In this document: piece by piece, positions 1 to 64,000 of the stretch | Layout: each line of letters begins with the position of its first letter | Position numbering within the stretch: the stretch's first letter is position 1 | NCBI GenBank assembly: GCA_963665295.1 | Contig: OY762209.1 | Location: 1,088,001-1,152,000 of the forward strand | Origin: Syntrophorhabdaceae bacterium | Lineage (GTDB): Bacteria; Desulfobacterota; Syntrophorhabdia; Syntrophorhabdales; Syntrophorhabdaceae | Length of the DNA stretch: 64,000 nucleotides | Reading direction: 5' to 3' | Position numbers and translations under genes: made by a program | The notes under the pieces: model-generated | What the model was told of the DNA's origin: nothing | Database searches by the model: none | The model's input: only the letters and a program-made list of their open reading frames with translations

Positions 1-1937
1 CTTCGCGTATCCCGCATACGTGTCTGTATCTGATCGTCAAGTTCCGCCTGCAATTTTTCAAAGGCGGAGCGAATCTCCTCTTCAGTGCGACACTGCTGAT
101 AGATATCGAGGACACGGTGTTCAAAATCGACGCCGGACTCGATGGAACCGAGTACATCGTCGGAGACGCCGAAGACGCCGGTAAAGAGATTAAATTTCTG
201 GTCCAGTAATTCGTAAACCCGGCGGTCAGCTTCATTACGTTCGTTGAGAAAATTGATGACCACCACGTCATGCTTCTGACCATACCTGTGACACCGTCCA
301 ATGCGTTGCTCAATTCTCTGAGGGTTCCAGGGTAGGTCGAAGTTGATGACGGCGGAGCAGAACTGGAGGTTGAGTCCCTCTGCTCCGGCCTCTGTGGCGA
401 TGAGAATTTGCGCGTCTGATCGAAATCGATCAATGATGGCGGCGCGCAGATCAATCTGCCTTGAATTACTGGCGCGGCCGGTGTTTCGATTGGCAGCAAA
501 CCATTCCTGATATATCTGCCCCGAGGCATCATCTTTGTTGGTGCCATTGAAAGTGAGCACCCGACCGGCATATCCGTTACCCTCCAGAAAGTCTTTCAGC
601 CACGACTGAGTGCGCCTGGATTCAGTAAAGATAACAACTTTCTGCGCCGCACCCATCTCCTCCATTCTCGCAAACCCGATCTCAAGGGCCGTCAGAAGGG
701 CCTTTGTTTTCGTATCTATGCCGATACTTCCGGCCCATTGGATGTAATGTTCAAGTTCGCGGATCTCCTCAATAAGCTTATCCACGTCGATCTTCTGCTT
801 CGCGCCTTCAGAGGTCACCCCGGCAGGGACATTGCCCACATCAACAATCTCATCTTCTTCATCCTCAAGAAGCTCATCGAGAAGGTCATCGTCCATCTCT
901 TCGCCGGAAAGGAGGGTATCCTCGGCGTTCAGGTTGGCCTTTGTTTCTTCATGGAGTTTAAGGAGGCGGTCCCGCATGATCTCAAGTGTACCGGCGACTG
1001 CGTGAGGAGATGAAGCAAGAACCTTTCGGACAAGGAGAATAAGGAGGTGCTTCTGCCCCGAGGGTAGGGCATAGGTTTCATCCCGTTTCAAATAAGCCGA
1101 GACTGCCTCATAAAGATTGTGCTCCTGCTCCGTTGGCCTAAAAGGTCGGGTAATGAGCTTGCGTTCCGTGAAGGGTATAAATTCGACAACCTGGCTACGC
1201 AAAGTACGTCGGCAAAAGGTCGCGAGTCGATCCCGTAATCCCGGAAGATCACCGCCATAGTTGAGATATTGACTTCGGAAAGCTGCAAGGTCACCGAAAA
1301 GGCGTTCATCGATAAGGGTTGAAAGCCCGTAGAGTTCAAGAAGAGAGTTTTGGAGGGGTGTGGCGGTGAGAAGAAGTTTCTTCCTGTCTTCCGTGGTAAA
1401 TCGTATTTTTTGACCGATCTGGTTGCTTTGGCGATAGGAATTACGGAGCTTGTGGGCCTCATCAATCACGACAAGGTCCCACGGGATCACTTTGATCTCT
1501 TCAGCCTTGCTTGCGGCGTAATGCATTGAGCAGACAATGACCCCCTCGCTGTCAAAGGGGTCGCCATTTCCGTTCTTCTGTCGGTCCCGGAACGTTTTTG
1601 CATCAAGAACAAAGGACGGTAAGTTGAACTTATCCGAAAGCTCCAGCGCCCACTGTTTGCGAAGGGATGCCGGGCAGATCACAAGGAGACGGCGACGCCT
1701 TTCGGCCCAGTACTGACAGAGCACAAGACCTGCTTCAATAGTCTTTCCAAGTCCAACTTCGTCCGCAAGAAGAACGCCTTTGGAAATGGGTGATCGGAGA
1801 GCGAAAAGGGCAGCCTCGATCTGATGAGGATTCAGGTCCACACAGGCATCGAATAAAGCACGGCCAAGGCGGTCAAGACCGCTGCCGCCGATGCGGCTCA
1901 GTTCATAGGCGTAATACTTGGCGTGGTAATTCGTCAT
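1..1937 (-). CDS. SNF2-family helicase, 3' end beyond window edge
   Basis: Manual translation from ATG 1937: MTNYHAKYYAYELSR..LNPHQIEAA..LLADEVGLGKT (Walker A)..VIDEAHKL..LLTATP..EGLNLQ..EQRIGRCHR; frame still open at the window edge, hence absent from the ORF track. Confidence 0.92.
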   Translation of the reverse strand, partial: MTNYHAKYYAYELSRIGGSGLDRLGRALFDACVDLNPHQIEAALFALRSPISKGVLLADEVGLGKTIEAGLVLCQYWAERRRRLLVICPASLRKQWALELSDKFNLPSFVLDAKTFRDRQKNGNGDPFDSEGVIVCSMHYAASKAEEIKVIPWDLVVIDEAHKLRNSYRQSNQIGQKIRFTTEDRKKLLLTATPLQNSLLELYGLSTLIDERLFGDLAAFRSQYLNYGGDLPGLRDRLATFCRRTLRSQVVEFIPFTERKLITRPFRPTEQEHNLYEAVSAYLKRDETYALPSGQKHLLILLVRKVLASSPHAVAGTLEIMRDRLLKLHEETKANLNAEDTLLSGEEMDDDLLDELLEDEEDEIVDVGNVPAGVTSEGAKQKIDVDKLIEEIRELEHYIQWAGSIGIDTKTKALLTALEIGFARMEEMGAAQKVVIFTESRRTQSWLKDFLEGNGYAGRVLTFNGTNKDDASGQIYQEWFAANRNTGRASNSRQIDLRAAIIDRFRSDAQILIATEAGAEGLNLQFCSAVINFDLPWNPQRIEQRIGRCHRYGQKHDVVVINFLNERNEADRRVYELLDQKFNLFTGVFGVSDDVLGSIESGVDFEHRVLDIYQQCRTEEEIRSAFEKLQAELDDQIQTRMRDTR

Positions 1938-2082
1938 TTGTTTACACCAACCTCACCAGCTTCGATCATTGTGCTATGTAATTGTTGAACACTTTCGAGA
2001 TAATCGGAATCATATCTCCGCACATCTCTCATGAGATGCGCGTTCTCAGTGTATCAAGTGTCTCGACCATTGTCAAAGATCG

Positions 2083-2280
2083 ATGGGGCAGCAGATAACC
2101 GATCTGCTGCCCCAGCAGGTTCCCCTTGCTGAACATATCCTCTGCCTACCGGGAATAGGAGCCGTGACCTGTGGGGTGTTTTTGGGAGAGTTGGGGAACC
2201 CTGACTACTTCAAGGACCCCAAAGGGACGGTCAAGTACCAGGGTATGATCCTAAAGAGAACGAATGGTCCAGAAGCGTAG
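2083..2280 (+). pseudogene. IS110-family transposase fragment
   Basis: LPGIGAVTCGVFLGELGNPDYFKDPK resembles the IS110 C-terminal IPGIG..AEIGD..RF motif; no N-terminal DEDD domain; premature stop. Confidence 0.65.
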
Positions 2281-2332
2281 AATTAAGGGGGATGCACATC
2301 CGGGAATGGCGCCGCCATTCCTTTTTCTACTT

Positions 2333-2500
2333 TCAGCTTGAACCTGTTGCGGTAGGAAATAACCACGACGGAAGGGGCTTCGTCTCTTTCGGGGCCGTGT
2401 TCCTGCTTTCGCAACTGGGACACTTCGGCTCCTTCGACTCATCTTCGTATACGCGGAAGGCGCGACTGCAGTCCTTGCACTCATATATTTTACCCGGCAT
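2333..2500 (-). CDS. FmdB-family zinc-ribbon protein (55 aa, below ORF-track cut-off)
   Basis: MPGKIYECKDCSRAFRVYEDESKEPKCPSCESRNTAPKETKPLPSWLFPTATGSS*; YECxxC..CPxC; GGAGG upstream. Confidence 0.8.
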   Translation of the reverse strand: MPGKIYECKDCSRAFRVYEDESKEPKCPSCESRNTAPKETKPLPSWLFPTATGSS

Positions 2501-2579
2501 CTTCCTTTACCTCCCCGACCATAACTCCTATTATACTTCCTATTATACTACATTTACCGCCCCCTGCCACCGGGTCGCG

Positions 2580-3248
2580 TCACGGCGCAAACCGGAGGAT
2601 GCCGAAGTCTTGCGGGGCATGGAAGTTCCGCTCCCTCAAAGGGGACCACGAAGCCCAGTGGGGATGACTTGTTTTGTCGCCGCACTTATAGAGGTTGCCC
2701 CGCCATTCCCGGTCCTCAATATTTTCCCCATGGACGTGGAACAGGGCGAAAGGAATGGCGAACTCCAGCGACCATGTGACTTCATCTGCAATCTCATGCT
2801 CGATGACGGGTGGAAGGCTGCCATAGACCGCCACCTGCCGGCCTTCCACCGGGGAAAGGGGCGTTGCCCCCGCCACCCGTCCGTTGACCCTGGTCGGGTC
2901 CGTCACGCAGGAAGCGAGCAGGGTCCCGCCGCAGTTGAACTCGAAATTGAAGTAGCCTGTGCCGGGGCCCGGCTGCACAAAGACCTCGACACAGCTATCC
3001 TCGTAGACCGGCGCCTGAAAAGCGGAATGCACACTCCGCACATACCGGTCCCGAACCTGGAACAGGCCGTAGAGGCGATTGTCGTCGTACAGCAGCTTGC
3101 AGCGGACAAGGGGCCGGTGTGACGAGCTTTCGGGTCTGAAGCGATCGATGGAAAGAAACGGGATGCCGCTCCAGGCCGGTCCGTCCCAGAGCCCCCGTAG
3201 CTCCGGAGGTTGGGCAGTCCTTGGAATGGTGTGACAATAGTCGCTCAT
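2580..3248 (-). CDS. CBM9-like (DOMON-type) carbohydrate-binding family protein
   Basis: VYEDSCVEVF, YFNFEFNCGG, WRGNLYKCGD..HWASW..NFH motifs. Confidence 0.8.
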   Translation of the reverse strand: MSDYCHTIPRTAQPPELRGLWDGPAWSGIPFLSIDRFRPESSSHRPLVRCKLLYDDNRLYGLFQVRDRYVRSVHSAFQAPVYEDSCVEVFVQPGPGTGYFNFEFNCGGTLLASCVTDPTRVNGRVAGATPLSPVEGRQVAVYGSLPPVIEHEIADEVTWSLEFAIPFALFHVHGENIEDREWRGNLYKCGDKTSHPHWASWSPLRERNFHAPQDFGILRFAP

Positions 3249-3444
3249 GGCACGGGAAGATTATGACCCGGGGAGAGGGAAAATGCAACAATCCCTTCAA
3301 GGAGCCCCGTTCCGGGCAAGGAGCCGCGAAGATTTGAGCGCATAATCCTCCTTAGCGCATAATCCTCCTTTATGATTTTCTCCTCCCGTGATAGACTTTC
3401 CCCGGCGGCTTGAACGACCCGCTGAGCGGGTTCCTGGAGGATTT

Positions 3445-4047
3445 ATGCGTGAACTTAAAGACCTTGGCGGTTTGTTGCTCGGCTTCATGCCCTGGCTTCT
3501 TTTTCTCTTTCTTTCCGGCCACACGCTGACAAGCCTGGAACGGGCGATAGTTGTCGGTCTCGTTGCGTCCCTTGTGTTCGGCTTCGGTGATTTGAAGCGC
3601 GGATTCGTCCTTCAGTGGGGCAGCCTGATCTTCTTTGTTCTATGCGTAGTGTCTGTCAACCTCCTTAACAGCGTATGGGTCGCCACTCAGATGGACCTTT
3701 TGTCTAACGCCGCCCTCGCATGCATCATGTGGGTGACCATAGCGGTGGGAAAGCCCTTTGCCTTGCAGTACGCCCAAAAGGATTTGCCGGCCGAACTCAG
3801 GAACGACCCGAACGTGGCCCGGGGCTCCCGAGCCATCACCCTCGTGTGGGCGTGGCTCATGACGCTTTCGGTCCTCATCTCGGTCATACACAGGACCTCG
3901 GTGGTCCATTTTCCGGACTGGGTATATTTCGACGCGAGCCTATGCATCATCGCGGCGGGGTTGACCTATACCACGTTATTCAAGAGAAAGAAGAGGCTCC
4001 AAAGGGAAAGGGCACAAAGAGAAATGCAATCCGATCAGGTGAGGTGA
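3445..4047 (+). CDS. Integral membrane protein of unknown function
   Basis: ~6 hydrophobic segments, GKPFALQYA motif; GGAGG before ATG 3445. Confidence 0.75.
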   Translation: MRELKDLGGLLLGFMPWLLFLFLSGHTLTSLERAIVVGLVASLVFGFGDLKRGFVLQWGSLIFFVLCVVSVNLLNSVWVATQMDLLSNAALACIMWVTIAVGKPFALQYAQKDLPAELRNDPNVARGSRAITLVWAWLMTLSVLISVIHRTSVVHFPDWVYFDASLCIIAAGLTYTTLFKRKKRLQRERAQREMQSDQVR

Positions 4048-4050
4048 ATC

Positions 4051-5118
4051 ATGAATGTACTGGCCCTCAATTCGAGTCCCCGCAGCGCCGGCGAGAGCAA
4101 GACGGAGATGATGCTGGACAGTCTCATCTCAGGCATGCGCGATGCAGGGGCGAGTGTCGAGATGGTGACCCTGCGCAAGAAAGCCGTCAGGAACTGCCTC
4201 GGCTGCCTCACGTGTTGGACGAAGACCCCGGGAATATGCGTTATCAAAGACGACATGACCCACGAACTGTTCGCAAAGTGGCGGGAAGCAGACCTTGCGG
4301 TATATGCCACGCCCCTTTACCACTACGGCATGAACGCGACTCTGAAGGCCTTTATCGAGCGGACCCTTCCTTCGTCGCAGCCTTTCTTCGAGATCCGGGG
4401 CCCCCGCACCGCACACGTTCCACGCTATAAGATCCCGGCAACGGTGATTCTCTCGGTATGCGGCATGCCGGACGAAAACCACTTCAGCGCCCTCTCGGCC
4501 CACATGAGGTACCTCGAAGCCTCTGCCGGCCACCGGCTTGCCGCAGAGATCTACAGGCCCGCCGCCGAGATGATGAAGGGCTCCTTTCTCAAAGAAAAGG
4601 TAAAGGACATTCTGGACGCCACCGCGGAAGCAGGGAGGGAACTGGTGAGGACCATGGCGGTCTCGCCCGGAACCATGGCGAGGATTACCCAGCCTCTCAT
4701 CGATCAGCGGTCCTTCGCGCAGATTTGCAACGTTATGTGGAGGACCTGCATCTCGGAAGGAATGACCGTAAGAGAATTCGAGGAGAAGAAGATGGTGCCG
4801 CGCCCGGACTCCCTGGAGGACTTCATGCTCCTCTTCCCCCTTGGCCTTAATGCCGGGGCTGTCGGCGAAAAGAAGGTCATAATACTGTTCGCCTTCTCCG
4901 GTGAAGTGCAGGGTTCCTGCTATTTCACTATCGAAAAGGGCGCCGTGGCCGCCCATAGCGGAACCCCGGAGACTTCCGACCTCTTCATCGAGACGCCCTT
5001 CGGAGTCTGGATGGATATCATGACAGGCAAAACCGACGCCCGCCTCATGTGCGGGGAGCAGAAATACCGGGTATCCGGGGATTCGTCTCTCATGACGCAG
5101 TTGTTTCAGACAACATGA
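4051..5118 (+). CDS. NAD(P)H-dependent FMN reductase/iron-sulfur flavoprotein fused to C-terminal SCP2-like domain
   Basis: ALNSSPR, CxxCxxCW..C..DDM, ATPLY; C-terminal region resembles SCP2 (YRVSGD). Confidence 0.82.
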   Translation: MNVLALNSSPRSAGESKTEMMLDSLISGMRDAGASVEMVTLRKKAVRNCLGCLTCWTKTPGICVIKDDMTHELFAKWREADLAVYATPLYHYGMNATLKAFIERTLPSSQPFFEIRGPRTAHVPRYKIPATVILSVCGMPDENHFSALSAHMRYLEASAGHRLAAEIYRPAAEMMKGSFLKEKVKDILDATAEAGRELVRTMAVSPGTMARITQPLIDQRSFAQICNVMWRTCISEGMTVREFEEKKMVPRPDSLEDFMLLFPLGLNAGAVGEKKVIILFAFSGEVQGSCYFTIEKGAVAAHSGTPETSDLFIETPFGVWMDIMTGKTDARLMCGEQKYRVSGDSSLMTQLFQTT

Positions 5119-5378
5119 GCCGGAGCGGAAAATGGCCCCGCCGACACGGTAGTGGGAGTGGGAACCCGGGTGCGGATGAAGGCCGTGGTCTTTCCTGTGT
5201 GAAGGGCCGGGATTTTGAGGGTGCGGGGGTTTTGTGCTACAATGACATTGTCGGCGGACCCGTCCCTCATGGAGTTCCGGGTTTTGTCCGGTAATGGGAT
5301 TGAAAAGGCAGCGTAAGGCTAATTAACGGTCAACCGACATATCAGATTCAAATCCGGGATCTCAAGGTCTATCCTCCT

Positions 5379-6317
5379 TTGCTTCAGGCTCCCATGGCGG
5401 GGCTTACCCACGGGGCCCTGCGACAGATATTCTCCGGGTTCGGCGGGGTCGGATTGCTCTCGACGGAGATGCTCAGGGCGAAAAGCCTGCCCTCCGAGAA
5501 CCCGCTGCTTTCCCCTTATCTGATCAGAACTGTCGGGGAGAAGCCGCTTTCTTACCAGCTTCTCGTTTCCGCGGACAGGGAGATCGGTCCGGCCATGGAG
5601 GCCCTTCATAAATGCGGGGCCGATGCCGTCGATCTCAACATGGGCTGCCCGGACAGGCGTATCGGGAGATCGGGCGGGGGCTTCATGCTCATGGAGGAGC
5701 CGGAGAATGCCCGCCGGATCGTGGCTGAGGCGAGGAAGCGCACGGACCTGCCCCTTACCGCAAAAATAAGGCTTGGCGTGGAACTCGATGAAGAGGCCTT
5801 GAGGGAATTTTGCGCCATGCTCGAAAGCGAGGGCATCGACATGCTGACGGTTCATGCCCGGCTCAAGAGGGAATCCTTCGCGAGAACACCGCGATGGGAG
5901 TGGATTGCGCGGGTAAAGGAGTGGCTCACGATTCCCGTGATCGCCAATGGCGGGATATTTACCGTGAAGGACGCAAAGGATTGTCTCGCCGTCTCGGGCG
6001 CCGACGGGCTCATGCTCGGCCGGGGAGCGGCGATCAGGCCCTGGCTTTTTGCGGAAATTGCCCGGGAGGTTTATCACTGCGACATTGACGGACCTGCGGT
6101 GTTGCCGCCCGTAATTTACGGTGCCTTCATAGATCACCTCAACGAGCTTTTCCGGCCCGAACGGCGCTTGGGCAGGCTCAAGGAATTCACCCATTACTTC
6201 GCGAGAAACTACAAGTTCGGACTCCTCCTGAGTTCCCGGGTCCAATCCAGCAGCAGCGTGGAAGAGGCGAGGGAGAGGGCGGAAATCTTCTTCGAAAGCA
6301 ACAGCTTTACATCATGA
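5379..6317 (+). CDS. tRNA-dihydrouridine synthase family protein (start probably further upstream)
   Basis: APMAG, DLNMGCP, TAKIRLG, VHAR, IANGGI, MLGRG. Confidence 0.9.
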   Translation: MLQAPMAGLTHGALRQIFSGFGGVGLLSTEMLRAKSLPSENPLLSPYLIRTVGEKPLSYQLLVSADREIGPAMEALHKCGADAVDLNMGCPDRRIGRSGGGFMLMEEPENARRIVAEARKRTDLPLTAKIRLGVELDEEALREFCAMLESEGIDMLTVHARLKRESFARTPRWEWIARVKEWLTIPVIANGGIFTVKDAKDCLAVSGADGLMLGRGAAIRPWLFAEIAREVYHCDIDGPAVLPPVIYGAFIDHLNELFRPERRLGRLKEFTHYFARNYKFGLLLSSRVQSSSSVEEARERAEIFFESNSFTS

Positions 6318-6435
6318 ACTACACGGCATCCGCACAATAGAGACGGCGGAACCGTCCATAGCCGAATAACCATTTTGCCCCATGTATCTCGATGTGTGGC
6401 GGATTCGGGGGCATATCTGTGGTATACTGCGATTC

Positions 6436-8232
6436 ATGGTCGTCAAGATTCCCGAACCCTTCGCCCCCAGGCGTATAAAGCGCATCTGGAGAGGCACCCT
6501 GCTCGGTATTGTAGTGGGGATCGTGTCGGGATTTGGCGGCATCGTGTTCAATTACATGATCGAAACGGGCACCCGGCTAACCGGGAATCTGATCCTCTTC
6601 CTCGCGCCCGGCCGCGTACCCGGTTTCGTGTTCCTCGGGTTTCCCCTGGAGCGCTGGATGATGTTGTGGATCCCTGCCGCCGGGGGGCTCCTTTCCGGGT
6701 TCCTTGTCTTCACGTTTGCCCCTGAGGCGGAGGGACACGGCACGGACGCCATGATCGACAGCTTCCACAGGAAGAAGGGCATTGTGCGGAAAGTCGTGCC
6801 CGTGATCAAGACCATCGCGTCGGCAATCACCATCGGCTCGGGCGGGTCGGCGGGAAAAGAAGGCCCCATAGCCCAGATAGGCTCCGGGTTCGCCTCCATA
6901 CTCGCGTCCGCTCTCAAGTTGAGCGACGCCGAGCGGCGCATCCTGCTCCTTGCGGGGGCGGCGGGGGGAATAGGGGCCATATTCAAGGCGCCCCTGGGCG
7001 CTGCCCTCTTTGCCGCCGAGGTCCTTTACAGCAAGGCGGACTTCGAATTCGAGGCGATCATTCCCTGCATCCTTTCCTCCATCGTGGGTTTCATGGTCTT
7101 TACACTCCATGACGGGACGGAGACCATCTTCCGCATCCCCGCCTTCACCCCTGCAACCCCGGCCCAACTGCCCTTTTATGCGATCCTCGGCCTTCTTGCG
7201 GCCATTATGGGCTACCTCTACATAAAGGTCTTCTATGGTATGAGAGACCGGGTTTTCAGGCCCCTCAACATCCCGAAGATGGTGAAACCTGCCCTCGGAG
7301 GCCTGATGCTCGGCATCCTCGCTTTCTTTCTGCCCGAAGTGCTGGGCGGCGGCTATAAATGGATCCAGTCGGCTATCGACGGGCAGCTTGCCGTGGGCCT
7401 CATGGCAGCCCTCGTTCTGGGAAAGATCGTCTCCACTTCCTTCACCATCAGCTCGGGCGGCAGCGGCGGCGTATTCGCCCCATCCCTTTTTATCGGGTCC
7501 ATGCTGGGCGGTTCCTATGGAACGTTATGCGGGAGAGTATTCCCCCACATTGTGACGGAACCGGCCGCCTTTGTCCTCGTGGGGATGGGGGGATTTTTTG
7601 CCGGGGTGGCGAAGACGCCTATTGCGGCCCTCATCATGGTGGCTGAAATGACGGGAGGGTACAGCCTGATCCTTCCCATGATGGTTGTCTCCGCCCTTTC
7701 GTACCTTCTCCTCGGCAGGACCTCCCTTTATGAAAAGCAGGTGCCCACACGGGTCGATTCTCCTGCCCATATCGGGGACTATTCCGTGGACATTATGGAC
7801 CGCCTCTTCGTCAAGGATGCCCTCGTGAAGGGAAGAAAGGTCGAAACCATACCGGAAGGCATGAGCTTCGAGAATATGCTGCAATTCATGGTCGACTCGA
7901 TTCAGCAGGACTTTCCCGTGGTGGACGGCTCGGGAAGGCTGACGGGCATCCTCTCCATGACGGACCTCCGCGAGGCGATGGCGGACCCCGCCCTCCACAG
8001 GCTCCTGGTGGCCAAGGACATTGCCGTGGGCGGCGTCGAGGCGGTTACTCCGGAGGATTCACTCAACACCGCGCTGAAGCTTATGGCGGATGCGGATGTC
8101 CGGGAGTTGCCGGTAGTGAGCCCGGATGACCGGGGGAGGATCGTCTCCGTCATCAGCAGGAAGGATATCACCCGGACATACCACGAAGAGATGGAACGGG
8201 TAAAAGGGACCGGGCCCGCATTACGCTCTTAA
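6436..8232 (+). CDS. ClC chloride channel/antiporter with C-terminal CBS pair
   Basis: GSAGKEGP, FKAPLG, GGVFAP motifs, many TM helices, CBS domains; start 6382 also possible. Confidence 0.92.
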   Translation: MVVKIPEPFAPRRIKRIWRGTLLGIVVGIVSGFGGIVFNYMIETGTRLTGNLILFLAPGRVPGFVFLGFPLERWMMLWIPAAGGLLSGFLVFTFAPEAEGHGTDAMIDSFHRKKGIVRKVVPVIKTIASAITIGSGGSAGKEGPIAQIGSGFASILASALKLSDAERRILLLAGAAGGIGAIFKAPLGAALFAAEVLYSKADFEFEAIIPCILSSIVGFMVFTLHDGTETIFRIPAFTPATPAQLPFYAILGLLAAIMGYLYIKVFYGMRDRVFRPLNIPKMVKPALGGLMLGILAFFLPEVLGGGYKWIQSAIDGQLAVGLMAALVLGKIVSTSFTISSGGSGGVFAPSLFIGSMLGGSYGTLCGRVFPHIVTEPAAFVLVGMGGFFAGVAKTPIAALIMVAEMTGGYSLILPMMVVSALSYLLLGRTSLYEKQVPTRVDSPAHIGDYSVDIMDRLFVKDALVKGRKVETIPEGMSFENMLQFMVDSIQQDFPVVDGSGRLTGILSMTDLREAMADPALHRLLVAKDIAVGGVEAVTPEDSLNTALKLMADADVRELPVVSPDDRGRIVSVISRKDITRTYHEEMERVKGTGPALRS

Positions 8233-8324
8233 CCACCGCGAAAGGCCGGCCCCGGGACAGAAAAGGCCGGTTGTTATTGGTTGGCAGGGCGTACCGGCCT
8301 TAACCGGTAGCCTCCTCGCGGCTC

Positions 8325-8966
8325 CTATCCGGCGAAGCGGGCGCCCATGGCAAAGGCTTTTTCGCAATCCAGGGGGAAGACTTCGGCCCGCCTTTTTGCC
8401 TTCTTCGCGGGGTCGAAGCGCGGGGCGTATACCTTCGAGTAGTCCTCGAACTGATAGGTGTCGTAGCTCATGAGCGATTCCGACTGGCCGAACACGGTCT
8501 TCAGCACCATCTCGTTGAGTTCGAAGTGGTGATGGAAACCCCGCTCCTTTGCCATTTCCTCCGTGGCGCCCAGGGTGTAAATGAAGCCCGTGGGGATCTT
8601 CTTCGGGAAGATGGAGGCGGGCGGGTCGGTATAGGTATTGAAAGGGAAGAACAGGCGCTCCATGAAGGACCTCATTTCCCCCGTGACGGTCCCGTAATAG
8701 ACGGGAGAGCCCAGGATCATGGCGTCTGCCTGTGCGATCTTTTCCAGAAGCGGGGTAAGCCCGTCTTTGATCGCACACCTGCCATAGCTCGGACCGTCTA
8801 TGGTCTTGCACGCAAAGCAGCTTATGCATCCCTTGAAATTGAGATCGTAGAGGTGCGCGATCTCCGTCTCCGCTCCCCGTGACCCGGCCCCTTCCAGGGC
8901 TTTCCCGAGGAGTGTCGCCGTGTTCCATTTTTTTCTCGGACTTCCGTTGATGGCAATTACCTTCAT
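8325..8966 (-). CDS. Flavodoxin-family iron-sulfur flavoprotein
   Basis: AINGSPRK, CISCFAC..C, GSPVYYG. Confidence 0.88.
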   Translation of the reverse strand: MKVIAINGSPRKKWNTATLLGKALEGAGSRGAETEIAHLYDLNFKGCISCFACKTIDGPSYGRCAIKDGLTPLLEKIAQADAMILGSPVYYGTVTGEMRSFMERLFFPFNTYTDPPASIFPKKIPTGFIYTLGATEEMAKERGFHHHFELNEMVLKTVFGQSESLMSYDTYQFEDYSKVYAPRFDPAKKAKRRAEVFPLDCEKAFAMGARFAG

Positions 8967-9273
8967 GTTGTGTCCTCCCTCGTCTTTTCTTTAGTGCAGC
9001 ACGGATTGAGGCAAGGGGCAACTGCAGGGGGGTGAACCGCTCTTGTCCTCGCATCGCGCCGGGGAACCGTGCCTTGCCCGTTAAGGTGCCGCGTCAGGAA
9101 TTCAACAGAAACCCCCACTGCATGTCGGGGTCTTTGGACGCACCCCCTGGTGGTTTTTGCGCTTTTCGGCAAAAGATTACCATGTCGTTGAAATAACATA
9201 ATCATTCCCTGCCGCCGGTGAGATGCGGAAAGACCCGGTGACCGCTCAAGGGGCCGCCGGGTCTTTCCGCCGG

Positions 9274-11979
9274 TCACTTCATTGCGGCCTTGACGCGCCC
9301 GGGGGTGATGGGCAGGTCCCTCACCCTTGCCCCCACGGCCCTCGCTATGGCGTTGGCTATGGCGGGGGCCACTATGGTGGTGGCGGGCTCGCCGGAGCCT
9401 ACCGGATAATCGGTACTCGGAACGAGGTACACCTCGATCTCGGGTACCTCCGCCATATGGAGCGGATTGTACCCGACGAAATCCTTCTGGACCACCGCGC
9501 CTTTCGAAACGGAGCCGGCATCTTTCACGGCGAGGCTGAGGCCCCACAGCAGGCCCCCATGCATCTGTGCCATGACGCCGTCGGGGTTCACCACAGTGCC
9601 CACGTCGGCGGCCAGGGTGAGCTTGTTGACGCGAAAGGCTCCTGTGTCGGGGGTTACCGTTACTTCGGCGACGCAGGCTATCCACGTGGGCATGGCCCGT
9701 TCCTGGCCGAAGTCGCAGGCGATCCCCAGGGCGGTGTTTTCAGGAAGGATCTTCATATCCCAGCCTGAACGCTCCGCGGCCTCCTTCAGTACCCGGGCGA
9801 GCCTGAACGCGCCTCCTGCCGCGTTCGGCGGACCTCCCGCCTGTTTTCCCTTTCCGTCGAGCATCCTGAGCCGGAACTCCACGGGGTCGAGGCCCGCCAG
9901 TCCCGCGAGTTCATCCATGAAGCTCTCCACCGCAAAGGATGTGAACCCGGGACCGACGGAGCGCAGATATCCGGGAGGGACCACCTTTTGGGCGAGGTCG
10001 TGCATGATGGCCCGGACATGGTGGTGGGGGACGCTGTACCAGAAGTCCGCTCCTGCCACTGCGAAACTGTCCACCTTCCCCGCCTCGTCGGCTGTGGGAG
10101 CAAGAAAAGCGGGAAGGAGCCGCGCAGTGGGCCAGCCCGCCACCACGTCGTGGATCACCGCCTTGAGACGGCCGTTCTTATCAAGGGCCCCGCGCATCAC
10201 CTGGAGGGTCGGAGAGCGGGGCACGTCGAATTGCATATCCTGCTCGCGGCTGTATATGACCTTGACGGGCCTTCCCAGGGCTTTCGCGGCGAGAACGGCG
10301 ACGACCGCGTAATCCACATCGAGGCGGCGGCCGAAGCCTCCCCCGAGATATCGTTGGTGAAGGACCACCCGGGACGGATCGACGCCGAGGGCCCGGGACG
10401 CGAGGGCCACGGCGGTTGTCTGGTTCTGGCATCCCCCCCACACGTGCCAGGTTCCGTCTCTCAGTTCGGCGGTGGCGTTCACGGGCTCCATGGGCATATG
10501 GAGGTTGAGGCTCGTAGTGTACCGGGCAGCGAGGGACCGGTCCGCCCCGGCCAGGGCCTCTTCCGCGTCTCCGTCGAGGACCCAGTTGCCGCCGGTTTCA
10601 GGGTCCTCTACGAGGGCTTCCGCGGCCCTCATGAGGTGGTCGCTGTCAACGTCCGCGTTCGGTCCCGGGTCCCACTCGACGACGAGGGCTTCCGCGGCCT
10701 TTATGGCAGCGGGATAGGTCTCCGCGGCCACCACGACAAAGCCCGTCACACTCCCCGTGGGGTCGTCGAGGGCGACGGACCGGACGAACCCGGGCACTTC
10801 CTTTGCTCTATCCTCGTTGATGGTGAGGACTCCGGCCCCGTAGCGGACCGGGGGCGTGACGAGGCGGCCGTAGAGCATGCCCGGCCGGACGACGTCGATA
10901 CCGTAGGGGGCAACGCCATAGGCCTTGGCGGGTATGTCGAGGGCGTCCACGTGCCGGCCCACGAGCCGGTAGTCCCGGGGCGCCTTCAAGGTGATCTTTT
11001 TCAGTTCTTCTTCGTCCGAGACGGCCGTGACCTCCCTTTGCTGAAGTATCTCCCCGTAACTGATAGAGCGCCCCGACACCTGGTCGATGACCATACTCTT
11101 CTCGGCCCTGCACCGGCCGGGGTCGGCCCCGAGGATTGCCGCCCCTGCGTTCACCAGGGCGATACGCCCGGAAGCCCCGGCCCGGCTCAACTGGTCGAAG
11201 GTCCAGTTGACGCTCCAACTGCCTCCCGTGATCATGAGGCCCCATTTCGGGTCGGAATCCACATGGCGGACGCGCACGTCCTCCCAGCGCACATCGAGTT
11301 CCTCGGCAAGGGCCTGGGCAAGGGCGGTGCCCACGTGCTGGCCCATCTCCGCCTTGCTCACATGTACCGTGGCGACCCCTGAGGGGTCCATTTCAAACCA
11401 GAGCGTGCGAAGCCGATTGCCCTTGGGCATCCCCTCCCGGCCGGGAGGGACCTCGTCAAAGAAGACAGGACCGGGGACTCCGGCACTAAGGGTCCCGGGG
11501 GCGCCTTCTTCGGCGGGTTTCCCTTCACGCATCTCCGCGGCCGCGCCTTTTATGGCGGCCTTTACCCTGTCGTAGGTCATGCAGCGGCAGATAATGGAGT
11601 TCATGTTCTTCACGATATCGGCGTCCGTTGGGTCCGGGTTCTTTGCAAGAAGGGCCGCGGCCTGCATGATCGAGCCCGGCTGGCAATAGCCGCACTGGGG
11701 GACCTGGGCCATGACCCAGTACTTCTTGAGCGGGTGCCGGCCGCCCTCACCCAGACCTTCGATGGTAACGATCTGCGAGCCCTCCACCGATGCGAGGGAG
11801 CGGGTGCATGAGCGGACGGCATTGCCGTTTACATGAACCGTACAGGCCCCGCATTGGCCGGCCCCGCAGCCGAATTTTGTTCCTGTGAGGGCAAGGTGAT
11901 CCCGGATAACCCACAGGAGGGGCGTGTCACCGGGAAGGTCGACGGAGATGGTCCTGCCGTTGATAGTTAAAGTGGTCAT
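9274..11979 (-). CDS. Fused [2Fe-2S] + molybdopterin aldehyde oxidase/isoquinoline 1-oxidoreductase-like protein
   Basis: N-terminal GTKFGCGAGQCGAC, QCGYCQPG, CRC; then AEMGQ, TGGS, GGGFGRR, GEP Moco motifs in one ORF. Confidence 0.9.
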   Translation of the reverse strand: MTTLTINGRTISVDLPGDTPLLWVIRDHLALTGTKFGCGAGQCGACTVHVNGNAVRSCTRSLASVEGSQIVTIEGLGEGGRHPLKKYWVMAQVPQCGYCQPGSIMQAAALLAKNPDPTDADIVKNMNSIICRCMTYDRVKAAIKGAAAEMREGKPAEEGAPGTLSAGVPGPVFFDEVPPGREGMPKGNRLRTLWFEMDPSGVATVHVSKAEMGQHVGTALAQALAEELDVRWEDVRVRHVDSDPKWGLMITGGSWSVNWTFDQLSRAGASGRIALVNAGAAILGADPGRCRAEKSMVIDQVSGRSISYGEILQQREVTAVSDEEELKKITLKAPRDYRLVGRHVDALDIPAKAYGVAPYGIDVVRPGMLYGRLVTPPVRYGAGVLTINEDRAKEVPGFVRSVALDDPTGSVTGFVVVAAETYPAAIKAAEALVVEWDPGPNADVDSDHLMRAAEALVEDPETGGNWVLDGDAEEALAGADRSLAARYTTSLNLHMPMEPVNATAELRDGTWHVWGGCQNQTTAVALASRALGVDPSRVVLHQRYLGGGFGRRLDVDYAVVAVLAAKALGRPVKVIYSREQDMQFDVPRSPTLQVMRGALDKNGRLKAVIHDVVAGWPTARLLPAFLAPTADEAGKVDSFAVAGADFWYSVPHHHVRAIMHDLAQKVVPPGYLRSVGPGFTSFAVESFMDELAGLAGLDPVEFRLRMLDGKGKQAGGPPNAAGGAFRLARVLKEAAERSGWDMKILPENTALGIACDFGQERAMPTWIACVAEVTVTPDTGAFRVNKLTLAADVGTVVNPDGVMAQMHGGLLWGLSLAVKDAGSVSKGAVVQKDFVGYNPLHMAEVPEIEVYLVPSTDYPVGSGEPATTIVAPAIANAIARAVGARVRDLPITPGRVKAAMK

Positions 11980-12256
11980 TGGCTGCCTCCTCGTTTTGTA
12001 AGGGCTTTTCACGCGTTTCGAACAGGGGTCGCCCTTATCCTAATGATAAGGTGGGAATGGTCCGTTGTCAAAACGGGGACCTGTTTTCAAAAGGGAACCG
12101 TGGAAAGCGAACCCGTGCGGTTCAGAAGGACGGGAAGGTCAGGAAGGGCCGGGCTCCTGTGTACAAGTCCGTCCCATAATGTTAGAATCGGAGCGGGCGC
12201 GGAACGGGTCTTGCCTTCGGGCCGGACCCGCCGCAAGCCCGGAAAGGGTGGAAATT

Positions 12257-12871
12257 ATGGCGACGAAAGAGAAGTTCTATGTCTGGTTCGATACGGAATA
12301 CTCGGGCCTCGGGATCGAGGACGCAGTCCTGCTCCAGGTGGGGGCCCTTGTCACGGACACGGATCTCAGGAGAGTTTTGCCCCCTGACCGGGATATAAGG
12401 CTCGCAATCCGGCTTCCCCGTGACGCGAAGCTGAGCCCGTGGGTTGAAGAGAACCTGCCCCGCCTCCTCGAGGAGTGCCGGTCCGCCGGGGCCGCGGAAG
12501 TTGCCGACGCGGACGAAGGGTTGGCAGCGTACGTCGACTCCGTGGTGGGCCCGCCCGCGGAGCGTGAAAGCGACAGGCCCGTGCTCGCGGGAAACAGCGT
12601 GCACATCGACTGGTGGCTCGTTCGCCGGTTCCTGCCGCGCTTTCTCTCCCGCATCAATTACCGGCTCCTGGACGTGTCGGGCCTCAAACTCGAATGGATG
12701 AACCTCTTCCCCGGTTCGAAGTTTGAAAAGGAAATGCCGGACATGGTGCAGAGGTACTTTCCCGAGGCGGTCCTGCCCGGGTCGGAGGCCCGCCATGACG
12801 CATATTATGACGTGCAGGCCTCTATCGCCGAACTCGCCTTCTACCGGAGGCACCTTTTCCAGCAGTTCTAG
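12257..12871 (+). CDS. orn: Oligoribonuclease-like DEDDh exonuclease
   Basis: VWFDTEYSGL, LAGNSVHID, YRLLDVS, HDAYYDV. Confidence 0.8.
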   Translation: MATKEKFYVWFDTEYSGLGIEDAVLLQVGALVTDTDLRRVLPPDRDIRLAIRLPRDAKLSPWVEENLPRLLEECRSAGAAEVADADEGLAAYVDSVVGPPAERESDRPVLAGNSVHIDWWLVRRFLPRFLSRINYRLLDVSGLKLEWMNLFPGSKFEKEMPDMVQRYFPEAVLPGSEARHDAYYDVQASIAELAFYRRHLFQQF

Positions 12872-12886
12872 GGCCTGGGTCACAAA

Positions 12887-13193
12887 ATGCATTCCGGAAT
12901 CCTTTTTCCATTGACAGGCAGCAGGAAAAGGAGCCCTTTCCCTCATCCTGGTCGCAGTATTTGCGCTCTCCCTTGTCACTGTTGAGCTGCATCGGAGCAG
13001 CGACCGGCCGTGGTTCAAGTACCCCGGCTTTCTGGAAGCAGATTCGGAAACCGCGGTAACCGACGGTTACAGGGTTACCGTAGAAGTAAGCGGGGTGACT
13101 CATCGGAGCTTCCTCCCCGCCGCCACGCCGTTATTAGGCCGCACCACGCTTCTCCTCAATGTGTACCGGGCGCCGCCCTCTCTAAAAGCCTAA
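12887..13193 (+). pseudogene. Frameshifted leader ORF with hydrophobic N-terminus and C-terminal RAPP
   Basis: ATG 12887 frame joins frame 12930-13193 (ALSLILVAVFALSLV...VYRAPPSLKA*) if one base near 12927-12931 is removed; directly upstream of czcC-like gene. Confidence 0.55.
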
Positions 13194-13295
13194 CCCAAAG
13201 CTTACTGTTCAGCACTATCCAACCAACCCGCGCGCTATAGTTGCCGCAGGTCCGGTCGGAGCACCACGGGAAACCACTTTACTGAGAGGTGACAC

Positions 13296-13760
13296 ATGCA
13301 GCGTCCGGTATGGAGCCTGTGCGCAGGGCTTCTATTTATGAACTTAATGACTGCTGTCTCGTTCGCGGGACAGCCTTTGACATGGCAGGAGGTGCGGGAC
13401 AAGTTCCTGAGTGCCAACCCGAGTTTGCAGGCGGCGCGGATCGGCGTCGAAGAATCCCGGGCCCAGGAAATCACCGCATACCTCCGTCCGAACCCGAACC
13501 TCACCGCATCGATGGACTACATGCATCCTTTTCGCTCCTACGGCTCCGTTCAGGATGCCCAGCCGTCCGTCATGCTCTCCTACCTCTTTGAACGTATGAA
13601 CAAGAGGGAGCTCAGGAAGGAAAGCGCCGAGAAGGGGACGGCCGTGGCCCTTGCCCAGGCGGCGGACCTTGAGAGAAACCTCCTCTTCAACCTGAGGGGC
13701 GCCTTCATCCAGGTTCTTCAGCACAGGGCGATCCTCGCATTGGCCCGGGAAAACCCTACC
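13296..13760 (+). pseudogene. TolC/CzcC outer-membrane efflux protein, N-terminal fragment
   Basis: Signal peptide, ANPSLQAARI..AYLRPNPNL..KRELR; family resemblance ends ~13755 where CzcA sequence starts. Confidence 0.8.
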
Positions 13761-15763
13761 TATTCTCGATTTGAGCAAAATCCCTGCGAACCTCCTTTCC
13801 CTTGGGGCCCTTGACTTCGGTATGGTGGTGGACGGGGCGGTGGTCATGGTGGAAAACATAATCCGCCACCTGAGCATGAAAGAGTCGGCTGCTTCCGTGC
13901 CGGACAGGATCAGGGCCGCCGCGCACGAGGTGCAGAGGCCCGTCTTCTATGCCATCGCCATTATCATCAGCGGCTACTTCCCTGTCTTCACCCTCCAGCG
14001 CGTGGAGGGGCGCCTGTTTCGACCCATGGCGTGGACCGTGGGGTTTGCCCTGCTCGGGGCCATGATATTCTCCATAACCATCGCGCCGGTCTTGATCAGC
14101 TTCCTGTTTCGCAAGGAGACCCGGGAGTGGCACAATCCGGTGGTCATTTGGCTCACGAAGCACTACAGGCAAGGCCTGACCTGGTCCATCCACCATCGCT
14201 GGGCCATGCTCGGCATGGCGGTATTGAGCCTTTGCGGGAGCGTCTTTCTCGCCATGAGCGGGTTGATCGGATCGGAATTCCTGCCCCATCTGGACGAAGG
14301 GTCCATCTGGGTGCGGGGCACCCTCGCACCGAGCGCGGGACCGAGCGAGAGCGTCCGGGTGGCGAATCAGGCCCGGGTGGTGCTTGCCTCCTTTCCGGAG
14401 TGCTTTCTCGCGACCAGCCAGGTGGGACGGCCCGACGACGGGCTCGACACCACAGGGTTTTCCAATACGGAGTACTGTGTGCCCCTCAAGCCCAAGAACC
14501 AGTGGCGGCCCGTCTTTCACCAGAACAAGGAAGCCCTCATCGCCGCCATGAACCGGGAGCTCAAGAAGATCCCGGGGGTGAGCTGGAACTTTTCCCAGCC
14601 CATTGCCGACAACATGGAAGAGGCCATGAGCGGGGTCAAGGGGCAGCTTGCCACGAAGATTTATGGCGACGACTTGAAGATCCTCGAGGCCAAGGCAGAG
14701 GAGATAGCGGGCCTCGTAAGGCACATCCGGGGTATCCAGGACCTCGGGATCTTCCGCGTCATAGGCCAGCCCAACCTGAATTTCGTGGTTGACCCCGCTC
14801 AAGCGGCCCGCTACCAGATAAACGTGACCGATGTGCAGGACGCCATCCAGACCGCCGTGGGGGGCAATGCCCTTACCCAGGTCCTGAAAGGTGAGCAGCG
14901 CTACGACCTCGTCATGCGTTATCTCCCCAACTACCGTGATACGAAGGAGGTTATCGAGAAGGTGCGCCTTCTCGCACCATCGGGGGGAGCGGGTCTCGCC
15001 GGCCCAGCTCTGCACGGTGGAGACCCGGGACGGCGCGGCCCGGATCTACCGCGAAGGAAACCAGCGCTACATTGCGGTCAAATACAGCGTGCGGGGACGC
15101 GACCTCGGGAGCACCGTGGAGGAGGCCATCGAAAAGGTAGACAGGCAGGTGAAGCTGCCCCAGGGGTATTCCGTGAAGTGGGAGGGGGAATACGAGAGCC
15201 AGAGGCGCGCGAGCGCGCGGTTGGCCGTCATAGTGCCTTTGACGATCTTTCTCATTTTCATGATCATTTACGCTGCTTTCAGTTCCGTCAAGTGGGCCTG
15301 CCTGAACCTGGTGACCGTGGCCATGGCCCCTATGGGGGGCCTTCTCGCGCTGCTCGTGACGGGAACATACTTCAGCGTTTCCTCGGGGGTGGGGTTCCCG
15401 GCCCTTTTCGGGGTATCGGTTCAGATAGGCGTGGTTATGGTGGAGTGTATCAATCACCTCCGGGTGAGGGGATATTCGATCACCGAGGCTGCCATCGAAG
15501 GGGCCACGCGGCGACTGAGACCGATCATGATGACCATGCTCGTGGCGACCCTGGGACTTCTGCCCGCGGCCATGTCCCATGCCATCGGGTCCGATTCCCA
15601 GAGGCCCTTTGCCATAGTGATCGTGGGAGGGTTGATCACCGACCTTGTTTTGAGTGTCTTTCTGCTCCCCACCCTCTATGTCTGGTGGGCGCGGCCTACG
15701 GACCGCTTGCCGAGGGCCGAGGAGACCATGGAAATCGAACTGCCGGGGCAGCAGGATGCGTGA
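13761..15763 (+). pseudogene. czcA: CusA/CzcA heavy-metal RND permease, 5'-deleted and frameshifted
   Basis: Starts at ANLLSLGALDFGMVVDGAVVMVEN; EFLPHLDEG; frameshift at G6 run ~14982-14987; RLRPIMMT, SDSQRPFA in second frame. Confidence 0.88.
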
Positions 15764-16109
15764 CACAGGGAGGCGCGGCATTTGCGGCAGCGGAGTTCTT
15801 GTCCTCCTCCTCGTCCTTGCGGCGGCCTTGCTCTTTTCGGGTTGGTCGTCCGGCCATGAGAAGGGAAATGTGAAGGGGTTTCCCCTTCCCGGAGGCGACC
15901 TCGTTTCGGGCGTCCCCTCCGGCGCGCTCCCGCCCGCGACAGGCGGGGCGGAGGAGCCTGCCTGGGAGGCGTTCGAGGCGGCAGAGACAAAAGCGGAACG
16001 GCTTGAAGGGGACCGGGCAGGGGCGCTTCTGGCCTTCAACAAGACGATCGGGATCGTCCTCGCCATGGCGGCGCTTACGTGCATATTGTACCTGCTCCAA
16101 AAGAAGTAG
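15756..16109 (+). CDS. Small hypothetical membrane protein
   Basis: N- and C-terminal hydrophobic helices; overlaps czcA end. Confidence 0.5.
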   Translation: MRDTGRRGICGSGVLVLLLVLAAALLFSGWSSGHEKGNVKGFPLPGGDLVSGVPSGALPPATGGAEEPAWEAFEAAETKAERLEGDRAGALLAFNKTIGIVLAMAALTCILYLLQKK

Positions 16110-16293
16110 GGCATCCGGGCCCCGGGGCCCCATGCCCGCCTCGAACCGGAAGGGGTTCCCATGAGGCGGGGTACGGGCGCTTTGACCGGGAGGTTGAAAG
16201 GATATATTGTAGGATAAGGGTCCCGGTTCTTGCCGCATATCCGGTCTTTTTCCCGGAGGTCCGATGGGGCACAAACTTTATTGAACACAGGAG

Positions 16294-17046
16294 GTGTTTG
16301 TGGACGTGGTAAAGGAAGAATTTCAGGATGGGGTGTACGCTATTACCCTTAACAGGCCCGAAAAACGGAACGCCATGGATTTGGAGCTCCTCAACGCTTT
16401 TTGCCATGCCCTCAGGAACGCCCAGGAAAGGAAGGCCTCTGTCGTGGTTATCCGCGGGTCGGGACACTCTTTTTCCGCCGGCGGCGACCTCGGGGAGGTC
16501 GGGCGGAGTCCCGGACGGATCGATTCCATGGCGGACGCGCTTCACAGGGGCATAAAACTCATACGGAAGATGGACGCCATTGTGATCGCCGTCATCGAAG
16601 GGCTCGCGGCAGGGGCGGGGGTAGGCCTCGCCATGGCCTGTGACCTCTCGGTGGCCGAACGGAAGGCGGTGATGAACGTGGGATACCGGAGGATAGGACT
16701 CACCCCCGAGGCCGGGGGCAGCTTCTTCCTTCCCCGCATTGTAGGTGCGAAGAAATTCAACGAATTCTACCTCTTTTCCCGGAATATCGACATGAAGGAG
16801 GCGGAGGAACGGGGTCTCGTGAATTTTGTGTGGGACGAGGCGGAACTCGAGGGCAACCTCCGGAACATGATTGCGGAACTCACGGCCCTCCCCATGGAGA
16901 CGGTCCCCCAGTTCAAGCACCTCGTCAATACCTCCATCTATGGGGGCCTCGACCTTCACCTCGACAGGGAAAGGTTCTCGGTTTCGCAACTGGGAAACAA
17001 GGAACAGTTCAGGACACGCCTCGACAAGAGGTTGAGAGAGAAGTAG
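16294..17046 (+). CDS. Enoyl-CoA hydratase/isomerase family protein
   Basis: ITLNRPEKRNA, FSAGGDL, AAGAGVGLAMACD, IGLTPE. Confidence 0.9.
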   Translation: MFVDVVKEEFQDGVYAITLNRPEKRNAMDLELLNAFCHALRNAQERKASVVVIRGSGHSFSAGGDLGEVGRSPGRIDSMADALHRGIKLIRKMDAIVIAVIEGLAAGAGVGLAMACDLSVAERKAVMNVGYRRIGLTPEAGGSFFLPRIVGAKKFNEFYLFSRNIDMKEAEERGLVNFVWDEAELEGNLRNMIAELTALPMETVPQFKHLVNTSIYGGLDLHLDRERFSVSQLGNKEQFRTRLDKRLREK

Positions 17047-17129
17047 GAAAGCCGCGCACCCGTCGGACAGGCGTCGGGAAACCCGTCCCGGCGCCCCCGG
17101 AGAGAAAGAAGGATCACCCGCCATTTTGC

Positions 17130-17178
17130 TTGACATCTGCATTAGTTGGAATATACAATAGTTGTGTAATACACACTA
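17130..17178 (+). promoter_or_regulatory. sigma70-like promoter with overlapping MarR-type operator repeats
   Basis: TTGACA 17130-35, 18 nt, TACAAT 17154-59; TAGTTG-initiated imperfect palindromes at 17143 and 17159. Confidence 0.6.
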
Positions 17179-17199
17179 CACGTCCGGGGGATGTGATCT

Positions 17200-17703
17200 A
17201 TGGATCTCACACTGATACGAAATTTCCGCGGGAAACTGAGGCAACTGGAAAGAGAGATCGGCTGGCAATTGAAGGCCGACACGGAATGTTGCGGGGTCAC
17301 CCTCGCCCAGTGCCACATCATCCTGGAGCTGGGTAATACGGGCGGGGCCTCGGTAGTCGACCTTTCCGCCATCCTCGGCCTGGATACGAGCACCCTGAGC
17401 AGGCACATAAACGGGATGGTGAACGCGGGTCTCGCAAACAGGGTCTCGAACCCGAAGGACCGCCGCTATGTCTCCATTACCCTCACGGAGCAGGGCGAGA
17501 AGGTCTACCGTTCCATCGAGGATATATGCAATGAGAAGTACGGAAAGATATTCGAGCGCATAGCCGGGGAAAAACACGAACAGGTCCTGGAAGGATTCAA
17601 CCTGCTCGTTGATGCCATTACGGCCGCGCGAATCGACGAGGAAGCGGGGTGCGGCTGCTCCGGATCGTGTTTCCCGGACAAAGATGTGGAGGTGAGTTCC
17701 TGA
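17200..17703 (+). CDS. Cys-rich MarR-family transcriptional regulator
   Basis: ECCGVTLAQCH, LDTSTLSRHI HTH, DRRYVSITLT wing; C-terminal CGCSGSC. Confidence 0.9.
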   Translation: MDLTLIRNFRGKLRQLEREIGWQLKADTECCGVTLAQCHIILELGNTGGASVVDLSAILGLDTSTLSRHINGMVNAGLANRVSNPKDRRYVSITLTEQGEKVYRSIEDICNEKYGKIFERIAGEKHEQVLEGFNLLVDAITAARIDEEAGCGCSGSCFPDKDVEVSS

Positions 17704-18881
17704 TGTCAACAAAAGAATCGAATACGTGTTCAGGCGGAGAGCCCGTCACCATCGTCGGTCCGGCCTGCTGCGGCGCCCCGGCCCCGGCTCCCAAGGCGTC
17801 GTCCTGCTGCGGCCCGGTGGACCTTGTGTCCATCGACCTGGCGCCGCCGCCGGCGCCCTACCCGGATGGGGCGTACTGGATCAAGGGCTCCATCAAGACC
17901 GCGTCGGGAGAGATCCCGAGGGTCGGAACCTCCCTGGTGTTCCGCGATACCCTTGGCTCCTGGAAGGCCCGCTGGGGCATCAACCGCATGAACTACCGGA
18001 TCCTGCCGGGGCTCTATGGCGTGGGGGACCCGGACGCCGGCGCCCCGGTGTTTGTCACCGCCAATTACAAGATGACCTTTGACCGGTTGAGGAAGGAACT
18101 GACGGGCATGGACGCATGGATCCTCGTCCTCGACACAAAAGGGATCAATGTATGGTGCGCCGCGGGCAAAGGGACCTTCGGCACCGCCGAACTCGTGAGG
18201 AGAATAACGGTTTCGGGGCTTTCCAGGGTAGTGACCCACCGCACCGTAATCCTTCCCCAACTCGGGGCTCCGGGCGTGTCGGCCCACGAGGTGAGAAAAC
18301 TCTCGGGTTTCAACGTGGTCTACGGACCGGTGCGGGCGAGGGACATAAAGGCCTTCCTCCGGGCGGGTATGAAGGCCACGAAGGAAATGAGGACCGTTGA
18401 ATTCGGGTTCGCCGACCGGCTCTGCCTCACCCCCATCGAGCTGGTGGGCATCGTGAAGCCCCTCGCCGCCATGGCGGCGGCCCTTCTCGTCGTCCGCCTG
18501 ACAGGGCTCATGCACATCACCTTTTCCGACCTCTATCCTTTTATCGGCGCGATTCTGATCGGCGCGGTGGTTGCCCCGGCGCTCCTGCCGTGGATACCGG
18601 GGCGGGCCTTTGCCTTCAAGGGATGGCTTACGGGCTTCATCTGGACCGTGGCAATACTTTATCTCAAGGGGACGTCTTTTCAGGTCCGGGGGTTGCTCGA
18701 TGCCCTCGCCCTTCTCCTTCTTCTGCCTGCCATATCGGCCTACCTCGCACTGAATTTTACGGGGGCGTCAACCTACACGTCCCTCTCCGGGGTAAAGAGA
18801 GAGATGCGTTTTGCCGTGCCGGCCATTGTCGTCTCCGCGGCGGCGGGCATCGGGGCGTGGCTGGCCGCCTTCATCGTATAG
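17703..18881 (+). CDS. hgcA: Mercury methylation corrinoid protein HgcA
   Basis: Cap-helix GINVWCAAGKGTF, TANYK, LPQLGAPG, C-terminal TM helices with NFTGASTYTS; followed by hgcB. Confidence 0.97.
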   Translation: MSTKESNTCSGGEPVTIVGPACCGAPAPAPKASSCCGPVDLVSIDLAPPPAPYPDGAYWIKGSIKTASGEIPRVGTSLVFRDTLGSWKARWGINRMNYRILPGLYGVGDPDAGAPVFVTANYKMTFDRLRKELTGMDAWILVLDTKGINVWCAAGKGTFGTAELVRRITVSGLSRVVTHRTVILPQLGAPGVSAHEVRKLSGFNVVYGPVRARDIKAFLRAGMKATKEMRTVEFGFADRLCLTPIELVGIVKPLAAMAAALLVVRLTGLMHITFSDLYPFIGAILIGAVVAPALLPWIPGRAFAFKGWLTGFIWTVAILYLKGTSFQVRGLLDALALLLLLPAISAYLALNFTGASTYTSLSGVKREMRFAVPAIVVSAAAGIGAWLAAFIV

Positions 18882-18902
18882 AAGCTACAGGGAGGATATG
18901 AG

Positions 18903-19193
18903 ATGAAACACCAGTATCTTGAAAACGTGGTTACCCTTCACATGGACGAAGAAAAATGCACGGGCTGCGGGGTATGCCTCACCGTGTGCCCCCACGGGGT
19001 GTTCGCGCCCGCGGGGAAAAAGGTGCGCATCGTGGACAGGAACGCGTGTATGGAATGCGGGGCCTGTGCGGGCAACTGCGCCTTCGAGGCGGTTACCGTC
19101 GATGCGGGCGTGGGATGCGCCTCCGCCCTCATCAAGGCGAGCCTCACGGGCGGTGAGCCCACCTGCGGCTGCAGCGAAGGAGGGTGCTGCTGA
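18903..19193 (+). CDS. hgcB: Mercury methylation ferredoxin HgcB
   Basis: Two CxxCxxCxxxC-type motifs incl. CMECGAC, GVGCA, terminal CC. Confidence 0.97.
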
Positions 19194-19345
19194 CAGGCGG
19201 CCTCCCGATAGCGTAGTCCCCTCCGACCCGCGCCCGGAAAGGGCGTGTTGACGCGGACAGCGCGGTGTGGTAATAAAGAAATCGGCGTTTCTCCGGAAGT
19301 TGTGTGCGGGGGAAACGCGGCCGACGGTGCGTCGCGGGAGGAACA

Positions 19346-20176
19346 ATGGGCAGGCTTTCACACAAGATAGCATTAATCACGGGTGCGGCGAGAGGGATAG
19401 GCAAGGCTACGGCCGAGCGCTTCCACGAGGAAGGCGCGACGGTCATCGTGACGGATATCAATGATGAAGACGGCGCGGCAACGGCCCGGGAGTTGGGCGA
19501 GGCCGCGGAGTACCGCCACCTCGACGTAAGCCGGGAAGAGGACTGGGCCACTACCTTTCAGATGCTCTCGGAGAAGTACGGCCGCCTCGACATCCTGGTC
19601 AACAATGCGGGCATCGACGGATATATCCAGACCAACGGGCCCCACGACCCGGAAAACCTCGATATGGAAAGCTGGCGTCACGTGCATTCGGTGAATGCCG
19701 ATGGCGTGGCCCTGGGCTGCAAGTACGCGATACGGCTCATGAAAAAACACAATTACGGGAGTATCGTGAATATCTCCTCCCGGGCGGGTATCGTGGGTAT
19801 CCCCGGCGCGTCCGCCTATGCGGCGAGCAAGGCTGCCGTGAGAAACCACACCAAGACCGTGGCCCTTTACTGCGGCAGGAACGGGTACAATATCCGATGC
19901 AACTCCATTCATCCCGGCGCCATCCTCACGAAGATGTGGGACCCCATGCTCGGGCAGGGAGCGCGACGGGAACGGATAATGGGGAACATGTGCGCCCAGA
20001 TCCCCTTGGGCCATATGGGCGTCCCCCGCGATGTGGCGAATGCGGCCCTTTATCTTGCCTCCGATGAATCGGCCTACGTGACCGGCATAGAACTGAATAT
20101 CGACGGCGGAATACTCGCAGGGAGCGCGGCCACGCCCACGGGCGCGGTTGAAGGCCCTGACGGCGGCAGAGGCTGA
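19346..20176 (+). CDS. Short-chain dehydrogenase/reductase
   Basis: [17 protein letters not shown]. Confidence 0.92.
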
Positions 20177-20309
20177 CCGGCTCACGCCGTTTCCACTTGA
20201 TTTCATTGACTCCTTCAGGTGCTCCCCAAGGTCGCGCCCCATCCCGCAAGGCCCCACCTCCTCCTGAATATCTTGACAGAAAAAGCTGTTTTGAGTAGAG
20301 TGAAACAAC

Positions 20310-21890
20310 ATGGCTATGGGAAAAATAAGCGTTTTTCTTCTTTCAGTGCTTGTGCTCCTATGCGCGGGGTGTGCCAACAAGGCCCCTGCCATAAGGAATT
20401 CGGCTTCCGGACCGGTGCGAGGTTTCGTGGAGAAGGGCATCGAGGTATACCGGGGCATCCCCTACGCGGAGCCCCCGGTGGGAGAAAACCGCTGGAGAAG
20501 CCCCGCGCCCGTGAAGCCGTGGAAAGACACCCTTCTTTGCACCGAGTACCAATCATCCTGTCCCCAGCCCTCGGTCTCGGAGCTTGAGGGAGGGGGCGAC
20601 GCGGGCAGGACATCGGAGGACTGCCTCTATCTGAATATCTGGTCCCCTGTGAAGAGACCGGCCCAGGGGCTGCCCGTCATGGTCTGGATTCACGGAGGCG
20701 CATTCGCGCTGGGATCAGGCTCCATGGCAGGGTATTCGGGTCTGAACCTTGCGGAAAAGGGCGTGGTGGTGGTGACCATCAACTATCGCCTCGGTCCCTT
20801 CGGCTTCCTCGCCCATCCCGCCCTGAACAGAGAATCCCGTAGCGGCGTCTCGGGCAATTACGGGCTTCAGGACCAGATCGAGGCCTTGAGATGGATACAG
20901 AAGAACATAGCGGTCTTCGGCGGAGACCCCCTCAAGGTGACGGTCTTCGGCGAATCTGCAGGCGCCCTCTCAGTGGGTTACCTCCTTCTTGCCCCTGATG
21001 CGCGCGGTCTTTTCCATCGCGCAATCATGCAGAGCGGTTCGCCCCTGTCTCAGGCCTATGTCATGCCCGGCGCGAATGGAACCTTTGCCCAGGCCCTCGA
21101 TACAGGGAAGAAGCTGTCCCGGAACCTCGGGTGCGACGGGGAAGGGGACGAAGCAGCAGCCATGCGGCGAAAGACGACGGAAGAAGTCATGGCCGCTGCC
21201 GACACAAACCTCAACTTCATCTTTAAGAGTGAAGACGGCCTGCTTTTTGCCCCGGTTTTCGACGGCGTGTTCCTTCCCGTCAGGCCGGAAGACGCCCTCC
21301 GGGAGGGCCGGCTTCATAAGGTACCCGTTATTGTGGGCACCAACAGGGACGAAGCGTCCGTTTTCATAGAGGACCTTACCCCCTCGGTTTACAGGGAGTG
21401 GATCACGAAGATGTTCGGGACCCGCTCAAAGGACATATTCGCCCTGACAGAAGGGAAGTACGAGTCGGATGAGAAGGCGGCGTACGGGAAATTCCTCACG
21501 GTTCTCTGGTTTACCGAGCCCGCGCGCGCTATGGCGAGGTCCATGGCGCGGACCGGGGCGAAGACTTACCTCTACTCTTTCACCCGTGTCCCGGACAATT
21601 CCCTGGTGAGCGAGTTGGGCGCGTTTCACGGCCAGGAGATCGAGTTCGTGTTCGGCAACCTGGGGACCATTCTCGCGACCAGGAAAGACGGGGTCCTGTC
21701 AGGGAAGATGATGGATTACTGGGTGACCTTCGCCGCTACGGGCGACCCCAACGGGCCGGGGTCTTTTAACTGGCCACCCTACGATGAAGAGACGGACCGG
21801 AATATCGAATTCGGCGACACCCTTGGGGTGGGCGTCGGTTTGGACAAGTTTATGTGCGATCTTGTGGAGAAGGTGCGGTGGGGCAGGTAG
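20310..21890 (+). CDS. Carboxylesterase type B, probable lipoprotein
   Basis: Lipobox-like LCAGC, SEDCLYLNI, HGGAF, GESAG, GAFHG. Confidence 0.92.
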   Translation: MAMGKISVFLLSVLVLLCAGCANKAPAIRNSASGPVRGFVEKGIEVYRGIPYAEPPVGENRWRSPAPVKPWKDTLLCTEYQSSCPQPSVSELEGGGDAGRTSEDCLYLNIWSPVKRPAQGLPVMVWIHGGAFALGSGSMAGYSGLNLAEKGVVVVTINYRLGPFGFLAHPALNRESRSGVSGNYGLQDQIEALRWIQKNIAVFGGDPLKVTVFGESAGALSVGYLLLAPDARGLFHRAIMQSGSPLSQAYVMPGANGTFAQALDTGKKLSRNLGCDGEGDEAAAMRRKTTEEVMAAADTNLNFIFKSEDGLLFAPVFDGVFLPVRPEDALREGRLHKVPVIVGTNRDEASVFIEDLTPSVYREWITKMFGTRSKDIFALTEGKYESDEKAAYGKFLTVLWFTEPARAMARSMARTGAKTYLYSFTRVPDNSLVSELGAFHGQEIEFVFGNLGTILATRKDGVLSGKMMDYWVTFAATGDPNGPGSFNWPPYDEETDRNIEFGDTLGVGVGLDKFMCDLVEKVRWGR

Positions 21891-22027
21891 GCCGCCGGAT
21901 TTCACGGGATCGGACCCGCGGGGCCGGAAGGGGACGAAAGCGTATCAGCCCGAGGTGCGGGCATACGGGTGGCTTCGACGGCAATGCTCATGGAAGGGGC
22001 GACTCAAGCCCCTAAAGGAGGGTCACT

Positions 22028-23203
22028 ATGAGACTATTATGTCTTGGCGCGGGAGCAGTAGGCACACGGGCGGCGGAAATCGCCGCGAGTTTCGATGAAG
22101 TCGAAAGTTTGACCATTGCCGACATCAATGAAGAAGCGGCCCTGAGGGCGGTCGAAGGGTGCCGAGCGAAGGCGTCGGCCCGGGTGGTCAGCGCCGAAGA
22201 CCGGGCGAGCCTTGTTGCCCTCATGAAGGAGCATGACGCGGTGCTGAACTGCATCGGTCCCTTCTTCCGTTTCGGCGTGTCCGTACTTACCTCGGCCATA
22301 GAGGCGGGATGCCACTATTTCGATACCTGTGACGACCCGGAACCGATTCGGGACATGCTGAACATGGGCCGCGAGGCGGAAGGGGCGGGCATTACGGCCA
22401 TAGTCGGCCTGGGCGCGAGTCCGGGCATTACGAACATGCTCGGCGCGAGGATACACTCATTGCTCACAAAGACGACGGAGCTTCACGCGGCCTGGAATAT
22501 AGAGGAAGAGTCGGCCACCGACGGGTCCGACAAGCTACAATACTCGGCGGCCATCGTTCACTGGATGAAGGAGTGTTCCGGCACGATCCTCGAACAGAAG
22601 GCGGGAAAGCTTCAACCGGTAAAACCTCTGCAGGCGGTGATGCTCCATTACCCCGGAAGGGGCAGGAGAAAGGTCTGGACCGTGGGGCACCCCGAGCCCG
22701 TTTCTTTTGCGTGGTCTTACCCGGAGATCAAGGGGTCGTCGTGCTACATGGTCATGCCTGCTTCGGTCGAAGACCACTTCGAGGGCCTGTCCCGTCAGAT
22801 TGACGCAGGCAAGCTGACCATCGAAGACGCGGCGCACCAACTGGTGGGATGGTGGCAGCATCAACCCCTCCTCGATCGCGTCATAGCAGGAATTTTTCAT
22901 TTCTTCGAACGGCCTCGTCTCCCCATGCTCTTTGCCATAGGCCGGGGGCAGGTGGAGGGGAAGAAGACGATCCTTGCCGCCCGCCTGAAATCCCTGCCCG
23001 AGGGCGTGGACCGGGCTACGGCGATCCCCCTTGCCATCGGGCTCCATCAGTTCGCTCAGGGGAAGATAGAGAAGAAGGGGGTTTTGACCCCGGAAACCGC
23101 CCTGGACGGCGATGCGTTCTTTGCGGAACTCGCGCCCTATTGCACCAGTCCGGAACGGCGGTCCCCGGAAGATCTGGTAGAGATTGCCGTGGAGGGGGCA
23201 TAG
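22028..23203 (+). CDS. Saccharopine dehydrogenase-family oxidoreductase
   Basis: GAGAVG, NCIGPF, GASPGITN, GHPEP. Confidence 0.85.
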   Translation: MRLLCLGAGAVGTRAAEIAASFDEVESLTIADINEEAALRAVEGCRAKASARVVSAEDRASLVALMKEHDAVLNCIGPFFRFGVSVLTSAIEAGCHYFDTCDDPEPIRDMLNMGREAEGAGITAIVGLGASPGITNMLGARIHSLLTKTTELHAAWNIEEESATDGSDKLQYSAAIVHWMKECSGTILEQKAGKLQPVKPLQAVMLHYPGRGRRKVWTVGHPEPVSFAWSYPEIKGSSCYMVMPASVEDHFEGLSRQIDAGKLTIEDAAHQLVGWWQHQPLLDRVIAGIFHFFERPRLPMLFAIGRGQVEGKKTILAARLKSLPEGVDRATAIPLAIGLHQFAQGKIEKKGVLTPETALDGDAFFAELAPYCTSPERRSPEDLVEIAVEGA

Positions 23204-23207
23204 GGGC

Positions 23208-23717
23208 ATGGCGATCGAGAAGAACTGGAAGTATTACACGGGCCTCTCATTCCTCATATATAGCTTTATCCCTATTTGCACGGCGGAACTGGTGTTTTTC
23301 CTGCCCGTTTCAAAGGCGTCGGCGGTATCGTTCATCGTTGTGTACCTCGCCTCAGGGGAGGTGACCTTCCTGGTCGGGGTGGCCCTTCTGGGCAAACCCT
23401 TTGTGACGGCCTTCAAGGCGAGGATAAAGGCCTTCTTCTTCCCCCGGCGGGAAGTCACACCTCCAAAGCCCGTCAGCAGGGCCCGGCACCGGACAGGGGT
23501 CATCCTTTTCCTGATCAGTTTTATCCCCTATCCCGCGGCGGAGGTCATTCTGTTCATGGCCGACCCCGTGCGCCTCAACCCGAGGATACTCCTCCTTCTC
23601 CTCCTTTTCGGGGACGCGGTCTTCATCGCGAGCCTCTTCGTCCTGGGCGGCGAGTTCTGGGAGCGCCTGAAGAAGCTCTTCGAATGGCAGGGCAAGGCGG
23701 AACCAACCTCGCCCTGA
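23208..23717 (+). CDS. Small membrane protein (transporter-suffix-domain-like)
   Basis: 4 TM segments; SLFVLGGEFWERLK. Confidence 0.7.
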   Translation: MAIEKNWKYYTGLSFLIYSFIPICTAELVFFLPVSKASAVSFIVVYLASGEVTFLVGVALLGKPFVTAFKARIKAFFFPRREVTPPKPVSRARHRTGVILFLISFIPYPAAEVILFMADPVRLNPRILLLLLLFGDAVFIASLFVLGGEFWERLKKLFEWQGKAEPTSP

Positions 23718-23952
23718 ATGAGGCCTTTCCGGTTGTCGTGCGTTTTGTTCAATTCCGTGGTGGAAGGCGACCCGCAAACCCTTGGGGTTACTACAGCACC
23801 TCTTTTGGTATGGCTCAAGGAAGTGGAGCCGGAAAACGCCCAGTCGATGGACATCATATTATTTTTTGGCCATGGTGCGTTATACGCAAGGATAAGCTGC
23901 CGGGCCTGCGGGGTCGGCTCTGGTCGCTTTGCGGGACGGTTGTTGCCTGCCT

Positions 23953-24267
23953 CTATTCTTCCCTTTCCATCTTGATTGCGCCCTTGGGACAGGCGGCGGC
24001 GCAGATGCCGCAACCCTTGCAATAATCCAGGTCGATCTTCACCTTTCCCGTGGTGTCGTCGCGGGTGATGCAGAGGTCGGGGCAGAGGAGGGCGCATATG
24101 TCGCAGCTATCGCAGGTGCGGGCGCTCAAGCACCGGGCGGCTTCCCACACGGCTTCTTCCGGGGTGAGGCCGAGGTCCACGGGGGAGAAGGTTCCCTTCC
24201 GCTTCCTGAGGGGGAGTTCCCGTCTCTTGTGCCTGTTTACCACGTTTTTTTCGCATTCCCGGGTCAT
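23953..24267 (-). CDS. 2[4Fe-4S] ferredoxin (delta-subunit-like; resembles C-terminus of GltD-like proteins)
   Basis: EAARCLS, CDSCDICALLCP, CKGCGICAAACP. Confidence 0.8.
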   Translation of the reverse strand: MTRECEKNVVNRHKRRELPLRKRKGTFSPVDLGLTPEEAVWEAARCLSARTCDSCDICALLCPDLCITRDDTTGKVKIDLDYCKGCGICAAACPKGAIKMEREE

Positions 24268-24280
24268 TTCTTCCTTTCCT

Positions 24281-25684
24281 CTAGCTCTTGCCGCCGGACG
24301 AGAGATACCGGTCAATGGAGACGGCGGCCTTTTTGCCGTCCGCCACGGCGTTGATCGCCATTCTCGGGCCGGTGATGATGTCCCCTCCCGCGAACACGCC
24401 GGGTAGGGTTGTTTCAAGGGTCCCGGGGTCGGTCTTTACCCATCCGCCCTCCGACAGTTGAAGGCCGTCGAGGTCTTTCAGGAATGCGACCTCTGGCGAC
24501 TGGCCTATTGCGACGATCACCATGTCCGCGGCAAATATCCTTGTTGCATTTTCCTTGAAAGTGGGGCTGAAGCGACCTTCCCTGTCGAAGACCGACGTGC
24601 ATCGCGCGAATTCGATGCCCGTGACCTTGCCGTTTCCCATAATGATGCGCTTCGGCCCGAGGGAAGCATTGACCCTTATCCCTTCTTCCCGGGCCTGCTC
24701 CCGCTCCCACGCGCCCGCGGGCATGTGGTGGCGCTTTTCGAGGCAGACCATGCGCACTTCCCGCGCACCGAGCCTTTTCGCGGTGAGGGCCGCGTCAACG
24801 GCCACATTGCCTCCTCCTATGACGAGGGTCCTTTCCCCGGCCTCGGGCGGTTCGCTGCTATTGGCTTGCCTCAGGAAGGCGACGCCCGTTACGACCCCTT
24901 GAGCGTCCTCGCCGGGGATACCGAGTCTGGTTCCCTCTTCCGCCCCGCACCCGACGAAGACCGCGTCAAAGGCAGCGTAAATCTCTTTCATCGTGATATC
25001 TTCGCCCACCTTTGTGTTGAACCTGAATTCGACCCCTGCCTTCGCGACAAGGGAGGACTCTCTTTCGAGCACGTCCCTGGGGAGGCGGTACGGGGGAACG
25101 CCATAATAGAGCATTCCTCCCAGCGTGCTCCGGGCCTCGAAGAGGGTCACCGCGTAGCCCATCCTCCTGAGGTCGAGGGAGCAGGTCATGCCGGCCGGTC
25201 CTCCTCCTATGACGGCCACCTTTTTGCCTTTGTCCTTCCCTATGACAGGGGCGGGCATCTCCCGTCTCCCCACCTCGTAGTCCGCCACGAACCTCTTGAG
25301 GGCGCAGAGGGATACGGGTTCGTCGAGCCTTTGCCTCAGGCAGGCCCCTTCGCAGGGGTGGTGGCAGATCCGGCCTATGATGCCGGGGAAGGGCAAGTCT
25401 TCCCTGATTACGTCAAGGGCTTCGAGGAACCTTCCCTGCGAGATGAGGCGCGCGTATTCCCTTGTCTCCATGCCCACGGGGCAGGCGTTCCGGCAAGGGG
25501 GAAGGGCGGTCTTCTTTTCCTCACGGAGGGGCGTCGCATCTTCGCGGTAAAGGGCGCCGCGAAGGCTCTTCGTTTCCTTCCGGTATTCGGGGATCATTTC
25601 GGCGGGGCATCCCCGGACGCAGACGCTGCACGATTCGCAGAGGTCCGTCCCGATAACGGGTTTGTGGGTGCGGCCCTCAACCAT
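24281..25684 (-). CDS. GltD/NfnB-like FAD/Fe-S NAD(P)H oxidoreductase
   Basis: CRNACP, GRICHHPCE, GGGPAG, GGGNVAVD, FAGGD. Confidence 0.9.
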   Translation of the reverse strand: MVEGRTHKPVIGTDLCESCSVCVRGCPAEMIPEYRKETKSLRGALYREDATPLREEKKTALPPCRNACPVGMETREYARLISQGRFLEALDVIREDLPFPGIIGRICHHPCEGACLRQRLDEPVSLCALKRFVADYEVGRREMPAPVIGKDKGKKVAVIGGGPAGMTCSLDLRRMGYAVTLFEARSTLGGMLYYGVPPYRLPRDVLERESSLVAKAGVEFRFNTKVGEDITMKEIYAAFDAVFVGCGAEEGTRLGIPGEDAQGVVTGVAFLRQANSSEPPEAGERTLVIGGGNVAVDAALTAKRLGAREVRMVCLEKRHHMPAGAWEREQAREEGIRVNASLGPKRIIMGNGKVTGIEFARCTSVFDREGRFSPTFKENATRIFAADMVIVAIGQSPEVAFLKDLDGLQLSEGGWVKTDPGTLETTLPGVFAGGDIITGPRMAINAVADGKKAAVSIDRYLSSGGKS

Positions 25685-26228
25685 GGGCCTGCCTCCCCAA
25701 CTCCCTTCCCAGTTTGAGGGCCTTGAGGTTGAGGCTTAAAAACCGCTCAGCCACGTGCTTCTCCATTGCCCTCGTTATCGCCTCCGGGGAGACGAGGCCC
25801 GTGATTTCAAGGAGGGCGCCAAGGAGGACGATATTTGCCGTCTGCGTGCCCCCGAGGTCCTTTATGGCGCGGTCCACGGCAGGGATGCCTATCTGTCGCC
25901 TCACGGGGATGCCGGCCCGGGGTGTGACCTGGGACGTGTCGTAGAGGATGAGCCCCGTTTCCGGGTTCACCTCGGCCCACTGGGCGTCGTATGCCCCCTG
26001 GGACATGACCACAAGGATATCGGCGGTGGTAAGGTGGGGGAAGTCGATGGGGCTGTCGGAAAAGACCACCTCCGATCTGCACCCCGAACCCCGGGCCTGG
26101 GCCCCGTAGGAGTTGGACCCCGCCACGAACCTGCCCTCCACGACCCCGGCTTCCCCGAGGAGGGCCCCAAGGAGAATGACCCCCTGGCCCCCGAATCCGC
26201 TCACCCTGATCTGGGTTATGTCCGGCAT
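25677..26228 (-). CDS. korC: 2-oxoacid:ferredoxin oxidoreductase gamma subunit
   Basis: GFGGQGVIL, YGAQARG. Confidence 0.9.
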   Translation of the reverse strand: MPDITQIRVSGFGGQGVILLGALLGEAGVVEGRFVAGSNSYGAQARGSGCRSEVVFSDSPIDFPHLTTADILVVMSQGAYDAQWAEVNPETGLILYDTSQVTPRAGIPVRRQIGIPAVDRAIKDLGGTQTANIVLLGALLEITGLVSPEAITRAMEKHVAERFLSLNLKALKLGRELGRQAHG

Positions 26229-26989
26229 GGCAGAATCTCCCCGGTTATGATCTTCCCGGCCAGTTCGTCCTCACTCATCCCTTCCGCCTCATCTTCGGGA
26301 ATGCATCTCTCCATGAGAAAGCGGACCAGATCTTCGGGCCGGTCGAGGCTGTTCCTCCTCCCGTACTGGGTAGGGCAGGGGGAGAGGGCCTCTATAAAGG
26401 AAAAGCCCTTGTGGTTCAGGGATGTCTTGATGGCATTGATGAGGGAGACGGGCTGGGTCACCGAATATTTCGCCACGTAGGTGGCGCCCGCCGCGGCAAC
26501 GAGGCGCGTGAGGTCGAAGGGCGGGTAGGGGTTGCCCTCGACCGTGGTGGCGGTCTTCGTGCCGAGGGGCGTGGTGGAAGCGACCTGGCCCCCGGTCATG
26601 CCGTAGATCATGTTGTTCGCGCATATGACCTTGAGGTCGATATCCCTTCTTGCCGCGTGGATAAGGTGGTTTCCCCCTATGGACGAGAGGTCGCCGTCGC
26701 CGCTTATGACCATGACCGTGAGGTCGGGATTGAAGAGCTTCGCCCCTGTGGCAAAGGCCAGGGCCCGCCCGTGAAGGGTGTGGAGCGTGTCCCCGTTGTA
26801 ATGGGGGCTCGGTATCCAGGCCGCGCAGCCTATGCCCGAAACAAAGAGCATCTTGTCCATATCCATCTTCAACTCGTCGATGGCCCGGAGCACGAGGCCC
26901 ATCAAGATGCCGTGGCCGCAGCCCGGGCAGAAGGGCGTCCCTTTCACGCCCGGCCGGATGTAACGTTCCATGGCCCTCGTCATGGGCAT
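26216..26989 (-). CDS. korB: 2-oxoacid:ferredoxin oxidoreductase beta subunit
   Basis: FCPGCG, SGIGC, TPP motif GDGD..NN, YGMTGGQ. Confidence 0.92.
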   Translation of the reverse strand: MPMTRAMERYIRPGVKGTPFCPGCGHGILMGLVLRAIDELKMDMDKMLFVSGIGCAAWIPSPHYNGDTLHTLHGRALAFATGAKLFNPDLTVMVISGDGDLSSIGGNHLIHAARRDIDLKVICANNMIYGMTGGQVASTTPLGTKTATTVEGNPYPPFDLTRLVAAAGATYVAKYSVTQPVSLINAIKTSLNHKGFSFIEALSPCPTQYGRRNSLDRPEDLVRFLMERCIPEDEAEGMSEDELAGKIITGEILPCRT

Positions 26990-28125
26990 AACCTCCTCAA
27001 GCCGTCGATGATGGCGGCCGGGGGAATGACCTCCCCGTTCGTCCGGTTGAGGGAGATTACATCCGAGGAACAGAGCTTCCTCACCTCACCCGCCACCTGT
27101 CCCCGGTTCATTTCCGGGACGAGCACCTGTTTCAACGCCCCAGTTACGCTCCTCACCGTCTCTTCGGGAAAGGGCCAGAGGGTCTTGAGCCTCAGGAGGC
27201 CGACCTTGAGCCCCTCCTTTCTCAGGCGCTTCACTGCGTAGAGGCTCGTCCTCGCGGTGAAACCATAGGCAATGACCGCAGTGTCCGCGTCTTCAAGGAA
27301 ATAACCCTCCGTCTCCACGATCTCATGCCTGTTTCTCAAGACCTTGTCATTGATCCGCTCCACGAGGCGGGCATGGACGTCGGGGTCGTCCGTCTTCCGG
27401 TATCCGTAAGGGTCATGGGTCGAGCCCGTCACCGCAAGGCGCTCGCCCTCGCCGAAGACGGGCATGGGGGGCACGCCGTCCTCCTCGTCCGTGCCGAAAG
27501 GGGCGCCGCCCTTCTGTTTCTTCCTGTCCCACACCTCCACCCCCGGTGCGATCCTGATGGTCTCCCTCAGGTGGCCCGTAGCCTCCTCGGAGAGGATAAA
27601 GGCAGGCACCCGGAAGCGCTCGCTCAGGTTGAAGGCCCTGATGGTGAGATCGTACATCTCCTGGGCGGACCACGGGGAAAGGGCGATTACCTGATAATCG
27701 CCGTGAGAGCCCCATTTAGCCTGCATGATGTCCCCGCTTCCGACCCTCGTGGCCTGCCCGGTGCATGGGCCGGCCCGCTGCACGTCGATGATGACGCAGG
27801 GCGTTTCCGTGAATGCCGCGTACCCGATCGCCTCCTGCATGAGGCTGAACCCCGGGCCCGAGGTGGCGGTCATGGCCTTCGCCCCTGCCCACGCAGCCCC
27901 GATCACCGCGGAGATAGACGCGATCTCGTCCTCCATCTGGATAAAGACCCCGCCCACTTCCTTAAGCCGGACGGCCATGCGCTCCATCAATTCGCTGGAA
28001 GGGGTAATAGGGTAGCCCCCGTAAAACCGGCACCCCGCCGCGAGGGCGCCTTCCGCCGCCGCCTCATTGCCCGAAAAGTAGTAAACTCCTTCGGGAAGGG
28101 TTGATTTCACAAGGCGAGCGGTCAT
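26980..28125 (-). CDS. korA: 2-oxoacid:ferredoxin oxidoreductase alpha subunit
   Basis: GNEA, GYPITPS, QMEDEI, TATSGPG. Confidence 0.92.
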   Translation of the reverse strand: MTARLVKSTLPEGVYYFSGNEAAAEGALAAGCRFYGGYPITPSSELMERMAVRLKEVGGVFIQMEDEIASISAVIGAAWAGAKAMTATSGPGFSLMQEAIGYAAFTETPCVIIDVQRAGPCTGQATRVGSGDIMQAKWGSHGDYQVIALSPWSAQEMYDLTIRAFNLSERFRVPAFILSEEATGHLRETIRIAPGVEVWDRKKQKGGAPFGTDEEDGVPPMPVFGEGERLAVTGSTHDPYGYRKTDDPDVHARLVERINDKVLRNRHEIVETEGYFLEDADTAVIAYGFTARTSLYAVKRLRKEGLKVGLLRLKTLWPFPEETVRSVTGALKQVLVPEMNRGQVAGEVRKLCSSDVISLNRTNGEVIPPAAIIDGLRRLCP

Positions 28126-28292
28126 GGCCCGCCCGTCAGGAATGCTCCCCGCAAAGGGGCATCGCGCAAAAAGGACCGCCGAAGCATCCGTTTAACCATT
28201 ATATTGACCTCGCGGCATCTCATTCCATGAACTTAAGCGCCAAGAAGGCGCTACTGTATTGTATATGGTGTACGCCCCAATTTGTCAACAAC
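27991..28292. repeat. Direct repeat copy 1 (korA 5' end + upstream region)
   Basis: Aligns by eye with 32231-32520. Confidence 0.95.
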
Positions 28293-28651
28293 CATGCCTG
28301 CCGCCGACCGGGAAGGAATTTTGTGCGGTACAAATACCGGTACATAAAAGGAAGGGGCACAGACCTCCAGGTTCTCGTGATGAAAGGAGGTATACATACT
28401 CCCATTGTCCTTTCAACGAGACGCATTTCAAACCAAAGTAGACCGGTAACGGAAGAACATCAAGAAAAGGTCTTGACACCTTACGGGTTGTTTTCTATAC
28501 CGTAAACAGCATCAGGACTTTGAGTGCCGCGACCGGGCCTCCCAAGGGACCCTTCTTCGCCGCCCCAGCCACTTGCTGTCGCTTTCCTGAGGGGGAGAGC
28601 AACCACACCACTTGAGAAGGCATCACTACATCCATAGGGGAGGATATTCCT

Positions 28652-28989
28652 ATGCCGTCCATGCTCGTCCGCTTTCGTCCCTTCGTCTGGTTCCTCATCG
28701 TCTCCTTCGTCATATCCTCGACGCCCCATATAGAGCTTGTCTTCCCCTATATGGCCCGGCTCACGGCATAGTCGCCGCCTCGGCGGGAGGCTTCACAGGA
28801 GGGGTGATCGCAGGGGCGGCAAATTCGGCGGTTTACGGGGGCCTCTACGGAGCAGCAGTAGCGGCGCCAATGGCGGGAGTTGTCGGCTTAGTGGAGTGGG
28901 CGAGGGGGGATTTTGGGGCTCATGCTCATATTGAAGTCATAGCGAGGGGACAATTATGGGATCCAAGTATTGTGTTCAGAGGGCCTTAA
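28652..28989 (+). pseudogene. Internally deleted polymorphic-toxin-like gene remnant
   Basis: RBS + signal-peptide-like 39-aa start (28652-28771) joined out of frame to a Gly/Ala-rich segment and a tail overlapping the next gene. Confidence 0.45.
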
Positions 28990-29525
28990 TACGGGTAATA
29001 CTGTTTCTCTTTATAGCAACCACATTTCTTTGCGGCCTCCCTGCCACTGCGATGTCCGGGGACGATGCCGGGCCGGCAATCAACAACGGTTGGTTGGGAA
29101 GGCACTTGCCTCAACTTAAGAAGCCGAGGCTTATGACCGAAGGGGACATACGAAACAAAGACGAAAGAGACACGTACCAAAAAGAAGGGTGGTCGTTCGT
29201 TTTGAAGGGAGATTTCGATAAGGACGGCTTCCCTGATTATTGCGTTTCCGGCAAGTATGATGGCCCGTATCCGGGAAAATCGATCTTTGTAGCGATCTTC
29301 ACCAAGAAGAACGATGCAATTGTTCCGCGACTGCTTTATAAGCACAGCATTCCCGCGAATGTTGCCTTCCTGATGCGAGAGAAGGGAAGCAGCGTTGATA
29401 TGGAACTCCCTCCTGTGGCCGGAAATTATGATATCATTTCGGTTGCATTTGCACTGTATACGGAATATGGATTTGTAATTATATGGAATGGAAAGGAGTA
29501 TGTCATAATTCCCAGTGAATTGTAA
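28956..29525 (+). CDS. Exported hypothetical protein, candidate immunity protein
   Basis: Signal peptide, GDFDKDGFPD motif, AT-rich codons, overlaps toxin-like remnant. Confidence 0.55.
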   Translation: MGSKYCVQRALIRVILFLFIATTFLCGLPATAMSGDDAGPAINNGWLGRHLPQLKKPRLMTEGDIRNKDERDTYQKEGWSFVLKGDFDKDGFPDYCVSGKYDGPYPGKSIFVAIFTKKNDAIVPRLLYKHSIPANVAFLMREKGSSVDMELPPVAGNYDIISVAFALYTEYGFVIIWNGKEYVIIPSEL

Positions 29526-29556
29526 CCAGAGGGGGATACTTAGGGAGACTGCCCTA

Positions 29557-30776
29557 GTGTCACATCACACTTGTAATGTCGTATAGTATGATATAGAATC
29601 TCCTCAAGGGTTAAATTTCACCATGGGGAGGTCAGAATGATAAAATATAGGGTGGCGCTCGAAAGAGAAGAGCGAAAGGAACTTGAAGGCGTGGTGCAAA
29701 AAGGAAATCATAAAGCCCAAAAGGTGCTCAATGCGCTGGTTCTTCTCAATTGCGATCAGGGCCGGTTCCAGGACCACCCGATGAAGAACGAGGATATATC
29801 GGCAGTGTTGCGAATCAGCATGCGTAAGATAGATAGAGTAAAAAAGCGATTCGTGGAAGAAGGACTTGAGACTGCCCTTACCGGACACAAAGCAGAGCGA
29901 GTCTACGAGAAGAAGGCGGATGGCGATTTCGAGGCCCACCTCATTGCCTTGAGCTGTAGCGAACCACCAGAAGGTTTTGCGAGGTGGACCTTGCGTATGC
30001 TCGCGAACCGGGCCGTAGCGCTCAATTATATCGAGAATATCTCCTATGAAACCGTGCGTCGGGTTTTAAAAAAACGAAACAAAACCCTGGAAGCAGCAAG
30101 GATGGGTCATTCCACCGGAGGGCAATGCTGATTTCGTCGCCGCCATGGAGAACGTACTCGATGTATATAAACGCCCGTATGATAAAAGATTCCCGGTGGT
30201 CTGTATGGATGAAACCCCAAGACAACTGATCAAAGAAACGCGTACCCCGATTCCCCGCGCTCCGGGACGGCTCGAGCGTCACGACTACGAATACGAGCGA
30301 TGTGGCGTCTGTACCGTATTTATGGCCAACGAACCATTGGCGGGCACGCGCCTGACCAAGGTATCGGAAAGGAGAACGAAGCGCGACTGGGCGGAGTTCA
30401 TCCGGGAACTTTCAGGACGGTATGGAAAGGCCAAAAGGATCACCCTTGTCATGGATAACCTGAACACCCATAAACCCGGCTCTCTTTATGAAGCCTTTTC
30501 TCCCGAAGAGGCCAAACGCATCTGGGACCGCTTTGAATTCGTCTATACTCCCAAACATGGAAGCTGGCTCAATATGGCGGAGATTGAGCTTAACGTGCTC
30601 ATTCATCAATGCCTGAGTCGCCGGATCGACACTCTCGCCGAGGTCCACTCCGCCGTGTCTGCCTGGCAGGCCCATCGCGACAATCTCAACGCAAAGGTGA
30701 ACTGGCAATTTACTACTAAGGATGCGCGGGTGAAACTTAGGCGACTTTATCCGACATTAGATGAGTGACGTGACAC
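29557..30776 (+). mobile_element. IS630-family insertion sequence
   Basis: IRs GTGTCACATCAC / GTGACGTGACAC (11/12), TA on both flanks, split transposase. Confidence 0.95.
29637..30768 (+). CDS. IS630 transposase (OrfA 29637-30131 and OrfB joined by -1 frameshift)
   Basis: RWTLRML HTH region; DDE region CMDE, MDNLNTH, WLNMAEIE; A7 tract 30068-30074. Confidence 0.92.
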
Positions 30777-30896
30777 TAGGGGACATCCAGGTTCCTGAGA
30801 AGTAACCGCCCTTTCCGGACCGGTTCGAGGTCTGGGGCTTTGGCAAAAGAGATCGGGTTGAGGTGCTCATGTCCCGTGTCAAGGGCTGACCCCTAG

Positions 30897-31136
30897 GCCA
30901 CGCCAAAAGAAGCCGTTTCACAGGTCAGAAACCTTGCCGAAAAGCTGGCCATCGAGGAGGCAAAAGGGGCTGGCGAAGAGATTATGAAAGGCGCAATAAA
31001 GGATACAGCTCGTCCAGAAAAGATATGGCAGAAGATGCAACATATACATGAGTGTCTTGATGGCTCCAAGATCAACGTGCATTTCTGGAGGAACAGAATT
31101 ACTGGCGCAGAAGGGGGATTTAAGATTAAAAGATAA
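30897..31136 (+). pseudogene. Orphan polymorphic-toxin C-terminal fragment, no full-length start
   Basis: NLAEKLAIEEAK..IKD..WQKMQHIH..INVHFWRNRITG..GFKIKR*; resembles Rhs/CdiA-type tips. Confidence 0.6.
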
Positions 31137-31147
31137 GGAGTAAATGG

Positions 31148-31714
31148 ATGAGAGTGAAATGCATCGAGAACATGGTTGAGAGACTGCCGAGCGATAGCGT
31201 AATACCCTATTTCGGAGTTAACGCTGAAAGGAAATTTCATGTGTTGCCCCAAAAAGAGTATATTGTTTACGCTATCATGATGGTTGGATATTATCCGTGG
31301 TATTTGCTGTGCGATGAGTGGTATACCCATTATCCCAACGCTAATCCGTGCCAATCATTTGATGTTGTCGATAACCGAATCTCCAGGCATTGGAGATTCG
31401 GTTATCGTAAGGGAGGTTCTCACGATGACAGCTATACTGTCTTCGCTTTCAAAGAATGGATAGAAAATCCATACTATTATGATGAACTGACCGATGGCGA
31501 AGAAGGGGCTGTAGCAATCTTCAGGAGGTATAAAGCTCTCATGGATCTTGAATTTCCTGATCCAACAGTCAATAGGGTCGGAAAATCGTTGGCCGATAAC
31601 TGGATATTGTGTCCGTGCTCTGAAAGCCTGGAGGTATCATCGAAGGACGCGATGGCTAGGTGCCCCGCATGTGGAGAATTGATGCATAATCCCATATATT
31701 CTGAAGATTGTTGA
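31148..31714 (+). CDS. Candidate immunity protein with C-terminal Zn ribbon
   Basis: 11 nt after toxin-tip stop with AAGGAG; EYIVYAI, FDVVDNRISRHW, YYDELTDG; CPC..CPAC. Confidence 0.65.
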   Translation: MRVKCIENMVERLPSDSVIPYFGVNAERKFHVLPQKEYIVYAIMMVGYYPWYLLCDEWYTHYPNANPCQSFDVVDNRISRHWRFGYRKGGSHDDSYTVFAFKEWIENPYYYDELTDGEEGAVAIFRRYKALMDLEFPDPTVNRVGKSLADNWILCPCSESLEVSSKDAMARCPACGELMHNPIYSEDC

Positions 31715-32101
31715 ATAACAGACAAAGGGAAACCAAAGGAGTCGCCCTTGACGACCTGTTGCCCAAATTCCACCCTTTGTTCCCCTTAAGGGGCTCATTA
31801 ATTCATCAAATGCTCTTGTTATGCAGTCTCTTTCAATACAATGCACAAGAGGTGAGGCCACCTGAAACTATGAATCCGGCTGGTTCGTTTCGGTAAGGAG
31901 GGGGGTCATTAGGGAGTAACAGTTTAGTCCTCCACCTCCGACCAGTTCATCAACTAGAATTGCGATACAGAGCCCTCTGTGCGGTCTTCGTGTCGGAAGT
32001 GAGAAGTATCTCCAGGAACTCCCTCGGCTTATGTCCCTGTCTCGAGGAGGTAAGCACAAGGCTCGGCAGAATGCTGTGGGTTCTCAATCTTTTTTCCATT
32101 C

Positions 32102-32232
32102 ATGCCGGGGAAGGCCCCCGTATCGATGGGGCAGGCGCTGTCAATCATCTGATGGTGAGGGGCATTACGAGACAGCCCATCTTCTATGATGCTACGGATA
32201 AAGACCGGTTCATCGAGAGGGTCGAAAAGGTT
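32102..32232 (+). pseudogene. Y1 (HUH) transposase/RAYT-like N-terminal stub
   Basis: MP..RIDGAGAVNHLMVRGITRQPIFYDATDKDRFIERV with early frameshift; truncated at repeat copy 2. Confidence 0.75.
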
Positions 32233-32520
32233 CGCTGGAAGGGGTAATAGGGTAGCCCCGTAAAACCGGCACCCCGCCGCGAGGGCGCCTCGTTGCCTGA
32301 AAAATAGTTAATCCCTTCGGGAAGGGTCGATTTGACAAAGCGAGCGGTCATGGCCCGCCCGTCAGGAATGCTCCCCGCAAAGGGGCATCCCGCAAAAAGG
32401 ACCGCCGAAGCATCCGTTTAACCATTATATTGACCTCGTGGGACCGCGTTCCGTGGAGCAGCCGCACCCCGGAAGGCGCTACTCTATTGTATATGGTGTA
32501 TGCCGTTTTTTGTCAACAAC
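32231..32520. repeat. Direct repeat copy 2 (decayed korA 5' end + upstream region)
   Basis: Matches 27991-28292 with substitutions, a 1-nt and a 13-nt deletion. Confidence 0.95.
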
Positions 32521-32617
32521 GGACTGATGCCGGAAGGCGGCTCAAAGGGCGGCCCGGGTCATCCACTCCCGGCATGTGATGTCCCCGGCGCTGTTCGGGA
32601 AAACAGGCCGGGTTCTT

Positions 32618-33517
32618 TCAGTTGCCGTACCAGGAACCGGTGAGCATGCCCTGCATCTCGATTATCTCTTCCTCTGCTCCATTCGGCCCCCATGCGAACT
32701 CCTCCAGGCTCAGATCCGCCAGACGGGGGTGTTCCTCCGAGAGAATGCCGAAGGCCTCCATACAGGAAGGGGGGCCTTCCCGCGGCTCCGAGCAGAAGGC
32801 ATACCTTAAATTGGCAAGGCCGTCCGACAGGTGCTGAAACGCAACGGAGTGTCTGTCACACGCTTCCGGTGCGCTCATGGGAGCATGATGGTAGCGGGCG
32901 ATGCTCACGAACTCTCCGGGAAGCTTCCATTTTTCCATGATCAGCCCCCCCACGGCATCGTGGGATTCCCCGAGAAATTCTCTCTCGGCTTCAAGGACCG
33001 ACATGGCGCCGTCGGCAACGGATCGGACGGCCGTTGCATAGACGTCGTGAGCGACCCGGTGCAGTATTATCTTGCCCACGTCATGGAGAAGTCCGCAAAG
33101 GTAGAGGATCGCCTGGTGCCCCATGTGGAGTTCCCGCGCAAGCCTGCGGGCGATGACGCCCGTCGCCACCGAGTGTTTCCAGAACGCCCCGTAGTCGAAA
33201 TGGGGGAAGGTCCGCTTAGGCGTCAGGGCGCCGTAAGCGCCACAGGCCACGCAGATCGTGGTGATCGCCTTGATGCCGAGAATCCGGACAGCGAAATCTA
33301 TGGTCTTCACCTGCTGCGGCAGCCTGTAGAATGCCGAGTTCGCGGCTTTCAGGACATTGATGCTCATCGCGGGGTCCGTGGATATGATCCGTGAGAGTAT
33401 GCTCAGATCCACGTCCGGGTCATCGAGGGCTTTCAAAAGCTCCAGAACCACCAGAGGGATAGGGGGAACGAGGTTGACCACAGATTCGAGCCGTTTCGCA
33501 AAGTTCCTGACCATCAT
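32618..33517 (-). CDS. HDOD domain protein
   Basis: DPAMSINVLKAANS, FWKHS, GLLHDVGK, RYHH. Confidence 0.9.
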   Translation of the reverse strand: MMVRNFAKRLESVVNLVPPIPLVVLELLKALDDPDVDLSILSRIISTDPAMSINVLKAANSAFYRLPQQVKTIDFAVRILGIKAITTICVACGAYGALTPKRTFPHFDYGAFWKHSVATGVIARRLARELHMGHQAILYLCGLLHDVGKIILHRVAHDVYATAVRSVADGAMSVLEAEREFLGESHDAVGGLIMEKWKLPGEFVSIARYHHAPMSAPEACDRHSVAFQHLSDGLANLRYAFCSEPREGPPSCMEAFGILSEEHPRLADLSLEEFAWGPNGAEEEIIEMQGMLTGSWYGN

Positions 33518-33884
33518 CCACCTTTCCGGATTCGAGACATACGGGACCCTTGGTTCGCAAAGCACCGGTATGGGGGACCCGCGGACCCGTATCCCGGTCA
33601 ACCCTCACGGGCCACGGGCAAAATATACGCCGACCGGCAGGGAAAAACAATGACGGGGATCAACAAATGTAACCATGAACCGTGTTTGTATGCGAGGACA
33701 GGGGAAGGCCCGCATGGGCTCCCGGTTCTTGCTCCCGTCCGCTTGGTCGGCACGGTTCCCCGGCACGATGCAACCGGGGCTTGACATGCCGTTATTGTTT
33801 GTAGTATATAACGAGTGGTGTTTTTGTGGTATTGCCGCCGACGGCCCACGAAAGACACAATCTTGACCGGAGGCGCGGCCTGAA

Positions 33885-34082
33885 ATGAGGAGAATTGTCG
33901 TGAATACGATCATATGTCCGCATTGCGGAAGGGAAACGAATCTTATTGAGTATGACCGTGGCTGGATAGGCTTATGCTGCCGCGGGGTTATCTACAACGA
34001 CGAACAACTGCCCGAAACGGATGGCACGAATAGAAAGGGACCCGCGAGGGACAGGCGTTCAATCCGTAGGCCGGGAGCTTGA
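33885..34082 (+). CDS. Small Cys-rich hypothetical protein
   Basis: CPHCG..CC; AGGAG before GTG 33900 suggests that start. Confidence 0.55.
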   Translation: MRRIVVNTIICPHCGRETNLIEYDRGWIGLCCRGVIYNDEQLPETDGTNRKGPARDRRSIRRPGA

Positions 34083-34095
34083 GGGGGCCGGACAA

Positions 34096-35589
34096 ATGGG
34101 AAATACTTACTTTGATTACGCGGACCAGCAGATAACCGCCCATGACATGGAGGCTATAAGGGGGAAGGAGACACAGGGCAAAGCCAACCCCGTTATCTTC
34201 CTGAATAAGATCATCGATCTTGACTTGTCCATACGGTCGACGAACGCCCTTATGAATGCCGGCATCTTTTGCATAGGCGACCTTGTTGGCAAGACTGCGG
34301 AGGAATTGAAGATAATCAAGGGCCTGGGGAGAAAGTGCGTGTCCGAGATCGGGGAAAGACTCGAAGAATTGCACCTTGCCCCCCATAGTCCCGACTCGCC
34401 CACGGAGCTGAAAAACCACGTCAGGGCAATGCCGCCGGAGGTGGAAAGGCAGGAACAACAGAAGTATTGGAAGCGGATTGCGGGGGATATCCAGACCCTT
34501 GAAGATGAGATCTTCTTCTTCCTGCGGCCGGCCCCGTCACAGCGGCACAAACAAATTGTCATGAGTGTTTACGGATGGGACGGCAAAGGAAAAAAGACGT
34601 TAGGGTCCGTGGGAAGAACCTTTGGACTGACGAGGGAGCGTATAAGACAGATTTGCGTCGGATCAAAACAGAGGCTAAGAAGAACCCTGAAACAGGGAGG
34701 TCTGCAATTTACCATACTTGAACGCGCCATGGGTTATATAGTGGAACATGCGCCTTCGGATACGGATGCAATTGAAGCAGGACTGGTCGGTGAGGGCATC
34801 ACAAGGGAAAGGTTCAACCTCGAAGGCATTCAAACCTTGGCGGAATTCCTTGATCGCGAAACCCGATTCACCACGGTCTCGATCGGCTGCAGGACCTTCG
34901 CCGTGCGAAGCGACGACATGTCGTACAGAACATCGTGCAGTGCCGCGATTGAATTATCGAAAAGAGCGATAGGGCATTGGGGCATGGCGAATATTTCGGA
35001 CATTGCAGGGCAAATCAAGAAGCGGACCGGACGGGTTCCATCCGGAGACATGGTATCGACGGCGATCACTTCCCTAGGCGGGTTTCAATGGCTTGACGAA
35101 TCCGCCGGATGGTTCTGGTCAACCTCCATCCCCAAGAACAGATTGCTGAACCTGATAAAGAAGGTCCTCTCTATTGCGGGAAAAATAAGAGTGTCCGAAC
35201 TCCGCGCGGGTATCGGTAGATTTCACCGCATGCACGGTTTTTCGCCCCCGAACCGGGTTCTTCTCGAACTTTGCCGCCAACTTCCCTGGTGCAGGGTTGA
35301 AGGGACCACCATAGCCGCCGACCCGCCCCTTGACTGGGAAAAGACGCTTGATACGACAGAGTGGGCCATCTGTTCGGTTTTGAAAGAACATGAGTCGGTT
35401 ATGCCCCGGGTCGAGCTGGAAAAGGAGTGTCTCGGGCTGGGAATGAATCCCCGCACCTTTACGTCATCTCTTTTGTACTCCCCCATTTTGTCGATGCCCG
35501 CCAATAGTATATACGCCCTGCGCGGGACAAACGTAAAGCCGGGGTCTGTCGACCCGGCGAGGGGTCGTGAAACGGCAAAGGAAAGGTGA
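34096..35589 (+). CDS. RNA polymerase alphaCTD-like + sigma70 region-4-like multidomain protein
   Basis: DLDLSIRSTNALMNAGI..KGLGRKCVSEI; TLGSVGRTFGLTRERIRQI; start 34021 also possible. Confidence 0.85.
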   Translation: MGNTYFDYADQQITAHDMEAIRGKETQGKANPVIFLNKIIDLDLSIRSTNALMNAGIFCIGDLVGKTAEELKIIKGLGRKCVSEIGERLEELHLAPHSPDSPTELKNHVRAMPPEVERQEQQKYWKRIAGDIQTLEDEIFFFLRPAPSQRHKQIVMSVYGWDGKGKKTLGSVGRTFGLTRERIRQICVGSKQRLRRTLKQGGLQFTILERAMGYIVEHAPSDTDAIEAGLVGEGITRERFNLEGIQTLAEFLDRETRFTTVSIGCRTFAVRSDDMSYRTSCSAAIELSKRAIGHWGMANISDIAGQIKKRTGRVPSGDMVSTAITSLGGFQWLDESAGWFWSTSIPKNRLLNLIKKVLSIAGKIRVSELRAGIGRFHRMHGFSPPNRVLLELCRQLPWCRVEGTTIAADPPLDWEKTLDTTEWAICSVLKEHESVMPRVELEKECLGLGMNPRTFTSSLLYSPILSMPANSIYALRGTNVKPGSVDPARGRETAKER

Positions 35590-35650
35590 ACAACGGGCCG
35601 GACGTGGTAAGGGCCGACGGTGAAAATAAACATTCCAAGGAGGAAGGCAG

Positions 35651-35911
35651 ATGACGAAGGTTTCCACGGCCTGTCCGTTTTCGCATAAATCGTGCAGAGA
35701 GTGCCCGATCTATATCGGCAGACATTCACAGATTTGCATTGCAGCCAGATACCGGAAAGGAGAGAGACCGAAGCCGACCTACGGCTGCACGCACCTGAAG
35801 TTTGAGTTTCCCGAAGAACTGGTCCATAGCGATACGCGGCTCAAGGACCTGGAAGAGAGGGAAGAAAACCTGACGGAAGCAAAAATAGTGTGGAAAAGCC
35901 GGGAAAAGTGA
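35651..35911 (+). CDS. Small Cys-rich hypothetical protein
   Basis: CPFSHKSCRECPIYIGRH..C; AGGAGG upstream. Confidence 0.65.
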   Translation: MTKVSTACPFSHKSCRECPIYIGRHSQICIAARYRKGERPKPTYGCTHLKFEFPEELVHSDTRLKDLEEREENLTEAKIVWKSREK

Positions 35912-35970
35912 ATCACCGACCCAAAGGCGCATGCGTTTCTTACAATTGCAGAAGAAAAGGGGGTTTAAGT

Positions 35971-36780
35971 ATGGCTGAGGGACATATCAGGGGCAGGGCA
36001 GCCGGTGAACTCCACGGGGCGCGGAGATTTCCGGCTGCTGGTGAACTTTCATACGGGGAGCGGGCCCTGGAACTCGACGAATGCGCAGGGAGAGTCGTGC
36101 CGGTGGAATGGTTTGTGAACTCAACGAATATCCATCCGGATCTCACCGTTTTGGATTTGTGGTGCGCGAGCAGGCTTGCCATCCCTCTGGCACAAAGGGT
36201 CCGGCATGTTACCGCCGTCGATTTCTCGAAAGATGCATGTCATTATTTAGGCCTGAGATGCCGGAAGGAGGGTATCAGAAATATCGCGCCATGGTTTTGC
36301 CGGTTGGGCGATGACCTTCCTTTAATGGGCATGGGGACTCATGATGTGGTTATCGCGTCATGGCCGATTCTCGTTCATAATGTACCGGCATCGACAATCA
36401 TGTTGAACCGCCTCGCAAGAAAAAGCGTTTACCTATGCGTCAGCGTAGGAAACGGTCCTTTTGACAGACCCATGTTCGAGGCGGTGGGCAGAAGCTTTGC
36501 CACAGGCCCGAGCTACACTTCCATATATTACGATCTCGTCCACCGGCACCTGGGCCTCATGCCCAATTTGTTGTTTCTGCGGGAAAATCTGTCCGGTCCA
36601 TGGGAGAGTCCGGAGGACGCCCTGGATGCGCAGAGGTGGATGTTTCCCGGCATGACCGAATGGGAGGAGCAGGAAATAAGGATGTACCTTGCAAACTTCC
36701 TTGTGAACGACGGGGCCCTATGGAGGCTGTCCTACGCGAGAGAATGCACGTGGGCAATCATGTGGTGGGACAAAGATTGA
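35971..36780 (+). CDS. Class I SAM methyltransferase-like protein, degenerate motif I
   Basis: TVLDLWCASRLAIPLA..VTAVDFS, HDVVIAS, WAIMWW. Confidence 0.7.
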   Translation: MAEGHIRGRAAGELHGARRFPAAGELSYGERALELDECAGRVVPVEWFVNSTNIHPDLTVLDLWCASRLAIPLAQRVRHVTAVDFSKDACHYLGLRCRKEGIRNIAPWFCRLGDDLPLMGMGTHDVVIASWPILVHNVPASTIMLNRLARKSVYLCVSVGNGPFDRPMFEAVGRSFATGPSYTSIYYDLVHRHLGLMPNLLFLRENLSGPWESPEDALDAQRWMFPGMTEWEEQEIRMYLANFLVNDGALWRLSYARECTWAIMWWDKD

Positions 36781-37218
36781 AGGATGCCGTGAAATCTTAC
36801 CGGTAACGGTTTGTCCTCCCCTGTAGCCCCTCACAAATATCTTCTCTAATGCCCCTCCCTTTTCTCACAGTTTTTTGGGCTCCCCCGCAGCCCCATATTC
36901 GACCCGGGCGAGGTCGATGGATCGATGTGCTCGACTACGCAGATGGTAACCACGACAGCAAAGATAGAGGATGTGAGGTCACAGATGTATCGGGGAGGAT
37001 CGGACGAGGTGTAGCGGGTCAGGCTTCCACAATGGCACAAAAGGCGAACCGGAGACCGGGCACCCGCTCTCCCCCATTTTCCCCTTGACAATTTTTGCCG
37101 ATAACGGGACAATAGCCCGCAATCAGCCCGTTTTTTTGGATGAAGTTGCAGGTGCAGTTGGTGTACTATTTCCTGAAGAGACCGCCGGGTTGCCCCGGCC
37201 GGGTGAAAGGGGTGAAAC

Positions 37219-39084
37219 ATGCAAACTGCGTCAAACGTTGCCGCCACGCCGGATACGAACCGGCCCGCCCCCGACGACTGGCGCGCGGTAATGCGCGCCA
37301 CGGGCCTTGTCTTCGGCGACATCGGGACAAGCCCCATTTATACGCTCACCGTAATCTTCCTCCTCATTCCTCCCACGCTGGAGAATATCCTGGGCATCGT
37401 CTCCCTGATACTTTGGACCCTTATCGCCATCGTCTTCGGGCAATACGTGTTCCTCGCCATGAAACTGGACCATTTCGGCGAGGGCGGGACCCTCATACTG
37501 AAGCGCATCGCCGAACAGTACGTGCGTCCGGGGAGGCTCGCGTCCATGATCGGCATTCTTGCCTTTCTCGGGGCTACGCTCCTCCTGGGCGACGGGGTGA
37601 TCACTCCTGCCATCAGCATCCTCTCGGCAGTGGAAGGGATCAGGCTGGTCCCCGGCCTGCAGCAGACTTCGACTGCCGTGGTAGTGGGTATTTCCATCGT
37701 TATCGCCGTATGGCTCTTCTTCTCCCAGCCCAAGGGGAGCGACCGCGTAGCCGCCTGGTTCGGTCCCGTCATGGTGGTCTGGTTTTTCGCCCTCGGGGCC
37801 ACGGGCTTCGTGTCCATCCTCGAAACGCCGGCCATCCTCCATGCGGTGCGTCCCTGGTATGCCCTTCAGTTCTGCGTGAAACACGGTTTTGCCACCTTCC
37901 TGATCCTCTCCCAGATCGTGCTCTGCGCCACCGGGGCGGAAGCCCTCTACGCGGACATGGGTCATGTGGGCAAGAGACCGATCATAAAATCATGGATGTT
38001 CGTGTTCGTGGCCCTCGTCCTCTCTTACCTCGGGCAGGGCGCGTTTCTCATGCATAAGCCGGATTCCACCGTGCTTCTTTTCAGCATGGTCCACCACCAT
38101 TTGACCCATGTGGGGTATATCCCGTTTCTCCTCCTCTCCATCATGGCCACGGTCATCGCCTCCCAATCCCTTATCAGCGGCGCCTTCTCCGTCATTTATC
38201 AGGCTATCAGCATGAACAAGTTCCCCTCCCTCCAGGTGGCCTTCACGTCGTCGAGGCTCAAATCCCAGATCTACATCAGCATGGTGAACTGGTCGCTTAT
38301 GGGGGCGGTCATCTTCATGATGGTCTACTTCAAGAAATCCGACAACCTCACCGCGGCATACGGGCTTGCGGTGACGGGGGCCATGACCATAGACGCGTTC
38401 CTCATGGCCGTGGTCTACTATCACCAGAAGGCCCGGTGGAGGTTTGCCCTCTGCATCCCCTTCTTCATGATCGCCGCGTCGTTTTTCGGCTCATGTCTTA
38501 CCAAGATCCCCTCGGGGGGATACTGGTCCCTCATTATCACCTCCATTCCCCTGAGCATCCTTGCCATCTGGTCCATGGGGGAGAGCCGTCTCAACAGTAC
38601 GGACAGGGCTACCCCTCTGCCGGAATTTCTTGCGCAATACACCGGTCATTCCGGACTGCCCCGGATACCGGGCACCGCCGTCTTCACCACCCCCCGGAGC
38701 GACATGGTCCCTCCGTACCTGCCCGCCTCCATGTTCGAGCACGGCATCATCTATGAGAAGAACGTCCTTGTGTCGGTGGTCATCCTCGACGAACCCCGCG
38801 GCCTCTCGTGGACGCCCCTCAAGGAGCTTGCCGACGGGCTCCACCAGTTCGAGATCCGCGTGGGCTACATGGAAAAGACCCCGGACCTAAGGGCGTGCGT
38901 TTACGCGGACAACCTTGACCCGCGGGCCGTATTCTACGGCATGGTAAGGATAGCGCCGATTGCCCGGCGCTGGATTCCTTATTCCATTCTCAAGCGTGTC
39001 TCCCCCATCTATACCTCCCATTACCACATAAGCCTTCCGGAGTTGAAGACCCACGGGGTAATCGACCGGGTTGACATGGGATGA
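37219..39084 (+). CDS. kup: KUP/HAK/KT potassium transporter
   Basis: VFGDIGTSPIY, GDGVITPAISILSAVEG, GAEALYADMGH. Confidence 0.96.
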   Translation: MQTASNVAATPDTNRPAPDDWRAVMRATGLVFGDIGTSPIYTLTVIFLLIPPTLENILGIVSLILWTLIAIVFGQYVFLAMKLDHFGEGGTLILKRIAEQYVRPGRLASMIGILAFLGATLLLGDGVITPAISILSAVEGIRLVPGLQQTSTAVVVGISIVIAVWLFFSQPKGSDRVAAWFGPVMVVWFFALGATGFVSILETPAILHAVRPWYALQFCVKHGFATFLILSQIVLCATGAEALYADMGHVGKRPIIKSWMFVFVALVLSYLGQGAFLMHKPDSTVLLFSMVHHHLTHVGYIPFLLLSIMATVIASQSLISGAFSVIYQAISMNKFPSLQVAFTSSRLKSQIYISMVNWSLMGAVIFMMVYFKKSDNLTAAYGLAVTGAMTIDAFLMAVVYYHQKARWRFALCIPFFMIAASFFGSCLTKIPSGGYWSLIITSIPLSILAIWSMGESRLNSTDRATPLPEFLAQYTGHSGLPRIPGTAVFTTPRSDMVPPYLPASMFEHGIIYEKNVLVSVVILDEPRGLSWTPLKELADGLHQFEIRVGYMEKTPDLRACVYADNLDPRAVFYGMVRIAPIARRWIPYSILKRVSPIYTSHYHISLPELKTHGVIDRVDMG

Positions 39085-39126
39085 CAGGCAATCAATCACG
39101 GGAAGAAAGGCGGAAAAGACCTCTCA

Positions 39127-39546
39127 ATGGAAATCAAAATAAAGAAAACAGGTATTGCCACCATAAAGGGTGACCCGGGGGCCGCCGACGTGACCCACGC
39201 CTACAGGGTCGTGGATAGGGGCAGAGAGTTCCACATCACCTTCACGTCCCATCGCCACGGCCACAGCGTGGGCATTGCGGGGGAGAAAGGGACCCTCTAT
39301 ATCGACGGCGAGGAAGACACCGTCCGGAGACAGGTGTTCGACGTGGGCCTGGGGTGCGGGGTGGGCATTGCGAGCGACGAGCCGGTGGAGGGGCTGTCGC
39401 CGTGGTCCGTCCGGGTCGTTGTCCTTGCCCATCGGGCCAAAGAGGAAAGAGAGATTACCCTGGTCATGGGAGAATCAGGCTCAGAGCGGCCCGCCGTATT
39501 TGTGGACGGCGAGGCAGCCAACAATATTCTTGACTCGTTTACATAA
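39127..39546 (+). CDS. Hypothetical protein
   Basis: Host-like codon usage, fills gap between kup and mqnE. Confidence 0.6.
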   Translation: MEIKIKKTGIATIKGDPGAADVTHAYRVVDRGREFHITFTSHRHGHSVGIAGEKGTLYIDGEEDTVRRQVFDVGLGCGVGIASDEPVEGLSPWSVRVVVLAHRAKEEREITLVMGESGSERPAVFVDGEAANNILDSFT

Positions 39547-39611
39547 TTCCCTTATACTCAAACCCACGCTTAAATGATCTGCGCGTGCGGTGCGCGCGCC
39601 TCGGGAACCCC

Positions 39612-40706
39612 ATGAACAACAGCCTTCCGGACAAAATACAAAATAAGGACCTTCGCGCCATCGCGGAAAAGGTCTCTTCCGGCATCGCGGTAAGCGAGGC
39701 GGACGCCCGAATCATGCTCACCACCACGGATATTCTGGAGCTGGGGCTCATGGCCCACGCGGTAAGGACCCGGCTGCATGGAGACACGGTCTATTACGGC
39801 GTGAACATGAATCTCAACTATACCAACGTGTGCGAGCTTCGATGCCCCCTTTGCGCCTTTTCCTGCTCCGCCGGGGACCCGGGCGCATACACCCTGACCC
39901 TGGACGAGATCGAGTCGAGGGTGAGGGACGCGGCCGCGTCGGGCGTGGACGAGGTCCATATAGTGGGCGGCCTTAACAGGGCCCTTGCCATGGACTATTT
40001 CGAGGAGATGCTCCGAAGGATCAAGGCCGTTGCGCCGGAGATCTTTATCGTGGCCTTCACGGCCGTGGAATACGACTACTTCGCGAGGACCAACAACCTT
40101 TCCCTCGAAGAGGTCTTCACCCGCCTGAAGAACGCGGGTCTGGGCGCTCTCCCCGGAGGCGGGGCGGAGGTCTTTGCCCCCGAGGTGCGGGAGGTCATCG
40201 CTCCGAAGAAGATTTCCGGAAAACGCTGGCTTGAAGTGATGAGGACCGCCCATACCCTGGGACTCAGGACAAACGCGACCCTCCTTTACAACCACCTCGA
40301 AAAGACCGGGGACATCGTGGACCACCTCTCGGCGATTAGGGGCCTCCAGGACGAAACAGGAGGCTTCAAGACCTTCGTGCCCCTCCCCTATCACGACGCC
40401 AATACGGGAATCGGGGCGAGACGCAAGGAGCCCACGGGGTTCGAGGATATCCGTCTTTTCGCCACAAGCCGCATATTCCTCCATAATGTCCCTCACTTGA
40501 AGGCCCTGTGGATGTACCTCGGGGAGAAGATGGCCCAGGTGCTCTTAAGGTTCGGCGTCGATGACTTCGGCGGCACCTATAATTACGAGAAGGTCGTCCA
40601 TTCCGCAGGGGCTTCCACCGCGGACACGGGAAGCGAGGCCCACCTCCGGAGGCTCATAGGGATTTCCGGGTTGAAGGCGGTGAGGACCGTGGCGAGCTAC
40701 GAATGA
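39612..40706 (+). CDS. mqnE: Aminofutalosine synthase (radical SAM)
   Basis: NYTNVCELRCPLCAF, EVHIVGG, PGGGAEVF; operon context. Confidence 0.88.
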   Translation: MNNSLPDKIQNKDLRAIAEKVSSGIAVSEADARIMLTTTDILELGLMAHAVRTRLHGDTVYYGVNMNLNYTNVCELRCPLCAFSCSAGDPGAYTLTLDEIESRVRDAAASGVDEVHIVGGLNRALAMDYFEEMLRRIKAVAPEIFIVAFTAVEYDYFARTNNLSLEEVFTRLKNAGLGALPGGGAEVFAPEVREVIAPKKISGKRWLEVMRTAHTLGLRTNATLLYNHLEKTGDIVDHLSAIRGLQDETGGFKTFVPLPYHDANTGIGARRKEPTGFEDIRLFATSRIFLHNVPHLKALWMYLGEKMAQVLLRFGVDDFGGTYNYEKVVHSAGASTADTGSEAHLRRLIGISGLKAVRTVASYE

Positions 40707-40716
40707 GGCGCACTGC

Positions 40717-41544
40717 ATGAGACTCGGCTATATCGATTACCTGAACTGTTATCCCTTCTACCACCACATGTTCGAGATCGAACCCCTTGCGGGGATAAAG
40801 GTCTTCCCCGCCTATCCGAGCGAGCTGAACCGGATGATCGGGGCGGACGAGCTCGACATGAGCCCCATTTCCGCCGCGGCATACGCGGACCTCGATGGGG
40901 ATGTGACCCTTTTGCCCGAATTCTGCCTCAGTTCGGTGGGTTATGTCCACTCGGTCATCCTGGCGAGCGCGGTCCCCATCGAAGACCTTCACGGGAAGAG
41001 GGTCGGCCTTTCCATGGCCTCCCGCACCTCCGTGGTGTTGTTGAAAATCCTCCTTGAGCGGTACTACGGCCTTCAACCGGTCTACGTCCCCACCGGAGCC
41101 AACCCCTCCCTCGAGGAAAACGGGCTCGACGGAGCGCTCATTATCGGAAACGAGGCCATGATGAGCAGGATCACCCCCTATACCTACGACCTTGGCGACC
41201 TCTGGATGAGGAAAACAGGCCATCCCGTGGTATTTGCCGTCTTTGCCGTGAGGGATTCCGCGCGGGACAGATATTCCGCGGAGATCGACGCGGTCACCGG
41301 CTCCTATCGCCGTTCCCTGGAACGGCTTGACCGGGACCGGGAGACCCTGATCCGGAAGGCAAGGGAGAGGTATCCCTCCATCATATTCGATGTGGACGGG
41401 TACTACCGGGTCCTCAAGTACTCATTCAATGAGGAATTGAGGGACGCCCTCGCCTTTTATCTCAAGACGGCCGCGGAACTGGGCTTCCTGAAAGAGACGG
41501 GAAGAGTGAAGTTTCTCGGTGCGCGGGAAGGGGGGACGCCATGA
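40717..41544 (+). CDS. mqnA: Chorismate dehydratase
   Basis: IDYLNCYP, SRTS, IIGNEA, DLG..W..TGHPVVFA. Confidence 0.9.
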   Translation: MRLGYIDYLNCYPFYHHMFEIEPLAGIKVFPAYPSELNRMIGADELDMSPISAAAYADLDGDVTLLPEFCLSSVGYVHSVILASAVPIEDLHGKRVGLSMASRTSVVLLKILLERYYGLQPVYVPTGANPSLEENGLDGALIIGNEAMMSRITPYTYDLGDLWMRKTGHPVVFAVFAVRDSARDRYSAEIDAVTGSYRRSLERLDRDRETLIRKARERYPSIIFDVDGYYRVLKYSFNEELRDALAFYLKTAAELGFLKETGRVKFLGAREGGTP

Positions 41545-42602
41545 ACGATCTCAGGGAGAAGATATATGCGGGTCTCAGGATAAGCCCCGAAGAGGGGTTG
41601 GAGCTTTTTTCATGGGACCTCATCGAGCTCGGCATGGCCGCGGATTTCCGGAGACAACTCGCGGTTCCGGGCGACCGGGTGGGTTTCATCCTCGACCGGA
41701 TCATCAATTTTACCAACCTCTGCGAAGCCTCGTGCGCCTTTTGCGCCTTCCACGCTCACGCGGGACGGGTCGAGCCCTACGAGCTGACCACAGATGAAGT
41801 GCTTGCCAAGGTGGGCGAGCTTGTCGCCGCAGGAGGGACCCAGGTGATGCTCCAGGGCGGTCTCCATCCCCGCTACGATCTCGCCACCTGCGTTCACCTG
41901 GTAGAGGCGGTCAAGGGCCGCTACCCGGGCGTATACCTTCACTCCTTTTCTCCCGCGGAACTGGTCCATATTGCCCGGAAATCGGGACTTACCCTCGACG
42001 AGGTGGTAGGTCGCCTCAAGGCGGCGGGCCTCGACTCCGTGCCGGGGGCGTCGGACCTGCTCGTTGACCGGATACGGAGCCTGGTAAGCCCGAAGAAACT
42101 GGCCGTTGACGAGTGGCGACAGGTGATGGACACCCTTTCAAGGCATATGCTGAAATCAAGCGCAACCATGACCTACGGCATGGGGGAAACCCTTTCGGAA
42201 AGAATCGCCCACCTTGAGGTGGTGCGCTCCGTCCAGGACCGGACCGGAATAATCCGGGCCTTCATCCCCTGGTCTTTCTCCCCCGCCTACACGGACATGG
42301 CGGACACGGAGCCCGCGACGGGCATCGATTACCTCAAAGTGACCGCCGTTTCCCGCATCTTTCTCGACAATGTGAGATATATTCAGACGGGATGGCTCAC
42401 CGAGGGCAAGAAGCTGGCCCAGATCGCCCTTGCCTTGGGCGCCAACGATATGGGCGGGGTCCTCATGGAAGAGACCGTGGTAAAGGCGGCGGGCGTGACG
42501 AACGAGGCGACCATGGCGGAATTCATCGACCTCATAAAAGACGCGGGCAGGGTCCCTGTGCAGAGAGACTCGGACTACCGGGAAATAAAGGTCTTTTCAT
42601 GA
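41541..42602 (+). CDS. mqnC: Cyclic dehypoxanthine futalosine synthase (radical SAM)
   Basis: DRIINFTNLCEASCAFCAF, LQGGLHP, FIPWSF. Confidence 0.88.
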   Translation: MNDLREKIYAGLRISPEEGLELFSWDLIELGMAADFRRQLAVPGDRVGFILDRIINFTNLCEASCAFCAFHAHAGRVEPYELTTDEVLAKVGELVAAGGTQVMLQGGLHPRYDLATCVHLVEAVKGRYPGVYLHSFSPAELVHIARKSGLTLDEVVGRLKAAGLDSVPGASDLLVDRIRSLVSPKKLAVDEWRQVMDTLSRHMLKSSATMTYGMGETLSERIAHLEVVRSVQDRTGIIRAFIPWSFSPAYTDMADTEPATGIDYLKVTAVSRIFLDNVRYIQTGWLTEGKKLAQIALALGANDMGGVLMEETVVKAAGVTNEATMAEFIDLIKDAGRVPVQRDSDYREIKVFS

Positions 42603-43408
42603 GCGACAAGCCCTTCGGCGACCTCGACATCGCCTTTTCCCCCTGTCCGAATGATACCTTTATCTTCCATGCCCTGATAACCGGCGCCATCGATGCCGCC
42701 CCGATTCGTCCGACCCCTGTTATCGAGGACGTGGAGGAGCTGAACAGCCGGGCCTTCGCGCGCACCCACGAGGTGACGAAACTCTCTTTCTATACCGCCA
42801 TGAGAGTGAAGGAAGACTATGAGATCCTCGACGCGGGCGCTGCTCTCGGTTACGGGTGCGGTCCCCTTGTCGTCGCGAATACGCGCATGAAATCCTTGAA
42901 AGACGCCCGGATCGCCGTTCCGGGCCGCTTCACCACCGCCTACCTGTTGCTCCGACTCTGGCAGGAGGGGTGCGAAAACGTGGTCTTTACGAGATTCGAC
43001 GACATTCTCCCCGGTGTGGCGGAAGGAAGGTACGACGCGGGCCTTATCATCCACGAGGGAAGGTTTGTCTATCCCGCATACAACTGTGTGGAGATCATCG
43101 ACCTCGGAAAATGGTGGGAATCGGAGACGGGCCTTCCCATACCTCTCGGATGCATAGCCCTCCGCCGGGACCTGATGGAGCATAAAAGCGCCATGGAGGC
43201 CCTACTCAGGAAATCCATCGAATACGCCCGCGAAAACCCCGACGCCTCGAAAGGGTTCATTGCGAGCCATGCCCAGGAGATGGACGATCAGGTGATAAGG
43301 GACCACATTGCCCTCTATGTGAACGACTTCACCCTTTCCCTGGGTTTGACGGGTGCGAGGGCGATCGAGGCCCTCGAAGAGCGGGCCCTCCGCCGGGGGG
43401 TCCTGTGA
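42599..43408 (+). CDS. mqnD: 1,4-dihydroxy-6-naphthoate synthase
   Basis: SPCPNDTFIF, IIHEGRF, LPIPLG, HIALYVN. Confidence 0.95.
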   Translation: MSDKPFGDLDIAFSPCPNDTFIFHALITGAIDAAPIRPTPVIEDVEELNSRAFARTHEVTKLSFYTAMRVKEDYEILDAGAALGYGCGPLVVANTRMKSLKDARIAVPGRFTTAYLLLRLWQEGCENVVFTRFDDILPGVAEGRYDAGLIIHEGRFVYPAYNCVEIIDLGKWWESETGLPIPLGCIALRRDLMEHKSAMEALLRKSIEYARENPDASKGFIASHAQEMDDQVIRDHIALYVNDFTLSLGLTGARAIEALEERALRRGVL

Positions 43409-44019
43409 TAGGCCTCGTTATGGCAACCGAACTCGAGGCGGCCCCCTTCATAAGGGAGATACCCCTCGTCATGGGGGAGTCCGACCCCTTCAGGGTCTAT
43501 GGGAACCGCCGGTTCCGCCTGATCATCTCGGGGATCGGCAAGGCGAATGCGGCCATGGCGTCGGCCTATCTCATACGGGCTTTCCAGCCGGAGTTCGTGG
43601 TCAATCTGGGGGCTTCGGGGGCGACGGGCATTGGCCCTGAACTCGGGCAGTGTTACCACATTACGAAGGTGATCGAACCGGACCGGCCCGACCTCAGGAC
43701 GGACGTGCCCCACGAACATGTGCCGGACATCCTTGCGGGCTTCCCTGTCGCGACCCTTGCGACCCAGGACCGGCCCGTGCGCCGTGCCGCGGAGAGGCGC
43801 AAGCTCGCGGCGAGGGCTGAACTGGTGGATATGGAGGGGGCGTCGGTGGTCCAGGCGTGCGCTGCCTTCCATGTGAAGTGCTTCCTCTTCAAGTTCGTCT
43901 CGGACACCCCGAAACAAAGCGACGTCGTCAGAAATATACAGGAGCACCGGGACGCCTTCTACCGCTTCTTCGCCCGCTCCGCCCTGCCCGAACTGCTCGG
44001 GGCCGTGAGGGAAGGGTAG
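43405..44019 (+). CDS. MTA/SAH- or futalosine-nucleosidase family protein
   Basis: SGIGKANAA, VDMEGA, KFVSD; last gene of mqn operon. Confidence 0.82.
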   Translation: MIGLVMATELEAAPFIREIPLVMGESDPFRVYGNRRFRLIISGIGKANAAMASAYLIRAFQPEFVVNLGASGATGIGPELGQCYHITKVIEPDRPDLRTDVPHEHVPDILAGFPVATLATQDRPVRRAAERRKLAARAELVDMEGASVVQACAAFHVKCFLFKFVSDTPKQSDVVRNIQEHRDAFYRFFARSALPELLGAVREG

Positions 44020-44070
44020 TCTCTTCTCGCCCAGCCTTGTGTGCGTTGTCTGTCTTGTGTACTCTTGGAC

Positions 44071-44208
44071 GGATCGCCGCACGGGACGAAAACGCTATCT
44101 CCGCCGCTCTGCAAAGGTACGCGTGCTCCACCGTACACCAAGTACGGCTCCGCCCAGCGAACCTTCACAGAGCAACGAATCTAGCGTCTCCGCCCCGTGC
44201 GGCGATCC
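44071..44208. repeat. 138-bp imperfect palindrome (REP/MITE-like)
   Basis: GGATCGCCGCACGGG/CCCGTGCGGCGATCC outer stem, inner stems, central CCGTAC-N5-GTACGG. Confidence 0.85.
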
Positions 44209-44240
44209 ACTCGACCCGGCAGCAATTAATCAAAAGAACT

Positions 44241-44403
44241 AATGGTGCCGGTAGATTTGCACCAGGGGAGAGGCAGGCCCGCCAATATGGCGACAGTGCG
44301 TACCGCCACCCCGGCCACGGAATGATACCGGTAGATCAGGGCCACAGGCAGAAGGGGCCCGCCAATATGGCGACAGTGCGTATTGCCACCCCGGCCACGG
44401 AAT
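44241..44403. repeat. 80-bp tandem repeat x2 with 19-nt variable segment
   Basis: 44241-44320 vs 44321-44400 near-identical except 44257-44275 / 44337-44355. Confidence 0.9.
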
Positions 44404-44423
44404 AGACGCCGGGGCACAACAGT

Positions 44424-45002
44424 TTAGTCCGACATGGGGCGGGGTATGAGGACGCCGGGGGGGACGCGGGTGGAATAGAAACCGGTGCCTGTGGTGATCG
44501 CCTGTTCCACATCGCTTTCGTAGGTGTCCACCTGTTCATCTATGAGGCTTTCCAATAGCCCCTGGTTTACTTTGCCTTCCTTTTGCATGGCTTCAACCTC
44601 CTCGATGGTGGTGAGGGGGTAGAGATGTTTGTAATAGTCGATGTAGGTTTTGAGGGCCTTGAGGCCCTCGGCCTGTTTCCCTTCCTTCAGGAAGACCAGG
44701 GCCTTGTAGCCCGCAACGCGGGGATAGGTGTAGCTCCTCCCTTCCATCTTTTCAGCCTCCTTGAGGTAGCCCTCCGCCGCAGGGAGGTCGTTCATCTTGT
44801 AGCTTGCAGTTGCGGCATATGCGAAAGGGGCGGCCCGTTTTTGTTCCGAGGCCTTGACGAACAATGCCCTGGCCCGGGCATACTCGCCCTGCTTCAGGAG
44901 GTTCTTGCCTTCGGAAATATCGCTTCTGTAAATGGTATAGGTGGTGGTGCAGGCGGCAAGGCCCATGGCGACGACAATGCCTGCAACGAGGATCATCTTC
45001 AT
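44424..45002 (-). CDS. Helical-repeat (TPR-like) lipoprotein
   Basis: Lipobox LAAC, helical repeats. Confidence 0.75.
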   Translation of the reverse strand: MKMILVAGIVVAMGLAACTTTYTIYRSDISEGKNLLKQGEYARARALFVKASEQKRAAPFAYAATASYKMNDLPAAEGYLKEAEKMEGRSYTYPRVAGYKALVFLKEGKQAEGLKALKTYIDYYKHLYPLTTIEEVEAMQKEGKVNQGLLESLIDEQVDTYESDVEQAITTGTGFYSTRVPPGVLIPRPMSD

Positions 45003-45204
45003 GCCCGTTCCTCCTGAGTGCCTCCGCCGGGCCCTTGAGCCCGGAGACGGTGTCGATGGGTATCTCTCTACTTCGTAATCACTTCCCGGCTGTTGTCAAG
45101 AAGGGCGGGGAGGCGGCCCCGGACCCGTTTTGCCGAAACGGTACTTATATCCGGTAGTTGCCTCTAATATGCTTGACTTTTGACACCGATACCGGTATTT
45201 AATT

Positions 45205-45362
45205 ATAAGCGAGTGGCATAATTGCCTTCATAGGGAAAACGGTAAAAGCCGTTACGGAACCCGCCGCTGTAACCGGGGACGAACGCTGCGGTACCCACTG
45301 TCCGGACAGGACGGGAAGGGGCGGCAAGTAGAATGATCCGGAAGTCAGAAGACCTGCTCGCG
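45205..45362 (+). ncRNA. Cobalamin riboswitch
   Basis: AGGGAA, CCCGCCGCTGTAA, CCACTG, GGGAAGG, AAGTCAGAAGACCTGC upstream of cob/cbi operon. Confidence 0.93.
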
Positions 45363-45426
45363 CGATCATAGAAACTATGCCCTGCGTGGAAAACGGGGTG
45401 TGGCCCGACTGAGGATGGAAAACGGC

Positions 45427-45464
45427 ATCCCCGGAACCTGTAATGGTTTCGGGGATTTTGTTTT
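45427..45464 (+). terminator. Intrinsic terminator (riboswitch expression platform)
   Basis: ATCCCCGGAACC-TGTAAT-GGTTTCGGGGAT then TTTGTTTT. Confidence 0.7.
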
Positions 45465-45481
45465 GGTGAGAGGGATTGCCC

Positions 45482-48058
45482 ATGAACCACGGACATGGAG
45501 GAAACATCAGAAAATTGGCGTTTGAGGCGGGATGCGATGACCGCGATATCCTTGACTTCAGCGCGAGCATCAACCCTCTTGGTCCGCCCGAGTGCGTACG
45601 TCGTGTGATAAGCCGGAGCCTCGAGGATATCGTCCATTATCCCGACCCCCGCTGCACCGGACTTGCGGAGGCCCTTGCTTCACGCTTTTCCCTTGACCCG
45701 GACAGGATAGTGGCGGGAAACGGGTCGGAAGAGCTTCTTTTTGCCGTGCCCCGCGCGATCAAGGCAACCCGCGCACTCATACCGGTGCCCTGCTACATGG
45801 ATTACGAGACCGCCGCCCTCCGTTCAGGGCTCCCGGTGAAGCGCGTGGTCATGGACGCGGACGATGGTTTTGCCCTCGACCTGGAGCGTCTTTCAGAGGA
45901 TATACGCGACAGGGATGTGGTCTTTCTCGGACAGCCCAACAACCCTACGGGCCGTCTCCTGGATGGAGCCTTGCTTACGGAACTGGCGCGCCGTCACCCC
46001 TCGGCGTTCTTCATGGTGGACGAGGCCTTCGCGGATTTTGTGGGCGGCTACACGAGCCTCTGCCATAACCCTCCGGAAAATATGATCGTTTTGCGGTCCA
46101 TGACGAAGTTTTACGCCATTCCCGGTCTCAGGGTGGGTTATGCGGTAACGTCCCTTCCTCTGGCGGAGGCCCTCCGGGCCGACCTCCCTCCCTGGTCTGT
46201 GAATGCCCTTGCCCAGGCCGTGGCAAAGGCCGTCCTCCATGATGAGGGGTATGCGAAAAGGACGGTAAGCGAGACGGCCCGCTTGAGGTCAGGGCTTGAG
46301 CCCCGCCTTTCCGGTCTCCCCGGACTTCACGTTTTCCCCGCAGCCGCCAACTACCTGCTCGTCCGCATCGACCGGGCGGGCACGGACGCCCGTGATCTGG
46401 GCCGGAAGCTCCTCGAGCAGGGCATTGCCATCCGTATCTGCCATAACATGGCGGGCCTCGACACGCGTTATTTCCGCGTGGCGGTGCGCTTGGAAGAAGA
46501 GAATGAAAGACTCCTCGCGGCCCTGTCGGAGGCCCTTGGGGTCCCGGAGAAGGGGTCCGCGAAAAGGCGCGGCAAGAAACCGGCCCTCATGTTTCAGGGA
46601 ACCTCCTCCAATGCGGGGAAGAGCGTGCTTACCGCCGCCCTGTGCCGCATACTCAGGCAGGACGGGGTTCGGGTGGCGCCGTTCAAGGCCCAGAACATGT
46701 CGTTGAACTCCCATGTAACCCCTGACGGGGGCGAGATCGGAAGGGCTCAGGCCCTTCAGGCCCAGGCATGTCGCATCGATTCCGATGTGCGCATGAACCC
46801 GGTCCTCCTCAAGCCCAATTCGGAGACAGGCTCCCAGGTGATTGTGAGGGGCAGACCCGTAGGCAACATGAGCGTGGGCGAATATATCAGGTTCAAGACG
46901 GAACTGGTAAAAGAGGCGTGGGCCTGCTATGATTCCCTGTCCGCCGAATATGATTGCCTCATTATCGAGGGCGCAGGCAGCCCCGGAGAGGTGAACCTCA
47001 AGTCCCACGACATGGTCAATATGTCTATGGCCCGGTATGCGGAAGCACCCGTGCTCCTTGTGGGCGACATTGACCGGGGAGGGGTTTTTGCCTCCTTTGT
47101 GGGGACCATGGAGGTGCTGGAAGAGTGGGAGAGGGCCCTCATCACCGGTTTTGTGGTGAACCGGTTCCGGGGAGACGCACGGCTTCTCACGCCCGCCCTC
47201 GACTACACCCTGGCCCACACAGGCAAGCCCGTAATCGGGGTGATCCCCTTTTTCGAGGACCTCGGGCTTCAGGAAGAAGACTCCGTATCGTTCAAGGAAG
47301 GGGCCATGCTGAGGCGGGGCCCGGCCGGCGGAAACCGGAAGCTCCTCGACGTGGCCGTGTGCGACCTCCCCCATATCTCCAACTTTACCGACTTTGACGC
47401 CCTCAGGGTGGAGAAGGATATCGCAATAAGGCTCGTCCGCCGGGCGGATGACCTGGGGGCTCCCGACCTTCTCATACTCCCGGGGAGCAAGAACGTTGCA
47501 GGGGATATGGAATTTCTCCGTAAAAGCGGCATGACCGGGAAGATCGCGGACCTTACGGCAAAGACAACCATTATCGGCATCTGCGGGGGGTTTCAGATGC
47601 TGGGCAAAGAGATACTCGACCCCCACGGTCTCGAATCTTCGCGTATGAGCACCCCGGGCCTCGCCCTTCTCGACATGAAAACAGAACTGGCGGAAGAGAA
47701 GACGTTGCGGAGAACCGAAGGGATTCACACGGCTTCGGGTCACAGGATTTTCGGCTATGAGATCCACCACGGCCAAAGCACAGGGCAGGGGCAATCGGTC
47801 CTTGCCCGGGGAAACGACGGCTTTCCCCTCGCCTTCGGGGCCCCCGGAGAGAGGACCTGGGGCACCTACCTCCACGGCATTTTCGACGCTGATGAATTCA
47901 GGCGGTGGCTCATCGACGGGCTCCGGGAAAGGCGCGGCCTGAAGCCGTTGGGACGGGTATGCGCGGTCTACGATGTGGAGGCGGCCCTCGACAGGCTCGC
48001 CGCCAGGGTCAGGACGGCCCTCGACATGGACTACATATACAGGATCATGGGATTATGA
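45482..48058 (+). CDS. cobQ: Threonine-phosphate decarboxylase-cobyric acid synthase fusion
   Basis: [18 protein letters not shown]; then [32 protein letters not shown]. Confidence 0.95.
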
Positions 48059-49026
48059 TGGAGACGGCGGTCTATGTCATATGCGCCCTCGCAGCGGACG
48101 CGCTGATCGGCGATCCGCGATGGCTGCCCCATCCTGTCCGGCTCATCGGCAGGACCGCCCTTGCCCTCGAACCCCTGTGGAGGCGGATTATTCCCGCGCC
48201 GAAGGCGGCGGGTATCGCCACGGCCGCCACCATCGTCATGGGAACGGGGGTCGTGGGCTTTCTCTTCCTTCGCGGGGCGTTCATGGTCCACCCGTGGCTC
48301 GGCCACGGGCTTTCCGTCTACCTCATCTATGCATCCATCGCGGCGAGAGACCTGTCGCGCCACAGTGACCGTGTGCGGCGGCTTCTCGTCAAAGGCGACC
48401 TGCCGGGCGCGCGCCGGGCCGTGGCCATGATAGTGGGCAGGGATACGGAGCGCCTCGACGAGGCGGGCGTGGTCCGGGCAACAGTGGAATCAGTGGCGGA
48501 AAATATTGTGGATGGGGTGACTGCGCCCCTCTTTTATGCCGTGGTCGCCGGTCCTCTGGGCGCGATCGTTTACCGGGCGGTGAACACCCTCGATTCCACC
48601 TTCGGCTACAAGAACGCGCAGTACCTGCAGTTCGGCTGGGCCTCGGCGAGGCTCGACGACCTTGCAAACGGGCTTCCTGCCCGGGTCACGGCGCCCTTTG
48701 TGGCCCTTGCCGCATGTATCCTGGGCCTCGACGGAAGACGGTCCTGGGCCATCATGGTGCGGGACAGACGAAGACATGCCAGCCCCAATTCGGGCTATAC
48801 GGAAGCGGCGGTGGCGGGCGCCCTCGGGGTGCAGCTTGGAGGACGGAGTTATTATTTCGGCAAAGCCTCCGACAAGCCCCTGATCGGCGTTGCCCTTGCC
48901 GCCCTTATCCCCCGGCGTATCATAGAGACGAACCGCGTCATGTGGGTCACGGTGCTTTCCTATACGTGTTTCGGTCTCGCAGCATACCAACTGGTCCGGT
49001 ACATCTTTTACGGTGCAAGGGGATGA
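48055..49026 (+). CDS. cbiB: Adenosylcobinamide-phosphate synthase
   Basis: GDP..HPV, IVGRDT, ESVAEN, NTLDS, SPNSG. Confidence 0.95.
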
Positions 49027-49086
49027 CGGCATGAGGGAGAAATATCCGGGGATCATTGCAGGAGCACCTGCCGGGGAGGGCGCAAA

Positions 49087-50472
49087 ATGGTAAACATCAC
49101 CTGCCCGCGCATCGTTATTGCAGGCACCAAGAGCGGCGTGGGGAAGACAAGCCTCTCCCTCGGGATCGCACGGGCCTTTGCGAGACGGGGCGTAAAGGTG
49201 CAGACCTTCAAGGTGGGACCCGACTTTCTTGACCCCACGCACCTGACCCGCGCCTCGGGAAGACCCTGTTACAACCTCGATACGTGGATGATGGGGCGGG
49301 AATATGCCCTCGGCCTCTTTGCCCGCGCTACGGCCGACGCCGATCTCGCAATTGTGGAAGGGGTAATGGGCCTTTTTGACGGATATGACCCGGAGAGTTC
49401 AAGGGGAAGCACGGCGGAAATGGCGGACTTTCTCCGCGCCCCTCTTCTCCTTGTGGTGAACGCCCACGGGATGGCAAGGAGCGTCGCGGCCCTGGTAAAG
49501 GGGTACGCCGAATTTGAAAAAGGGGCGGACCTTGCAGGCGTCATTATCAACCAGTGCGGCTCGGAGAAACACGGGGCCCAACTCGCCGCGTCTCTCCGGG
49601 GGGCTTTATTGCCGCCCGTTGTGGGCGCCTTGCCTCGCGGCGGCCTGCCCTCCCTACCGAGCCGGCACCTCGGCCTTGTCGCTGCCGACGACACCCTGCC
49701 CGGCGACGGCAGGCTCGATGCCCTTGCCGACGCGGTGGAAAAACACCTTTCCCTGGAGCAGATGCTCCGGATAAGCCGGTCTGCCCCATCCCTTGCAGTG
49801 CCCGATCCCATAACGTCCGGCCCGAAGGACCCGGTTCGCCTGGGCATTGCGAAGGACGAGGCCTTTCATTTCTACTATCAGGACCTCTTCGACGCCCTTG
49901 CGGAGCAGGGCTGCGAGACCGTCTTCTTCTCCCCTCTTCACGAGGGAAGGCTGCCGGACCGCTTGGACGGTCTTTACATCGGCGGCGGATACCCCGAGGA
50001 GTACGGGGCCGCTCTTTCGGAAAACCAGGCCATGAAGGACGCAATTCGCACCTTTGCTCGTGATAGGCGTCCTGTGTATGGAGAGTGCGGCGGCCTCATG
50101 TATCTTAGTGAAGGTGTCATAACGGAAGGCAGGTCGTACCCCTTGACCGGGCTTCTCCCGGTGTGGACGCGCATGCTCGGCCGGAGGAAGACCCTTGGCT
50201 ACCAGGAGGTCGCGCTCTCGGGAGACACGCTCCTCGGCGTTGCGGGGACGCAGCTCAGGGGCCATGAGTTCCACTACTCCGACATGGAAAGTGACCCTGC
50301 GGGCCGGGATGGCTGGGAGACCGTGTACCGCGTGAAGAGGCCTCTTGGTGATGAAAGGCCCCCTGAGGGATATTGCCGCGACGAGATCCTCGCAAGCTAT
50401 ATCCACCTTCACCTTGCTTCCAGGCCCGGGTCGATTACCCATTTCCTTAATAGATGCAGGAGGCGAAGATGA
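49087..50472 (+). CDS. cbiA: Cobyrinate a,c-diamide synthase
   Basis: SGVGKT, KVGPDFLDP, EGVMGLFDG, ECGGLMYL. Confidence 0.95.
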   Translation: MVNITCPRIVIAGTKSGVGKTSLSLGIARAFARRGVKVQTFKVGPDFLDPTHLTRASGRPCYNLDTWMMGREYALGLFARATADADLAIVEGVMGLFDGYDPESSRGSTAEMADFLRAPLLLVVNAHGMARSVAALVKGYAEFEKGADLAGVIINQCGSEKHGAQLAASLRGALLPPVVGALPRGGLPSLPSRHLGLVAADDTLPGDGRLDALADAVEKHLSLEQMLRISRSAPSLAVPDPITSGPKDPVRLGIAKDEAFHFYYQDLFDALAEQGCETVFFSPLHEGRLPDRLDGLYIGGGYPEEYGAALSENQAMKDAIRTFARDRRPVYGECGGLMYLSEGVITEGRSYPLTGLLPVWTRMLGRRKTLGYQEVALSGDTLLGVAGTQLRGHEFHYSDMESDPAGRDGWETVYRVKRPLGDERPPEGYCRDEILASYIHLHLASRPGSITHFLNRCRRRR

Positions 50473-51164
50473 AAACGGGCGATAAGGCGGCTGAGACCGC
50501 CTTCGTGAGAAAGCTTTACGAGCATCCCCTGAGCGGCAGGGAGATTGAAGTGAAATCACTGGAGACCATCGACAGGGAGGCGGGCGACCACGGTTTCGGG
50601 GAAAAGGAATGGCAGGTCGTGCGCCGCATGATCCATACGAGCGCGGACTTTTCCCTGATGAAGGACGTTCATTTCCTGAACGGAGCCCTGGACGCAGGCC
50701 CCGCCGCCCTTTCCGCGGGCAGAACCATCTATGTGGATTCGAACATGATGAGGGCAGGTATCTCCCTGGCAAGGCTCCGTGAGGTCCGGGAGCAGTACGG
50801 GCCGGCGGACGTTGTCTGTCACGTGGCTGATCCCGATGTGGCGGCGGCAGCCGACGAGGCCCGTCTCCCGAGGGCGGTTTTTGCGGTCCGCAAGGCAATC
50901 CCCGTGCTCGACGGCGCAATCGTCTGTTTCGGCAACTCGCCTGTAGGGCTTCTGGAGGTCAACCGTCTCATCATGGAAGAGGGTATCCGGCCGGCCCTGG
51001 TCATCGCCATGCCTGTGGGGTTCGTTCACGTGGAAGAAAGCAAGGAAGAGCTTATGGGCCTCCACATGCCCGCCATCGTGCTCGGAGGCAGGCGGGGAGG
51101 GAGCGCCCTCGCGGTGAGCGTGATCCACGCGCTGTGCAATATCGTTAAGGAGAGTGCCTTATGA
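50469..51164 (+). CDS. cbiC: Cobalt-precorrin-8 methylmutase
   Basis: RRMIHTSAD, GNSP, PVGFV..ESKE, GRRGGS. Confidence 0.93.
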   Translation: MKTGDKAAETAFVRKLYEHPLSGREIEVKSLETIDREAGDHGFGEKEWQVVRRMIHTSADFSLMKDVHFLNGALDAGPAALSAGRTIYVDSNMMRAGISLARLREVREQYGPADVVCHVADPDVAAAADEARLPRAVFAVRKAIPVLDGAIVCFGNSPVGLLEVNRLIMEEGIRPALVIAMPVGFVHVEESKEELMGLHMPAIVLGGRRGGSALAVSVIHALCNIVKESAL

Positions 51165-51664
51165 CCCGATCGACAAGAGCGATAATCATCCTCGGTCACG
51201 GAAGCCGCGTGCCGGGGGCAAACGCATCAATGCTTCAGGTGACGTCCCTGTTGAAGGAGAAATACGGATATCCCATTGTGGAGGTATGCAACATGTCCCG
51301 TCTCGGCCCCTATCTGGGGGACGCCCTTGAAACCTGCATCGAAGCAGGGGCCACGGATATCATGGTAATCCCCTATTTTCTCCACGAGGGGCTCCACATG
51401 CGTCTCGATATCCCCAGGATGATGCAGGAATATGCCCTTCAATATCCCCATATCCGTTTTGTTTTCGGCAAGAACCTCGGATTCGACGAGTCTCTTGTGG
51501 ACCTTGTGCAGAGGAGGATCGTCGAATCGGAGCATCTGGGTGATGTCAGGGACCTCATGCTCCCCGGGGAAGACCAGTACCCCATCCCGCCGGGACAGCA
51601 CGAATTCGTGGGCATGACGCCTGACGATGCCCGGCAGTGGAGACAACGGAATGGCGAAGAATAG
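51161..51664 (+). CDS. cbiX: Sirohydrochlorin cobaltochelatase, single-domain CbiX
   Basis: GHGSR, PYFLHEGLHM..DIP. Confidence 0.88.
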   Translation: MTRSTRAIIILGHGSRVPGANASMLQVTSLLKEKYGYPIVEVCNMSRLGPYLGDALETCIEAGATDIMVIPYFLHEGLHMRLDIPRMMQEYALQYPHIRFVFGKNLGFDESLVDLVQRRIVESEHLGDVRDLMLPGEDQYPIPPGQHEFVGMTPDDARQWRQRNGEE

Positions 51665-52454
51665 AAGGAAGCGGGCATCCTCCCGGTCCGGGGCGACAAG
51701 GTTTCCCCTTCTCCCGGGGGTTTGCGCGGCGGTTCTTGTCCTGAATCTTGCAGTTTTTACCGTGCCTGTCCACGCCATGCACATAGCGGAGGGAATACTC
51801 CCCCTCGGCTGGGCAACCCTGTGGATCGCCGTCGCCCTTCCTTTCGTGGCCCTTGGCCTTAAGGACCTCAGGAGATTCCGCGAGTCCTCCCGCCATGCCA
51901 TGCCCCTTATCGGGCTCGTGGGCGCGGCGGTTTTCATCATCTCGTGCATGCCCGTTCCCGTTCCCATTGCGGGATCATGCTCCCACCCCTGCGGCACGGG
52001 GCTTGCGGCAATCCTCGTGGGACCCTTTATCACCGTGCTCATTGCGAGCATAGCCCTTCTCCTCCAGGCCCTCTTTCTCGCCCACGGGGGACTGACGACC
52101 ATAGGGGCCGATATATGTTCCATGGGCATTGCGGGGGCCTTTACGGGGTACGCCGTGTTCCGGTTCAGCCGGGCATTAAGGGTCCCCGTGTTTGCGGCGG
52201 CCCTCATGGCGGGCCTCTTTTCCGACTGGGCAACCTATTCGGCGACATCATTACAACTCGCCTCCGCCTTAAGCGGACCGGGGTCGTGGGGCTCCATGTT
52301 CACGGCCCTCCTTCTCGCGTTCATGCCCACCCAGATACCCCTGGGCCTTTTTGAGGGGATTATCACCGGAGGGGCGTACACCTTTCTCGTAAGCCGCAGG
52401 CCCGACCTGATCCCCCTCCTCACGGCGAGGAAGAGCGTGGAGGCGGTGAAATGA
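51651..52454 (+). CDS. cbiM: Cobalt ECF transporter S component
   Basis: Signal peptide then MHIAEGILP, SHPCG, AHGGLTT. Confidence 0.93.
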   Translation: MAKNRRKRASSRSGATRFPLLPGVCAAVLVLNLAVFTVPVHAMHIAEGILPLGWATLWIAVALPFVALGLKDLRRFRESSRHAMPLIGLVGAAVFIISCMPVPVPIAGSCSHPCGTGLAAILVGPFITVLIASIALLLQALFLAHGGLTTIGADICSMGIAGAFTGYAVFRFSRALRVPVFAAALMAGLFSDWATYSATSLQLASALSGPGSWGSMFTALLLAFMPTQIPLGLFEGIITGGAYTFLVSRRPDLIPLLTARKSVEAVK

Positions 52455-52744
52455 GGGGCCTTTCCATGTTCGTTGCGGTTTTTCTCATTCTTTTTGCCTT
52501 CACCCTCATCTCCGTCCGGGCGGATTCAGGCAAATGGGCGGGCGTCGATGAGACGGTTGTGGAAAGGTTTGCCGGGAAGGCGGGCCGTCCCGCAAAAGAG
52601 CCCTTTATCAATTGGGGCCAGGGCGACCTCCCCCTCTTTATCTTTCTCATTGCCGGTGCAACGGGCGGGTTTGCGGCAGGATACTATTTCAGGGTGCTTT
52701 TCCACGAAAAAGGACGGGAGGGTGAGCCGAAAAACGATGTTTGA
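52451..52744 (+). CDS. cbiN: Cobalt ECF transporter auxiliary subunit
   Basis: WAGVD, GGFAAGYYF; between cbiM and cbiQ. Confidence 0.8.
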   Translation: MRGLSMFVAVFLILFAFTLISVRADSGKWAGVDETVVERFAGKAGRPAKEPFINWGQGDLPLFIFLIAGATGGFAAGYYFRVLFHEKGREGEPKNDV

Positions 52745-53513
52745 CCTCTTTTCCGATATCTTTACCCACCGTGAAAACGGACTCAGGCGACTCGATGCGA
52801 GAATGAAGTTCTTCGTCGTGATCGCAACCCTCATCACCCTGATCCTGTCCCGGGGATTCGCCTATCCCCTCATCGTCCTTACCGCCTCTCTTCTCGCTCT
52901 TCTCGCGGTGAGGATTCCCGTCCGGTTCATCGCCTTTCGCCTTCTTATGCCGGCGGCCATCGTCCTTGTTCTCATCGGCCTCAAGGCCCTTCTGACCCAC
53001 GGCGAGCCGCTTTTCCGTACGGTCCTTTGGGGCGTGACCATTGCGATTACCCGTGAAGGGCTTACGAGCGGTCTCTCCATGGGGGCCCGTGTAGTCGCCG
53101 CAGTGACCCTGCTCATCCTCTTCGGCAGCGTTACCCCGGCCCATTCCATATTTCACGCCATGCGATGGATGCGGGCCCCGAGGGAATGGGTGGAATTGGC
53201 GCTCCTCATGTACCGCTACATATTCGTTCTTGTGGAAACGACTGCCAATATGGCCACGGCCCAGCGTCTCCGCCTGAGCTACAACGGGGTAAGGAACTCG
53301 TTTCGCTCGGCAGGGGTGCTCTGCGGCGCGGTCATGCTGAAATCCATCGATCAGGCCATGAAGGCGGGGGAGGCCATGGAACTTCGGGGTCACGCAGGCG
53401 CCGTTCCCCTCGCGCCTCTGACGCCCCTCTCGCCTCCGCAGGTGACGGCCTCCATAGGGGCCTGTCTCCTCGTTGTTTCTATCCAGGGAGTCTGCGAATG
53501 GTTTCTTCCATGA
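52737..53513 (+). CDS. cbiQ: Cobalt ECF transporter T component
   Basis: LDARMK, MYRYIF, AQRLR, AMELRG. Confidence 0.9.
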   Translation: MFDLFSDIFTHRENGLRRLDARMKFFVVIATLITLILSRGFAYPLIVLTASLLALLAVRIPVRFIAFRLLMPAAIVLVLIGLKALLTHGEPLFRTVLWGVTIAITREGLTSGLSMGARVVAAVTLLILFGSVTPAHSIFHAMRWMRAPREWVELALLMYRYIFVLVETTANMATAQRLRLSYNGVRNSFRSAGVLCGAVMLKSIDQAMKAGEAMELRGHAGAVPLAPLTPLSPPQVTASIGACLLVVSIQGVCEWFLP

Positions 53514-54394
53514 AACACACCGATGAACCGGTGATCCGCGCCGAAAAGATCAGCTTCTCTTACGTGGGCCACGGCCTTGCCCTTGACTGTATCGATTTCA
53601 TGGTCCGGAAGGGTGAGTTTGTCGCCTTCCTTGCATCGAACGGCGCGGGGAAGACCACCTTCCTCAAGGTGCTGGTGGGGCTTCTCAAGCCCGGGACAGG
53701 CAGTGTCCGGCTCAACGGGAGGGACATAAAAGGCCTTTCAGCGAGCGTTATCTGCCGGGAGATCGGTTTCGTCCTCCAGAATCCCACAGATCAGCTCTTT
53801 GCCGCCACCGTGGAGGAGGATGTGGCCGCAGGTCCCAGAAACCTGGGGCTTCCCGAGGATGAGGTGGAGCGTCGCGTGGCGGAGGCCCTAGAACTGGTGT
53901 CCGTTTCCCACCTCCGGAAAAGGGCCATACATCACATAAGCCACGGCGAGCAGAAAAGGGTCTCCATTGCGGGCATAATCGCCATGAACCCCTCCACCCT
54001 TATTCTCGATGAACCTACGGCAGGCCTCGACCCCGAAGGAGAGGCATCCATGCTGAGAACGCTGAACCGTCTCAACAAGGAGCACGGGAAGACCATCATT
54101 CTCGCGACCCATTCCGTTGACATGCTCCCCCTGTTTGCCGACAGGATCGTCATCATGAACAGCGGTAAGATATTGCAGGACGGCAGCCCTGAAGAGGTCT
54201 TCGCCGACCGTGAGATGCTTAAAGGCGCCCGCTTGAGGCTCCCTTATATTTCCCGTCTTCTTTACGAGCTGAGACACCTTGATGGCGCGCCCATAGACGG
54301 TATACCTCTCACCATCGGCGAGGCCCGGGTAAAACTCCTCGAACTGATTCCCGAGGAGCGACTGATCCGCAACATGAGGGGGCAAGGGGAATGA
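53510..54394 (+). CDS. cbiO: Cobalt ECF transporter ATPase
   Basis: ASNGAGKT, QNPTDQLF, SHGEQKR, LDEPT. Confidence 0.92.
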   Translation: MKHTDEPVIRAEKISFSYVGHGLALDCIDFMVRKGEFVAFLASNGAGKTTFLKVLVGLLKPGTGSVRLNGRDIKGLSASVICREIGFVLQNPTDQLFAATVEEDVAAGPRNLGLPEDEVERRVAEALELVSVSHLRKRAIHHISHGEQKRVSIAGIIAMNPSTLILDEPTAGLDPEGEASMLRTLNRLNKEHGKTIILATHSVDMLPLFADRIVIMNSGKILQDGSPEEVFADREMLKGARLRLPYISRLLYELRHLDGAPIDGIPLTIGEARVKLLELIPEERLIRNMRGQGE

Positions 54395-55449
54395 AGGCGC
54401 TCAGAGGGGGTTTTTCCACGGGCGCGTGCGCGGCCGCGGCGGCAAAGGCGGCGGTGATCGTCCTTTCAGGCCGTCCCGGCGTGGCCGAGGCAGAGATCGG
54501 CCTGCCCCGGGGAGAGCGGGTCGGCTTTACCGTGCATGGGGCCGTGGCGGACGGCGACCGGGCCCGTGCGTGGGTGAGAAAGTCCGCGGGCGATGATCCG
54601 GACGTTACGGATGGCGTCGATATTGTGGTCTCCGTATCGTGGATCGATGGGACGGACGTGGTTTTTGCGGCGGGAGAGGGCGTGGGCATGGTGACCAAGC
54701 CCGGCCTCTCGGTCCCTCCCGGGGAGCCCGCCATCAACCCTGTTCCGAGGGCGATGATCCGCTCCGCGGTGAGAGAAGTGACCGGCAGGGGCGTAAGGGT
54801 CACCATCTCAATCCCGGGCGGTGAGGCCCTTGCCCGAAAGACCTTCAATCCCCGCCTCGGTATCAGGGGAGGACTCTCCATCCTGGGCACCACGGGGCTG
54901 ACGAGGCCTTTCAGTTGCAAGGCCATCCAGTGCACCATCGAGTGCGCCCTGAATGTCTCCTTCGCTTCAGGCATTTCCGCCCCTGTCCTTGTGCCGGGCC
55001 ACATCGGCGAAGGTTCCGCGAGAAAGCACCTCGTGCTCTCCGACGAGCAGGTCATAGAGGTGGGCAACGAGTGGGGGTTTACCCTCGATGTGTTGAAGCA
55101 GAGGGCCGGTCCCCTCTCCCTCCTCATTCTGGGGCATCCGGGAAAGCTCGCCAAACTGGCGGAGAACGAGTGGGACACCCACTCCTCCCGGTCCAAAAGC
55201 GCCGTTCCCCTCGTGGCAGGGATGGTTCTTGCCATGTTCGGCAAGGGCCTGCCCGATACGGAGACCGTGGAGGGGATCTTTGCCGCCCTTCTCCCGGAAG
55301 AGGGGCAAAGGTTGGCGGAGGGGCTCGCCGGGAGGATCGGCAGGGCCGTGGGAGAAAGGCTCGGCTATGGGGCGGAGGTATCCGTTGCGCTCATAAATAT
55401 GAAGGGTGACATACTCGGCGCGTGGGGAGGGCTTGAGAGATGGCAGTGA
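54391..55449 (+). CDS. cbiD: Cobalt-precorrin-5B C1-methyltransferase
   Basis: GFSTGACAAAA, GDDPDVT, AINPVP, NPRLGI..SILGTTG. Confidence 0.95.
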   Translation: MKALRGGFSTGACAAAAAKAAVIVLSGRPGVAEAEIGLPRGERVGFTVHGAVADGDRARAWVRKSAGDDPDVTDGVDIVVSVSWIDGTDVVFAAGEGVGMVTKPGLSVPPGEPAINPVPRAMIRSAVREVTGRGVRVTISIPGGEALARKTFNPRLGIRGGLSILGTTGLTRPFSCKAIQCTIECALNVSFASGISAPVLVPGHIGEGSARKHLVLSDEQVIEVGNEWGFTLDVLKQRAGPLSLLILGHPGKLAKLAENEWDTHSSRSKSAVPLVAGMVLAMFGKGLPDTETVEGIFAALLPEEGQRLAEGLAGRIGRAVGERLGYGAEVSVALINMKGDILGAWGGLERWQ

Positions 55450-56084
55450 AAGAGCACAGGATCACCATTGTAGGCTGCGGTCCCGGTTCGCCTGATTACA
55501 TGACAGGCGCGGGTCTTAGGGCCATCGAAAAGGCGGAGGTCCTCATGGGGGCCGGGAGACTCCTTGACGCCTTCGGCCGTCATGACCAGGAGCGGATACC
55601 CGTGGGCGCCGACGTAGCAGGGGCCCTCGACCGTCTTCAAGGGATTTTCAGGACGAGGAAGACGGCGGTCCTCGTGAGCGGCGATCCGGGGCTCAAAAGC
55701 TTCGCCTCGAATGTCATCGACCGTTTCGGCAGGGATAAGTGCGAAGTGATACCCGGCGTCAGCTCGGTGCAGGCCGCCTTTGCCCGTGTCGGCCTCGCCT
55801 GGCATGACGCCCGCATCGTAAGCGCCCATGAAGGCATCCCGCCTGTGGCGCCTTTGTCTCTCGTGAAGGAGGAGAAGGTGGCCGTTCTCGCGGGCGGGGA
55901 CAAATCTATCGGATGGATCAGGGCGTTAGCGGTCGCCCTCGGCCCGGACCACGTCATCTACCTCTGCCGGGACCTGACCCTTGACACGGAAGAAGTCCGG
56001 CAGGTAGGGTCCGACGAACTCGGTGGCATGAGCCTGCCCTCCCGGTCCATATTGCTCTTTATCAAGGAGGACTTTTCACCATGA
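55440..56084 (+). CDS. cbiE: Cobalt-precorrin-7 C5-methyltransferase
   Basis: VGCGPG, SGDPG, PGVSSVQAAFAR..W. Confidence 0.88.
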   Translation: MAVKEHRITIVGCGPGSPDYMTGAGLRAIEKAEVLMGAGRLLDAFGRHDQERIPVGADVAGALDRLQGIFRTRKTAVLVSGDPGLKSFASNVIDRFGRDKCEVIPGVSSVQAAFARVGLAWHDARIVSAHEGIPPVAPLSLVKEEKVAVLAGGDKSIGWIRALAVALGPDHVIYLCRDLTLDTEEVRQVGSDELGGMSLPSRSILLFIKEDFSP

Positions 56085-56800
56085 AACCAGGGACCCTTTA
56101 CGGCATCGGCATTGGCCCCGGCGACCCGGACCTCATCACCGTGAAGGGCGCGGCGGTGCTTTCGCGATGCGGCCATATATTCGTTCCGAAATCAAAGGTG
56201 GCGGCAGAGAGCCTTGCCCTCACCATTGCGACGAAACATATCAACCCCGGGGCAAAGGTCCACGAAGTGCTCTTTCCCATGACCAAAGACGAATCGGAAT
56301 TGCGCAAGAGGTGGGACGAGTCGGCGGAGCGGATCGCCGCGGTCCTCATGACCGGCGAAGACGCCGTCTTTATCACCCTGGGCGACGCGCTCCTCTATTC
56401 CACGTATATTTATTGCATCAGGGCGCTCCGGCGCCTTATGCCCCATGCCGGGATCGTCACCATACCGGGGGTCACCTCCTTTTCGGCCGCTGCGGCGGCA
56501 GCGGGATTTCCCATAGGCGAGGGGAAGAATCCCGTGACCATTATCCCCACGGCCGATGACCTGGGCGACGTGCGCCGTGCCCTCGGCGGGAAAGGGACGG
56601 TCATCCTCATGAAGGTGGGCAACCGTCTCGGCGGCATCGTAGAGCTGCTCAAAGAGGCGGACGCCCTCGGGGAAAGCGTTTTTGTGGCCCACGCGAGCAT
56701 GGACGACGAGCGGGTGGAAACCGACCTTGCCCATATGGATACCGGGGGAGAGGCGGGATACCTTTCGATAATCCTTACCCATTCCAAGGAGGAAGCATGA
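56081..56800 (+). CDS. cbiL: Cobalt-precorrin-2 C20-methyltransferase
   Basis: GPGDPDLITVK, FPMT, LGD..YST. Confidence 0.92.
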   Translation: MKPGTLYGIGIGPGDPDLITVKGAAVLSRCGHIFVPKSKVAAESLALTIATKHINPGAKVHEVLFPMTKDESELRKRWDESAERIAAVLMTGEDAVFITLGDALLYSTYIYCIRALRRLMPHAGIVTIPGVTSFSAAAAAAGFPIGEGKNPVTIIPTADDLGDVRRALGGKGTVILMKVGNRLGGIVELLKEADALGESVFVAHASMDDERVETDLAHMDTGGEAGYLSIILTHSKEEA

Positions 56801-57555
56801 AGGTTTATTTTATAGGTTCAGGCCCCGGTGACCCGGAACTGATGACAAGGAAGGCCGAGCGCCTTCTTAAGCAAGCCCGGATCTGCGTCTACGCAGGATC
56901 CCTTTTGAGCCCTGCCGTGGTGGCGATGATCCCCGAAGAAGCGGAAAAATACGACTCGGCGAGACTCGATCTGAAGGCGTTGACGGCTATCTATAAAGAT
57001 GCCGGGGAAAGGGGTGTGGATGTCATGAGGCTTCACTCGGGAGACCTCTCCCTCTATAGCGCCATAGGGGAACAGATCGACGAACTCGAAAAGCTGGGCA
57101 TCGACTACGAGGTCGTGCCCGGTGTAAGCTCTTTTCAGGCCGCGGCAGCGGCGCTCAGGCAGGAGTTGACCCTGCCCGAGGTCTCCCAGACGGTCATACT
57201 GACCCGCATGCCCGGTGAAACGCCCGTAGGGGAAGGGGACGATATAAGGAAGCTCGCCGAGACAAAAGCGACACTCTGCATGTTCCTCTCCATCCATAGG
57301 ATGGGGGAGATTGCCGGGACCCTTTCGGAGTTTTACGGCCCTCAATGCCCCGCTGCAGTGGTCTACCATGCCTCGTGGCCCGATCAACGGGTCATAAGGG
57401 GAACCCTTGCAGATATCTCCGGAAAGGTGGAGGCTATGAATATCACTAAGACGGCGATGATAATCGTGGGGTGGGCCCTTGGCCCTGCCTCGGCCCGGTC
57501 GAAGCTCTACGACGGGGCTTTTTCGCACGGCTACAGGTCGGGGACAAAGGGATGA
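56797..57555 (+). CDS. cbiF: Cobalt-precorrin-4 C11-methyltransferase
   Basis: YAGSL, RLHSGD, PEVSQTVI, SKLY..FSHGYR. Confidence 0.93.
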   Translation: MKVYFIGSGPGDPELMTRKAERLLKQARICVYAGSLLSPAVVAMIPEEAEKYDSARLDLKALTAIYKDAGERGVDVMRLHSGDLSLYSAIGEQIDELEKLGIDYEVVPGVSSFQAAAAALRQELTLPEVSQTVILTRMPGETPVGEGDDIRKLAETKATLCMFLSIHRMGEIAGTLSEFYGPQCPAAVVYHASWPDQRVIRGTLADISGKVEAMNITKTAMIIVGWALGPASARSKLYDGAFSHGYRSGTKG

Positions 57556-58322
57556 TAGCCCTTATCACCCTCTCTTCCGAAGGGGCGTCGATTGCGCGGA
57601 CCCTGGCCGCGGCCCTGCCGGATACCCGAATATTTCTCCACGAGGCCGTTGCCGACAAGGAGGGCGGGGAGAGGTTCGGCAGTATCTTTGATGTGACAGG
57701 CCGCATCTTTAACGAGGCGGAGGCCCTTGTCTTCATCGCCCCTGTGGGTGTGGCCGTGCGGTCGATTGCGCCCCATATACGGGACAAGAGGACGGACCCT
57801 GCGGTGGTGGTGGTGGATGTGCGGGGGCGCTACGCCATAAGTCTTCTCGCGGGGCATGAGGGCGGGGCGAACGACCTTTCCCTTGCCATCGGCAATATCC
57901 TCGGAGCGGAGCCCGTTATCACTACCTCGACGGAGGCGCTCAAGACAATTATCGTAGGAGTGGGCTGCCGCAAGGGCTGCGAGGCCGGGATCATCGTGGA
58001 GGCAGTGAAAAGGGCCGTTGCCGACGCAGGGGCGCAGATGAGCGAGGTCCGTTACATTGCCTCGGCGGACATAAAGGAAAAGGAACAGGGGCTTATCGAC
58101 GCGGCCCGCGCCCTCTCGATAGCCTTACGGTTTATCCCGTCCGCGGAGATAAGGTCGAAGGCGCCCTCGTGCAAGGAATCGGCCTTAGTGAGGGAGAAAT
58201 TCAATCTGCCCGGAGTCGCCGAGCCTGCGGCGCTCCTTGCAGGAAGGAGGACATCATTAGTACTTCCAAAGACAATTTACGGAGGAGTGGCTGTGGCGGT
58301 GGCCCGGGAAAACTCTTTGTAG
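57552..58322 (+). CDS. cbiG: Cobalt-precorrin-5A hydrolase
   Basis: DKRTDPAVVVVD, GHEGGAN, GVGCRKG, VAEPAA. Confidence 0.93.
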   Translation: MIALITLSSEGASIARTLAAALPDTRIFLHEAVADKEGGERFGSIFDVTGRIFNEAEALVFIAPVGVAVRSIAPHIRDKRTDPAVVVVDVRGRYAISLLAGHEGGANDLSLAIGNILGAEPVITTSTEALKTIIVGVGCRKGCEAGIIVEAVKRAVADAGAQMSEVRYIASADIKEKEQGLIDAARALSIALRFIPSAEIRSKAPSCKESALVREKFNLPGVAEPAALLAGRRTSLVLPKTIYGGVAVAVARENSL

Positions 58323-59035
58323 TGGGCATAGGGGCCGGAGGACCTGTTGGCCGGACCCTTGCTGCCATAAAGGCCATTGAAGGGAGCCACGTTATCCTGG
58401 GTTATAAGCGATATGTCGAGCTTATCGCCGACATTATCGACGGGCAGGAGGTCGTCTCCTCGGGTATGACCAGGGAGGTGGAGAGGTGCCGTCAGGCGCT
58501 CCGGCTTGCGGCAGAGGGTAAGACCGTCTCTCTCATCTCATCCGGAGACCCCGGCATCTACGGCATGGCGGGTCTTGCAATCGAGGTGGCATCCAAGGAA
58601 GGGTTCGACGTTCCCATAGAGATCATCCCCGGCGTGACGGCTGCAAGCGCCGCCGCCGCCCGTCTCGGCGCCCCGCTCATGCTCGACTGTGCATTTATCA
58701 GCCTGAGCGATATTCTCGTTCCCTGGCAGGAGATCGCTCGGCGCCTGGAGAAGGTCGCTTCGGCGGACCTCGTGACGGTGCTTTACAATCCCAAAAGCAA
58801 GGAGCGCCGCTCCCACATCGAAGAGGCGCGCGCCATATTCGGGCGCTACAGGTCCGGCTCGACGCCCGTGGGCATCGGCACGTCCCTGGGCGCGGAAGAC
58901 GAGGAGGTCGTTCTCACCGACCTCGACCATTTTCTTGAACACGACATGAATATGAGGAGCATCGTGATTATAGGGAACAGTACGTCGAAAAAGATGGATA
59001 AGTGGTTCGTGACCCCGAGGGGCTACAGCCTTTGA
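58256..59035 (+). CDS. cbiH: Cobalt-precorrin-3B C17-methyltransferase (start uncertain)
   Basis: KLFVVGIG, SSGDPGIYGMA, ISLSD, YNPKS, TPRGY. Confidence 0.92.
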   Translation: MSTSKDNLRRSGCGGGPGKLFVVGIGAGGPVGRTLAAIKAIEGSHVILGYKRYVELIADIIDGQEVVSSGMTREVERCRQALRLAAEGKTVSLISSGDPGIYGMAGLAIEVASKEGFDVPIEIIPGVTAASAAAARLGAPLMLDCAFISLSDILVPWQEIARRLEKVASADLVTVLYNPKSKERRSHIEEARAIFGRYRSGSTPVGIGTSLGAEDEEVVLTDLDHFLEHDMNMRSIVIIGNSTSKKMDKWFVTPRGYSL

Positions 59036-59793
59036 TTCTTCTCCTGGGAGGCACGAGCGACACGGCACCCCTTGCGGACCTCATTGCCGGCGCGGGACAC
59101 GAGGTACTTGTTTCGACGGCCACCGATTATCCCCTCCATAAAGGGGTCCACCCCTCTATCTCCCACAGGGCGGGTCCCCTTGACAGGGACGGTCTCGTCA
59201 CCCTTATCCGGAGCAAGAATATCCGGACCCTTGTGGATGCGACACACCCCTATGCGGAGGCGGTGAGCATTGCGGCCCGCGAAGCGGCCCGCATCACGAA
59301 CATTCCCTGCCTGACCTTTATACGTCCCGCAGCCGTAGGCGACGGGTCCGGCGTGCTCCTTGCGGAGAACCATATCGATGCAGCACAACGGGCCTTTGCT
59401 GTCGGCGAGCCCGTGCTTCTGACCATAGGCGCCAATAATCTCGCCCCCTATGCCGAAGAGGCGAAAAAGACGGGCGTCCCTTTTACCGCACGGATCCTTC
59501 CCCGGGAAGAATCCCGTCTGGCCGCCATAAAGGCCGGAGTGCCGGACGACTGCCTCGTCATGGCCAAGGGGCCCTTTTCCATAGAGGAAAACTCCGGGCT
59601 GATAAGGAAGACCGGGGCCGGGGTCATGGTGACCAAGGACGGCGGCGCCGTGAGCGGAGTCCTCGAGAAACTCGAGGCCGGCCGCAGAGAAGGGTGCCGC
59701 ATGATCCTCGTCAAAAGGCCCTTGCCACAGGGAGAGTGCTTCGATACTTACGGCGCGCTGCTCAAATGTCTGTCCACGCTGAGGCCCGTGTAG
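59032..59793 (+). CDS. cbiJ: Cobalt-precorrin-6A reductase
   Basis: LGGTSD, DATHPYA, GPFS..EN, VTKDGG. Confidence 0.92.
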   Translation: MILLLGGTSDTAPLADLIAGAGHEVLVSTATDYPLHKGVHPSISHRAGPLDRDGLVTLIRSKNIRTLVDATHPYAEAVSIAAREAARITNIPCLTFIRPAAVGDGSGVLLAENHIDAAQRAFAVGEPVLLTIGANNLAPYAEEAKKTGVPFTARILPREESRLAAIKAGVPDDCLVMAKGPFSIEENSGLIRKTGAGVMVTKDGGAVSGVLEKLEAGRREGCRMILVKRPLPQGECFDTYGALLKCLSTLRPV

Positions 59794-59991
59794 CGCCCCC
59801 ACATCAAAGCCGGGGGTCACCTCAGGGGCTACCTCAGGTTGTACTTCGATGAACCGGATATTTCTTTGCACTGAGAATGTTTGAGGGGATCATGAACGCA
59901 GCTATTGACGAGGATGTCGATGAATTCTCTTTTTAGGCGGAAAGGCGGGGCTTTCCAGCCTTTTTTTGTACATGCGCCTGTAAACTGGTTT

Positions 59992-60283
59992 TTATGGATG
60001 TGGGGGATTCTGTTCCGTAAGTGGTGTGACGTGGGTAGCGGCACCGGACTTCCTTATCCGGGCGAGGTCATATGATCCCTGAAGCTGCAACCAGCTTTCG
60101 GGGCTACGCCCGAAGGCCTGTGATAGTCTCAGGGGAAATGCTCGCGTGCCCGTTTAGCAGCAACGAAAGCGTCTTACGGGTTACACCAAGGCCTTCAGCG
60201 GCTTTTGTGGCGCTTAAGCCAAGGGGATTGATGCACAGGTCCCGTATAATCTCGCCGGGATGGGGAGGGGTTTTCATAGCCAT
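59992..60283 (-). pseudogene. higA: HigA-family antitoxin, frameshifted
   Basis: [25 protein letters not shown] / [20 protein letters not shown]; expected short segment missing at ~60125. Confidence 0.85.
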
Positions 60284-60447
60284 ACTTTACATCTCCTAAT
60301 GATTCTCTGTCCCCAAGCTGTCCCCATTAACTCTTTATTCGGTCAAAGCCCCATGGGAAGAATCAAGGCCCCCTTGGGGGAAGCGAATTGCCTCGGTCGC
60401 CGGCAATGCCCGAATCGGGGAAGGGAGTGCGGGTTAGGGACGGTTTC

Positions 60448-60942
60448 TTACGGGTTTACCGGCACCTGCACCACGTGGGAGGGTACGAAGCTTCCGTTCA
60501 CCCATTGGTCGGGCACCTCCACCCATCTCCCGTTGGGGTCGTTCTCGGATACGGGCGAGCCATCGCCATTCTGGGGCAGGTTCTCAGCATCGGACCCGTC
60601 CGAGTAATAAAGGAGCTGACCGGAAGGACCTTCGCCGGATGCGGCCCCGGCGGGCGGCGCTTCCCCCGCGCCCCAACCGGCCTGGTAACCGTAATAGGGG
60701 ATGGCATAATAGAGTACGCGGTAAGGCCGCCAGTGCGGACGCGGACCCGGACGAAACGGACGGCACGCCATGCCTGCGGGCCGGGTCATGCGGCTCGACA
60801 CAGGATGTCCCGCGGCTATGGCTCCCCCGCGAGACCCGCCCCCGCCGCGGGCTCCGCCGCCTCCCCGGGCGTAAGACGGGAAAGGCCCGACCATTATGAT
60901 GCTAAGGGCCAGGACCAACGAAACAAATAGATACCTTCTCAT
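60448..60942 (-). CDS. Exported Gly/Pro-rich hypothetical protein
   Basis: Signal peptide, RGGGG, GRWVEVPDQWVNG. Confidence 0.6.
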   Translation of the reverse strand: MRRYLFVSLVLALSIIMVGPFPSYARGGGGARGGGGSRGGAIAAGHPVSSRMTRPAGMACRPFRPGPRPHWRPYRVLYYAIPYYGYQAGWGAGEAPPAGAASGEGPSGQLLYYSDGSDAENLPQNGDGSPVSENDPNGRWVEVPDQWVNGSFVPSHVVQVPVNP

Positions 60943-61196
60943 GATTTATCCTCGAAACCGTTCAGCCTTTGACGCATTGAGCGACAACACTCCATGAATA
61001 ATCATAGCAAAATCCGTGCCCTGGGGCTAAAAAACATAACCCTCTGCAATCATGCAGGTTGTGCTTCCTGCCTCGGGGCCTGGCCGGTTTTCGTCAGGCA
61101 ACAAATGTCGAAACCGTCCTTTCGGGGCGTCCAAATTGTCGCGCCCTTACGCGAAACCGGCGGACCGGCGCCCGGACCCGTACCGCGATCCCCGGC

Positions 61197-61868
61197 TCAG
61201 CGGAGGTCGTTTTCGGTCTCCTTCGGCTTGCCGCTCAGGCGGACCACCGCGTAGATCAAAGCCAGAAGACCCGCGCCCCCTCCCACTACCACGGGGAGGC
61301 TCCAGAACGTCCGGGGTAGAGCGCCGTAGAGGCCGATAATTCCGAAGAGGATGAATACCAGAGCGGCAAACCACTTGATGGCCCGGTCCGGGATGTTCTT
61401 GCCGAGCACTATGCCGAAGATGATGCCTATGGCGTCCGCCACCAGCATGCCCGTGGTGGTGCCGAGCCATATCTGGATGATATTTTCGTATTTCGTGGCA
61501 AGGGCGATGGTGGCGAGTTGGGTCTTGTCGCCCATCTCGGCAAAGAAGAAGGCTACGGCCACCGTCCAGAAGGGGCTGAATTTAAACCTCTTATCCTCGT
61601 TGTCCAGCTTGTCCCCCCTGAGCGTCCAGAGGCCGAAGAGGATGAACGACGCGGATGCGATGATCTGGATATAATGGAGCGGCACCACCTTGGTGAGGTA
61701 ACTGCCCAAAAGCACCGCACACAGGTGGTTTACCAGGGTGGCCACGAAAACCCCCCACATGACCGTCTGCCAGCGGTAACGGGACGCAAAGGCCATGGCG
61801 AGCAGTTGGGTCTTGTCGCCCATCTCCGCGAGGACCACGAACACCAGTGAAGCGATATAGGTTGTCAT
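61197..61868 (-). CDS. TMEM165/GDT1 (UPF0016) Mn/Ca transporter
   Basis: Two AEMGDKTQL motifs. Confidence 0.95.
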   Translation of the reverse strand: MTTYIASLVFVVLAEMGDKTQLLAMAFASRYRWQTVMWGVFVATLVNHLCAVLLGSYLTKVVPLHYIQIIASASFILFGLWTLRGDKLDNEDKRFKFSPFWTVAVAFFFAEMGDKTQLATIALATKYENIIQIWLGTTTGMLVADAIGIIFGIVLGKNIPDRAIKWFAALVFILFGIIGLYGALPRTFWSLPVVVGGGAGLLALIYAVVRLSGKPKETENDLR

Positions 61869-61890
61869 CATACCTCCTCGACACACAAAA

Positions 61891-62025
61891 TAAAAAAGCG
61901 AGACACTTTAGATGGACGTTCACGTCGCACTAAAGGTCTCGCTAATTGGCTTTCACCAATGACAAGGCCAGGGCATATGCCCAGCATGTTGACCTTGTCT
62001 TGTTAGCTACTCCCCCTCAGGGTTG
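61891..62025 (-). ncRNA. yybP-ykoY manganese riboswitch with terminator
   Basis: Minus strand GGGGAGTAGC..GCGAGACCTT, then GCGAGACCTTTAG/CTAAAGTGTCTCGC hairpin + T6. Confidence 0.9.
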
Positions 62026-62104
62026 TTAAATTATAGAATAAACCCCACCGGATATCAACAGATTGTTCAAAAGTATTTTTCCCTCACGAAGAAGGGGCCT
62101 GTTC

Positions 62105-62560
62105 TCAAAAGAGAACGGTGAGGCCCACCAGCACCTGCAAGGCATAGAGGACTACGATCGCAACCCCTATGGCGAAATGGGGTGTCCTCCATAGGGGACC
62201 GGCTTTGATCTTCCGCGAAATTATGAAGGTGGTGAGCAACGAGAGGGCGATGAGCGCCCCGAGGATGAAGTGGAGGGGGTAGGTGAATACCTTTCCCTGG
62301 TCGATACGGGCGAGGGTGACGCCGAAGAGGAATCCCGCCGTGCCGAAGAGGACAAGGAAGGGCCCGAGCTTCCTGTGGGTCCTGATGAGGGCGAAATCCG
62401 GCGCTCCCGCAATCCTCGTTCTTCGTATCCTGAGTCCGCACCATCCCTGGTAAAGGATGGCGAGGGCAATGACCGTGTTGAAGAAGCCGTGGGCTATGGC
62501 CATATATTCTATAATCTGTTTGTCGATCATAGAAAGAATATAGGTCGCCCCTCCGGACAT
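62105..62560 (-). CDS. DUF4079-like 4-TM His-containing membrane protein
   Basis: His in each of four TM helices. Confidence 0.7.
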   Translation of the reverse strand: MSGGATYILSMIDKQIIEYMAIAHGFFNTVIALAILYQGWCGLRIRRTRIAGAPDFALIRTHRKLGPFLVLFGTAGFLFGVTLARIDQGKVFTYPLHFILGALIALSLLTTFIISRKIKAGPLWRTPHFAIGVAIVVLYALQVLVGLTVLF

Positions 62561-62621
62561 GGCAAGGCTCCTGCCCGTTTTCGACCCCCTGTCGCGGCCT
62601 GTTCGGCCGGAAAGAGGGGTC

Positions 62622-63743
62622 TCAATGCCAGTCGTTCAGCATGAAGCCGATGCTTGCCCGGTTGACCGTGTTGTTGTAATCGATGAGGCTTTCCCCGTAG
62701 CCGTTGAAATACTGGATGTAACCGCTGAACCGCTTGTTGTCGATGAAGGGGAAGGGGAAGCTCCAGTCAAGCTGAACGGCCCCTTTGTTGTCGGCCCTGA
62801 GATTGTTCCGGAGCATGACGGCAAAGCGGTGCCCCTTCCAGTAATAGAACCCCCACAACTCGCCGTAGCCCATGTATGCGGTGATATTGGAGTTGTCGTC
62901 GTCGCTCGCATTCTCGGGTATCCTGTACCATGTTTTGAGGAGAAAGCTGAGGTTTTCCTTCTCGAACCCGAAGTTTGCCATCACGCGGTTCCAGCTCCGG
63001 GACAGGGGGTTGGCCCGGCCGTTCGACTGGTGATTGATCCCCAGGTTGACGATCCGCCCTTTTAACCCCAGGAGATCGTAATCGGTGCGGAAGTTCAGGA
63101 GCAGTTCCGGCTCGTAGTTGACCTCCCGGAAAGGCGACGAGAAGGCGGCGTTATAGAGCTGCCAGAAGGCGAGCTGGGTATAGCCGAACCAGAGGTCCAT
63201 ATCCTCCCCCATCACGTCCTCCCAGAGTTTCGTCTTGAAGCTTATCTGAAACTTGGCCTCCGTATGCTGAGCCCGGGCATTATTTGAGACGTCGAGCATG
63301 GGCTCCTGGTTGAGGGTGGAATTGTATGCCACGGGCAGCATATAGTTGGGCCGGTGGGGCCTGATAATGGAACGGGCGGCCCTGCTCGGGGCGTCCAGAT
63401 CCCAGTGGCGCGCCATGACGGACGAGGTGTTGTCCCCGGCAACGGGCTCCCCCTTGGCCTCTTTTACGGGCGTCCCCTCGGGAAGGGCGGTGGCGGGCGG
63501 TTTTGCCCGGGGTTCCGCGGCCCGGGCAGGGCCGTTGCCCGGGGGTTTTCTTCCTGCAAGGGTGTCGAAGCACCTCAACCGCTCGGTGTCGTCCTCTATC
63601 TTTATACACCCCGCCAACCCGTCCGGCATGTTGGCGGCTGCACTGTTTCCCGCGACGAATTGGAGCAGGAGCAGGGTGACAATAAAGAGACCGAGGCCTC
63701 CCACCATCTGGAGGTTCCGTTTTTCGTACAGGAGAGATTTCAT
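62622..63743 (-). CDS. pldA: Outer-membrane phospholipase A1
   Basis: KFQISFK, SSPFRE.NYEPE, HQSNG, SRSWNR, GYGESLIDYN. Confidence 0.93.
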   Translation of the reverse strand: MKSLLYEKRNLQMVGGLGLFIVTLLLLQFVAGNSAAANMPDGLAGCIKIEDDTERLRCFDTLAGRKPPGNGPARAAEPRAKPPATALPEGTPVKEAKGEPVAGDNTSSVMARHWDLDAPSRAARSIIRPHRPNYMLPVAYNSTLNQEPMLDVSNNARAQHTEAKFQISFKTKLWEDVMGEDMDLWFGYTQLAFWQLYNAAFSSPFREVNYEPELLLNFRTDYDLLGLKGRIVNLGINHQSNGRANPLSRSWNRVMANFGFEKENLSFLLKTWYRIPENASDDDNSNITAYMGYGELWGFYYWKGHRFAVMLRNNLRADNKGAVQLDWSFPFPFIDNKRFSGYIQYFNGYGESLIDYNNTVNRASIGFMLNDWH

Positions 63744-64000
63744 AAGTACCTCACTTTGTTCGTGATACCGATCTTGAAAATAAGCCGGTTCGGGAGGAAA
63801 AAGCAAGAAGAAAAAGCCAAGGGGCAATTTGTGTTGATTCACAAGGGATTCTGGGCTACCCTTTTTAAGGCGTCCCTTCCTATGATGAAGCCGTATTTTT
63901 TTTCGGTCCGTGAGTCCGAAGGGGCGGCCCACGTAAGAGGTCATGGAGATACCCGTTCCCGGTTATAGAGAGGCAGGCAGAGGGCCTTCGGTGGTCTGCA

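Follow-up and report, generated by a model that had tools for sequence, protein, structure and literature searches.

Neither the control of hgcAB expression nor the purpose for which HgcAB evolved is settled. The locus described here, in which a MarR-type gene directly precedes hgcA, lies in a 64,000-nucleotide stretch of a Syntrophorhabdaceae genome (hereafter the window, to whose positions the coordinates refer unless another contig is named). Three genes follow one another on the forward strand, namely marR (17200..17703; ATG at 17200, TGA at 17701-17703), coding for a winged-helix MarR of 167 aa, hgcA (17703..18881), coding for a corrinoid mercury methylase of 392 aa that scores 473 bits on NF040863 (cut-off 275), and the adjoining hgcB (18903..19193), coding for a ferredoxin of 96 aa with 125.5 bits on NF040864 (cut-off 99). 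The translated HgcA cap helix reads NVWCAAGK with the cysteine at C152, in agreement with N(V/I)WCAAGK, which we take to be its signature, and HgcB shows the CxxCxxCxxxC motif twice and ends in a Cys-rich tail with terminal cysteines. The hgcA ATG (17703-17705) shares one base with the marR stop, so that the TGATG overlap read in the initial annotation is indeed present at 17701-17705. Reading the sequence, we also found Shine-Dalgarno-like stretches on the same strand for marR (GGGGGA, 17186..17191) and, within the marR 3′ end, for hgcA (GGAGGTGA, 17688..17695). The stretch is free of differences in DNA contigs of three runs, one of which may be the source of the window. As to the family of the regulator, the MarR profiles gave 49.2 bits for PF12802 (MarR_2; cut-off 27) and 41.2 for PF01047 (cut-off 24.6), as against 24.1 bits for the ArsR/SmtB profile PF01022; the ArsR profile NF033788 gave 26 bits, below its cut-off of 55. 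Two side observations concern the neighbouring sequence. The window HgcA carries a Cys-rich and Pro-rich N-terminal extension (17703-17810; C9, C22-C23, C35-C36), similar to extensions found in its closest relatives and not in the second MarR-linked clade. Also, reading by eye showed TTGACG-17-TAATAA, preceded by a TG, at 19248-19276; it is probably a separate promoter of the downstream short-chain dehydrogenase that marks the end of the operon.

The region in front of marR contains a predicted marR-hgcAB promoter on the forward strand, found by the promoter-match scan, with the -35 hexamer TTGACA at 17130..17135 and, after 18 bases, the -10 hexamer TACAAT at 17154..17159. With 11 of 12 matches, it is the best of the 3 sites in 16000-20500, where shuffled sequence gave a mean of 1.1 sites. 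Over this promoter lie two overlapping, unstranded 19-bp palindromes that both start with TAGTTG and resemble operators. O1 (17143..17161; consensus TAGTTGTA-NNN-TACAACTA) scores 14.8 bits on the operator matrix described below and its right arm is the -10 box itself, while O2 (17159..17177), which follows O1 at a distance of 16 bp and covers the inferred +1, is degenerate and scores 3.7 bits. The two palindromes claimed over the -10 and +1 are both there, the first as a strong site and the second only as a weak one. In the whole genome (5.5 Mb) O1 ranks 3, or 1 when the genome's own background is used, and O2 alone ranks 356, but the 16-bp tandem of the two ranks 1 under both backgrounds (18.4 bits vs 13.0 for the next, and 25.5 vs 14.0). 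A TTGAC box is found 12-13 or 17 bases 5′ of the first palindrome in 19 of the 20 family and spirochaete loci scored. The initial annotation had named a constitutive promoter of hgcA's own as a finding that would speak against its reading; on the forward strand the scan gave no sigma-70-like site of at least 9/12 between 17160 and 20270, the next one being at 20273.

The training set of the operator matrix consisted of 56 upstream regions from metagenomes, made non-redundant, and contained neither the window nor its two closest loci; seeded by hand with the palindrome form, the matrix converged on TAGTTGTATAATACAACTA. A site above 8 bits is present in 48 of the 56 training regions, as against a share of 0.45% among 1120 shuffles. 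Conservation extends to both arms even if the counts are not symmetrised, and 51 of 52 neighbouring positive sites in the training loci are spaced by 16 bp. An operator period of 17 bp was rejected, as the matrix shows 16 bp. Also rejected was a strict IUPAC pattern allowing 2 mismatches, which gave 15 places per strand (control 33) and missed the window's own sites, for which reason the weight matrix was used. As a control for a -10 artefact, the best operator site within 1 kb upstream of the host-family hgcA genes was scored. All 13 of the 13 MarR-headed loci reached 8.6 bits or more, and none of the 28 hgcA loci lacking MarR (2 of them with short upstream sequence) had a site above 4.7 bits; one fragment locus was unscoreable. 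At arsM-linked loci the operator scores 16-22 bits, these loci being inside the training set, and it is also carried by two held-out plasmid loci (L103, 22.3 bits; L104, 17.5 bits). The palindrome core is not exclusive to this group, since 9-10 bits are reached at two outgroup loci of the MarR-GNAT type and 22 bits at a cysteine-free MarR. A palindromic 19-bp site that co-occurs with marR thus overlies marR's own promoter at the sequence level, and the predicted operator is in strict co-occurrence with this MarR, which it tracks. The cysteine-free MarR with the 22-bit operator (L164, genome G801) is of this branch and heads a FAD-linked oxidase-like gene; it is a predicted case of DNA recognition kept and thiol sensing lost.

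The MarR-hgcAB synteny proposed for survey in the initial annotation was seen in genomes and metagenomes, although related genomes in these counts are not independent samples. Among 69 host-family genomes, 18 MarR matches (E up to 1e-15) were found in 17 genomes, and hgcA is directly next in all 18, its in-frame start lying -17 to +13 from the marR stop. In a Leptospirales MAG, hgcA also directly follows the MarR gene. The metagenome scan was seeded with a CCGVT motif and the closest 80 of 250 loci were kept, so hgcA neighbours are favoured in what follows. In these best 80 of 250, hgcA is next in 54 and only an HgcA-like N-terminus is present in 3; one gene separates marR and hgcA in 2, marR comes just after hgcAB in 2, arsM is next in 4 (3 above the NF008823 cut-off, 1 truncated), an ArsN1-like acetyltransferase in 2 (below cut-off), another gene in 6, and 7 were too short. 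At 90% identity, 59 of these best 80 of 250 remain, 35 of them with hgcA next. For the phylum, a sample of 401 genomes gave 20 MarR matches, of which 14 head hgcA. A single-protein genome scan yielded only 2 true relatives among 4 loci, and a search of viral contigs for MarR relatives yielded none. Some variants were met on the way. In two loci (L073, L100), the MarR gene is directly downstream of hgcB with no operator in front. Two further divergent MarR subtypes heading hgcA (L165 and L172 of family f29; L167-L171 of families f60 and f110) have another cysteine spacing and keep operators of 16-25 bits. The gene of a C-GCAxxG-C-C family protein separates marR from hgcA in L098, and in L104 such a gene belongs to an arsenic cluster headed by marR.

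Taken within the host family, where hgcA is present in 45 of the 69 genomes, MarR is one of several solutions: it heads hgcA in 17 genomes, a divergent ArsR in 12 (2 recognised by Pfam, the rest by near-identical sequence), no adjacent regulator was recognised in 14, and 2 were too short. An HgcA tree of 42 rows, leaving out three MarR genomes and one second copy, has one branch (100/99) that parts 22 rows, including all 14 MarR-headed ones, from 20 rows that include all 12 ArsR-headed ones; genera g6, g12 and g13 are each represented in both groups of rows. The separate hgcA clade headed by the divergent ArsR spans three genera (L131, L132, L137, L139-L144, L146, L148, L150); this ArsR is marked by the motif ELCVC and by a CC at the C-terminus. 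In genus g6, three loci (L114, L115, L117) have the order cysE-promoter/operator-marR-hgcA and three (L112, L116, L120) have cysE-hgcA with nothing between, and the loci with and without marR and operator fall inside one HgcA clade. On the simplest reading, hgcAB, regulator and operator appear to move as one cassette, from which the regulator and its operator can be lost jointly. The g6 CysE is serine acetyltransferase-like with hexapeptide repeats, and hgcAB in the three loci with the direct junction may be under cysteine-synthesis transcription. In the window's own genome no wider operator regulon was found, the next-best single sites adjoining unrelated genes, and the predicted regulon appears to be the marR-hgcAB operon alone. 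Translations read by eye place the acr3 and ArsP-like permease units of this genome with their own ArsR genes, and this MarR therefore looks dedicated to hgcAB. In one of these units arsR precedes an acr3-like gene, and the other has the order permease, arsR, small Cys protein, thioredoxin and ccdA-like gene (G000:C1, ~2670900-2672500 and 3696500-3699600). The genome also encodes an ArsM-like methyltransferase (L152, G000:C1:5022802-5023383, reverse strand; 137.9 bits on NF008823, under the cut-off) with one in-frame TGA and a frame open beyond it, possibly a selenoprotein.

What the regulator might sense was approached through its cysteines, which in the translation stand at positions 30, 31, 38, 110, 151, 153 and 157. 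The thiols listed in the initial annotation (CC, a single C and a CGCSGSC tail) are all present, but one of the two single cysteines, 38 and 110, had been omitted. Conservation was counted among the 150 best representative relatives. C30 is kept in 139 of 147 and C31 in 124 of 147, C38 in 137 of 150 and C110 in only 52 of 150; C157 is kept in none of 43 aligned rows. A tail cysteine is present in 120 of the 150, and in 113 it is combined with the CC. As an exact string, the CGCSGSC tail does not qualify as a conserved feature, since the C.C...C arrangement occurs in 1 of the 150 relatives and a CC tail in 77. From these counts it is the CC, C38 and a tail cysteine that matter, and CGCSGSC is a local variant of the CC tail. 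The structure model is that of a standard MarR (pLDDT 86, falling below 50 at tail residues 154-164). Its top fold matches are MarRs of 14-26% identity, including the Zn-sensing AdcR and ZitR at 15-17%, and a PDB search for a structure of the subfamily gave generic MarRs only as best sequence matches (E ~1e-15).

The genes that the relatives head point towards arsenic. A plasmid search gave 52 matches, of which 7 were opened. Relatives on plasmids of Priestia and Paenibacillus head an ArsP-family permease, one of Clostridium felsineum heads a GNAT gene and an arsR-acr3-arsC-arsD-arsA cluster, one of Deinococcus heads arsN2, and one of Paenibacillus heads a frameshifted flavin oxidoreductase and arsM; 2 of the 7 are cysteine-free MarRs, and the Burkholderia-type L106/L109, which lack the cysteines, were used as outgroup. 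In the last-named Paenibacillus case (L107:4508-5600), the oxidoreductase between marR and arsM is arsV-like and is split over two frames. As far as gene neighbourhoods can tell, the arsenic context of these relatives is recurrent. In the MarR tree the window protein falls in a clade of 21 rows (100/98) that is mostly hgcA-linked and has one arsM-linked member; the family f29 hgcA-linked MarRs pair with those of Paenibacillus ars clusters as sister groups (100/99), and other hgcA-linked MarRs are mixed with arsM-linked ones, deep branches being without resolution. From these mixed positions, hgc and ars targets interleave.

The closest described system is AdMarR_ars of Achromobacter deleyi As-55, which represses itself and arsV and is released by As(III) or Sb(III), sensing of which requires C36, C37 and C157 as a three-thiol As(III) site (bioRxiv 10.1101/2021.08.12.456183). 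The two proteins have in common the MarR fold, the autoregulatory layout, and a vicinal CC before helix 2 followed some 120 residues on by a C-terminal cysteine (C36/C37/C157 against C30/C31/C151-153); the window MarR thus has the three cysteines, which align with those of ars-linked proxies, and its relatives head arsV-like, arsP-family, arsN and arsM genes. It differs in its target, as it heads hgcAB and not an arsenic-resistance gene such as arsV, arsP or arsN. Searches for the founder's own sequence did not return it. A Deinococcus-seeded protein search gave 5 close matches, the one that is named being from Deinococcus, and Deinococcus was all that a plasmid search gave; a founder-motif pattern matched 0 of 401 genomes. 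A profile search for founder-like MarRs gave 65 matches in 61 genomes and one proxy (L195) among the 25 loci examined. This proxy lies upstream of ArsN1 (229 bits, cut-off 170), its founder motif being read by eye against the mutagenic primers of the paper, and it has the CC, an equivalent of C38 and tail cysteines. It scores 65 bits on our own profile, as generic MarRs do, and in the tree it sits on a long branch without supported placement and is not grouped with the window MarR. Its locus has a pair of palindromes built in the same way, of 13.2 and 8.5 bits, spaced by 34 bp instead of 16; the main text of the founder's paper maps no operator sequence (bioRxiv 10.1101/2021.08.12.456183). The Paenibacillus-type proxies group with other hgcA-linked MarRs, outside the window's clade. 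By analogy, then, the window MarR likely works like MarR_ars; as the founder was compared through L195, which is only 25% identical to the window MarR (over 117 aa), we have not classed it as a member.

At hgcAB itself the available part of one report describes ArsR2 (DND132_1054) of Pseudodesulfovibrio mercurii ND132, which regulates hgcAB and responds to As and SAH, and for whose four-Cys site the authors raise Zn/Cd/Pb binding (bioRxiv 10.1101/2022.10.17.512643). As described there, it resembles the present case in being a Cys-rich repressor upstream of hgcAB, co-transcribed with it and linked to arsenic, but it is of the ArsR/SmtB family, has another DNA site and another four-Cys arrangement, and responds to SAH too. 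The initial annotation called the arrangement little described, and this holds in part. The consulted part of Zhang et al. 2023 (PMC10349881) already mentions, in one annotation sentence, that two cultured methylators have MarR genes ahead of hgcA, and treats them as unconnected with an ars operon; their gene arrangement is that of the window, a likeness in gene order alone, and that part holds no cysteine analysis, operator or test of these MarRs. In the portions available of bioRxiv 10.1101/2022.10.17.512643, PMC7438021 and PMC11984097 the term MarR is absent, and a literature search that covered few subscription papers found no further study of a MarR at hgcAB, no hgcAB operator and no functional study.

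Here and in many other bacteria this MarR stands before hgcAB, usually with the same palindrome over the promoter, so it is likely to keep the genes repressed until an arsenic-like substance that binds thiols sets it free. In the mechanism we propose, MarR dimers on O1 and O2 would block the promoter and repress marR and hgcAB. A trivalent metalloid, most likely arsenite, antimonite or methylarsenite, would bind C30/C31 and a C-terminal cysteine and bring about release, on which marR, hgcA and hgcB would be transcribed together with hgcA translationally coupled. The parts of this proposal differ in strength. We are highly confident of the predicted co-transcription, binding and autorepression of hgcAB, and the earlier claim that a family other than ArsR exerts autoregulated control over hgcAB has strong support in the synteny and in the operator's strict co-occurrence with MarR. 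A ligand of the As(III)/Sb(III)/MAs(III) kind, with arsenite or methylarsenite as best guess, has in our estimate a slightly better than even chance. Thiol sensing, for which Hg, As or redox state was first suggested, finds support in the conserved cysteines and in relatives that head arsenic genes, and the evidence leans towards As(III), Sb(III) or MAs(III) and not Hg or redox. The whole reading, a MarR autorepressor of marR-hgcAB relieved by a soft thiol-binding metalloid, is somewhat more probable than its negation.

Given that the window clade is mostly hgcA-linked, with one arsM-linked member in 21 rows, the ligand may have shifted from arsenic. The hgcA-linked clade could have the same repressor and operator and be retuned to Hg(II) or methylmercury, which would then switch hgcAB on; we regard this as unlikely. 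The clade is almost wholly hgcA-linked (41 of 43 rows; 18 of 21 in the other tree), the extra C38, so widely kept, is a serine in the ars-linked L103, L107 and L108, and vicinal thiols are strong Hg(II) binders. But the CCGVT motif, C38 and the operator are common to arsM-linked members, and C38 is present in the AdMarR_ars-like L195 too. Induction of hgcAB in ND132 is moreover tied to As and SAH in the available part of bioRxiv 10.1101/2022.10.17.512643. It is improbable, again, that the cysteines switch with redox or sulfur state, by forming disulfides or persulfides, so that hgcAB would follow thiol, sulfide or oxidant status. Other MarRs are released by cysteine oxidation, such as E. coli MarR at C80 (as described in bioRxiv 10.1101/2021.08.12.456183), and the g6 cassette stands behind cysE, to which three g6 genomes attach hgcA directly, yet the non-hgc relatives adjoin arsM, arsN, arsP-family and acr3 genes and not oxidative-stress genes, and the layout of CC plus distal C fits the three-thiol As(III) site of AdMarR_ars. 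Rather improbable is a sensor of another soft metal (Zn, Cu, Cd, Co), or a broad thiol-metal sensor that has no single natural signal. The up to four conserved cysteines (C30, C31, C38 and tail) are similar to the four-Cys site described for ND132 ArsR2 in the available part of its report, and Zn sensors are among the fold matches though at the low identity given above; against it, none of the classified metagenome loci (best 80 of 250) has a metal-efflux or Zn-uptake gene next, and the arsenic context recurs. Finally, that this MarR autoregulates only itself, with hgcAB on a constitutive promoter of its own, is very unlikely, because although hgcAB can do without an adjacent regulator, as in the 14 of 45 hgcA-bearing host-family genomes where none was recognised, the 1-base marR/hgcA overlap, the tight coupling at 18 of 18 host-family loci and the want of a sigma-70-like site of at least 9/12 in 17160-20270 argue against it.

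The metalloid-relieved autorepressor that we favour would place at the head of hgcAB a second repressor family, unrelated to ArsR, with arsenic-linked relatives and a precise predicted operator. It supports a recurring link between arsenic and mercury methylation and a single small protein with a probe of 35 bp is enough to test it; if true, it gives a testable on-switch for the methylmercury genes. Should the Hg-sensing alternative be true instead, this would be the first regulator by which Hg itself turns on hgcAB, and it would depend on cassette interchange within single genera whether a given methylator answers to Hg, answers to As or is constitutive. The operator matrix sorts metagenome hgcA genes by regulator type, and the split between MarR, ArsR and no regulator in one family is a natural comparison set for models of methylation rate.
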